Of a stretch of 40,816 nucleotides of DNA, positions 1 through 40,816 are shown in pieces. The notes under the pieces were generated by a model. That model saw nothing but the letters and a program-made list of their open reading frames with translations. It was not told the origin of the DNA and did not search any database. The translations under genes were made by a program, and so were the position numbers. Numbering within the stretch: the stretch's first letter is position 1; each line of letters begins with the position of its first letter. Origin of the DNA: a virus (taxonomy: Duplodnaviria; Caudoviricetes). The stretch is from positions 1 to 40,816 of the IMG/VR virus record IMGVR_UViG_3300043748_000042. One strand, 5' to 3'.

Positions 1-127
1 GGCCGGCGCCGAGGAGGGCGCCGGCCAGGACCAGCCAGGGGCTGACAGTCACGCGGCGGCTCCGGCAGGTGCGGCCTGGGTGGTGGCGCGGTGCCAGAGT
101 TCAGCAAGTGCAGCGAGGGCCTGTTGC
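1..127. repeat. 127-bp terminal direct repeat identical to 40690-40816 (circular assembly overlap)
   Basis: Both ends read GGCCGGCGCCGAGG...GGGCCTGTTGC; the junction lies inside coding sequence and 127 is a common assembler k-mer. Confidence 0.95.
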
Positions 128-1368
128 GGGACGACTCCGTTTCCACCGGCCTTCAACTGGGCGTTGCGGACCTGGGAGGCGGTCATGCCCGTTGGGGTGG
201 GGGTGTTGGTGATCCAGCCAGCGGGGAGGCCCATCATCCACTCGACGAACCGGGGCGCGAGGCGGTCTTGGTTGTCGGTCGGTCGGGGTGCGGGTCGTCC
301 GGTGACGTGTTCCCATCGACGGATTGCGGGCTCGTAGACACCCCAATTCGGTGCACCGCCGAGGGCAGGGTCAGATCGCCGGAGGAGCCGCGCTGATTCG
401 GGCCGCCCTTCGTCCCGTCCGTCGCCTTTGGAGTGGGCAGCAGCCGCATCGCGTCGATCAGCGTCTGCCCGTAGCCCGCCCCGTACGGCGTCCCGTCCGG
501 GCGGAAGTTCGCCGTGTTCCGGGAGTCGGCCACCGTCGGTGTCGGAAGTAGGGCGCCGACCAAGGTCGGGTTGCCCCGGCTGTAGGTGGTGCTCTGCCGG
601 TCGCTGTCCGCCGCGACCGGGGTGGGCAGCAGGCTGACCGTGGTCCGTAGGTTCATGCCGCCCTGCGCGGCGTGTCCCGGGCCGGTGTGTTCCGAGCTGG
701 TCGGTGTCGGCAGCAGCCGCACTGTCTCGTGCAGGCCGTCGGTCCCGCCGGTTTTCCAGTCGCGGGCCCTGGGGGTGGGAAGGCCAGGCAAGGATGAACT
801 CCCGCCACCGCTCGTGGGGCGCTCCCACGGCCGACGCGGGGAGGCCGACCCATTCCGCATCGAACCCGAGGCCGGCCAGGTCTGCGAGTACGGCTCCGAG
901 TGCCCGCAGAACAGGTTCATCAGTCCCGTCTCCCAGACACCACGTGCAGGGTTCCACGTCGCCATCGGCAGGCGCGGAGAGGAGGCCGCGGACATTTTCG
1001 ATCACCACCAGTCGGGGTTGGAGTGCGGCTATGGCTCGGGCCATGTGGGCCCAGAGGCCGGAGCGGGTGCCCTCGGCGAGGCCGGCCTGGAGGCCGGCGA
1101 GGCTGAGGTCGGTGCAAGGGAAGCCGCCGGTGAGGATGTCGACGGGCTCGACCTGGGCCCAGTTGATGCGGGTGATGTCGCCGAGGTTCGGTACGCCGGG
1201 CCAGTGGCGGGCGAGGATCCCGGCGGCGTACTGGTGCGGGTCCTCGCGGCCCTTCTTGTCGGGCGGCTCGTACTGGCTGTGCCAGACGGTGCGGGCGTCG
1301 AAGAACTGCTCTACGGCGAGGTCGAGGCCGCCGTAGCCGCTGAACAAGCTGCCGATGCGGAGGGGCAT
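49..1368 (-). CDS. DNA (cytosine-5) methyltransferase
   Basis: Motif I SLFSGYGG, motif IV GGFPCTD, motif VI ENV, motif VIII PHERWREF, C-terminal FVEWMMGLP and GNGVVPQQA. Confidence 0.93.
   Translation of the reverse strand: MPLRIGSLFSGYGGLDLAVEQFFDARTVWHSQYEPPDKKGREDPHQYAAGILARHWPGVPNLGDITRINWAQVEPVDILTGGFPCTDLSLAGLQAGLAEGTRSGLWAHMARAIAALQPRLVVIENVRGLLSAPADGDVEPCTWCLGDGTDEPVLRALGAVLADLAGLGFDAEWVGLPASAVGAPHERWREFILAWPSHPQGPRLENRRDRRPARDSAAAADTDQLGTHRPGTRRAGRHEPTDHGQPAAHPGRGGQRPAEHHLQPGQPDLGRRPTSDTDGGRLPEHGELPPGRDAVRGGLRADADRRDAAAAHSKGDGRDEGRPESARLLRRSDPALGGAPNWGVYEPAIRRWEHVTGRPAPRPTDNQDRLAPRFVEWMMGLPAGWITNTPTPTGMTASQVRNAQLKAGGNGVVPQQALAALAELWHRATTQAAPAGAAA
234..995 (-). CDS. Nested alternate-frame protein with five LPTP repeats (putative MTase second subunit/target-recognition region)
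   Basis: 253-aa ORF fully inside the MTase gene; its ATG is formed by GAA AAT GTC of the ENV motif; repeats LPTPRARD, LLPTPTSSE, LLPTPVAAD, LLPTPTVAD, LLPTPKATD. Confidence 0.7.
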   Translation of the reverse strand: MSAASSPRLPMATWNPARGVWETGLMNLFCGHSEPYSQTWPASGSMRNGSASPRRPWERPTSGGGSSSLPGLPTPRARDWKTGGTDGLHETVRLLPTPTSSEHTGPGHAAQGGMNLRTTVSLLPTPVAADSDRQSTTYSRGNPTLVGALLPTPTVADSRNTANFRPDGTPYGAGYGQTLIDAMRLLPTPKATDGTKGGPNQRGSSGDLTLPSAVHRIGVSTSPQSVDGNTSPDDPHPDRPTTKTASRPGSSSG

Positions 1369-1380
1369 GGTGGCGGGTCC

Positions 1381-2148
1381 TCAGCTGGTCGTGGTGCGGG
1401 TGTCGTCGAGGGCGGTGGCGGCGTGGCGGATGGCGTCGATGTCCTGGGGGCGGCCGGCGGTGGCGTTGTCGGCGATGGAGCGGAGGAGGACGGCAGCCGA
1501 CTGGGCAGCAACGCGGAGCCGGTCGCGCTCGGCCTCCGCGCGCTGCCGCGCCTCGTGCGGGGTGAGGGCGCCGGGTGAGTGCCGCTGGACGACGAGCGTG
1601 TACATCTCCGGCGACTCGGCGATCTTGACGTCGAACTCCAGCTTGGTCTCGCTGTAGTTCGGGGCGTCGCCGAGCAGGGCCCGGGCGGCGGCAACGTACG
1701 AAGCGGCGAAGTCGTGGCCGCCGGCGAGGTCCATTTCCCAGCGCCCGGCGCGGAAGTCGGCCCATTTGATGCCGAGCTGGTTCTCCTGGCTGCGGATCCA
1801 GCGCTCGCCGGCCTCGGAGGCGAGTTCCTCGTCGCGGTAGGCGTCGAGCATGCACTCCAGTCGGGCGCGTGTGTCGGCGTGCTCGGGGCTGGTGGGGTCT
1901 TCGCCGGTCAGGAGTTCGGCGAGGAGGGTGTTTCGGGCGGTGGCGGCCGGGTCGGTCCTCTTCGGCATGGGGGTTCTCTCCTGGTCGTCGGGTTCGTCGG
2001 TCGGGTTCGGGGTGATCTGCCAGCCGGCTTCGGTGAGGGCCTGGGCGATGTGGCTGGCGATGGCGTCGGGTGCGTCGGGGTAGAGCTGGTAGGCGTCCAG
2101 CGCGGCGGACCGGATGGTCTGGGCGGCTGCCGGCGGAATGCCGATCAC
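1381..2148 (-). CDS. Hypothetical phage protein (GTG start 2148; possible second in-frame start ATG 1968)
   Basis: GTGA overlap with upstream stop; AGGAG SD before ATG 1968; protein-like composition. Confidence 0.65.
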   Translation of the reverse strand: MIGIPPAAAQTIRSAALDAYQLYPDAPDAIASHIAQALTEAGWQITPNPTDEPDDQERTPMPKRTDPAATARNTLLAELLTGEDPTSPEHADTRARLECMLDAYRDEELASEAGERWIRSQENQLGIKWADFRAGRWEMDLAGGHDFAASYVAAARALLGDAPNYSETKLEFDVKIAESPEMYTLVVQRHSPGALTPHEARQRAEAERDRLRVAAQSAAVLLRSIADNATAGRPQDIDAIRHAATALDDTRTTTS

Positions 2149-2783
2149 GCGGCAGCCTGTTGGGTGAGCCAGTCGTCCAGGCGGCTGGGGTGGCTCCCCC
2201 CGGCGATCGGTCCGCCGCTCGGCCGGGTGCAGCGCTGGCCGGGGATCGCGCGGCAGGTCGGGACCGGGCAGGTGATCGCCCACTCGGGTCGGTGCGGGCG
2301 CCGGAACGGTGCGAGCTCGTTGCGCATGTGGTCGGACATGTAGGGCGTCTCCGTGTCGCGGGTCGGCGGAATGTGCCCGATCCCCGACACCAGCTCGGCG
2401 ACCGCAACCGGCGGACCCTCGGCGATGGCGTACGGGGCGGGCGCGGCGTGGCCGTCGGCGACGGCGCGCCGGGCGGCGCCGAGCTCGGCGCACCACTCGG
2501 TGACGCGGTCGGGGTCGATCGCGGGGGTCGGGTCGGTGTGGCGGCCGAGGCGGGCCCGGGATTCCGCGCTCCAGCGGGTCGCGATGTCTGCGGGCAGGAT
2601 CGGCCACTGGGAGACGCGGTAGTGCTGTAGCGCGAATTGGAGGGCAGCCTCGTAGGGGACGTTGGCGAGGATGCCGGCCCACATCTTGGCCTGGGCTCGG
2701 CGTTCGGTCGGGTCGTCGCGGCGGATGCGCGGGTCCGCGAGGGCGATTTCGGCGATCAGCTTTGGGATCAGCTCGGGGTTCAT
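2145..2783 (-). CDS. Helicase loader/inhibitor-like protein with C-terminal Cys/His zinc finger
   Basis: Directly follows the replication initiator; WAGIL..VPYEAAL...HY......ILPADI pattern; C-terminal CP..C.A.PG..C...H.SR. Confidence 0.55.
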   Translation of the reverse strand: MNPELIPKLIAEIALADPRIRRDDPTERRAQAKMWAGILANVPYEAALQFALQHYRVSQWPILPADIATRWSAESRARLGRHTDPTPAIDPDRVTEWCAELGAARRAVADGHAAPAPYAIAEGPPVAVAELVSGIGHIPPTRDTETPYMSDHMRNELAPFRRPHRPEWAITCPVPTCRAIPGQRCTRPSGGPIAGGSHPSRLDDWLTQQAAA

Positions 2784-2785
2784 GG

Positions 2786-3817
2786 TCAGGCTCCGTTCTG
2801 CCGCATTTCGGCGGCGATGGCGGCCATGTCGGCGAGGTACTCGTTCGTCCGGCTGGGGCCGCCGAGGGCGTCCAGCGGGCTCGGCGGAGCGCCGGGCGAA
2901 GGTGCGGCGAGGGTGAGCCACTGCGGAAGGAAGAGGCGCGCGCTCCAGGGGGTCTCGCGGGCGCTTCGCCAGATGCGTGCGGCGTGCTCGACCAGGGCCG
3001 GCGCGCCGACGGCGGCCAGCTTTGTGGCGAGCGCACGCCGCTCGTCGTCGGAGAGCGACCACGACACGGCCATCCCTCGGGAGCGCATGGCGTCGACCAG
3101 CGAGCCGAGGTCGGCCGTGTCCTCCTCCCCCGCGTTGCCACGCGGGACAGGAAGCCGATCGCCGGCCTCGCGCGCGGGGTGGTAGGGGGTTTGGTCCCTA
3201 CCGTAGGTAGGGAGGGTTTGGTACCCCCCCGCCGGGGACGCTGTCCGGGTAGCGTCCGGGGACGCTGTCCGGGGGCGTCCGGGGACGCTGTCCGGGGTGA
3301 CGGAAGGCGTCCGGGGACGCTGTCCGGAACCCCCGCCGGGGACGCTGTCCGGAACCCCCGCCGGGGACGCTGTCCGGATAGCGTCCGGGGACGCCTTCCG
3401 GGTCTGCTCGTCCGCCAGTTGGGCCTTCTGGGCGGCGCGTGCCTTCCGCTGCCGGGTGTCGGTGTAGTGGTGCAGGTGCCCGTCCCAGTCGGGCCTCGCG
3501 GTCGGCAGGATGAGGCGGTATTGGGCCGGGGCGTTCGGGCGGCGCCGCTTGCTCAGCATGCCGACGCCCTCCAGGACCCGGAGCGCGCGGGTCACGGACT
3601 CCGCCGTGCAGCCGGCCAGGGCACCCAGCGTCTCCCTGGAGGGGTACGCCTTGGTCCCGTCTGCGTTGGCGTAGGTGGCGAGCCACACCCCGACCCGCGC
3701 GACCGCCGCGAGGTCGCGGCTGCCGACCCGCAGCACCTCGGCGCGAAGCGCGTTCGTCCAGGCGGTCTGGACCGTCTGGGCCCGGTCGCGCTGGGCGGTG
3801 TCGTGGGTGGCGCTCAA
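2786..3817 (-). CDS. Phage replication initiator (N-terminal winged HTH) with internal iterons
   Basis: AYPSRETLGALAGCTAESVTRALRVLEGVGML HTH; GGAGAG SD before TTG; tandem 17-bp repeats in the linker. Confidence 0.8.
   Translation of the reverse strand: MSATHDTAQRDRAQTVQTAWTNALRAEVLRVGSRDLAAVARVGVWLATYANADGTKAYPSRETLGALAGCTAESVTRALRVLEGVGMLSKRRRPNAPAQYRLILPTARPDWDGHLHHYTDTRQRKARAAQKAQLADEQTRKASPDAIRTASPAGVPDSVPGGGSGQRPRTPSVTPDSVPGRPRTASPDATRTASPAGGYQTLPTYGRDQTPYHPAREAGDRLPVPRGNAGEEDTADLGSLVDAMRSRGMAVSWSLSDDERRALATKLAAVGAPALVEHAARIWRSARETPWSARLFLPQWLTLAAPSPGAPPSPLDALGGPSRTNEYLADMAAIAAEMRQNGA
3232..3401. repeat. Iteron array, putative replication origin
   Basis: CCGGGGACGCTGTCCGG at 3232, 3256, 3279, 3311, 3336, 3361 and a variant at 3385. 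Confidence 0.8.
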
Positions 3818-3901
3818 GCTGGGCTCTCCGATACGCGGGGGGTGGTCGCCTGGGGCGGGCGGACTCGAGTCCTGCCTGCCCCAGGCCGCTTGGGGTGGGT
3901 G

Positions 3902-4510
3902 TCAGGCGGCGGCCGGGTACGGTTCGCGGAGGTCCCGGCCGCAGGTGCAGCGCAAGCCGCCCTCCGGGGTCGCCTCCAGGTAGCGCCACCTGTGGAAGGG
4001 GCAGGGCTCGACCAGGGCGCCGCCGGGCGGGTGCTGGACAATTGCGGCGCGCGGGTTGTAGGGGCCACCCATGGCGCGGACGGGGTGGAGGTCAAGGCAG
4101 GCCAGGCAGCGGCCGACGGTGCCGGGCGGGATGGCCTGGGTGAGGCGCTCGACGCGGGAGCCGGGACAGACGGAGGGCGAGGCGATGTCCCGCGGCGCGT
4201 ACGTGAGGGTGCGGCCAGCCGGTCCGGCGGGCTCCTGGCCGGAGCCGACGGCGCGGCCGTCGCACGGCCCGCACACGGTCGCCCCGGCAGGCAGCTTCTC
4301 GCGAGAGAGGAAGCGGTCGTCGAAGACGGCCCCGGTGCACCACAGCTGGTAGACCGTCCGGCCGGACCCGTACCGGACCCCGGAGCGGACCCGGTGCCAG
4401 CGGGTCATCCGCTCGGTGCGCACGTAGCGCGGACCGTCGGCGAGAGGCTCGGCGTCGGGGCCGGGCAGCCCGATGCTGCTGCTGGTGGGCGGGAGCAGGC
4501 GAACCGTCAT
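3902..4510 (-). CDS. Hypothetical Cys-rich phage protein
   Basis: ATGA overlap with upstream gene, AAGGAAG SD, several CxxC pairs. Confidence 0.7.
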   Translation of the reverse strand: MTVRLLPPTSSSIGLPGPDAEPLADGPRYVRTERMTRWHRVRSGVRYGSGRTVYQLWCTGAVFDDRFLSREKLPAGATVCGPCDGRAVGSGQEPAGPAGRTLTYAPRDIASPSVCPGSRVERLTQAIPPGTVGRCLACLDLHPVRAMGGPYNPRAAIVQHPPGGALVEPCPFHRWRYLEATPEGGLRCTCGRDLREPYPAAA

Positions 4511-4818
4511 GAGGGCTTCCTTCTGGTGGTAGCGCGGGTGCGCGCCTCGCCCTTGGTGGCGGCCTGGGCGAGGCGGTACTGCTGGGGGGTGCTGCGGCGC
4601 TTGCCGGAGGCGATCGCGCGGGCGTCGGTGAGAGCGCTCGCGGACTGCGGAGTCGGCAGGCGCTGAGGGGTGTATCCGGGGCCGGACGGCGGTTCGGACT
4701 GTCCGGCCTGAGCCGCGGGGGTGTGATCCGGGCAGCGCGGGCCGACCACGTACGGCCGGCCCGGCCGCCCGCAGTAGATGCCCTGGTCGGGCATCCACTG
4801 GTTGCATGAGCTGTTCAC
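4507..4818 (-). CDS. Hypothetical protein
   Basis: Start and stop overlap both neighbours; C...C...CPDH motif. Confidence 0.65.
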   Translation of the reverse strand: MNSSCNQWMPDQGIYCGRPGRPYVVGPRCPDHTPAAQAGQSEPPSGPGYTPQRLPTPQSASALTDARAIASGKRRSTPQQYRLAQAATKGEARTRATTRRKPS

Positions 4819-5021
4819 CGGCGGCGCCAGGCCGGGGGCAGCGCAATGAGCGCCTGGTCGACCTGCTCGCCGACCGGGATGCCGGCGAGATCGAGTTCGG
4901 TGAGGAGCGAGAGCGCGGCGGTGACGACTGCCGGGAGCCCGCTCGACAGCCCGTTGGCGATGTGGTCCACCACCGTGCGGCGCAGGGTGTCGTCGTCGGT
5001 GTCGGGCTGCGGAGCGGGCAT
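4815..5021 (-). CDS. Hypothetical protein
   Basis: GAGAGG SD, operon packing. Confidence 0.6.
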   Translation of the reverse strand: MPAPQPDTDDDTLRRTVVDHIANGLSSGLPAVVTAALSLLTELDLAGIPVGEQVDQALIALPPAWRRR

Positions 5022-5033
5022 GGCGGTGGCCTC

Positions 5034-5414
5034 TCAGAACGGCGGTTCGGTGCTGTACTCGGGCTCACGCCAGCCGCACCAGCGGCGGGCGGCCCAGTGT
5101 GGGATCGGGATGGTCAAGACCGGGGCGCGCCACGGGTCCCAGCAGGCGCAGGGGTCGAACTCGGTGCCGTCGTACTCGCCGGTCTCCGGGTGGCCGTAGT
5201 CCCTGGTCCAGCCGCCGGCGCCGAGGCATCCGCGGCAACCGGGCCGCGGGCTGTCCTGGAGGCGGAGCTCCGGCCGGGGCCAGTCGTGGAACTTCAGGCG
5301 GAGCCGGGCGCGGGGCGGCAGCGGGAGGAGGAACCAACCGGTGCCATCGCGGCGGACGAGTTCCAGGGCCGGGCGCGGGTCGTCCACCCGCACGATGCGG
5401 ATCAGGGCGGTCAC
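5034..5414 (-). CDS. Hypothetical protein with CxxCxGxG...CxC zinc-binding motif
   Basis: PGCRGCLGAGGW...DPCACW; GTGA overlap; ends EPPF. Confidence 0.65.
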   Translation of the reverse strand: MTALIRIVRVDDPRPALELVRRDGTGWFLLPLPPRARLRLKFHDWPRPELRLQDSPRPGCRGCLGAGGWTRDYGHPETGEYDGTEFDPCACWDPWRAPVLTIPIPHWAARRWCGWREPEYSTEPPF

Positions 5415-5854
5415 CGGCGGTCCCGTCGGCGCTCGATCAGCTGGTCGATCTGAAAGTCGGCCTCAGACCGCGAGCGGCAGGTCCGGGAGCGCTGGCGGCC
5501 GTCCTCCCGCCAGCGGACCCGATAACGGCCCTGCCCAAGGCGCTCCTGGGCGATCGCGCTGATCACACCGGTCGGCTCAGGCCCGAGGCGCCGCTTCAGT
5601 CGCTCGATCTCCTCCTCGGCGGCCGAGAGCTGTGCGCTCAAACAGCGGGCCTCGCGCTCGTCGCACTCGATGTCCAGGTCGAGTTCGCGGATCTCGTTCA
5701 GGAGCTCGTGCAGGACGGGCCGCAGCTGGATGAGCCAGCGGCGAGCGGTCTTCTGGGTGCTCAGCTGCCAGTTCTCGGACTGGGGCATGAGGGCCGCCAG
5801 GTCGAGACGGCGGATCGCGTCCAGGCGCTCGGTGGGGATCGGCTCGGGGGTCAC
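5411..5854 (-). CDS. Coiled-coil protein with C-terminal integrase arm-binding-like motif
   Basis: GTGA overlap; RYRVRWREDGRQRSRTCRSRSEA. Confidence 0.6.
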   Translation of the reverse strand: MTPEPIPTERLDAIRRLDLAALMPQSENWQLSTQKTARRWLIQLRPVLHELLNEIRELDLDIECDEREARCLSAQLSAAEEEIERLKRRLGPEPTGVISAIAQERLGQGRYRVRWREDGRQRSRTCRSRSEADFQIDQLIERRRDRR

Positions 5855-6204
5855 GCGGTCACCAGCTCTCGGGCTGGCGCGTCGGTGCGGGCCGGGCTGG
5901 TGGCGACGATGTGTACCGAGATGTTGCCGACGCGGATGGAGACGGTCCACTCGATGACCCGGCCGCCGTTGCGCTGCACGGTGCGGTGGCGGATGCCGTG
6001 CTCGATGGTGAGCGCCTGGCACCAGCGGGACAGGGCGATCATCGAGCGCGGGTCGTCGGGGAAGGTGCCGCTGGCGTTCCCGTGGGTGAAGTCCCAGGCC
6101 GGCCAGACGTCCTGGGGGACGCCGGCGGCGGCCATGTGGGAGGTGATCGTGGCCACGGCGAGCATCGCCTGTTCCTGGCACTGCAGTTCGGTAGGCTGCA
6201 ACAT
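5851..6204 (-). CDS. Hypothetical protein
   Basis: AAGGAGG SD before ATG. Confidence 0.7.
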   Translation of the reverse strand: MLQPTELQCQEQAMLAVATITSHMAAAGVPQDVWPAWDFTHGNASGTFPDDPRSMIALSRWCQALTIEHGIRHRTVQRNGGRVIEWTVSIRVGNISVHIVATSPARTDAPARELVTA

Positions 6205-6296
6205 GCGGCCTGCCTCCTTCTCTGAGGTTGATCGGTGGGCCGTTGGGCCTCGTCCGGGTGCGATCCGGCGGGGCCCGACCCAGGTCTGTGGGTCGC

Positions 6297-6575
6297 TCAG
6301 GCGGCGAGCGGCTGCCGGCGCTTCGCGCGGCGCGGCTCGGGGGCCTGGCGGGTGGGGTCGAGCGTCAGGTTCGACCGGGAGTCCTTGGCCTCATCGGCTT
6401 CGAGCCATGCATCGAGAGCGGCCAGGCGGTACATCACACGACCACCCGACTTGAAGCTGGCCGGACCGCTCCGACGCTCGCGCAGGCAGCGCATCGCCTT
6501 GGGCGTTCGACGAACGTATTCGGCCGCCTCGATGAGGTTCAGGATCGGCGACTGGACGCCACTGTCCTTGCTCAT
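6297..6575 (-). CDS. Excisionase/recombination directionality factor-like HTH protein
   Basis: LNLIEAAEYV...GPASFKSGGRVMYRLAALDAWL; second gene of the early operon. Confidence 0.8.
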   Translation of the reverse strand: MSKDSGVQSPILNLIEAAEYVRRTPKAMRCLRERRSGPASFKSGGRVMYRLAALDAWLEADEAKDSRSNLTLDPTRQAPEPRRAKRRQPLAA

Positions 6576-6784
6576 TGTTTCCCCTCCGTTTCCTCTGTGA
6601 TGTCACTGATCGCGACGTTCAGCCCCAGTGCGATACGCATCAAAACCTCAGGCTGGGCGCCGCTCTGGTCTCGTTCAATCCGGGACAAGTGCGAGGACGA
6701 GATCCCGACTTGGGCAGCAAAGCGCCGCAGGCCGTAGCCCATCTGTTCGCGCTTGCTGCGGATGCTTGATCCCCGCGCTTGCAC
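6572..6784 (-). CDS. Cro-like XRE HTH regulator (probably leaderless GTG start at 6784)
   Basis: GLRRFAAQVGISSSHLSRIERD; divergent from the repressor. Confidence 0.85.
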   Translation of the reverse strand: MQARGSSIRSKREQMGYGLRRFAAQVGISSSHLSRIERDQSGAQPEVLMRIALGLNVAISDITEETEGKQ

Positions 6785-6846
6785 AGCACTGAAGCTAGAG
6801 GAATCAGAGAGGCAATGCAAGGCATCGAGAGGAATCAAGAGGAATC
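6785..6846 (-). promoter_or_regulatory. Early lytic promoter overlaid by phased operator repeats
   Basis: Minus strand TTGCAT-17 bp-TAGCTT-7 bp-GTG; GAGGAATC-like repeats at 6798, 6809, 6819, 6829, 6839. Confidence 0.65.
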
Positions 6847-6961
6847 AATGTGCCACTGGCGTGCATCTGGCGGGAACCGGCCTGCATCCAGATGCCTCTG
6901 GTCTGCGAGACTGTTGTCTATCGTTGCCTCTCGTTGGGCGTAGAGGCGCTACCGGACGGGG

Positions 6962-7525
6962 ATGGCCGTGCAGGACTGGGTGCATCTGGGCAAGTGCATC
7001 GCGCGCGATCGGAAACGGCGGCAGTGGCTCCAGTCCGACCTGGCTGAACGGGCCGGACTGGCCAAGCGCACCATCGGCAACTACGAGCGGGGCGTTGGTC
7101 GAGCTGCCGGATCCGAGGACATCCCCGCTGGCTACTACGCCGTTGCTGGCGCTCTCGGATGGCCTGCTGGCGCGGTTGAGCGCGCCCTGGCAGGCGTCGA
7201 GCCGACGATGTCATCGCATCGGGCCCCAGTCGACATGCTCGCCCCCGCACCGCTCGAGCCGGCCGAGCTTTTCCCTGCGGTGGGTCGTTTTGCCCGGGCT
7301 GCGGTTGCAGCGGGCGGCGATCCTGCGCTGCGGGACCTCCTAGAGGATGCCGCGGACCGGTTGCTGCAGTCGATCCCGAAGGGGGCGCCTGCCCAGTCGT
7401 CCTACGGGCTTGCCGCGTACAGGCCGCACGGCTGGGCGGAGGGCGACCCGAGCGTTCCAGCTGATGACGCCGCGCGGATTCGGCAGGCGCTGGAGGAGTA
7501 CACCCGCGAGCAGGGGAAGTCGTAA
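6962..7525 (+). CDS. Immunity repressor (XRE HTH, ImmR-like)
   Basis: LQSDLAERAGLAKRTIGNYERG; divergent from cro, upstream of ImmA-like gene and integrase. Confidence 0.8.
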   Translation: MAVQDWVHLGKCIARDRKRRQWLQSDLAERAGLAKRTIGNYERGVGRAAGSEDIPAGYYAVAGALGWPAGAVERALAGVEPTMSSHRAPVDMLAPAPLEPAELFPAVGRFARAAVAAGGDPALRDLLEDAADRLLQSIPKGAPAQSSYGLAAYRPHGWAEGDPSVPADDAARIRQALEEYTREQGKS

Positions 7526-7648
7526 CTCCCTGGCCTACCCACGACACGCGTGACTTAACGTGGCTAAATCCTCACGCTTCCCCGCCTGCATATGCCAGAA
7601 TCGGCGCACCGGCATGCCTCCCACACGTCAGGACTCAGGGGGAGAGGC

Positions 7649-8086
7649 ATGCCTGCAGTCGTCGGCGTTGTCGCCGCGGCACAGTACGACCCACACGCCG
7701 AGCTGGAGCGGATGGGCATACCCGTCGTCCGGCAGTGGCTGAGGGACACCTGGGGCGCGTGGTCCCCCGAGCATCGCGTCGTCATCCTCGCCCAGGGGCT
7801 CAGCCCGGTCGAGGAGCGGTGCGTCCTCGCGCACGAGATCGAGCACATCCTGGCTGGCGACGCTGGCTGCGGTGGCGTGGCCGGCCTGCGGGCCGAGCGC
7901 CTCGCCGACCTGCGGGCCGCCCGCAAGCTCATCGGGTTGTCCGACTTCTGTGCCGCCCGGCAGTGGGCCACGAGCCCGGCCGAGCTCGCCGCCGAGCTCG
8001 GCGTTACCGGCTGGATCCTGAAGACCCGCGCGGTCGACCTTGAGGGGGGTGCCCAGTGGCTGGGTACATCGAAGATCGCTGGCTGA
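7649..8086 (+). CDS. ImmA/IrrE-family metallopeptidase (putative anti-repressor)
   Basis: EERCVLAHEIEH zinc motif, E.LAD..AARKLI, LAAELGVT; GGAGAGG SD. Confidence 0.85.
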   Translation: MPAVVGVVAAAQYDPHAELERMGIPVVRQWLRDTWGAWSPEHRVVILAQGLSPVEERCVLAHEIEHILAGDAGCGGVAGLRAERLADLRAARKLIGLSDFCAARQWATSPAELAAELGVTGWILKTRAVDLEGGAQWLGTSKIAG

Positions 8087-9519
8087 CGAAGCGCCCGGAC
8101 CCGGAGACCGGGAAGCGCCGGAAGACGGACCTGTGGGGCAAGGGGAAGCGCTACAAGGTCGCCGGGATCCCCGGCGTGCGCGCCCGGTCGTTCGACTCCG
8201 CCAGCGACGCGAAGAAGTGGCTCGCCCAGGCCCAGACAGACGAGCGCCGTGCGGAGTTCGTCGACCCGCGGAATGGCGACATCCTGCTGACCGACTACAT
8301 CCAGAAGCACTTCTGGCCGGGCCGTACGGACAAGCTCACCACGTACACGGCCATGGAGAGCAAGGTCCGTAACCACATAGAGGGCCTGCCCATCGGGCAG
8401 CTGGCACTCAGGCGCATCGACGCAGCGGCCCTTCGGGAGTGGAAGAAGGAGTTGCTCACGCGGGTCGACACCTCGACCGCCGAGGTCATCTGGATCCACC
8501 TCAGCACCATCCTCAGCGCCGCCGTCGAGGACGGCCGGATCCTGAAGAACCCGTGCCGCGTGAACCGGAGCGTCAAGCCGCCCAAGAAGGCCGAGAAGAG
8601 GGCTCGGGCCTGGAAGCGGGAGACCGTCGACGCGATTCGCGACGCCGTCCAGGACCGGTACCGGATCGCCGTCGACCTCGGAGTCGGCGCCGGCCTACGC
8701 CAGGGCGAGGTACTTGGACTCAGCGCCGAGGACGTCGACTTCGACAAGGGCGTGATCCACATCCGCAGGCAGCTCCGCGCCTCGACGGCCGGCCAGTTCT
8801 ACTTCGCGCTCCCCAAGGGGGACAAGGTCCGTGAGGTGCCGCTGACACCGAACCTCGCGGCCCGCGTGAGGGCGCACATGGAGCGGTACCCGCCGACCCA
8901 GACAACGCTTCCGTGGTCGGACCCGACGCCTCCGAAGACCGAGCTGGAGGCGCGCCAGCGGAAGCCGGTCACGGTGCCGCTGCTGGTGACGACCAGCCAA
9001 GGGAACCGGGTCTACTACCGGACGTTCAACGACCGCACCTGGAAGCCCGCGCTCATGGCCGCCGGCCTCATCGCCAGGATCGAGCCCAAGACGCCGGAGG
9101 AGATCGCCCGACAGAAGCGACTGCGACGCTTCCGGTGGACGGACCCGCGGGAGCACGGTTTCCACGGCCTGCGCCACACCTACGCCAGCGTCCAGCTCGC
9201 GGAGAACGTCGACCCCGTGACGCTGTCGGTGTGGATGGGCCACAGCTCGCCGACGATCACCCTGGAGAGGTACGCTCACTTCATGCCGGGATCCGGCGCC
9301 CGCGGGCTCGCCGCGATGGACAGCTGGTTCGAGTCGGCAGAGGCCCCCAACACCCCCCGGATCGAAATTCTCCCTGGAGACTCCCTCGCGGTCGTCGAGG
9401 CCTCGTTGATCCTCGCTCAGCCACAGTTCAGAGCATCAGTCAGCAAGAATGCCGACATGAAGATCAAGTACAAGGAGACCTCGCGCGGCGGCCTCGCCGT
9501 GAACGTCATCGAGTGCTGA
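8056..9519 (+). CDS. int: Tyrosine integrase
   Basis: GLRQGEVLGL, PK, FHGLRHTYAS, MGHSSPTITLERYAH catalytic motifs. Confidence 0.95.
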   Translation: MAGYIEDRWLTKRPDPETGKRRKTDLWGKGKRYKVAGIPGVRARSFDSASDAKKWLAQAQTDERRAEFVDPRNGDILLTDYIQKHFWPGRTDKLTTYTAMESKVRNHIEGLPIGQLALRRIDAAALREWKKELLTRVDTSTAEVIWIHLSTILSAAVEDGRILKNPCRVNRSVKPPKKAEKRARAWKRETVDAIRDAVQDRYRIAVDLGVGAGLRQGEVLGLSAEDVDFDKGVIHIRRQLRASTAGQFYFALPKGDKVREVPLTPNLAARVRAHMERYPPTQTTLPWSDPTPPKTELEARQRKPVTVPLLVTTSQGNRVYYRTFNDRTWKPALMAAGLIARIEPKTPEEIARQKRLRRFRWTDPREHGFHGLRHTYASVQLAENVDPVTLSVWMGHSSPTITLERYAHFMPGSGARGLAAMDSWFESAEAPNTPRIEILPGDSLAVVEASLILAQPQFRASVSKNADMKIKYKETSRGGLAVNVIEC

Positions 9520-9637
9520 TCACGGGCTCTGACCTGGGAATTCAGATTCCTCGGAATTCCTCATACTTTCCCAAGAATCCTCAGCCAGATCCTCCCTGGA
9601 GACTCCCTCGCTCCCTGGAAACTCCCTAGGATTCCTC
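9370..9637. other. attP region with putative arm-type direct repeats
   Basis: CTCCCTGGAGACTCCCTCGC at 9370-9389 and 9592-9611, variant 9611-9627; these flank a host-gene-like core. Confidence 0.7.
9451..9519 (+). other. Putative attP common core: 3' end of an L-serine ammonia-lyase (sdaA-like) gene
   Basis: Encodes ADMKIKYKETSRGGLAVNVIEC*, matching from memory the conserved C-terminus of Fe-S L-serine dehydratases (DM..KY.ET.RGGLA). Confidence 0.8.
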
Positions 9638-9655
9638 GCACGTCCTCATATGCGA

Positions 9656-9693
9656 GCCGCCCCATACCCTCCGCAAGGGGGGTATGGGGCGGC
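9656..9693 (+). terminator. Stem-loop downstream of int/attP
   Basis: 17-bp stem GCCGCCCCATACCCTCC/GGGGGGTATGGGGCGGC with GCAA tetraloop. Confidence 0.65.
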
Positions 9694-9815
9694 ATCAGGG
9701 CTCGGTAGGATTCCCGACAGCCTCCCACAGCATGAGGGTCTCCTACCGGCCCCGGAGGTCCCGCTCCTCAGCGCCCGGTGAAGACGGGCACTGGGGGGCG
9801 GGAAGCATGAGGCCC

Positions 9816-9841
9816 GGCCGGCCGCTGACAAGCGGCCGGCC
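9816..9841 (-). terminator. Stem-loop after the small peptide gene
   Basis: GGCCGGCCGCT-GACA-AGCGGCCGGCC, about 10 bp beyond the stop at 9851. Confidence 0.6.
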
Positions 9842-9850
9842 AGAGCTGTG

Positions 9851-10057
9851 TCAGCCCCAGACGGAGTCGTTGACGGTGACCGGCGCAGCGGTCGGGGTCG
9901 GCGTAGAAGCCGACTGCGGAGCGACGACGCCCCAGACCGAGTCGGCGATGCGCTGCGGCTGCGCGCTCGGCGCGGCTGCTGCGGCGAGCCCGGCGATGAG
10001 GGCGGCGCCAGCAATGATGCCGGCCAGGGCTCGGTGGGCGGTCCTGCGTGCGGGCAT
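9851..10057 (-). CDS. Small secreted pro-peptide with duplicated DSVWG motif
   Basis: AAGGGG SD; basic N-terminus, hydrophobic core and Ala-rich cleavage region; ADSVWG internal and NDSVWG C-terminal. Confidence 0.8.
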   Translation of the reverse strand: MPARRTAHRALAGIIAGAALIAGLAAAAAPSAQPQRIADSVWGVVAPQSASTPTPTAAPVTVNDSVWG

Positions 10058-10177
10058 GGGGCACCCCTTCGCTGCTGATGTGGTGGGTGGGTGAAACGGA
10101 GGCGTGAGTTCCTCGAAGGACCAGTGTTCGCATTGTTCGACGTTGAATCAACCCCTTCCGGGATAGACTTAAAAAGT

Positions 10178-10191
10178 TGCGCACGTGCGCA
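10178..10191. promoter_or_regulatory. Perfect 14-bp palindrome, candidate operator
   Basis: TGCGCACGTGCGCA in the AT-richer divergent intergenic region. Confidence 0.5.
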
Positions 10192-10222
10192 GTTCTGACA
10201 GGTCGCCATATGGGGTAAATCG

Positions 10223-11194
10223 GTGGAACCGGACACCAGTGAGGCTCGCCCGTTTCTCATACCGGAAGCAGTGGATCTCTATCTGAGGATCCTCTCCGGC
10301 GCCGAGACCAGCCCCCCGCCGAGCCCGGCGCGGGACCAGCTGATCAGCGTCGGGCTCGTTGCGCCCGATCCAGGCCGACCTGACCGCATGCAGGCGCTCG
10401 ACGTAGACGCAGCCGTCCGACAGTGGCAGGCATCCCTCGTCCAGGTCGCCGTCGGGATGCTCTCCGAGGCCCAGTCGGTCCCCGCTCAGCTCTCCGGGAT
10501 GGCGTCGGCCTACCGGGCAGCACACCCCGGCCGCAGCCTGACCCCCGGCGTCGAGGTGGTCACGGGGTTCCGCGCGATTAACGAGCGGCTGGAGACCCTC
10601 GTCAACGGCTGCACCCGCGAGCTCCTCACCGCTCAGCCGACCGGTCCTCGGCCGGCCGACCTCCTGGCGGTCTCGTACCAACGGGACCTCGGTGTGCTGA
10701 AGCGGGGAGCCACCATGCGCACGATCTACCTGCCAAGTGCGCGCGCTGACGGGCCGACGGCCCGATGGGCGCTGACCATGACCGAGCGGGGCGCGCAGAT
10801 CCGCACCGGCAGAACGTTCGGCCGGGCGATCGTGGTTGACCGACGCGTGGCAGTCGTGCCCGTGCTCGAACCCTGGAGCTCCACCGAGGTCGCGCCAGAC
10901 CGGGCGGCGGTAGTAACGGACGAGATCCTCGTCGCCCTCGTGTGCGGCTCCTTCGAACGAGACTGGACCCACTCCGAACCATGGGGAGGTGAGCAAGAGC
11001 CGGAGCTCCTCCCGGTCCACGTCGGGATCCTCTCGTGCCTGGCGCGCGGCATGGAGCAGGACGGGATAGCTGCTCAGCTCGAGGTGTCCCGCCGCACCGT
11101 CACCAGCCGCCTGGCGGAGCTGAAGACGATGGTCGGCGCGGCCACCGTGCCGCAGTTGCTGTACTGGTGGGCGAAGCGGGAGCTCCAGCGCTAG
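10223..11194 (+). CDS. LuxR-family regulator with TrmB-like/PLD-like sensor domain
   Basis: RGATMRTIY...GAQIRT....RAIVVDRRVAVVP...FERDW..SEPW followed by ILSCLARGMEQDGIAAQLEVSRRTV HTH. Confidence 0.85.
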   Translation: MEPDTSEARPFLIPEAVDLYLRILSGAETSPPPSPARDQLISVGLVAPDPGRPDRMQALDVDAAVRQWQASLVQVAVGMLSEAQSVPAQLSGMASAYRAAHPGRSLTPGVEVVTGFRAINERLETLVNGCTRELLTAQPTGPRPADLLAVSYQRDLGVLKRGATMRTIYLPSARADGPTARWALTMTERGAQIRTGRTFGRAIVVDRRVAVVPVLEPWSSTEVAPDRAAVVTDEILVALVCGSFERDWTHSEPWGGEQEPELLPVHVGILSCLARGMEQDGIAAQLEVSRRTVTSRLAELKTMVGAATVPQLLYWWAKRELQR

Positions 11195-11445
11195 TTCTGG
11201 CGGATCACGGCCACGTAGCGGGTCCCGCGAGAGGCAAAGCGGAGGCGGAACTCACCGTCCCGCTTCATGAAGTCGCGGACGCGCTCAAGGGCGCCCTCGG
11301 CTGTGATCATCCACAGGTAGGCAGAGAGCCGGTCGGGGTTGACCGGCGTGCGCCTCAAGGTCTTGGCCAGGGCGTCGACGGCGTCCTGGAGGGTGGCGTG
11401 CGTTGTCGGGTCGATCAAGCCCTCGATGGTGAGGGTGTAACTCAC
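11191..11445 (-). CDS. Hypothetical protein, paralog of the N-terminus of 12614-13123
   Basis: GGGAG SD; alignable by eye to the 169-aa protein. Confidence 0.7.
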   Translation of the reverse strand: MSYTLTIEGLIDPTTHATLQDAVDALAKTLRRTPVNPDRLSAYLWMITAEGALERVRDFMKRDGEFRLRFASRGTRYVAVIRQN

Positions 11446-11562
11446 GTGTGCTCCCGAATCCGATCCCCCCGGCTCCGGAAGGCCGATCCTATCGAACTAG
11501 TGGCCGATAAATGACCGCATACCGGTACAGACTTTTGATCATGGCGCCGTCAGCGTCAAGGG

Positions 11563-11802
11563 GTGCCTGCCCCGTACCAGCCCGATGACCAGCAGATCCG
11601 CGACCGCCGAGACTTAGGGACGCGGCTCCTTTCGCTCAGGCGGCAGGCCGGCCTCACCCAGGAGCGGCTCGGCGAGCGAGCAGGCCTGGACAGGCGAACG
11701 ATTGGCCGAATCGAGAACGGCCTCATTCCTGCCACCCTCGACCAGCTCAGCGCCATCGCGCGGGCGCTCCCGGTGCCGCTGTGGCGCCTGTTCCGCGAGT
11801 AG
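11563..11802 (+). CDS. XRE-family HTH regulator
   Basis: LRRQAGLTQERLGERAGLDRRTIGRIENG; contains an in-frame TTA at 11614. Confidence 0.85.
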   Translation: MPAPYQPDDQQIRDRRDLGTRLLSLRRQAGLTQERLGERAGLDRRTIGRIENGLIPATLDQLSAIARALPVPLWRLFRE

Positions 11803-11839
11803 GCCGACCGTACCGCCGTACGGCCGGCCATGGACGCCG

Positions 11840-12103
11840 CTACTCGCTCGGCGGGTTCGGCGGCGGCGGGCTGGACGGACCCGGAGGCGCGGGCGCCGGC
11901 CCGCCGATTCCGCCAGGGTTGCCGGACGGTTTCCGTTGACCGTCGTCGCTCATCTCGGTCTCCTCCTCGATCTCCTCGGCCGCCGGCTGGTCGTCCGGCA
12001 GCGGCATCGTGGGGTGCAGGGCCCCCCGGGTGGGCCCTCGGGAACCGCGGCCGCGCTGACCACGCCACCGGCTCTGCTCATCTCGGGGGATTGTGCCGCT
12101 CAT
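11840..12103 (-). CDS. Hypothetical Pro-rich protein (start uncertain; alternative ATG 11953)
   Basis: ATGA overlap at 12100-12103; GAGGAG SD before 11953. Confidence 0.35.
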   Translation of the reverse strand: MSGTIPRDEQSRWRGQRGRGSRGPTRGALHPTMPLPDDQPAAEEIEEETEMSDDGQRKPSGNPGGIGGPAPAPPGPSSPPPPNPPSE

Positions 12104-12360
12104 CGGCTGTCCTCTCGTGCTGCTGCGGGACCCACCATCGTGGCTCGGTCGTCGTGTTCCTGAGGCGCGTTCGGCTGGGACGGCTGGCAGTGCAGCACCA
12201 GGGCGATGTGGGCGGTGAGGTCGGCGACCCAGGGCCCCCGTCCCCATCCCCTGCACGTCACGCACCGCCCGTACTCGTCCGAGGCGACGGGAGTCCCGCC
12301 CGCGACGGTCACCAGGTCGGCGCGGCGGTCGGCTGGCAGCGACTGTGCGCGGGCACCCAC
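12100..12360 (-). CDS. Hypothetical protein with CxxC
   Basis: GAGGAG SD before GTG; operon packing. Confidence 0.45.
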   Translation of the reverse strand: MGARAQSLPADRRADLVTVAGGTPVASDEYGRCVTCRGWGRGPWVADLTAHIALVLHCQPSQPNAPQEHDDRATMVGPAAAREDSR

Positions 12361-12617
12361 CGCTCCTCAGGCCGCAGGCAGTCCATGTGCGCGTACGCGG
12401 TCCGCAGGTACTCCAGACTGCCGGGGGCGGAGGCCTTGTTGCAGAGGCTGCCGACATTGTGGAGCTGCGTCCGAGTTTCACTGCAGTCCTTGCCGATGAT
12501 GCAGGTCTCCCCGCGCCACTGGGCAGGGGTCACCTTGATCGCTCGGATGGGCCCGATGAACGACCGGAACTCCACCGGAAATGGTGCGTCCGGGTCGGGC
12601 GTGCGCTGCTTGCTCAC
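12309..12617 (-). CDS. Hypothetical protein
   Basis: GTGA overlap, GGAGG SD; C...C...HxxC pattern like 13598-13801. Confidence 0.55.
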   Translation of the reverse strand: MSKQRTPDPDAPFPVEFRSFIGPIRAIKVTPAQWRGETCIIGKDCSETRTQLHNVGSLCNKASAPGSLEYLRTAYAHMDCLRPEERWVPAHSRCQPTAAPTW

Positions 12618-13123
12618 TGTTCCTCCGTCGAGGTGGTGCCCGTCCCGGCCGGGAACACGCGGTACCCGGCGATGTTGACCTGGCCGAGGATCCACGCGGT
12701 GGCGCTCTCCTGGATCGAGAACTGGAGCGGGTGCTCGTCGGTCCGGACCAGATCGTCGGTCTCGGTATCGCGGATCGCCCACAGGCGCCGCCCCAGCTCA
12801 TCGGCCGGCAGCTGCACGACGGAGTACCGGGCGCCGACGCGTTGGGCCTTGGTCAGCCCGTCGCCGTGCCACACGCGGATGATCGCCTGACCGCCGCCGT
12901 CCAGGCGCAAGGTCCAGTCCACGACGCCGGACCCGTCCAGCATGCGTTCCAGGTCCGCCGTGCTGCCGGAAGCGAGCAACCACTCCATGGCCTGCAGCTC
13001 GTACGCGCTGATCGGCAGCTGGCTCACCGCCTGCCACAGCGCGTCCAGGGCCTCCGCCGCAGACTTGGTGACGGGTTCCAGGTAACCGTCCACCGCGACC
13101 GTGAGGTCGCCCTCGATTCTCAT
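12614..13123 (-). CDS. Hypothetical protein
   Basis: AAGGA SD region; globular composition; paralog at 11191-11445. Confidence 0.7.
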   Translation of the reverse strand: MRIEGDLTVAVDGYLEPVTKSAAEALDALWQAVSQLPISAYELQAMEWLLASGSTADLERMLDGSGVVDWTLRLDGGGQAIIRVWHGDGLTKAQRVGARYSVVQLPADELGRRLWAIRDTETDDLVRTDEHPLQFSIQESATAWILGQVNIAGYRVFPAGTGTTSTEEQ

Positions 13124-13188
13124 GCCCTCGTCTTCCTTACGCGTCGTAATCCCCGTCGCCCCGGCTGCCACGTCGACCTTCTGCGGTG

Positions 13189-13386
13189 TCATGGGGTGGT
13201 CCCGTGCATCGCGTCCGCCGCGATCGTGCACGGCCACACGGAGTCGCAGCGCACGCACATGCCGCCGTCGCTGCGGTGCTCGTCCTGAAGCATCCGGGCC
13301 GTGGTCGCAGCCGCGTGTTCGTGCATGTCCCGACGGGGCGGTCGGCGGCCGCGAGGGTCAATGTTCACGAGCTCGGCAGTGCTCAC
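13189..13386 (-). CDS. Small protein with H...CxxC...WPC motif
   Basis: GGAGG SD, GTGA overlap. Confidence 0.6.
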   Translation of the reverse strand: MSTAELVNIDPRGRRPPRRDMHEHAAATTARMLQDEHRSDGGMCVRCDSVWPCTIAADAMHGTTP

Positions 13387-13601
13387 GCGGTACCTCCCGA
13401 TAGATGTCGGCCGCACGCGCAGCCAGGAGTGAGGCAGAGGCAGATCAGGACGGCAGCGCGAGCCTCATCGCGAATACCACCGGGACAACCCCAGTGAGCG
13501 CCGAGCTGGCACTCCGCGCTGATGTACCGGCCGCCGGGGCGAGTGTCGAAATGGATGACGATCTCGCTCGGGTGCGGCGGCCAGCTCACGATGACCGTCA
13601 C
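13383..13601 (-). CDS. Small Cys-rich protein
   Basis: YISAEC...H..CPG...CLC...CAC; GTGA overlaps. Confidence 0.6.
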   Translation of the reverse strand: MTVIVSWPPHPSEIVIHFDTRPGGRYISAECQLGAHWGCPGGIRDEARAAVLICLCLTPGCACGRHLSGGTA

Positions 13602-13801
13602 GGCTCGGCCTCAAGGCACGCGGGGTGAGCCACGACAGCCCAGCCCAGTGGCGCTGTCGTGGAGCCGGTCGACGTGTAGACGTGGCCAGCCGTAACCATC
13701 GGCGGCTCAGGCGAGCCGCAGCTGATGCACGCCTCCCCGTGGAGCCGAGCGGGGCTTATTGACCCCGGATCGACAACCTGGGGGGCCGGTGTCCTTGTCA
13801 C
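13598..13801 (-). CDS. Small CxxC...HxxC protein, first gene of the accessory operon
   Basis: GEACISCG...AHPAC. Confidence 0.65.
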   Translation of the reverse strand: MTRTPAPQVVDPGSISPARLHGEACISCGSPEPPMVTAGHVYTSTGSTTAPLGWAVVAHPACLEAEP

Positions 13802-13834
13802 GCCACTAAGAGTCCCCGGCGGCTACCCCCGAAA

Positions 13835-13853
13835 GTGCCACAACCTGTGGCAC
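13835..13853. promoter_or_regulatory. Palindromic operator candidate
   Basis: GTGCCACA-ACC-TGTGGCAC between the XRE regulator stop and the small-gene operon. Confidence 0.55.
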
Positions 13854-13857
13854 CTCA

Positions 13858-15042
13858 TCAGACCGCCTTGGCCCACCGCGCGAACTGGAGCAGCTGCTCG
13901 TCTCGGCCGCGAGACAGCCGGACCATGGTGGCCAACTCCGCTCGCACCTGACCGTGTTCACGAACATGCTGGGGCGCGATCTGGCGCGCTACCAGCAGCG
14001 ACTCCTTCGCGTGCTGCGGCTTCCCCAGGGTCATCTGGGCCCGGCCGAGGTCGATGTAGTAGTGCGACCGCCGTTCTGCGGGAAGATCCCGCGGTGGCGC
14101 CCACCGGGCCGCTGCGTCTACCGCGTCTCGGAGATCCTGCGGCTCGCCGACCTCGACCGCCACCGAGAGCCGGTGGATCTCCAGCGAGTCCGGTCCAACC
14201 GCGGTCCCGTCGTACAGCCCCTCCCGGACGCGTCGGGACAGCACCTCGGCGTCCCGAAGGTGCTCCCGGGCCTCGTCCGGGCGCCGCATCCGTCCAGCTG
14301 CGACTGCTGCCCGCATGTGAAGCGCCGCAGCCGCAGCGGCAAGCGGCTCCGTCGTCGGCGCCGGCATCCGGTCGACTGCGGCCCGGAGCGACCGCAGACC
14401 AGGATCGAGCTGGCCCGCGGAGAAGAACGTCTCCATGCGGACGTAGGCGGCAGCAGCTTCCAGCGCCGGGTCGCCGGTGAGTCCCGCCGCCCACCGCATC
14501 AACTCGACCAGGCGGGCGCTCAGGTCCCGGTAGCCGTACTTGTAGGCCACCGCGTCCGCCGACCTGATCGCCAGCGCGAGAAGGCGAGCGGCCTGTTCGC
14601 GGTCGGCTCCCCGGGCCTGGTCGATGGCGCGGAACAGCTCCGCCAGCAACCGCGGCATCTGCTCGGCGAGGCGCGCGTACTGCGACTGCACACGATCCTC
14701 GACTGCCCGCTCGACGTCCGCCGCGAGGAGCGGCATCGGCCGGACCAGGCCGTCCTCCGGAAGGTCGTACGCGGCGATCACACGCTGCAGGTTGGGGATG
14801 GCCTCGTGTACCCGACTGTCGGTCCGCCCTGGGCCGTCCAGCAGATCCTCCGGGGCACGACCGAGAGCGCGGGCCAGCGCTTCCAGGACGCCATCGCCTG
14901 GCCAGCGTTCGGCGCGCTCGACCTTGCGGATCGTGCTGTACGAGACGCCGGACAGCTCCTCCAGCTGGCGACGCGTCAACCTAGCGGATAGGCGGGCGGT
15001 TTCAATTCGCTGACCGAGTGCGGCAGCGGTGGTTCCGGGCAT
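13858..15042 (-). CDS. XRE HTH regulator with long helical/TPR-like C-terminal domain
   Basis: LTRRQLEELSGVSYSTIRKVER; ERRSHYYIDLGRAQ...ARQIAPQHVR. Confidence 0.85.
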   Translation of the reverse strand: MPGTTAAALGQRIETARLSARLTRRQLEELSGVSYSTIRKVERAERWPGDGVLEALARALGRAPEDLLDGPGRTDSRVHEAIPNLQRVIAAYDLPEDGLVRPMPLLAADVERAVEDRVQSQYARLAEQMPRLLAELFRAIDQARGADREQAARLLALAIRSADAVAYKYGYRDLSARLVELMRWAAGLTGDPALEAAAAYVRMETFFSAGQLDPGLRSLRAAVDRMPAPTTEPLAAAAAALHMRAAVAAGRMRRPDEAREHLRDAEVLSRRVREGLYDGTAVGPDSLEIHRLSVAVEVGEPQDLRDAVDAAARWAPPRDLPAERRSHYYIDLGRAQMTLGKPQHAKESLLVARQIAPQHVREHGQVRAELATMVRLSRGRDEQLLQFARWAKAV

Positions 15043-15104
15043 AGGGTGGCTCCGTTCCGTGGTCGCACTCGGAACGGTACCGGCGCCCACGCGGGAGCCG
15101 GGAC

Positions 15105-15139
15105 GATTCGCCCCGACGGTCACGCCGTCGGGGCGAATC
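15105..15139. terminator. Perfect 15-bp stem-loop after the HAD gene
   Basis: GATTCGCCCCGACGG-TCACG-CCGTCGGGGCGAATC. Confidence 0.6.
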
Positions 15140-15142
15140 CTG

Positions 15143-15769
15143 CTATTGGCCGGCGAGCAGTTCGGCCAGCTCGGTCAGCGAGGTCACGGTCCAGTCCGCA
15201 GTGGGTGCGGTCGACGTGAGACCGATCGGGCCGCGGCGAAGATGCGCGGCCCGGAGGCCAGCGGCCTGGGCGGGCGCCACGTCGTTTGCCGGGTGGTCGC
15301 CGACGTACACCATCTCGTGAGGCTTACCTGGCGCCCACGCTGTCACCCGCTCGAAGAAGTCGGCGCTCGGCTTGGACACCCCCCACTCGCCAGACGTAGC
15401 GATGGCGTCGGCCGGCAGGTTGAGCCTGCGCAGCAGCTCGGACACCCCCGAGTTCTGGTTGCCTGCGATCCCGACCCACAGCCCGGCCGCCCGCAGTCTG
15501 GCCAGTGCGGGGCGCACGTCCGAGTAGAGGTCCGACTCCTCGAGGTGGTCCCCCTGGCCGGCGGCCTCCCGGGCCCGCCACTCTGCGGCCACGTCCACGT
15601 CCGGCCGGGCGATCCGGATCGCGTCTGCGTTGTCGCGGCCCTGGGCAAGTACGGCCCCCACCAGGGCCGACATCGTGTGTGTTGGGACGCCGAGCCACCG
15701 GGCCCAGTCGCCCCAGTAGCGGGTGTCGCTGGTCAGGGTCTCGCCGATGTCGAACACCACAGAGCGCAT
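15143..15769 (-). CDS. HAD-superfamily hydrolase (probably leaderless)
   Basis: VVFDIGETL, KP, YVGDHPANDV motifs; TAGGCT 7 nt upstream of ATG. Confidence 0.9.
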   Translation of the reverse strand: MRSVVFDIGETLTSDTRYWGDWARWLGVPTHTMSALVGAVLAQGRDNADAIRIARPDVDVAAEWRAREAAGQGDHLEESDLYSDVRPALARLRAAGLWVGIAGNQNSGVSELLRRLNLPADAIATSGEWGVSKPSADFFERVTAWAPGKPHEMVYVGDHPANDVAPAQAAGLRAAHLRRGPIGLTSTAPTADWTVTSLTELAELLAGQ

Positions 15770-15797
15770 GGAGTTGAGCCTAGAGGACACGGCGAAG

Positions 15798-15830
15798 CGC
15801 CCCCGCCCGGCACATGGCCGAGCGGGGGCG
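15798..15830 (-). terminator. Stem-loop at the end of the lysis/late operon
   Basis: CGCCCCCGCCCGGC/GCCGAGCGGGGGCG just past the stop at 15838. Confidence 0.6.
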
Positions 15831-15837
15831 TGGCGGT

Positions 15838-16110
15838 TCAGGGGTGGGCCATGGCGTAGATGGCGGCGATGGCGCCGACCACGCCGCCGATGGCGCCGAT
15901 GGTCGGCAGCGGCCAGCGGCCTCGCTTGAGGGATTCGACGTCGGCCCGGAGCCCGGCGACGTCCGCCTCGGTGATGGCAGTCTGCTCGACTGCACGGATC
16001 CGGGTCTCGTGGTCGGCGACGCCCGCGGTGGCCGTGTCCAGCTTGGTCTCGAGACGGGTCAGCACCACCAGCAGGTCCACCGTCGTAGGGGTAGGGGCCG
16101 GGTTGGTCAC
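15838..16110 (-). CDS. Lysis-cassette membrane protein (coiled coil plus C-terminal TM)
   Basis: DHETRIRAVE coil and hydrophobic C-terminus; GTGA overlap with holin. Confidence 0.7.
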   Translation of the reverse strand: MTNPAPTPTTVDLLVVLTRLETKLDTATAGVADHETRIRAVEQTAITEADVAGLRADVESLKRGRWPLPTIGAIGGVVGAIAAIYAMAHP

Positions 16111-16388
16111 TCGCGGCTCGCGGTCGGCGGGACGGGGGGCGCCGGCGGGGCGACCGGGTCGGGCAGCGGCGCCTTCGGCGGGGTCATCCGCAGCCACGCG
16201 GGCATCCAGGCGTCGACCTGCGGGAGGGCGAGGACGCGGGTGATGGCGGCCGCGACCGCGAGGACGGTGCCGAGGCCGGGGAGGGTGTCCGGCAGACCAG
16301 CGGTGCGGACGAGCAGCGGCAGACCGGCGGCGAGCGCGAGGACGACGGCGAGGATGGTGCGGGCGGTGCGGCGGGCGGAGTCGGACAT
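16107..16388 (-). CDS. Holin
   Basis: Two TM segments, RRTARTIL start, directly after the endolysin. Confidence 0.75.
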   Translation of the reverse strand: MSDSARRTARTILAVVLALAAGLPLLVRTAGLPDTLPGLGTVLAVAAAITRVLALPQVDAWMPAWLRMTPPKAPLPDPVAPPAPPVPPTASRE

Positions 16389-16400
16389 CAGGTGCTCCGA

Positions 16401-17597
16401 TCAGTCGGTGACGGTGAAGCCGTGGGCGTCGCCCAGGCGCTGGAGGCTGGCGTGACCGGGGACGCCGTCCGCTGCCTGGCCGCTGTAGCCGAGGGAGCGC
16501 TGGTAGGCGGCGTAGGCGGCGACGGTCATGGTGCCGAACGAACCGCGACCCCAGGCCGAGTTGTTGGCGTCAAGGACGCCCTCGGCGCACAGGGCGTTCT
16601 GGACGATGGTCACGTCGCCCGGGTACGTCTGGTGGCCCTGCTCGGCGCCCGGGTCGGTCTGCGCGGCGGCGATGATGTGCGCGAGGGAGACCGTGCGGCT
16701 CGGCGGGTTGCCAAGCAGCTGCCGGAGGCTGTCCGGGCCGGGGACACCGTCCGCTGCCTGGCCGCTGTAGCCGAGGGAGCGCTGGTAGTCGGCGTAGTTC
16801 TCGGTGTCCGCGTCCGTCCAGTTCGGGCCGGGGCCCTGCTGGTAGTGGGAGCCGAAACCGCGGGCGACCAGCGCCTGCCCGACGGCGGTCACCTGATCGC
16901 CCTGGGCGCCGTAGCCGTACTGGAGGCCGTTGATCGTGGTCTGGTATCGGGCCGGGGTGGCATCCGGCGCGGGCGCGGGGGTCGGCTGGGGCGCCGGGTC
17001 GCTACCGGCGGTACCGAAGTCAGGCCAGCTACCCGGGTCGGTGTGGTCGTTGAACGGCACGTGCGCGTGCGCGTACCAGCCGCCCTGCGTCTCCCACACC
17101 TGCTCGTCGCGGTGGTCGGTGAAGTCGGTCGGGCGCCCCATCGGCCATACGTCCGGGACGCCCCAGGAGGAGATGAAGGCGTGCAGGCGGTCCCACCCGG
17201 CGCACGGGGTGTCCACCAGGCGCGCGTACACCTGGCCGTCCTTGCGGCAGTAGGGGAAGAACACCGCCTCGATCTGGATGACCACGCGGCCGGCCCGGTT
17301 AGTCCGGGTCGGCGAACCGGGCGGGCTTAGAACGGACTTGGATCGGGAGTCGGCCGGGAACAGCTGGGCTATCCGCCCGCTGAACGGGTCCCAGATGAAG
17401 TGCGGGGCGGCCCCGGCGCCGCTGGTGGTGAAGTAGTTGACGAGGTCGTCGAAGGTGCACCAGTCCTGCGGTGCGGCGGCGGTGGCGTTGCGGTCCCAGG
17501 TGATGTGGGCGATGGCCTTCGGGGGGTACTGCTGGTCGGTCGGGGCGTGGTCGCCGAGGTCGTGTATCTCGGCGCCGGGCATCCACTGGTCGGGCAT
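16401..17597 (-). CDS. Endolysin: amidase-like domain plus two peptidoglycan-binding repeats
   Basis: IAHIT, APHFIWDP, IQIE, HAHVPFNDHTDPG; YQRSLGYSGQAADGVPG twice. Confidence 0.88.
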   Translation of the reverse strand: MPDQWMPGAEIHDLGDHAPTDQQYPPKAIAHITWDRNATAAAPQDWCTFDDLVNYFTTSGAGAAPHFIWDPFSGRIAQLFPADSRSKSVLSPPGSPTRTNRAGRVVIQIEAVFFPYCRKDGQVYARLVDTPCAGWDRLHAFISSWGVPDVWPMGRPTDFTDHRDEQVWETQGGWYAHAHVPFNDHTDPGSWPDFGTAGSDPAPQPTPAPAPDATPARYQTTINGLQYGYGAQGDQVTAVGQALVARGFGSHYQQGPGPNWTDADTENYADYQRSLGYSGQAADGVPGPDSLRQLLGNPPSRTVSLAHIIAAAQTDPGAEQGHQTYPGDVTIVQNALCAEGVLDANNSAWGRGSFGTMTVAAYAAYQRSLGYSGQAADGVPGHASLQRLGDAHGFTVTD

Positions 17598-17663
17598 GGC
17601 GTGGGCCTCCTGAGCATGAAGAAGCCCCCGTACCGTCCGGCCGGGGGGCTTGTTGGAAGGTGG

Positions 17664-18035
17664 TCAGGTGAGCGGTACGTCCGCAGCGGTCGAGGTGACC
17701 GCGAAGTTGCTGTAGTGGCGCAGGGCGACGCTGGCGCCGGCGGTCTTGAGAGGCTGGGCGAAGTCGAGGGCGGCGCGGATCCCTCCGAGGTACGCCGAGG
17801 TGTTGTTGGGCCATCCGGGGACATCGTCGTTCGACGTGAACGCCCACACCTGCCATGTGGTGGTGTTGGACGTGTTCGGCTGGTTGACTGCGATGAGCCA
17901 CAGCTCGCCGTACACAGCGGGTGATCCAGCCGGTTGCCCGGCTCGGCCCGCGCGGTACTCGGCGCCGGCCATCTGGTCGAGATAAGTGGTCAAGTCGCCC
18001 GGGTTGGGGGCTCCGAGTGTGCCGAGATAGCGCAA
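17664..18035 (-). CDS. Hypothetical protein (tail/lysis boundary)
   Basis: GAGGAG SD before TTG. Confidence 0.65.
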   Translation of the reverse strand: MRYLGTLGAPNPGDLTTYLDQMAGAEYRAGRAGQPAGSPAVYGELWLIAVNQPNTSNTTTWQVWAFTSNDDVPGWPNNTSAYLGGIRAALDFAQPLKTAGASVALRHYSNFAVTSTAADVPLT

Positions 18036-18044
18036 CGGTTCTCC

Positions 18045-18617
18045 TCAGGATTGGACGCCGTACAGGTAGCGGGTGGTGCCGTAGACGTTGCCGGTGCCGC
18101 TGGTGACCTGGGCCTGCAAAGTGAACTCGACCTCGGCCATGTGCGCGAAGCTAGGCAGCGCAGCGGTGGCGTTGAGCTCGGCGCCAACGGCTCCGGTGAT
18201 GACGGGGACGCTGTTCACACACAGGCGGAGCTGGCCGGCGGTGCCGCTGTCGGCGGACAGCGCCGCCCGGACCTTGATCTTGGGGTGCTGGGTGATGCCG
18301 CGCGAGCGGGCGATCGTGGTCCAGGAGCTGGCGGAGGTGCGGGGCCAGTTGGCGGAGTTGTCGTCGGTGGGCGGGCTGTAGGCGACCCAGGGCCGGGCGA
18401 GGCCTGCCCCGGCGATGGTGTCCTCTGCGACCAGGGTGTTGCCGGCTTTGTCGAGCCACGACCAGGCAGCGGCGAGCTGGGCGGCGAGGGTGCCGTCCGC
18501 GCGCCGCAGCAACGGGATGAGCTGGGCGGCGCGTTCGCGAACCTGCCGCTGCAGGTCGGCGATCGCCCGGCCCATCCCGTCGATGCCGGCGGGCAGTTGG
18601 TCTCGGCGGATGCTCAA
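18045..18617 (-). CDS. Minor tail protein
   Basis: TTGA overlap, N-terminal coil then beta-rich region, tail synteny. Confidence 0.7.
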   Translation of the reverse strand: MSIRRDQLPAGIDGMGRAIADLQRQVRERAAQLIPLLRRADGTLAAQLAAAWSWLDKAGNTLVAEDTIAGAGLARPWVAYSPPTDDNSANWPRTSASSWTTIARSRGITQHPKIKVRAALSADSGTAGQLRLCVNSVPVITGAVGAELNATAALPSFAHMAEVEFTLQAQVTSGTGNVYGTTRYLYGVQS

Positions 18618-19696
18618 TGCTCCTCCAGCAGGATCGGGCTGACGCGGTCGGCCTCGGCGTCCAGTTCCCAGCCGTAGGCGCGGGAGACTACGGAGGCGCC
18701 CCGGGGGTGCCGTTGGGAGGCGGTGATGTTGACGCCGACACTGTCCCCGAGGCTCCAGGCGGTTCCGAGCCGCGGGGCGACGCTCGCCGCAGCGTTGACG
18801 GTCCATACGGACGCGCCCGGCTGCAGGCGCGTGAGGGCGTCGGTGGCGTGCGCCTCCAGCTGCGTCACGTCGGTGATCCCTGTTGCGGGCTGGTAGCGGT
18901 GCTCCCACAGGCACCAGCCGTCGGCGATCCACGACGTCGCGGTGTGCGCGGTCGAGGTGATCCGGGACGCGCCCTGGCCCTCGCCGCGGGCGACGACCGA
19001 GGTCGCTCCCTTGCCCCGCTCATACGATTCGGACAGGAGGTAGTCCGTGATGCAGCCGGGCAAGTCGAACTGGGCCTCGGGAACGGCCGCTTGGACGCCG
19101 ATCTTCGGCCGGATCCGCAGGACCAGCTGGAACATCGTCTGCGCGGCGTCCGCCCACACGGTGTCGACGGTCCACTCGGGGGCGCCGGCCATGGCATCGA
19201 GTTCCTGCAGGCAGGACAGCACCGTTTTGTCGTCCGAGTCCTGCACCGTGTAGTTGCCGATGGTGCCCGACGCGACCGAGTCGACGGTGAACGGCGGCCC
19301 CTGGGCGAGAACGGGCTGCGCGACCTGGGCCATGGCCGTGGAGAGATCGACTGCCGTGCCGCTGTAAGCCCCCGTGAACCGCCTGTCCAGGTAGGCCTCG
19401 GGGGTGCTCGCGGTGATGGCGACGGTGTCGGCGGAGCCGCCCTCACGCACCATCGGGATGCTGGACCACAGGGGCACCCCGGTCGTCGAGTCGACCGCGA
19501 CGAGCAGGGTGCGACCCGGGTCCGTTGCGGACTGCCACTCGGGAGGTGCGCCGGCCAGCGCCAACTCGGCGCGCACGCTCGTGACCGTGCCCAGTCGTCG
19601 GGACAGCGCCTGCGTCGGTGTGAGCGCGGGGAGCTCCTCCGCGATGCGGCCCGTCCGGAGGTCGCAGGCGTACCAGGCGAGAGTGACCGCGCTCAC
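18614..19696 (-). CDS. Minor tail/baseplate hub-like protein
   Basis: WYACDLRTGRIAEELP start typical of actinophage tail-tip proteins; synteny. Confidence 0.75.
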   Translation of the reverse strand: MSAVTLAWYACDLRTGRIAEELPALTPTQALSRRLGTVTSVRAELALAGAPPEWQSATDPGRTLLVAVDSTTGVPLWSSIPMVREGGSADTVAITASTPEAYLDRRFTGAYSGTAVDLSTAMAQVAQPVLAQGPPFTVDSVASGTIGNYTVQDSDDKTVLSCLQELDAMAGAPEWTVDTVWADAAQTMFQLVLRIRPKIGVQAAVPEAQFDLPGCITDYLLSESYERGKGATSVVARGEGQGASRITSTAHTATSWIADGWCLWEHRYQPATGITDVTQLEAHATDALTRLQPGASVWTVNAAASVAPRLGTAWSLGDSVGVNITASQRHPRGASVVSRAYGWELDAEADRVSPILLEEH

Positions 19697-20724
19697 GTGG
19701 CGGCCTCGTAGAGGACCGACCAGTACAGGGACCCGTTGCTCGACGCACCGACCGGGAGTGCGTTGGTGAGGTTGGAGAAGAAGTACGACGTCTGCATCTT
19801 GACGGTGAACCCGGCGACGGTGGCACCCGGGCTGATCTCGACCACGCCGAGGTATTCGTTGTCGGCGGCGACGGTGTAGTTGGCGGTGCCTTGCACTTTA
19901 ATGCCGGTGCTGGCGGCCTGCACCGGCAGCGACATTGACCACAGGCCGCCCCCGCCGTTGCTGGTGGAGCCGAGGAGCAGATTCCCGTACCAGTGGATCT
20001 GACGCCCGGTGCGGCACCAGCGGGAGACCAGGGTGCCGTTACCGAGCACCGGGTTCGTGGACGAGGCGGTCCACGCCGGCGTGAACGAGGTGTAGTCACC
20101 CTGCGCGGCCCACGCCGAGCCGGTCCAGTACTCCGGCACGCCCCGAGAGACGTTGAAGCGGGCCTGGCCGGTGTAGGTGCCGGCGAGAGCGATGTCGGTG
20201 CTGGAGGAGACCGGCAGGACGCCGCCTGGGGCGACGGTGAGCGGCCGATTCGCGGTGCTGACCGTGGGGGATCCGCCGCCGGACGGCGGGACGGTGATGA
20301 CGGCGAGCTGGATGTAGATCTCGGTGGGGCCCGGCGCCGGTGCGACGGGGGTGGCCGACGCGGTGCCCTGCAGGTAGACCGCATCAGCCTGACGCAGCCC
20401 CGTGCCGTCCACGGCCGTGTCCCACACCCGCAGATACACGAGGTCGAGCCGGGTGTAGGTCGCGTTGGCGGCGGCGAGGGTCAGGGTCGTCGCGGCGAGG
20501 TAGGCCCGGTAGAGGCTCTGGCCCGTGAAGGTGAGGGCCGCGACGCCGGCGGAGATGTTGATGGTGGTCCCGGACAGTGTGACGGTGAGCCCGGGATCAC
20601 CCGGGCGGATACCGGGCCGGGACCCGAGCGTCGTGCCGTCGCTCATGACGAGCATGCTGTCCATGCTCCGCAAGTCCGCCTCGTTGTAGGAGAGCGATGG
20701 CTCCCAGAGAGGTCGCGTGGCCAC
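19693..20724 (-). CDS. Minor tail protein (receptor-binding/fibre-like)
   Basis: AAGGAG SD; TRLDLVYLRVWD motif; EYWTGSAW linker and C-terminal beta domain. Confidence 0.75.
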   Translation of the reverse strand: MATRPLWEPSLSYNEADLRSMDSMLVMSDGTTLGSRPGIRPGDPGLTVTLSGTTINISAGVAALTFTGQSLYRAYLAATTLTLAAANATYTRLDLVYLRVWDTAVDGTGLRQADAVYLQGTASATPVAPAPGPTEIYIQLAVITVPPSGGGSPTVSTANRPLTVAPGGVLPVSSSTDIALAGTYTGQARFNVSRGVPEYWTGSAWAAQGDYTSFTPAWTASSTNPVLGNGTLVSRWCRTGRQIHWYGNLLLGSTSNGGGGLWSMSLPVQAASTGIKVQGTANYTVAADNEYLGVVEISPGATVAGFTVKMQTSYFFSNLTNALPVGASSNGSLYWSVLYEAAT

Positions 20725-20732
20725 GGGGCTCC

Positions 20733-21596
20733 TTACATCCAGGCGGACCGGCAGGCGCCGGTGAGCACGGCGGACGAGTTGTACGGGGTGGCGTTCCACT
20801 GGACCGTGACGGAACCAGGCGGGATCTCGGGCCACTGCCCGGACAGGTAACGGCGCCGGGACGTCGTGCCGTTGAGCGTCACGGTGTGCGCAGAGCAGTC
20901 GATGACGAGCTGGTCGCCAGCCAGCAGGGCCGACGAGTAGGTGAGCTGCCGCGTGCTGCCGTCCGGGTACTGGGCGACGATCTGGATCGGCGGTGTCGCC
21001 GGCCCGGTGAGCGTCAGGACCGGTTTGGCGGTGATCGTGCCCGCGTTGGTGAGAGTCAGCGTCCCCGAGCTGCTGCCGCTGGTGATGGTCAGCGGCAGCG
21101 TCCACGGCAGCGCGGTGCCGCCGGTGACCTGCGGCAGCCCGGTGGACTGGGACTGCAGCGTGGTGGAATACCGGCGCGGGTCGGCCGCGGTCAGTAGCGC
21201 ACTGTAGGTGGCCACCCGGTCCGTCTGCCGTTCAATCAGCAGCTTTCCGGAGCGTCGCACGACGCACTGCTTGGGGGTCGTCTCGTAGACGACGACCAGC
21301 GTGTCGCCGAGGGATACAGCGGCCTGGAGCTGATCGAGAGCGGCGTCCAGGGCGGCCCGGGTCGGGGCGACGATCGTCCCCTGAGGGGCCAGTACCCTCG
21401 GCTGCATGTAAGCCGGGCTCGCCCAGGCGCCGTGGTCGGCCTGACGGCGAGAATGGGTGATCCAGATATCCGGCGAGTCCCATCCCTCCAACTTGCTGAG
21501 GCCCCAGGCGATGCCGGCGGAGTCGACGCCGCCGAGTGGGATGGCGCCGAGGTCGACCCGTAGGCCGCCGAGTGTGCTCCCGGGCGTGTACGCCAC
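20733..21596 (-). CDS. Distal tail protein (Dit-like)
   Basis: Follows tape measure; AADPRRYS, NAGT..AKPVLTLTGP, ends RSAWM. Confidence 0.8.
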   Translation of the reverse strand: MAYTPGSTLGGLRVDLGAIPLGGVDSAGIAWGLSKLEGWDSPDIWITHSRRQADHGAWASPAYMQPRVLAPQGTIVAPTRAALDAALDQLQAAVSLGDTLVVVYETTPKQCVVRRSGKLLIERQTDRVATYSALLTAADPRRYSTTLQSQSTGLPQVTGGTALPWTLPLTITSGSSSGTLTLTNAGTITAKPVLTLTGPATPPIQIVAQYPDGSTRQLTYSSALLAGDQLVIDCSAHTVTLNGTTSRRRYLSGQWPEIPPGSVTVQWNATPYNSSAVLTGACRSAWM

Positions 21597-21611
21597 GACA
21601 TCACCCCTCTC

Positions 21612-24600
21612 TCAGCTGACGAACTGCAGATGCCGCATCAGGTCGGCGACCTGCTCGCGGCCGGACTGTTGGGCCCCGTGCAGGTGCATCTCGATGCTCC
21701 GGGACTGGTCGTAGCTCGTGGTCGACGTCGTGCCGACGCCGCTCATGACCCGGGCTGGCACCAGCTGGTACCCGAACCGGCCAGCGACGTCGCCGAGGAT
21801 GGCCGTCGACCGGGTCCGCTTGGTCGGGCTGAGCGGGATGTACGCCTCCCCACCGGTCTCCGGCTCTGCCCACAGCCGCATGGCGCCGGCCGGGGCGATC
21901 TGGGCGACGTGGCGCTCGGCGCCGTTCGCGAACGCGGTGACCCCGCCGTTGGCGTAGGCGTAGTTGATGCCGCCGTTGGCCCAGCCGACCGGCACGTGCT
22001 TGTCGGCGTACGTCATCCAGCTGACGTCCACGGACACGGACTTGCTGGTCGGAATCGCGTCGAGCTTGCTGATCAACGCGTTCAGGTTGGCCTGCGCCTG
22101 CCCGGTGGGCACCGTGATCTCCATCTGCCGCCCACCCGGCAGCTCACGCACCGCGATGCCGACGGACTGCAGATCCTTGACGGCATCGGCGGTCAAGGCG
22201 CTGACGGTGACCTTCGTCCCCTCGGCCAGGTGCGACGTCAGCCCCTGGACGTAGAGCAAATCCTTCTGGGTCTCGGTCATGCCCGGGGTCGACATGGTGA
22301 TCGCCAGGTAGGACGGGATGAGTCCCATCCGGTAGGCCAAAGTTTTGGCCTGATCAGCCGACAATCCGAACTCGGTGCCGGCCTTCACGGCGGCCTCCCA
22401 CGCGGTCTGCATAGGGGCCTCGGCCCGGTTCAGGGCCTCGGTCAGGTTGACACCCTGGGAGCGGGCGAGGTCGTACGTGGCCTGAGCGGCCCCGGCCGTA
22501 CCCTCGGTGAGGCTCTGAAGTTTGGTCCAGAGCGTCTGACCGTTCTCCGTCGTGGTGTTCAAGCTGCCGTCGACGGCGAGGAGCGCGGCCCCGTAGCCCT
22601 GGGCCTTATCGATGCCGTTCGCCCAAGTCGCGTTGAGGTCGAGCACCTGCCTGTTCATCGTGGCCGTCGCGGCCTCGACGTCGAGCTGACCGCCGGACAG
22701 CAGGTGTAGCGCGTCCTTCAGGGCGCGGGCCTTGGTGTCCGCGTCCGCCTCGGTCTTGCTCAGGGTGTCGATCGCGGCCTTCAGACGCCCGGTCGGGTTG
22801 GTCGCGTCGCCGGCCGCAGAACCGGACCCCTGGACCGCGGCGGACAGGTCTTTCTGCCGCTGGATGGCTGTCGGGAGCTCGCCATCAAGAGCGCCGAGCG
22901 CGTCGGCGGCCGCCTTGTACTGGCGGCCCTGCTCGTGGGCAAGCACCTGGTCCCGCTCGCTGCCAGACCGGGACGCGGCGTAGGACTTGGCGAGATCCTC
23001 CAACTTCTGCCGCAGCTGGGGGATCGAACTGCCTTGGCCGAGGTAGGCGTCGGTCAGCTCGGTCGCGCTGACCGACGCCTTCTTCATGACGTCCAACAAG
23101 GACGTCTTGCCGTCCTTCAGCTTGGCGTCGCTGATGATCTGCACGGCAGCCGCCCGCACGGATGCGTCGACCTCACCATGCGACTGCTGCAGGGCGGTGG
23201 TGAGGCTGGTGATGCGGGAACGGTGTGCCTCAGCGGCGGCCGCGGCCTGCTGCTGCTTCTGGGCGAGGTGGTCGAGGCCGACCATCGCGAGAGCGATCGC
23301 AACACCCCACGGGCCGCCCAGGAACGACCACAGGCCACCGAGGGCACCCCGCAGGCCCATGCCGGCGCCGGTGCCGACGGCCGCCGCCGTGCCGGCGAGC
23401 GCGCCACGGAACCCAGCGAGCCGGCCGCCGCTTTCCTCGATCGCCGCCGAGGTGCTGCGGTAGGCGCCCGCCATCGCGCCGATCACCGGGACGTGAGCCT
23501 CCAGCGCGGCGAAGCTGGCTCCCCATCGGCCGACCGACACACCGGCCTGATCGGCGAGGATCCTCTGCATCTCAATACTGGCGCCGACGTTGCGGAACGC
23601 GTCGACCCCGGCTCGCCCGTAGCCGACGACGGTGTCCTGCAGGGCCTGGATCTGCGGCCGGAACGGCCTCATCGCGATCATGCCCAGGACGGACAGCTGG
23701 ATCGGGCCGGGCAACTCGGCGAAGGCGTGCGCGACGTCGCCGACTACGGAGGCGATCGGGCCGAGTTCCTTGGACAGGTCGGCGACCAGGCCGATGCCGG
23801 CGTGCACACGGCCGGCCAGCACCTCGACGGCCCCGGCGTGACTGAGGAGGGCGGTGCCGCTCTCCTTCACTGCGCTGGTGAACGGGCTCACGGCCGACTT
23901 GGCGTTGCGATAGACCTCGGACAGGAGGTCCAGGTCGTGCGCGACGACCGGGATGGCCCGGGTGGCGAGATGGGACAGGGTCGACTCGACCGGCCCGACG
24001 AGGCTGGTCGCGGCGTGCAGGATCCGGGCGCCCCCAGCAGTCAGGACCCGTTCCACGCTTGGGCCGTAAACCGTCCACAGGTCGGCGGCGGTCTGGATCC
24101 CGCGCTGGATGTAGGGGATCGCGCTGGAGACTCCAGCCGCCATGCCGCGGGTGATCTTCTCCAACGTCGGGGCGATGCCCAGGTACAGCTCCAGAGCGGC
24201 GGCCTGCAGCTGCTTGCCCAGGCCCCGCATCGCGCCGCCGAGCCCCTTGGACTCGGCCGCCGCGAGGGCGGCCGCGCCACCGGCCCGGCCGACCTGAATT
24301 GAAAAACTGTCCCACGCCTCAGCGCCCTGATGGGCGAGCGCGGTCATTGCGGAAAGCGCCGGTTTGCCAAATGCCATGGCGGCGGCACTCGTAAACTGCT
24401 GCTCAGTCAGCCTTCCCTGAGCAGTGTGAAGCTGATCGACTACGTATCGAAGGCCTTTGAATCGACCCTCGGAATCGAAGGCCTGGATCCCGAGCTCTTT
24501 CAGGCCCTGCGCCATTTGATTGGTCGGCTTGGCCAGGTTGACCAGCGCACCACGGAGGGAGGTGCCTGCGGTCTCGCCGATGATCCCGCTCTTCCCGAGC

Positions 24601-25484
24601 AGGCCGATCGCGGTAGCCGTGTCCTCGATGGAAACGCCCAAAGAATGCGCGGTCGGGCCGACATACTTCATGGCGTAGTACATATCCATCAGTTCGCCGC
24701 TGGCGCTGTTCGTCGCATTTGCTAGAACGTCGGCAACCTTGGTTGCCTGAGAAGCTTTCAGGGCGAACTGATCCATAATGTCGCCCTCGATTTTTGCCGC
24801 AGTTGCGACATCGGTCCGGGCAGCCGCCGACAGCTGGACCGTACCGCGGGCCGCCTTCACCGCGTCCTCGGCGCTGAGGCCGGCCTTGGCGAGTTCGGCC
24901 ATCGCGTCCGCGGCCTCGGCCGCGTTCGCGGACGGCAGCTTAAGGTCGGCGCCGAGGGCCCGCGCCTCCCTGCCGGCTGCCTCCATCTGGCCGCCGGAGG
25001 CGCGCGTCACCTCGAGGTAGCGGTTCATGGCGTCTGCGTACTCGTTGCCCTGGTGGACGATGTCGTGCAGGCCGTAGAGGATCGTGCCGCCGGCCAGTAG
25101 CAGGCCGAGGTGCTTGACGGACTCCAGCGCGCCCTCGGTGCCGTGCTGGACGGTCTCCATGCCGCCTCGGGCGGCGGTGCCAATCCGGTTGAACGCCGGT
25201 GCCGCTGCAGCCACTTCGGTGCCGACGGCCCGCACGCCGCGGGCGGCGGTGGTCGTGGCCTGCTCGGCTTCGCGCACCGCGGCGGCGCCACCGCGGGCTC
25301 CGGCGCCCAGCCTCGCGAGCCCGGCCTGGGCGGCGCCGGCCTCGGCGCCCATCAGGGCGGTACCGCGGCCAGCCCGCAGCGCGGACTCCTCCAGCGCGAG
25401 GGCGGAGGATCCCGCGCCGCGCATTCGGCTGTCGAACTGGGAGGTGTCCGCGACGACCCGGACGGTCACCGTGCGATCGGCCAC
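21612..25484 (-). CDS. Tape measure protein (TP901-like)
   Basis: 1290 aa Ala-rich helical; GETAGTSLRGALVNLAKPT; WAEPETGGEAYIPL. Confidence 0.93.
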   Translation of the reverse strand: MADRTVTVRVVADTSQFDSRMRGAGSSALALEESALRAGRGTALMGAEAGAAQAGLARLGAGARGGAAAVREAEQATTTAARGVRAVGTEVAAAAPAFNRIGTAARGGMETVQHGTEGALESVKHLGLLLAGGTILYGLHDIVHQGNEYADAMNRYLEVTRASGGQMEAAGREARALGADLKLPSANAAEAADAMAELAKAGLSAEDAVKAARGTVQLSAAARTDVATAAKIEGDIMDQFALKASQATKVADVLANATNSASGELMDMYYAMKYVGPTAHSLGVSIEDTATAIGLLGKSGIIGETAGTSLRGALVNLAKPTNQMAQGLKELGIQAFDSEGRFKGLRYVVDQLHTAQGRLTEQQFTSAAAMAFGKPALSAMTALAHQGAEAWDSFSIQVGRAGGAAALAAAESKGLGGAMRGLGKQLQAAALELYLGIAPTLEKITRGMAAGVSSAIPYIQRGIQTAADLWTVYGPSVERVLTAGGARILHAATSLVGPVESTLSHLATRAIPVVAHDLDLLSEVYRNAKSAVSPFTSAVKESGTALLSHAGAVEVLAGRVHAGIGLVADLSKELGPIASVVGDVAHAFAELPGPIQLSVLGMIAMRPFRPQIQALQDTVVGYGRAGVDAFRNVGASIEMQRILADQAGVSVGRWGASFAALEAHVPVIGAMAGAYRSTSAAIEESGGRLAGFRGALAGTAAAVGTGAGMGLRGALGGLWSFLGGPWGVAIALAMVGLDHLAQKQQQAAAAAEAHRSRITSLTTALQQSHGEVDASVRAAAVQIISDAKLKDGKTSLLDVMKKASVSATELTDAYLGQGSSIPQLRQKLEDLAKSYAASRSGSERDQVLAHEQGRQYKAAADALGALDGELPTAIQRQKDLSAAVQGSGSAAGDATNPTGRLKAAIDTLSKTEADADTKARALKDALHLLSGGQLDVEAATATMNRQVLDLNATWANGIDKAQGYGAALLAVDGSLNTTTENGQTLWTKLQSLTEGTAGAAQATYDLARSQGVNLTEALNRAEAPMQTAWEAAVKAGTEFGLSADQAKTLAYRMGLIPSYLAITMSTPGMTETQKDLLYVQGLTSHLAEGTKVTVSALTADAVKDLQSVGIAVRELPGGRQMEITVPTGQAQANLNALISKLDAIPTSKSVSVDVSWMTYADKHVPVGWANGGINYAYANGGVTAFANGAERHVAQIAPAGAMRLWAEPETGGEAYIPLSPTKRTRSTAILGDVAGRFGYQLVPARVMSGVGTTSTTSYDQSRSIEMHLHGAQQSGREQVADLMRHLQFVS

Positions 25485-25524
25485 GGGGCGCCTCCTCGCT
25501 CATGCGGGGCGGGCGCCCCAGGGG

Positions 25525-26037
25525 TCAGGTGGTCAGCTGGACCGCGAGCGCGCCGTCCCACAGGCGCCGCAGTTGGCCGTCGGACAGCTCGCCCCAGAGC
25601 TGGTCGAACTCCTCGCGGCTCTCGGGCCGGGGTTCGACGAGCTGGGCATGGACGAGCGCGGGGGCGAACCCGTCGGCGTCGAACGCAGGCTCGGGGACGC
25701 TGCGGCGCTTGGCGTCCTCGATCTGCTCGCGCGTGGCTGGATGCTGGGCCCGCAGATCCTGATAGGTGCGGTGCGAGACGGATTCCAGGACGAACTCGGC
25801 GCGGGAGGCGTCGGCGGCCTGCTCGGCTTCGCGCAGTGCACCGGTGGCGGCGGCCAGCTGCTCGGGGTCCGCACCGGCCGCCGTGAGCCGGTCGCACAGT
25901 TCCCCGAGGGAGTCGACCTGGGCGGCGGCCCCGGCGTCCAGCGTTAGCGGCACGATCCGGCGGGGGCGGCTGATGCGCTGCCGGATCTCGGCGAAGGTCA
26001 GCCGGGCCGGCGCGGGCGGGGTTTTGCGGGTGGTCAT
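25525..26037 (-). CDS. Second tail assembly chaperone-like protein
   Basis: Alignable to 26791-27264; immediately before the tape measure gene. Confidence 0.6.
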   Translation of the reverse strand: MTTRKTPPAPARLTFAEIRQRISRPRRIVPLTLDAGAAAQVDSLGELCDRLTAAGADPEQLAAATGALREAEQAADASRAEFVLESVSHRTYQDLRAQHPATREQIEDAKRRSVPEPAFDADGFAPALVHAQLVEPRPESREEFDQLWGELSDGQLRRLWDGALAVQLTT

Positions 26038-26054
26038 GGTGGGTGTCCTCACGG

Positions 26055-26432
26055 TCAGAGCAGCGCGTCCTGCACTGCGGTGGTGATGCCGTGCTCGGCG
26101 TCCGGCCCAGCGGCGTCCAGCGCCGGGCCGAGGTGCGGGAGCGGGGCGTTGTGGCTGGTGCCGTACTCGATGATGTTGCCGAGCGCGCCCTGGGCCAGCT
26201 GCTTGTCGGGCCCGATCTCGGCCTCGACCCCGCCCGGGGTCGGCTTGATGTCGTAGGTGATCGACCGCGGGTACTGCGGCAGGTAGCGGTGTCCGGAGAT
26301 CCGCTGGCGGGCGTCATCGCGGATCGTGCGCGCCGTGACCTCGACCGCCTTGGCGGCGTACGTCCGCAGCTTCAGGGGCGCCCCGTCCAGTGCGGCGACC
26401 AGCTCCTGCAGGCCGGTGATGATCAGGCTCAA
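26055..26432 (-). CDS. HK97 gp10-like tail completion/neck protein
   Basis: IIEYGTSHNAPLPHLGPAL; AGGAGG SD, TTGA overlap. Confidence 0.75.
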   Translation of the reverse strand: MSLIITGLQELVAALDGAPLKLRTYAAKAVEVTARTIRDDARQRISGHRYLPQYPRSITYDIKPTPGGVEAEIGPDKQLAQGALGNIIEYGTSHNAPLPHLGPALDAAGPDAEHGITTAVQDALL

Positions 26433-26793
26433 CGCGCCTCCTGATTGCGGTAGATGCTGACCTGCAGGCCCTCGGGGCGGGTGCCGTCCTCCTGGACGGC
26501 GGCCATGCGCCGGGCGCCGGCCGCGCACGCGTGGCAGCGCACCACCTGCGCGTCGTACCGGTACTCGGCCTCGGCGGCGGTGGTCTCACCGGTCGGGTGA
26601 CCGCAGTCGCGGCACGCCGCGGCCTCGACCTCCAGCAGGGCGAGCGCCCACCAGCGGTCCTCCGGCAGCCACAGCGGCTCGCCCGGGCCGGGCGTCGGCC
26701 GACCGAGCAGGATGGAGCGGGGGACGCCCCAGGCCCGGGCGGCCTCCACCTCGCTGCGGTACGGGAGCCGGCCGTCCCGCAACCGCGCGACTA
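26429..26793 (-). CDS. Tail assembly chaperone frameshift extension (gpT-like)
   Basis: Open in the -1 frame directly from the slippery site CCCTTTC at 26794-26800. Confidence 0.75.
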
Positions 26794-27264
26794 GAAAGGG
26801 AGGGGCGACGGCTCCTCGTTCACGGCGAGGACGGCGCCGAACAGGGCCTGGGCGGTGCCGTGGTTGACGCGGTCGAGCAGCTGGCTGACCTGCGCCGGGC
26901 TCAGAGTCGGTGAGATGCAGCAGGCGGCCAGCAGCGCCGGGAGAAGCGTGTCAGGGTCGTACAGGTCGTTCTTCCCGGGCGCCGGAGGATGGGCACCGAG
27001 CAGCCGGGTGAACGCAAGATGCCCGAGCGCCTGGAGGCGGAACTCGACCGTGGCGGCCGCCAGTTCCTCCCGGGCCCGCTCGACCTGCCGAGCGAGGTCA
27101 ACCCGCGGGTCGGTATCGCCGAGCGAGCCGGGCTCCCAGTCTGCCAGCTCGGCGTGCTCGGCCTGGAGTTCGGCCAGTCGTTCCGCGGCTGTGCCGTCCA
27201 GGCAGACGGGCACGGACACCACGCGCGGCGCCGCGGTGTCGAGCAGGTGGCTGATGTCGGGCAT
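26791..27264 (-). CDS. Tail assembly chaperone (gpG-like)
   Basis: Follows the major tail gene; ends C CCT TTC TAG. Confidence 0.8.
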   Translation of the reverse strand: MPDISHLLDTAAPRVVSVPVCLDGTAAERLAELQAEHAELADWEPGSLGDTDPRVDLARQVERAREELAAATVEFRLQALGHLAFTRLLGAHPPAPGKNDLYDPDTLLPALLAACCISPTLSPAQVSQLLDRVNHGTAQALFGAVLAVNEEPSPLPF

Positions 27265-27743
27265 CAGTTGACGATCGCGCGGGTCGCCGGGTCCGAAGTG
27301 ATCTTCAGCGGAATCTGGGCCTTCAGCACCTCATTCGCGGCCGGCGCCACGTTGACGGGCTCGCCGCAGGCGACCGGGTACACCTCGACCTGCTGGCCGG
27401 TCGCGAACGTGGTGGCGTACGGGATGCCGCGCCGGACCACGAGGAAGCCGGTGGCGCCGTAGGTGAGGGTGGTGTACGGCTGGTCGTCGACCGGGTTGTT
27501 ACCCCGCTTGACGGTGATCTCGGCGCTGAACGACCGGCGGCCGGGCACCTTGGTCTCGAAGGTGCTCGCGAGCGAGCTGGTGTCGACGTCCGCGGTAGTC
27601 GGGTCGGTCTTCAGGCCGTCGGGCGTGATCCGGAGCGTCCAGTCCTTGGCGGCGGTCAGCTCGGCGGTGGTCGGGGCGTTCAGGTTCGCGATGCTGGCGG
27701 CCCATGCCACCTTCGTGTTGCCGTCGGAGATCAGATCGGCCAT
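27264..27743 (-). CDS. Major tail protein
   Basis: APTTAELTA...PGRRSF...GFLVVRRG...GQQVEVYPV, typical actinophage tail tube pattern. Confidence 0.85.
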   Translation of the reverse strand: MADLISDGNTKVAWAASIANLNAPTTAELTAAKDWTLRITPDGLKTDPTTADVDTSSLASTFETKVPGRRSFSAEITVKRGNNPVDDQPYTTLTYGATGFLVVRRGIPYATTFATGQQVEVYPVACGEPVNVAPAANEVLKAQIPLKITSDPATRAIVN

Positions 27744-27770
27744 GAGGCTCTCCTTACCAGGTCAGAGGGG

Positions 27771-28103
27771 TCAGATACGGAAAGCGCCGACGGTCACTGA
27801 CGCGACCGCGCTGTAGCCGATCTGGGCGTTGTTGTTGACGTCGCCGTACAGGCTGGGGTCGAACGGGCCGATGCGCTGGGTGCCGGACGCCGGCACGGTG
27901 ACGATGCGGTTGGGCACGGTCAGGCCCTTGTAGTTGGGGTTCTGGACGGTGACGGTCACGGTGATCGAGGACGCCGCGCCGTTGGTGACCTCGACCCAGG
28001 TGTTCGGGGCGGCCAGGGAGACAGCGTCGCCGCTCGCCCCCGCCGAGACGGTGGTCGGGCTGATGCCGCCGGGCTGGATCGCCTGGATGGTGAGCTGTGC
28101 CAT
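27771..28103 (-). CDS. Virion structural/decoration-like beta-rich protein
   Basis: AAGGAG SD; VTNG..SSITVTV...VTVPA...IGPF. Confidence 0.65.
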   Translation of the reverse strand: MAQLTIQAIQPGGISPTTVSAGASGDAVSLAAPNTWVEVTNGAASSITVTVTVQNPNYKGLTVPNRIVTVPASGTQRIGPFDPSLYGDVNNNAQIGYSAVASVTVGAFRI

Positions 28104-28113
28104 GGAGAGCTCC

Positions 28114-28509
28114 TTACGGGGTGGACCGCAGCCGCCAGCGGGCCGCGACGTAGTAGACGGGGGGTGTGACCTGGTCATCGCGGGTGACCGGGGTGCCGTC
28201 GAGTGCCTCGGGGCGCCACCCTGTGCGGCCCGCGACGACGAGCGGCGGGTCCAGTGCGGCGTGGGCCCGGTCGGCGTAGTTGAGCGCCTGCTCGGCGGTG
28301 GTCCCGACGCAGGTGATCTGCAGCACCGACAGCCAGTTGACCCGGTCGTCCGCCAGGCTCGCGCGCACCGGGGCGCCGGAGCTGGGATACAGCACGGCGT
28401 ACGGCGGCGCGACACCCTGTGGCGCTCCGCCGAGGTAGACGGTGAGCTGGGCGCCGGTGAGTGCCGTGGTGACGGCGTCGATGTGCGGGAGGACCTGCGG
28501 AACCGCCAT
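28114..28509 (-). CDS. Tail terminator
   Basis: PPYAVLYP, QITCVG, RDDQVTPPVYY; synteny. Confidence 0.75.
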   Translation of the reverse strand: MAVPQVLPHIDAVTTALTGAQLTVYLGGAPQGVAPPYAVLYPSSGAPVRASLADDRVNWLSVLQITCVGTTAEQALNYADRAHAALDPPLVVAGRTGWRPEALDGTPVTRDDQVTPPVYYVAARWRLRSTP

Positions 28510-28519
28510 GGATCCCCCC

Positions 28520-28927
28520 TCAGTTGGTGTCCTCGACCGTCAGACGCCACGCGGTCGCCGTCGACCCGAAGTCCACCGCCATGACGGACATGGCGCGGCC
28601 GATGAGCCGGGCATCCCCGGACGCCGTGATCGTCAGTGTGTCGCCGACCTGCAGTTGCGCCGCGGTGGTTGCCCCGAACGGCAGGGCGACCTCGTACCGG
28701 GCGGTTACGGTGATCCGCTCGTAGGCGTGCCGGTCGTGCGGCAATCTCTGCGTCTTCAGGCGGCACGGGCCGCTGTACAGCGTCGTCACCGCGCCCGGGG
28801 TGAGCGCGCTCGTGACGCGGTTGAGCGTCGGCGCCCCGGCCCGCGTGATGGTGCACGCGTCGACCATCAGCAGCTGCTGATGCGCCGCCCGGCCGGCCGC
28901 GAGGACCTGGTCGAGGGGCCCGCTCAC
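28520..28927 (-). CDS. Head closure/stopper-like protein
   Basis: MVDACTITR...LYSGPCRL; GTGA overlap; synteny. Confidence 0.7.
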   Translation of the reverse strand: MSGPLDQVLAAGRAAHQQLLMVDACTITRAGAPTLNRVTSALTPGAVTTLYSGPCRLKTQRLPHDRHAYERITVTARYEVALPFGATTAAQLQVGDTLTITASGDARLIGRAMSVMAVDFGSTATAWRLTVEDTN

Positions 28928-29562
28928 ATCGACCGCACGGAGGCGAGGGAGACCATGTAGGGCGCCAGCGCCGCCTTGTGGGCGTCGGTCAGGACGGCTC
29001 CGCCGATCGTCTCGCTCGCGAAGGTCCGCGAGTAGTCGTCGATCGTCTCCTGCCTGAGCGCCTGGGGGTTGGTCAGGCTCATCGTCGCGAGGTCGAGGAC
29101 CACGTCCACGATGTCGTCCGGCGCCGTCTGGTAGCCGTGGCTGTAGGTGATCTGAACCCGCGGCGCCCACACGCCCAAGTTCCGGCGCGGCCAGCCCATC
29201 AGCCGCCCGGGCGCGTACCACGGATACCCACGGGTCAGCTCGTCGCCGAGCCGCAGGTAGTCGCGGTTCTCCAGGCAGGTGATCTGCACGCCGCCGAGGT
29301 CCGCCAACTCGATGACGGTCAGCGGGTTGGATCCGTCGACCACGAGCGGGCGGTCCGGGACCCGCAGGACCCGGTCGCCGCCCGGCAGCGTGATCGTCTC
29401 CTGCGAGACGAACGTCAGGGTCTGCCGGGTGTAGCGGCGCACACGAGCCGACGCCCGGCGGATCGCGAGGGCGGCCTGCGTCGGGTCGATCGTGCGCTGC
29501 ATCGCGGTCTGCAGGTCAGCGACTTGGGCGAGCGGCGGCGGTGTGGGGGGAGGCGTCGACAT
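28924..29562 (-). CDS. Head-to-tail adaptor
   Basis: ASARVRRYTRQ, ITYSHGY..APDDI, NPQALRQETIDDYS. Confidence 0.8.
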   Translation of the reverse strand: MSTPPPTPPPLAQVADLQTAMQRTIDPTQAALAIRRASARVRRYTRQTLTFVSQETITLPGGDRVLRVPDRPLVVDGSNPLTVIELADLGGVQITCLENRDYLRLGDELTRGYPWYAPGRLMGWPRRNLGVWAPRVQITYSHGYQTAPDDIVDVVLDLATMSLTNPQALRQETIDDYSRTFASETIGGAVLTDAHKAALAPYMVSLASVRSM

Positions 29563-29579
29563 CGGTCACCTCCCGGCGG

Positions 29580-29966
29580 TCACGGTGCGGTCGACTGCAG
29601 GATCGCGTCGAGGCGCGTGGTCAGGGTGGCCCGGGCGCCGTCGCCCTTGGCGCGCTCGGCATCGAGGGCCTGCTGGGCGCGGACCGGATCGACGCCGACC
29701 CAGGTGAGGACGGTGTCGATGGTGCCCGCGATGTCGAGACCGTCCGGCACCGACGGCTGGAGCCCCTCGGACTCCGGGTTCGGGCCGGTGGGTGGTGCCG
29801 GGGGCTGCTCGGGTCCCGGCTCGGGGTCGTGTTCGATGACCTCCACCGGCGCGCCGGTGGTGTGGAGGTGGTGGGCGAGGTCACCGATGAACTCGGCGCC
29901 CTGGCGGAGGTCGTGGATGGCGTAGTTCCAGAACAGGCGGACGTCGTCGGTCAGGCGCACGCGCAC
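29580..29966 (-). CDS. Hypothetical protein after the capsid gene
   Basis: GAGGAG SD; GTIDTVLTWVG.DP.RA..AL.AE...R.TL C-terminal helical module. Confidence 0.7.
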   Translation of the reverse strand: MRVRLTDDVRLFWNYAIHDLRQGAEFIGDLAHHLHTTGAPVEVIEHDPEPGPEQPPAPPTGPNPESEGLQPSVPDGLDIAGTIDTVLTWVGVDPVRAQQALDAERAKGDGARATLTTRLDAILQSTAP

Positions 29967-30024
29967 GGGTTGTCTCCTCGGGTTGGTCCGGCAGCCGCGT
30001 TCAAGCGGCTGCCGGAGGACGGAC

Positions 30025-31326
30025 CTACGCGTGCTCCAGCACCACGGCCCGCTTGTAGAGGGCGGCGTCACCCGTGAGGGAGTCGCTCGGAACGCCGAAG
30101 TCGCCGACGTAGGACCAGGTCGACGAGAGGATCTGCTGGTAGCGGTCCTGCGGCGGCCGGATGATGCGGGCGACCTGGACGCGGGGGGCGACGTCGATCA
30201 TGGCGATCTCGGGGACGTCCTCGACGCCCGTGCCGGCGAGCAGGCTGCCGGTGTCCTCGTAGGGTGCGGCGACCAGCGCGCCGGCGCCCATGACGATGGG
30301 CCGGTGAACGGTCACGCCGCCGCTGGATCCGCCCTGGACGGTCGGCGTCTCGATGTTCCTGACCCAGTCGAGGCCGCCGAACCGGCCGATCGACAGGTCG
30401 CGGAACACAGGAGAGTCGATCCTCCCCTGGAGTGCCTGCTTGAAGTCCGGGTCGGAGAAGAGCTGGGCCTCGGTGACGGCATCGATGTGCGCGGTGAAGT
30501 AGCCGCCGTCAGTGGGGACGTTCATCGACCGCAGTCGGGCGACGGCCGAGCGGAACATCTGGAACGTCACGGTGTTGGAGGCGGTCAGATCGTAGGCGGT
30601 GTTGGTTCCGACCGCGCGGATCGACACTGGGGCGTTCGTGGAGACGACGGCCGCGCCGGCGGCCACCGTTGCCGCGGTGCCCAGGGTCAGGGTGTTGGTC
30701 GAGGTGTTGACGCCGATCACCGTGTTCGCGACGCCCGCGATGGTGATGTTCAGCGCGTTCGCTCCGCTGACCGGGGTCGGTACGCCGTTGACCAGCACGG
30801 CGCCGAAGCCCGCGGCGGACTGCACAACCAGCGAGGCGCTGGTCGTGGTGGCCGCGGTCGCCCAGGTCCTGCCACCCATGTAGGCGTTGTACAGCTTGTT
30901 GCGACACACCTGGTTGATGGACTGGCCGGCGTTGACCCCGAGCGTGGCGATGTCGGCCAGGTACTTGCTCGCCAGTGCCATGCTGCTGCCCAGCATGTTG
31001 GTGTCCAGGCTGTTGCCGTACTGGTCCATGGACACGGACCACTGCTCGACGCCGTAGGAGGAGACACCCGGGTCGGAGCCGGTGGTCGGGGTGGTGACCG
31101 GCGTCAGAAGCCCCTTGCGGGTCATGATCTTGGTGTCGCCGAGGCTGCCCATCCACGGCTGGGAGTCGGCCCCGGCCACGAACAGGAACTGCGGGGCGAG
31201 GGCCTCCTGGAACGTCCGGTCGAGCAGGCCGTTCTGGAGGATCGCCTGGATCTGCGGCGGCAGCGTGGGGCGCACGGCGTGCCGGTCGAGCCGGAACCAC
31301 GGCCGCGCGGCGGCGAGCATGGGCAT
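30025..31326 (-). CDS. Major capsid protein
   Basis: 433 aa after scaffold/protease; N-terminal leader PWFRLDRH; ends KRAVVLEHA. Confidence 0.85.
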   Translation of the reverse strand: MPMLAAARPWFRLDRHAVRPTLPPQIQAILQNGLLDRTFQEALAPQFLFVAGADSQPWMGSLGDTKIMTRKGLLTPVTTPTTGSDPGVSSYGVEQWSVSMDQYGNSLDTNMLGSSMALASKYLADIATLGVNAGQSINQVCRNKLYNAYMGGRTWATAATTTSASLVVQSAAGFGAVLVNGVPTPVSGANALNITIAGVANTVIGVNTSTNTLTLGTAATVAAGAAVVSTNAPVSIRAVGTNTAYDLTASNTVTFQMFRSAVARLRSMNVPTDGGYFTAHIDAVTEAQLFSDPDFKQALQGRIDSPVFRDLSIGRFGGLDWVRNIETPTVQGGSSGGVTVHRPIVMGAGALVAAPYEDTGSLLAGTGVEDVPEIAMIDVAPRVQVARIIRPPQDRYQQILSSTWSYVGDFGVPSDSLTGDAALYKRAVVLEHA

Positions 31327-31329
31327 GTC

Positions 31330-31518
31330 CTACTCCTGTGTGATCTCGACGGACACGAGGTCCGGGTACTGCGCGGCCACCTGTTCGAGGCCGAGCAGGG
31401 CGGTTTGGGTGATGGCGCTGACTGCGGCGCAAACGCGGCCGTCCTGCTCGTGTCCCTCGTGGCCGCTCACATCAATGCGGGTGCGGCCGGCGCCCAGGTG
31501 GGCACGCACGTGGATCAC
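31330..31518 (-). CDS. Prp-family cysteine protease (minimal, 62 aa)
   Basis: IDVSGHEG...VCAAVSAITQTALLGL with the Prp catalytic His and Cys motifs. Confidence 0.8.
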   Translation of the reverse strand: MIHVRAHLGAGRTRIDVSGHEGHEQDGRVCAAVSAITQTALLGLEQVAAQYPDLVSVEITQE

Positions 31519-32126
31519 CGGAGCCTGACGCCGTACTTGGCGAGCTCCGCGTCCAGGGCGGAGCGATCGACGGCGCGGAAGTCGGCCGGGGGCGCCGGGG
31601 GCCGGGCTCCCTGAGACGGGTCGGGGCGAGGGCCACGCGGGCCGTCGGCTGGCCGAGCCAGGTGGGGCTTGCGTTCCAGAAGGGCAGTGAGGTCGGTCTG
31701 GATGGCCCCGGTGTCGACCTCCCCGTCCGCGCCGGTGTACTTGGCGAGGTCGAGGAACGCGGCCGCGTCGTCCGGGTCCGCGAACCCGGCGGCGGCCAGG
31801 GCCTTCACCTCGGCGCGTACAGCCCGGGCGGTTGCCGCCTCGGCCCGCCTGGACGCCGCGTCGGCCGAGGCCGTGGCCTTCTCCAGCTCGGTACGGTCGC
31901 GGTCCTCGAACTCGGCCACCTTCGCCGCGAGTTCCTCGGCGCGCTGGCGTTCGGCGGCGGCCTCGGCCTTCGCGGTGTTCCGTTCGGCCTTCATGGCGTC
32001 CAAGGCGCGCTTGCCGGGGTCGCCGAGGGCTGCGGTGCCGTCGGCCGACGTGCCCGGGTCGGCGTCACCAGCCGGGGGCGGATCGTCGTGCCGACGCAGG
32101 TCGAACCAAGGGGTGCGGGTGTTCAT
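31515..32126 (-). CDS. Capsid scaffolding protein
   Basis: LGDPGKRALDAMKAERN coil, FADPDDA, LLERKPHLA, PDPSQG; leader PWFDLRRH. Confidence 0.85.
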   Translation of the reverse strand: MNTRTPWFDLRRHDDPPPAGDADPGTSADGTAALGDPGKRALDAMKAERNTAKAEAAAERQRAEELAAKVAEFEDRDRTELEKATASADAASRRAEAATARAVRAEVKALAAAGFADPDDAAAFLDLAKYTGADGEVDTGAIQTDLTALLERKPHLARPADGPRGPRPDPSQGARPPAPPADFRAVDRSALDAELAKYGVRLR

Positions 32127-32175
32127 GAGGTGTCTCCCGTTGCGGAAGGTGAGCTGTCCTGGCGTTGCGCACAGG

Positions 32176-33210
32176 TCAGATGAGGTAGCCGTACCGCTTC
32201 AGGAGCCCGATGAGCTCCTCGCGATCGCTGGCCAGCTTGTAGATCTCCTCCGGCATCAGCCGGGGGGCGGTGAGCCGGAAGCGCGGCAGACCGGCCTCAA
32301 GGTCGGCACTGCCGCGGGCGTACCGGATGCCGGTAGCGGCCTCGGCAGCATCGCGCTTGCGCCGGTAGTACAGGCTGGTCGACGCGGTGCCCTTCCTGGT
32401 CGCCAGCACGGATCGTTCGTAGGCGTCAAGCATCTGGATGCCCTTGCGCGCATTGACGACCTGGTAGATGTCGGCGCCGTCCCGAATCGCCTGCGCGCCC
32501 TTCTCTGTGAAACGACGGTCCTGCTCCGCCCGGGACAAGCCGTTGAAGAAGCCCATCGGATCCAGGCGCTCCCCTGGACGCACTTTCGTCGCGGGGACCC
32601 CGTAGCACTGGCACCTCTTGTGCCGCTGGAAGTCGGCGTTGTACTTGTACCAGCGGCCGGACAGGATCGCGCACCGCGCGCACGCGCCCGGGCGGACGCG
32701 CCGGATGTAGCCGGTCACCTGGCGGTTGCCGACCATGGCCACCCCGGCCGCGCTGGATCCGGCGTCCGCGACCTCGGAGGCCACCATGCGCTGGAGGTCC
32801 AGCATCCCCTTGAGCATGGACTGTTGGAGCGTTAGGCCGCCCTGGAGCAGGGTCTTCGTGCGGATCACCGGCAGGTAGAGCAGGCTTTCCAGCGGCCGGC
32901 CGTCGGCCGCGCTCAGGGTGAAGGCGCGGGCCGGGACGCGGGTGGCGCCGGCCTGGTAGTCGGAGGTGAGGCCGTCGGCGCTCACCATGGCGTCCACGTA
33001 CGGCTGTCCGGTAGTCGCCGCGAGGAGTTTGCCTGCCTGGACGGCGCGCACGATCCGCTCACCGATCCCGGCCAGCCACGACCCAGTCAGGTCGTCCGGC
33101 GCGAGCTGACCCCACAGGTCGTCGGCCGCGGCCAGCGTGCCGGCCACCGCCCGCTGCTGGGACTGGCCGTACGCGGCGACGATCGCCTCGTGCGGGCCCG
33201 GGTCAGCCAT
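32176..33210 (-). CDS. MuF-like/minor head protein
   Basis: GACARCAIL...FQRHKRCQC; located between portal and scaffold. Confidence 0.75.
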   Translation of the reverse strand: MADPGPHEAIVAAYGQSQQRAVAGTLAAADDLWGQLAPDDLTGSWLAGIGERIVRAVQAGKLLAATTGQPYVDAMVSADGLTSDYQAGATRVPARAFTLSAADGRPLESLLYLPVIRTKTLLQGGLTLQQSMLKGMLDLQRMVASEVADAGSSAAGVAMVGNRQVTGYIRRVRPGACARCAILSGRWYKYNADFQRHKRCQCYGVPATKVRPGERLDPMGFFNGLSRAEQDRRFTEKGAQAIRDGADIYQVVNARKGIQMLDAYERSVLATRKGTASTSLYYRRKRDAAEAATGIRYARGSADLEAGLPRFRLTAPRLMPEEIYKLASDREELIGLLKRYGYLI

Positions 33211-34633
33211 CGGCGCTGTCCGCCGACCAGCCAGAGACGGCCGACTGCGCGGCCGACGCTCCGGGCTGCGGCGGCGCGGTCGCGGGCGCCGTGGACAGGG
33301 CGTGCAGGTCGGCGGCGGTCAGCCGGGTCAGCGCGTCGTCCTCCATGGCCTGCATGCGGGCGATCTGCGTGGCGCTGAAACCGAGGCGCTCCCAGGCCAT
33401 CTCTCGCGGCAGCAGGCCGGCCGCGTAGAGCTTGGTGACGGCGTCGGCCTGCTGGGCGAACGTCGGGGTGGCCGGGTCACGCCAAATGGTCTCCATCCGC
33501 TCGGCTTGCGGCCGCACCTGCCCGTCACGGATCAGCAGGGCGACGCGCATGACGTCCTCCCAGGCGCCGCCGAACGCGCGCTGCCGACGTTCGGCGCGCT
33601 TGACCAAGCGCGATTCGGCGGCCCGGATCGCGTCCGCCGAGGGCGGGTTGTCGGTCGCCAGGCCCAGGTAGGTCGGCGGTAGCCCAGACAGCGAAGCGAC
33701 GATCCGAGCCAGCGAGTTGAGCGTCTCGTGGAAGTTGCTGAGGTTCGCCTCAGGGAACTGGCCGAAGGTGACCTTGTCGTTCCTGCTCGCCCACACGCGG
33801 CCGATGATCTTCGACAGGGAGGAGACAGGGCGGCCAGACGGGTCCTTGAAGTCGTCGTCCGCCAGCCCGGTTGCCCAGCGGCGCGGGAGCGCGTGGAACT
33901 CGGCGCCGACCATCATGTCCGAGGCGATCTTGCAGGCGGCGTCCGACAGCGGCACGATCGCGGCCAGCTCGCTCACGCCGTCCCGGTCGGCCACCCGGGA
34001 TCGGTTGACGAGCGCCACCACCGGCACCGTGCCGAGCCGGTGTTCGTCCTGGCTGATCTCTTTCCAGCTGCTGCCCGCGCCGTCGCGGTGCAGCTGCACA
34101 GTGGCCTCCGGCAGGTAGAGGGCGGCGAAGTCCTCCGCGCTGCCGTCAGCCCGAGGCTCCTGCCAGCGCTTCAGCGCGGCCACGATCCGCCGGGTCCGCG
34201 GGTCCCGCTCGGCGTACACCTGCAGGGGGCTCTCCACGGTGATGACCGGCGGGTCACCCCGGTGGTCGCCGGCGCCGACGATCACGTACGAGCGGCGCAT
34301 GGCCAGCGCATCCACGTGCGCGAGCTGGGACTCCTCGTCCAGGTCGTTCGGCTGCCAGATGCCGTCCCACAGGTCCCGGTCGGCCTGCTCGGCGCCGCCG
34401 AGCCGGAACCCTTCGATGTCCAGGCGCTCTTCAAGGGAGTCGACCACCAGCTGCGGCCAGTTGATGACCACCTGCCGCAGCCGGTCGTCGACCTCCTGGA
34501 GGAGCTCCGGCGCCATGTAGGACAGCGGCTGGCGGCCCTCGTAGTAGGCGTTCCACAACTGCAGCTGGGTCAGCTGCTTGTCGTGGGCCTCGGCAAGGCG
34601 CTTCACCCAGCCCACAGTGTCGAGTTCCAGCAT
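33203..34633 (-). CDS. Portal protein (SPP1 gp6-like)
   Basis: YYEGRQ, NWPQLVVDSLEERL, HRLGTVPVV, NPPSADAI, WRDP. Confidence 0.92.
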   Translation of the reverse strand: MLELDTVGWVKRLAEAHDKQLTQLQLWNAYYEGRQPLSYMAPELLQEVDDRLRQVVINWPQLVVDSLEERLDIEGFRLGGAEQADRDLWDGIWQPNDLDEESQLAHVDALAMRRSYVIVGAGDHRGDPPVITVESPLQVYAERDPRTRRIVAALKRWQEPRADGSAEDFAALYLPEATVQLHRDGAGSSWKEISQDEHRLGTVPVVALVNRSRVADRDGVSELAAIVPLSDAACKIASDMMVGAEFHALPRRWATGLADDDFKDPSGRPVSSLSKIIGRVWASRNDKVTFGQFPEANLSNFHETLNSLARIVASLSGLPPTYLGLATDNPPSADAIRAAESRLVKRAERRQRAFGGAWEDVMRVALLIRDGQVRPQAERMETIWRDPATPTFAQQADAVTKLYAAGLLPREMAWERLGFSATQIARMQAMEDDALTRLTAADLHALSTAPATAPPQPGASAAQSAVSGWSADSADG

Positions 34634-36210
34634 CAGCGCATCACCACCACAGTGCTCTCGGGGTTGGATCGGGCCAGTCCTGCGGCGATGGCGTCGCCAG
34701 CTGCCTCGTGGGCGAGCACGGACACCACCCCCATGTCGATTTTCTGGGCGGTCGACGCCTTGCGGAGGACGTACCGGTCGCCCGGTCGGGCCGCCCGGCG
34801 GGCGTTGCCGATGTGGGCGGACGTGGCCTGGCAGCCGTCGTGCCGGAAGGTAGTGGCCGCCTTGGTGACGTCGGTCAGGAGCCGCTCGGCGGCGGCGTGC
34901 ATCTGGGCGATGCGGTAGGTGGCCCAGCGAACCACCCGGTCGCCGTACCGGTCGGCCCACTCGTCGATCTCGGTCTCCCAGTACGGCGGGTCGGCGTACA
35001 CCCGGACGACGTCGTAGGTACGCATCAGCTCGTCCAGCGCGGCGGCGACCTCCAGGCGCGGCACCTGGCCGCCCCACTCGCGCGGGTCCCAAATCGTCGG
35101 CAGCTGCAGCGAGCTGTACGTCGGCGTGAACTGGTAGCCGTCCAGCGTCTCGGCCCGGAGCCCGGTCCAGTCGTCCAAGTCAGAGCCGTCGAAGCCGAGC
35201 ACGATCCGGGTACCGGGCGCGACCAGGCGTGGCTCGGCCAGCGTGTCCCAGACGGGACGTTCCAGCCAGGTACCGGTGCCGGCCGTGATGCGGTTGCCGA
35301 AGAACCTCTCCGCCTGGGCGATGTCCTTCTCGGCGAGTTCGGCGGCCTCGGCCTCGATGGCGTCGAGATCGACCCAGCCGCCCGGGCGCTTCGCGGAGTC
35401 GCCGTAGACGGTCCGGTGGATCTTGCGCCGGTCCCGCTTGAGCTTGTAGTCGAGCCGCGGGTCGGCGAGCCGGTGGTCCCGGTAGATGTCGCGGACCCGG
35501 GACTCGGCGGTGCGTTGGGCTACGGAGTCCTCGCTGGGGTCCCACGCGTTGGTGGTCTCGATCGAGCGGCCACCCATGCCGGCGAGGCCGCGGCGCTGGG
35601 TCTCCGCCACGGCGACCATGCCCGAGGCGACCGTCCATAGGCCGGTCTCGTCCTGCACGACGAACGTCACGCGCTGGCCGAGGCGGGTACGGGCGCGGGA
35701 GGTGACAGGGTCGATCCGGCCGCCGCCCGGCAGATTGATCCGGGTATCCCCGGTGTCCGGAATAAGGTCGGCGAGCGGGCCCAACTCCACCATGGGCTGC
35801 AGCGCGGCGTAGACGTTGGCCGTCTGATCCTCAGAGTTCGCGGCGATCTGGATCAGCGGTGTTGGCCACGGTCGGCCGACCGGCTCGCCGTCGGCGTCCC
35901 AGCCGTCGAACAGGACCGGGCCGACCGCCTCGGCGCAGATCAGCGACGCCGAGAAGGGGCCCTTCCCCCACTTCTGGGGCCGGACGAGCTGGCTGCGGCG
36001 GTAGGTGAAGGCCGGCGCGCGTTGCCCGGGCTGGGCGTCCGGCCGCAGCCGGTAGTGGTGGGCGAGGAATTCCCACATCTCGTCCGTCAGCCGGTACGGC
36101 TCGCCCGCCCGGTCGCCGTCTGGGATGACGCAGTACTCCTCGATCCACTCCCCGACCAGCCAGCCGAGGGAGGGGAACTCGCCCTTGTACTCAGCCCCCC
36201 GCCACGGCAT
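34633..36210 (-). CDS. terL: Terminase large subunit
   Basis: RPQKWGKGP Walker A, VVQDE Walker B, LGFDGS nuclease motif, KIDMGV. Confidence 0.92.
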   Translation of the reverse strand: MPWRGAEYKGEFPSLGWLVGEWIEEYCVIPDGDRAGEPYRLTDEMWEFLAHHYRLRPDAQPGQRAPAFTYRRSQLVRPQKWGKGPFSASLICAEAVGPVLFDGWDADGEPVGRPWPTPLIQIAANSEDQTANVYAALQPMVELGPLADLIPDTGDTRINLPGGGRIDPVTSRARTRLGQRVTFVVQDETGLWTVASGMVAVAETQRRGLAGMGGRSIETTNAWDPSEDSVAQRTAESRVRDIYRDHRLADPRLDYKLKRDRRKIHRTVYGDSAKRPGGWVDLDAIEAEAAELAEKDIAQAERFFGNRITAGTGTWLERPVWDTLAEPRLVAPGTRIVLGFDGSDLDDWTGLRAETLDGYQFTPTYSSLQLPTIWDPREWGGQVPRLEVAAALDELMRTYDVVRVYADPPYWETEIDEWADRYGDRVVRWATYRIAQMHAAAERLLTDVTKAATTFRHDGCQATSAHIGNARRAARPGDRYVLRKASTAQKIDMGVVSVLAHEAAGDAIAAGLARSNPESTVVVMR

Positions 36211-36385
36211 CGCTGTTGTCCACCTTCAGGCGCGAGAGATCCGGGTCACCCTTGAAGCCGATCACGGCTGCCAGGCCCAGGGTTTCTCTCAGGACACGCA
36301 CGGCCCCGTTGAGGTCGTCGGTGACGGCTCCGATGTTGGAGATGACCAGGACGTCCCCGGGCTCCAGCTTCACGACGTGGGCCAT
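36191..36385 (-). CDS. Hypothetical protein between terS and terL
   Basis: AGGAGG SD, TGATG coupling. Confidence 0.55.
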   Translation of the reverse strand: MAHVVKLEPGDVLVISNIGAVTDDLNGAVRVLRETLGLAAVIGFKGDPDLSRLKVDNSDAVAGG

Positions 36386-36867
36386 CAAGCGCCTCCTGCT
36401 GCCTCGTTGGAGTCGACCACCCGAAGTCGCTGCCGCGCCGTCTGCCGGCCCCGGACGGGCCGATCCTGCCGCTGTTCGGCGATCTCGTCCGAAGCGATCT
36501 CCCACCGCAGTCGGAGGAGGGACTGAGGGTTCAAGCCGAGCCGGTCCTCCAACTGCCGCGCTTCGGTGGCCGCCTTCACGTTGCCGCCCTCGGCGAGCAC
36601 CGAGAACCGAACGAACCGCGCCACGGTCAACACCGCGTGGGTTCGCTCCCACATGACCGCCTGGGGTGTCGACCACAGGTCGGCCCAGAGTTCCGCCTCG
36701 CGTTCGCGGAGCGCGCCGAGGTCGTCGTCCTTCGCAACCAGCGGAGCAAGCGGGAACCGCGGTGGATCCCCGGGGCGCCCTTCGACCGGCAGTCGGGTCA
36801 TGGCCACGGTGGCGTTGCGGCGGCGGCGTTCCCCTGCTGCCTTCGGAGCCGGCCCCATTCCCGCCAT
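36385..36867 (-). CDS. terS: Terminase small subunit
   Basis: GPAPK..RRRRN, WADLWSTPQA..W, EARQLEDRLGLNPQSLLRLRWEI. Confidence 0.85.
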   Translation of the reverse strand: MAGMGPAPKAAGERRRRNATVAMTRLPVEGRPGDPPRFPLAPLVAKDDDLGALREREAELWADLWSTPQAVMWERTHAVLTVARFVRFSVLAEGGNVKAATEARQLEDRLGLNPQSLLRLRWEIASDEIAEQRQDRPVRGRQTARQRLRVVDSNEAAGGA

Positions 36868-37014
36868 CGCCATCACCTCCGGCGCAGTCACAAGGAGTTA
36901 CATCAGGGAGCGGCCGGAGGCGCCCCGAGGGTCACCAGACCCGTACAGACGGCGATAGCCCTCCCCGGCGGTCCGGAACAAGATCGGCTTTGGGGGTCTC
37001 CCCCCTGGGTATGG

Positions 37015-37383
37015 TCACCCTCTGTGACGTGCCGCCCAGCCGCCAGGCTGATGCTGAGCCGTCTCACGGCTGTGGCACGTCGCGCACAGTCCGCGGCCGT
37101 GCTCGGGGTTGTTGGGGTCCTTGCCTGCCTCTACCAGCTCGCGTCTGCTGAGCGGATGATGATCGGCATGCACGCTGGGATCGCGGCGGCATAGGACGCA
37201 CACGGGGTCCCGGGCCAGGACGGCGGCGCGGAACCGGCGCTCGTGCGTGCCGTCGTAGCCGCGCTGGCGTGCGCTGCCGCGTCGCTGCTCGGCCTCGCGA
37301 CGGTGATCCTCGCATCGGCCACGGTCGGTGTACTCGGGGCAGCCAGGGACGCTGCAGACGGCGAAGGCTCGGCGCCGGGCCAC
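37015..37383 (-). CDS. HNH endonuclease (packaging-associated)
   Basis: RDPVCVLC...ADH...GLCATCHSRET; upstream of terS. Confidence 0.88.
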   Translation of the reverse strand: MARRRAFAVCSVPGCPEYTDRGRCEDHRREAEQRRGSARQRGYDGTHERRFRAAVLARDPVCVLCRRDPSVHADHHPLSRRELVEAGKDPNNPEHGRGLCATCHSRETAQHQPGGWAARHRG

Positions 37384-37458
37384 GCGGATCACCTCCTGGA
37401 CGATCACGATTGAGGAACTGGCGTGGTGGCCAGGTGCGTGGGCTGGGATCCTCGGGCC

Positions 37459-37992
37459 ATGTCTGACGAGGTGGCAGAGTCGCAGTCGGTGTTGCAGTCC
37501 GTTCCCGTTGAGCCGCCGCAATCGGCGCCTACTGCTGGACGCTGGCGTACAGCGTTGATCGGTGGACTGGTTGGCGTGGCGGTTGGTGCCGGAGCGGTTG
37601 GTGCAGCGTGGGCCGTGTCCGGCGAGGATCAGCCGACAGGGTCTACTGCGGGGCCAGCGGCGTTCACGCTGACCGGGACACTGACGGTGTCGGGTACCAG
37701 CTACTCCTCGACCGACCCGAGAGGCTGTACAACCTCGGGTGGCTACACGGACATCAGCAACGGGGCCGCTGTGACGGTCTACGACGCGGCCGGCACCGTC
37801 GTGGCCAAGGGGACGCTGGGCCTCGGAACGGATGGGTTGCCTCTGTCGCGGCAGGAATGCGTGTTCCCGGTGTCGGTTCCGAACGTCCCTGCGGGCCCGC
37901 GGTTCTATCAGGTGGAGATCAGCCACCGGGGGAAGTTGACCGTGTCCGCCGACGACGCGGTGGCCGGCCGGTTCACTGCTTCGCTGCGGTGA
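37459..37992 (+). CDS. Membrane-anchored protein (moron-like, opposite strand)
   Basis: One TM helix then a beta-rich domain with two Cys. Confidence 0.75.
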   Translation: MSDEVAESQSVLQSVPVEPPQSAPTAGRWRTALIGGLVGVAVGAGAVGAAWAVSGEDQPTGSTAGPAAFTLTGTLTVSGTSYSSTDPRGCTTSGGYTDISNGAAVTVYDAAGTVVAKGTLGLGTDGLPLSRQECVFPVSVPNVPAGPRFYQVEISHRGKLTVSADDAVAGRFTASLR

Positions 37993-38311
37993 CGTCGAGG
38001 CGGCTGGCGATCGCCCGCACGAGCCCGAGCGTCTCCGTGTCGGCGGCCAGGTCCTGCTCGGCCCTCTCGCGGTCGCGTTCGGCGGCGCGGTTCTGCGAGA
38101 GCAGGATCAGCGGCGCGGCGTATGCGGCCTGGGTGGAGAACAGCAGGTTCAGCAGGATGAACGGGTACTCGTCCCAGCGGCCGATGATGCCGATGACGTT
38201 GAGGGCCATCCACACGACGACGAACGCGGTCTGGATCCAGATGAACCGCCAGCTCCCGAAGGCGCTCGCGACTCGATCGGCGGCGCGCTGGCCGAGGGTG
38301 TCGTCGGGCAT
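37973..38311 (-). CDS. DUF1003-like membrane protein (start uncertain)
   Basis: AADRVA..FGSWRFI, YPFILLNLLFSTQAAYAAPLILLSQNR. Confidence 0.85.
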   Translation of the reverse strand: MPDDTLGQRAADRVASAFGSWRFIWIQTAFVVVWMALNVIGIIGRWDEYPFILLNLLFSTQAAYAAPLILLSQNRAAERDRERAEQDLAADTETLGLVRAIASRLDVTAAKQ

Positions 38312-38385
38312 GGTCACCTTCGCTTGGGTGTGGGAGCGGCCCGCCACGGGGGGATGATGACGGGCCGCTGGTCTGGGAAAGGCGA

Positions 38386-38415
38386 AAGCCCCGCGGCATG
38401 TGGCCTGCGGGGCTT
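38386..38415 (-). terminator. Intrinsic terminator
   Basis: AAGCCCCGC...GCGGGGCTT stem followed on the minus strand by TCGCCTTT. Confidence 0.55.
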
Positions 38416-38481
38416 CCGGCAGTTTCTGTGTCCGGGCACGCCGAACTTGGGGCCCAGTGTGGATCACCGAGTGGCGACCCG

Positions 38482-39084
38482 TCAAGCGGCCTTGGATTTG
38501 CAGATCTGGGTGATCCGGCTGGGGTCGGTTCCGACAATGGCGGCGAGCCTGGACCGGTCGACGTTCCCGGCACGGAGTCGGCGGATCAGGGCGTCGCGTT
38601 CGCGTACCGCGTTCTCACCGTCGTTGACCCGTTGAGCGGCGCGGGCGAGTGCCGTGAGCGCGCTCACGCCGAGGGGACTGTCGTCGTCGGGGATGGGCTG
38701 CCAGTCGGTGAGGACGCTCACGGCGCGGGCGCGGTGCAGTTCGGCGTCGTCGGGGTTGAGCAGGCAGTCGGGGGTCGCGCTGAGGGTGATGCGGCTGGGC
38801 CCGGGCTGCGGGGTGATGACGTTCACGATCTCGATCCGGCCGTCGGTGAGCGTGCTCACGTGTCCGGTGGCGTAGGTGTAGTGCGGGCTGTGGCCGTGGG
38901 CGCCGGGGGCGCTGATCTCGACGGTTGCCTGTTGGGTGCCGTCGGCGAGGGTGGTGGTGTCCCAGATGGTGGCGTATCCGTGGATGGTCCAGGAGCCGGC
39001 GATGTCGTGGAGTTCGACGGTGTGCCAGGCGCCGATGGTGAGGCCGCTCATGGTGGTGGTCTCCGGGTGGGTGAGGGCGCTCAC
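38482..39084 (-). CDS. Hypothetical protein with C-terminal HTH
   Basis: RDALIRRLRAGNVDRSRLAAIVGTDPSRITQI. Confidence 0.7.
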   Translation of the reverse strand: MSALTHPETTTMSGLTIGAWHTVELHDIAGSWTIHGYATIWDTTTLADGTQQATVEISAPGAHGHSPHYTYATGHVSTLTDGRIEIVNVITPQPGPSRITLSATPDCLLNPDDAELHRARAVSVLTDWQPIPDDDSPLGVSALTALARAAQRVNDGENAVRERDALIRRLRAGNVDRSRLAAIVGTDPSRITQICKSKAA

Positions 39085-39107
39085 GGGTGTGGGGTGAGCG
39101 CCCTCAC
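38654..39107. repeat. Cluster of GTGAG-N4-CTCAC palindromes
   Basis: Exact at 38654, 38708, 38846, 39071, 39094; one-mismatch copy at 39038. Confidence 0.8.
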
Positions 39108-39129
39108 GGGCGGGTGGGGCGGTGGGGTT

Positions 39130-39855
39130 TCAGGCGGCGTCGAGGCCGTCGAGGAGGGCGAACATGCTGGCGTGGGTGCCGCAGTGGCGGCAGAGGATGC
39201 GGGGCTCGCCCTGGCCGGTGAGCATCTCGAGGGTGCCGCCGCAGCCGCAGGAGACGCTGAGACGAGTGTGGGTGACGTCCTCGGTGTCGCCGAGGGTGCG
39301 GTCGAGGCGGTGCCGGACGGCGGCGGCCACCGTGCCAATACGGGCCCGCTCGGCGTCCGACAGCGGCCGGAACGGGCCGTCCTCGCCAGCGATGCGGCTG
39401 GCGAGCCAGGCGGCGGCCGTCGCGCCGTCCCGGTGTGTCAGGTTGAACCGCCAGCGGCGCGCGTCCTGCTGGTCCTTCAGCCCCATGAGGGCGAGCGAGC
39501 GGGCGACGTCGTCGTTCGGAGCCGCCGACCGGATCCGGGTGGTGAACGCGGGCCGCTGGACCGTCGAGGCGATCTCGTCGGCCAGGGCGAGGAGTTCGCC
39601 CTCGAGCTCGCTGATCGTGTCGAGCACGGACACCCGAAGCGGGGCCGGCCGTTCGCCGGGGGCGACCGCGGTCCGCTCGGCGCGCTCGACTGCGGCGGCC
39701 TGGTCGGCGGCCGAGAGCTGATCTTCGTCGTCCTGCATGTGCTGGATCCCCATGACGGGCGGCCACGCGGCAGGCGTACGTGCCTCGAGCAACTCGCGCA
39801 GCACGGGCCACTGGTCGGCAATGTGGGTGAGGTCGGTGTGGGTGCTGCTGGTCAT
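39130..39855 (-). CDS. Hypothetical protein with C-terminal zinc ribbon
   Basis: AGGAG SD; SCGCGG...LCRHCG. Confidence 0.7.
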   Translation of the reverse strand: MTSSTHTDLTHIADQWPVLRELLEARTPAAWPPVMGIQHMQDDEDQLSAADQAAAVERAERTAVAPGERPAPLRVSVLDTISELEGELLALADEIASTVQRPAFTTRIRSAAPNDDVARSLALMGLKDQQDARRWRFNLTHRDGATAAAWLASRIAGEDGPFRPLSDAERARIGTVAAAVRHRLDRTLGDTEDVTHTRLSVSCGCGGTLEMLTGQGEPRILCRHCGTHASMFALLDGLDAA

Positions 39856-39908
39856 GGGTGGCTCCTGGACGTCAGACGGAACGGACTGGGGACGAGCGTC
39901 AGAGGGGA

Positions 39909-40580
39909 TCAGGTGTGCGCGGACGGGGCCGGGACCGGGCAGCCGCGCAGTTCGCCGAACGTCATCTCTCTGATCGCGGCGTACTTCTGCTCGGTGGTGT
40001 GGCCGTCCCACAGGGCACGCGGGTCGTCGGGCTGGACGTGCTCGACGTGGGCGTAGAGGTCGGCGTCCTGGGGGTGGATATGCCATGAGAGCTGACGGCC
40101 GCCCGCAGTGATGTAGAGGATCTGCCAGCCGGGTTCGTCGATGTCGGTGGCGGGGGTGATGACGGCGGGGTGGACGGTGGCGAGCCAGGCGGTGAGGTGG
40201 GCGCGCTCGCGGTAGGCGCCGTCGCGTTCTGCCTCGGCGGTCTCGGCGCGGGTCAGCTGGTCGTGGGCGATGCGGGCGAGGTCGTCGCAGCCTCGTTCGG
40301 CTGCGGCAACGGTGTGGCCGAGGGCAGTGCTGAACTCGACCGCTCGGCGGCGGGCGTTGTGCCACGCAGAGCGGTAGCGGCTGGCCCGGGCGGCCTGCTG
40401 CTGGAGCTGGTTGACGTACGCGCCGGAGGGTGCGCGGCGGAGGGCGGCGCCGGTCCCGGCGAGGCTAGCGCGGAGCTGCTGTATGCCGGCGCGGAGTCGG
40501 GCGTGCTCGTCCGGGGTGAGTGAGCGGTGGTCGGTGTGGCCGATGAGGTGGTCGAGCTGTTCGGCGTTAGGCGGGGTCAT
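39909..40580 (-). CDS. Coiled-coil protein with C-terminal WDGH-motif domain
   Basis: YRERAHL...QLSWHI...WDGHTTEQKY. Confidence 0.7.
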   Translation of the reverse strand: MTPPNAEQLDHLIGHTDHRSLTPDEHARLRAGIQQLRASLAGTGAALRRAPSGAYVNQLQQQAARASRYRSAWHNARRRAVEFSTALGHTVAAAERGCDDLARIAHDQLTRAETAEAERDGAYRERAHLTAWLATVHPAVITPATDIDEPGWQILYITAGGRQLSWHIHPQDADLYAHVEHVQPDDPRALWDGHTTEQKYAAIREMTFGELRGCPVPAPSAHT

Positions 40581-40741
40581 TGGCACTCCAGGTGTGCGAT
40601 GAGCTGGGCAAACTGGTCGTCCACAGCGGCCTGCTTGTCCTGCTCGGCGTGGGTTCGGGTGTCGAGGTGGCCGAGGAGTGCCGCTCCGAGGCCGGCGCCG
40701 AGGAGGGCGCCGGCCAGGACCAGCCAGGGGCTGACAGTCAC
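40577..40741 (-). CDS. Small membrane protein (54 aa, not in ORF track)
   Basis: Hand-translated VTVSPWLVLAGALLGAGLGAALLGHL...LECQ; GTGA overlap with the MTase stop and ATGA overlap with the next gene. Confidence 0.65.
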   Translation of the reverse strand: MTVSPWLVLAGALLGAGLGAALLGHLDTRTHAEQDKQAAVDDQFAQLIAHLECQ

Positions 40742-40816
40742 GCGGCGGCTCCGGCAGGTGCGGCCTGGGTGGTGGCGCGGTGCCAGAGTTCAGCAAGTGC
40801 AGCGAGGGCCTGTTGC

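Follow-up and report, generated by a model that had tools for sequence, protein, structure and literature searches.

The question raised by this locus was whether a temperate phage of Actinomycetota carries a peptide communication system of its own, as an earlier note on the same DNA had proposed. Known peptide-based phage communication belongs to Bacillota and relies on TPR receptors. The window, that is, the whole stretch of 40,816 bases that was analysed, is a single virus record with genes for terminase, portal, capsid, tail and endolysin, and it also encodes an integrase, an excisionase, Cro-like and repressor HTH genes and an IrrE/ImmA-like peptidase; judged by these genes, it is a temperate tailed phage. 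The host genus is likely Kitasatospora, a relative of Streptomyces, because the closest named homologues of the phage's regulator came nearly all from Kitasatospora. The locus itself consists of a small gene and a divergent regulator gene, the start codons of which lie 165 nt apart:

9851..10057, minus strand: propeptide gene, 68 aa, with a signal-peptide-like N-terminus, two DSVWG cores and a Pro/Thr spacer
9929..9943, minus strand: first DSVWG core
9854..9868, minus strand: second DSVWG core, the last five residues of the ORF
10223..11194, plus strand: regulator, 323 aa, with a shortened winged-helix part, a long helix, a phospholipase-D-like (PLD-like) domain lacking the catalytic His and a LuxR-type HTH

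The coordinates and reading that had been proposed for the small ORF, its two cores and its spacer were confirmed. Its N-terminus was basic, followed by a hydrophobic stretch, and the visible n- and h-region kept their character among relatives; this much of the proposed Sec-type signal peptide stood, the call itself being a reading of the sequence together with a crude hydrophobicity rule. A Tat signal was set aside, as the twin Arg was not conserved. The propeptide matched no family in Pfam, NCBIfam or PHROG, and among the atlas clusters it matched only unnamed ones, under 0.9. A repeated W-containing 5-mer appeared in 60 of 100,000 shuffles of ORF 9851-10057, and repetition of DSVWG by chance is unlikely. 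Because the core codons varied silently among relatives, the leaders and spacers of 11 prophage relatives had drifted (down to 21-62% identity to the window) and repeats within an ORF stayed identical (31 of 36 multi-core ORFs), selection evidently keeps the core as a peptide. The cores were identical to those of the window in the five closest of these 11 relatives and changed stepwise farther out; altogether 61 distinct core sequences were counted, tandem amplification reached nine copies in a chromosomal propeptide, and DSVWG itself was found in prophage loci only. On these comparisons, the core pattern looks like that expected of a diversifying signal. A signal-peptidase-like [ASV]-x-A motif stood immediately before the first Asp in 62 of 139 propeptides, and in the propeptide of the window about ten residues would need trimming ahead of the first core.

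The earlier proposal turned on conserved linkage between peptide and regulator, and such linkage was found. An ORF combining a signal with D-x(2,3)-W lay within 1 kb of 150 of the 205 distinct regulators, on the opposite strand in 146 of the 150, according to a detector written after the sequences had been seen; 68 of the 150 linked loci were of the Nocardioides type, probably orthologues, and so not independent. The detector gave 17 matches in 1,082,424 bases of control DNA (0.03 per 2 kb). No peptide ORF was detected within 1 kb of the remaining 55 of the 205 regulators. With the detector fixed, 4 of 27 held-out loci scored, two of those four probably falsely, and re-reading by eye revealed three missed peptides among the 27; no peptide was seen alongside the most distant regulators (10 of the 12 lowest-scoring loci re-read). 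Since few held-out loci scored and the most distant ones carried no peptide, the regulator fold is not always peptide-linked.

In the reverse direction, all nine IMG/VR loci retrieved by the tandem peptide DNA pattern alone carried a divergent regulator, and all ten Kitasatospora loci from GTDB had a divergent ORF with two DS[V/T/S]WG cores, three of the ten being contigs of one genome with the same peptide. Phage Chymera, the sole phage matched among 50,697 records (two records, one phage), has two copies of DPGWG (peptide gp30) in the corresponding slot, flanked by integrase and XRE gene, with a regulator (gp29) of 28% identity, and pSAM1 carries DTAWG three times in the same arrangement with a regulator; the locus tags of pSAM1 did not occur in 12 of the 21 supplementary files of PMC11302927. 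Matches occurred in 96 plasmid records, and among the four plasmid loci that were opened, the peptide was present in two and absent from the other two. When IMG/VR was scanned, neither the single regulator nor alignment A2 returned a relative, and alignment A3 returned one. The peptide ORF and the regulator are therefore a real conserved pair, linked far above chance. That they are chance neighbours, or that the ORF is spurious, would suit a short ORF without a Pfam, NCBIfam or PHROG match, but is refuted by the conservation pattern (linkage, core selection, reverse test and shuffle test), and we give this reading practically no credence.

At the sequence level, nothing beyond a weak match to GerE, below the cut-off (E 9e-4), was obtained for the regulator. 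Its AF2 model (pLDDT 88) was predicted to consist of a shortened winged helix, a long helix, an alpha/beta domain and a four-helix HTH; the best match of the model was archaeal TrmBL2 (Foldseek E 2e-11; Z 17.3), the middle domain matched PLD-family nucleases (NucT: Z 17.0, rmsd 2.0) and the C-terminal HTH matched GerE (Z 11.6, rmsd 1.4). Because the model matches TrmBL2 and GerE, the original label of a TrmB/LuxR regulator is valid at the level of the fold. Pfam searches of 142 regulator homologues found PF00196 in 110, TrmB in 9 and Regulator_TrmB in 4. No TPR repeats were present in the regulator model, every part of which was assigned to another fold, and the TPR family was absent among 25 of the 28 families listed for the 142 homologues; the suggestion that the receptor fold differs from that of RRNPP/TPR proteins thus agreed with the predicted PLD-like alpha/beta domain and HTH. 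An apparent split of three regulators proved to be a long linker running through in a single frame and not a frameshift.

Active phospholipase D and Nuc nucleases carry an HxKxxxxD motif. The regulator differs from them in that its His is absent, in the aligned homologues as well, and the degenerate motif, placed by spacing, reads F199-x-R201-xxxx-D206. Because another residue stands in place of the catalytic His, with R201 and D206 conserved (in 96-97% of 74 peptide-linked regulators), the PLD-like domain would suit a binding pocket; 26 regulators for which no peptide was detected conserve the pocket residues to the same degree. Docking of the peptide into the regulator, which the earlier note had suggested as a check, lent weak support to the predicted binding: a complex of the regulator dimer with propeptide residues 36-68 scored 0.34, against 0.00 for the best control, in a job unlike the calibration set, in which 116 of 157 solved pairs and 2 of 215 mismatched ones attained the mark and passes at 0.60 or under comprised 18 of the 157 solved pairs and both passing mismatches. 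Contact agreement between runs was at least 57%, and partner pLDDT at least 43. Co-variation of peptide and receptor, suggested alongside docking, was not detectable at the level of residue columns, where 65 pairs, uncorrected for kinship, lay at or barely above the shuffle null.

A weak predicted contact would also be accounted for if the small protein were a partner retained in the envelope; acting as an anti-activator, or sensing secretion or envelope stress, it would contact the regulator through its Trp motifs ahead of export or upon failure of export. Such a partner would explain the tight linkage and the repeated conserved cores and would need no uptake, and the last core lay within two residues of the C-terminus in only 65 of 139 propeptides; on the other hand, 61 different cores, the concerted change of repeats and up to nine tandem copies suit a dosed and specific signal, and we regard retention in the envelope as quite unlikely. 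The identical repeated cores likewise resemble multi-core precursors of modified or antimicrobial peptides (RiPP- or bacteriocin-like), with the regulator merely controlling expression, and nine GDSTW repeats occur in one chromosomal cluster, close to a gene of the pyridoxamine-phosphate-oxidase-like kind. However, a modifying enzyme, a transporter and an immunity gene are absent from the window, and none was recognised among the prophage loci that were read. The core, of five residues, is acidic, and the N-terminus resembles a Sec signal rather than a leader. The lack of an adjacent modifying enzyme, to which the earlier note had already pointed, held for the window genes scanned, and a precursor of this kind is very improbable. 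A peptide signal with an intracellular receptor is the reading that we favour, and we consider it reasonably likely.

In TrmB biology the ligand is a sugar. The winged-helix part, long helix and PLD-like domain of the modelled regulator align to TrmB/TrmBL2 of archaea (5bpd, 3qph/2f5t), at 12-15% identity; the N-terminal HTH is apparently shortened here, an extra LuxR HTH is present, and the proposed ligand is a peptide, whereas the title of 2f5t names a sugar-binding domain. LuxR-type quorum-sensing receptors, phage VqmA included, resemble the regulator in the C-terminal GerE/LuxR HTH (Z 11.2-11.6 to 1fse, 1h0m and 7dwm) and in an inverted repeat in the divergent promoter, but the sensor here is of the PLD/TrmB fold and not an autoinducer-binding or PAS domain, and a synthase gene is lacking. 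Arbitrium, the AimP/AimR/AimX system of SPbeta-like Bacillus phages, is similar in that a small propeptide (of the Sec type in arbitrium, with a putative signal of that type here) is encoded beside an intracellular transcription factor in a temperate phage, near lysogeny genes and with many peptide variants. It differs in that the receptor here is TrmB/PLD-like with a C-terminal LuxR HTH instead of TPRs, the two genes point away from each other, the host belongs to Actinomycetota and chromosomes often carry the same pairs. In arbitrium, AimP binds AimR to repress aimX (PMC13220667, available part), and no equivalent of aimX was identified here.

The RRNPP signature comprises a propeptide of 10-100 aa, a signal-like N-terminus, a receptor of 250-500 aa, adjacent genes and TPRs, and signals in actinobacteria are typically small molecules made by enzymes (both from the available part of PMC10075063). 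Four of the five traits were found here: a propeptide of 68 aa, a receptor of 323 aa, 165 nt between the starts and, by sequence reading, a signal-like N-terminus. The defining TPRs were lacking, and the pair is therefore not a member of RRNPP (Rap-Phr, NprR-NprX, PlcR-PapR, Rgg-SHP, PrgX); by analogy, it may work like an RRNPP system. No description of the pair was found in open-licence PMC papers and bioRxiv, as far as their available text extends, and the pair is apparently an undescribed family built from parts unrelated to arbitrium.

The surroundings of the pair bear on what such a signal could control in the phage, and on its left they include the following:

6297..8086, no strand assigned: immunity region with excisionase, Cro-like HTH, HTH repressor and IrrE/ImmA-like peptidase, just left of the peptide-regulator pair
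8056..9519, plus strand: tyrosine integrase, by family and PHROG matches
9451..9519, plus strand: attachment core, in frame within the 3' end of the integrase gene and a copy of the 3' end of the host gene for L-serine dehydratase

The pair thus adjoins attP and the immunity cassette, as had been noted before. The attachment core has its match at the border of prophage L007 (L007 6218-6286), in the 3' end of a serine dehydratase gene, and soil contigs in four of four runs departed from the window sequence at its two ends (9451 and 9519). Through the in-frame core, the integrase C-terminus is the last 22 residues of the host L-serine dehydratase, and a related integrase in L012 (4006-4027, 6280-6346) also ends in the C-terminus of another small host gene. 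A sigma-70 scan of the window found no promoter, as expected for this host group. Farther right, the window encodes an XRE and TPR-like regulator (13858-15123; PHROG 5823) of RRNPP-like build, of which Chymera has one by position; a small secreted ORF was looked for beside it and none was found. A HAD-family hydrolase (15143-15790) lies between this TPR regulator and the lysis genes and is common to L009 and L266.

Between the two genes of the pair and to the right of the regulator, four further features were recognised:

10177..10192, no strand assigned: 16-bp inverted repeat between the peptide and regulator genes, candidate operator of the regulator
11191..11445, minus strand: 84-aa gene, convergent on the regulator gene with overlapping stops; confident model
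11492..11507, no strand assigned: LexA box of Streptomyces, matched in full; a -10-like hexamer directed at the 84-aa gene (11486-11491) abuts it
11563..11802, plus strand: XRE/HTH_3 gene, 79 aa, conserved beside the pair and present also in prophages without it

The inverted repeat was unique in the window at up to two mismatches, with none in the immunity region, and in 10 of 12 prophage loci a pattern written after inspection of the alignment found a similar repeat 29-58 nt ahead of the aligned start of the regulator gene. We infer from this placement that it is the operator of the regulator and that the pair regulates itself; the regulator would act there in feedback on the pair's own promoters. 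The 84-aa protein had homologues in eight of nine loci tested and a model pLDDT of 96, with no family match and no Foldseek match, and it is a candidate for an SOS-induced effector. The LexA box upstream of its gene is one of two full matches in the window to the S. venezuelae consensus tCGAAC-N4-GNNCGa (PMC9380542, available part); its left half aligned in 10 of 12 loci, and at that place 4 of 14 prophage loci showed the full box. Between the regulator gene and the 84-aa gene, no hairpin exceeds in strength those within coding sequence. DNA damage could therefore drive an antisense transcript through the regulator gene into the peptide gene, with transcription of the regulator opposing it, as the arrangement of the genes suggests.

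Downstream of the peptide stop, the DNA was rich in hairpins:

9814..9843, minus strand: hairpin directly after the peptide stop, likely terminator, no U-tract; z -3.8
9652..9804, no strand assigned: further conserved hairpins with compensatory changes, the first also in a prophage without the pair

The hairpin terminator that had been assigned to the peptide gene was upheld as a stable hairpin, equalled in stability by 1 of 200 shuffles, and qualified in that a U-tract is absent. Over 9652-9843 there were three to four hairpins, with compensatory changes in 11 of 30 pairs (0 of 500 shuffles), the scored structure having come from the very same alignment. They matched no Rfam family (best E 0.25) and may be tandem terminators or an unknown RNA. 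They were rejected as an aimX-like RNA of the system because one of them occurs in a prophage without the pair.

The earlier note had treated the pair as a phage system, and this had to be corrected, as most pairs found were chromosomal and related temperate phages lacked the pair in that slot. The regulator was matched at E 1e-40 or better in 74 of 121 sampled genomes of the host family, and at 1e-30 in 14 of 151 genomes across the phylum. Kitasatospora genomes hold about ten or more full-length regulator paralogues each, many with Trp peptides of their own, and several chromosomal regulators adjoin biosynthetic genes (radical SAM, thioesterase, aminotransferase). Of the Nocardioides-type loci (L016-L085), 68 of 69 distinct ones had a regulator with a convergent peptide gene, the cores differing from genome to genome, and in other chromosomal clusters (L096-L106, L120-L141, L158) two to six tandem regulator paralogues apparently share one convergent peptide gene. 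A chromosomal propeptide with nine DSTW (GDSTW) repeats (L229 2609-2953) and one with four EPSWE repeats (L240 2604-2855) each stand beside at least one regulator and a pyridoxamine-phosphate-oxidase-like gene; L240, read by eye, apparently also adjoins dnaJ- and hspR-like genes.

Phage mu1/6 and prophage L266 have the same XRE gene beside att without the pair in that slot, and the pair is therefore dispensable for the temperate life cycle. In L266 (10100-10940), the hairpins, a LexA-like half site and the XRE gene are kept where the pair is missing, and a short Pro/Thr-rich frame may be the remnant of a deleted peptide gene. This distribution would fit a host-type signalling cassette carried as cargo, by which the phage joins, jams or manipulates the chromosomal peptide-regulator network of its host (development, antibiotic clusters) without steering its own cycle. 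The many paralogues with Trp peptides, the biosynthetic neighbours, the accessory slot beside att and the lack of a second operator in the phage all speak for such cargo. The tree, however, built from 153 of the 205 regulators with the Nocardioides type thinned to one in four, placed the window regulator in a clade of 20 tips (support 0.989), 18 of which have a divergent multi-core peptide. All 20 members show mobile-element markers, L009 and L013 by shared accessory genes only, and six 20-kb regions around regulators outside the clade gave no match to window proteins. Copies on mobile elements thus form a supported clade of their own with a distinct layout (divergent, tandem cores), and the restriction of DSVWG to prophage loci fits a private channel better than mimicry; we judge the cargo explanation unlikely.

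If the pair is a peptide signal and its receptor, the small protein would be exported by Sec and trimmed by signal peptidase and host peptidases to pentapeptides of the DSVWG type, which would re-enter cells via the host oligopeptide transporter and bind the PLD-like domain of the regulator, altering transcription according to the number of nearby cells that carry or make the phage. The output in the phage would most likely be indirect, with the rightward regulator transcript crossing the 84-aa gene, which is likely DNA-damage-inducible, in antisense and continuing into the XRE gene. Because of this course of the transcript, the signal would tune prophage induction rather than form the core switch. 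That the pair has any effect on lysis-lysogeny or induction seems to us possible and somewhat doubtful; its place in the genome and the SOS box hint at one, and related phages do without the pair.

More broadly, and only tentatively, we propose an overlooked actinobacterial family of peptide quorum sensing, parallel to RRNPP, with D-x-x-W peptides and TrmB/PLD-LuxR receptors. One branch, in phages, phage-plasmids and integrative elements, would be an independent arbitrium wired to SOS by convergent transcription, and chromosomal branches would control antibiotic clusters. The predicted signals are cheap pentapeptides, and the laboratory host of phage Chymera is Streptomyces venezuelae. If the proposal is true, this would be a second phage communication system with an unrelated receptor fold, so that communication would have arisen at least twice, and Actinomycetota would gain a class of peptide signalling. 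As biosynthetic genes adjoin the chromosomal members, it might also be possible to activate silent antibiotic clusters with synthetic cores.
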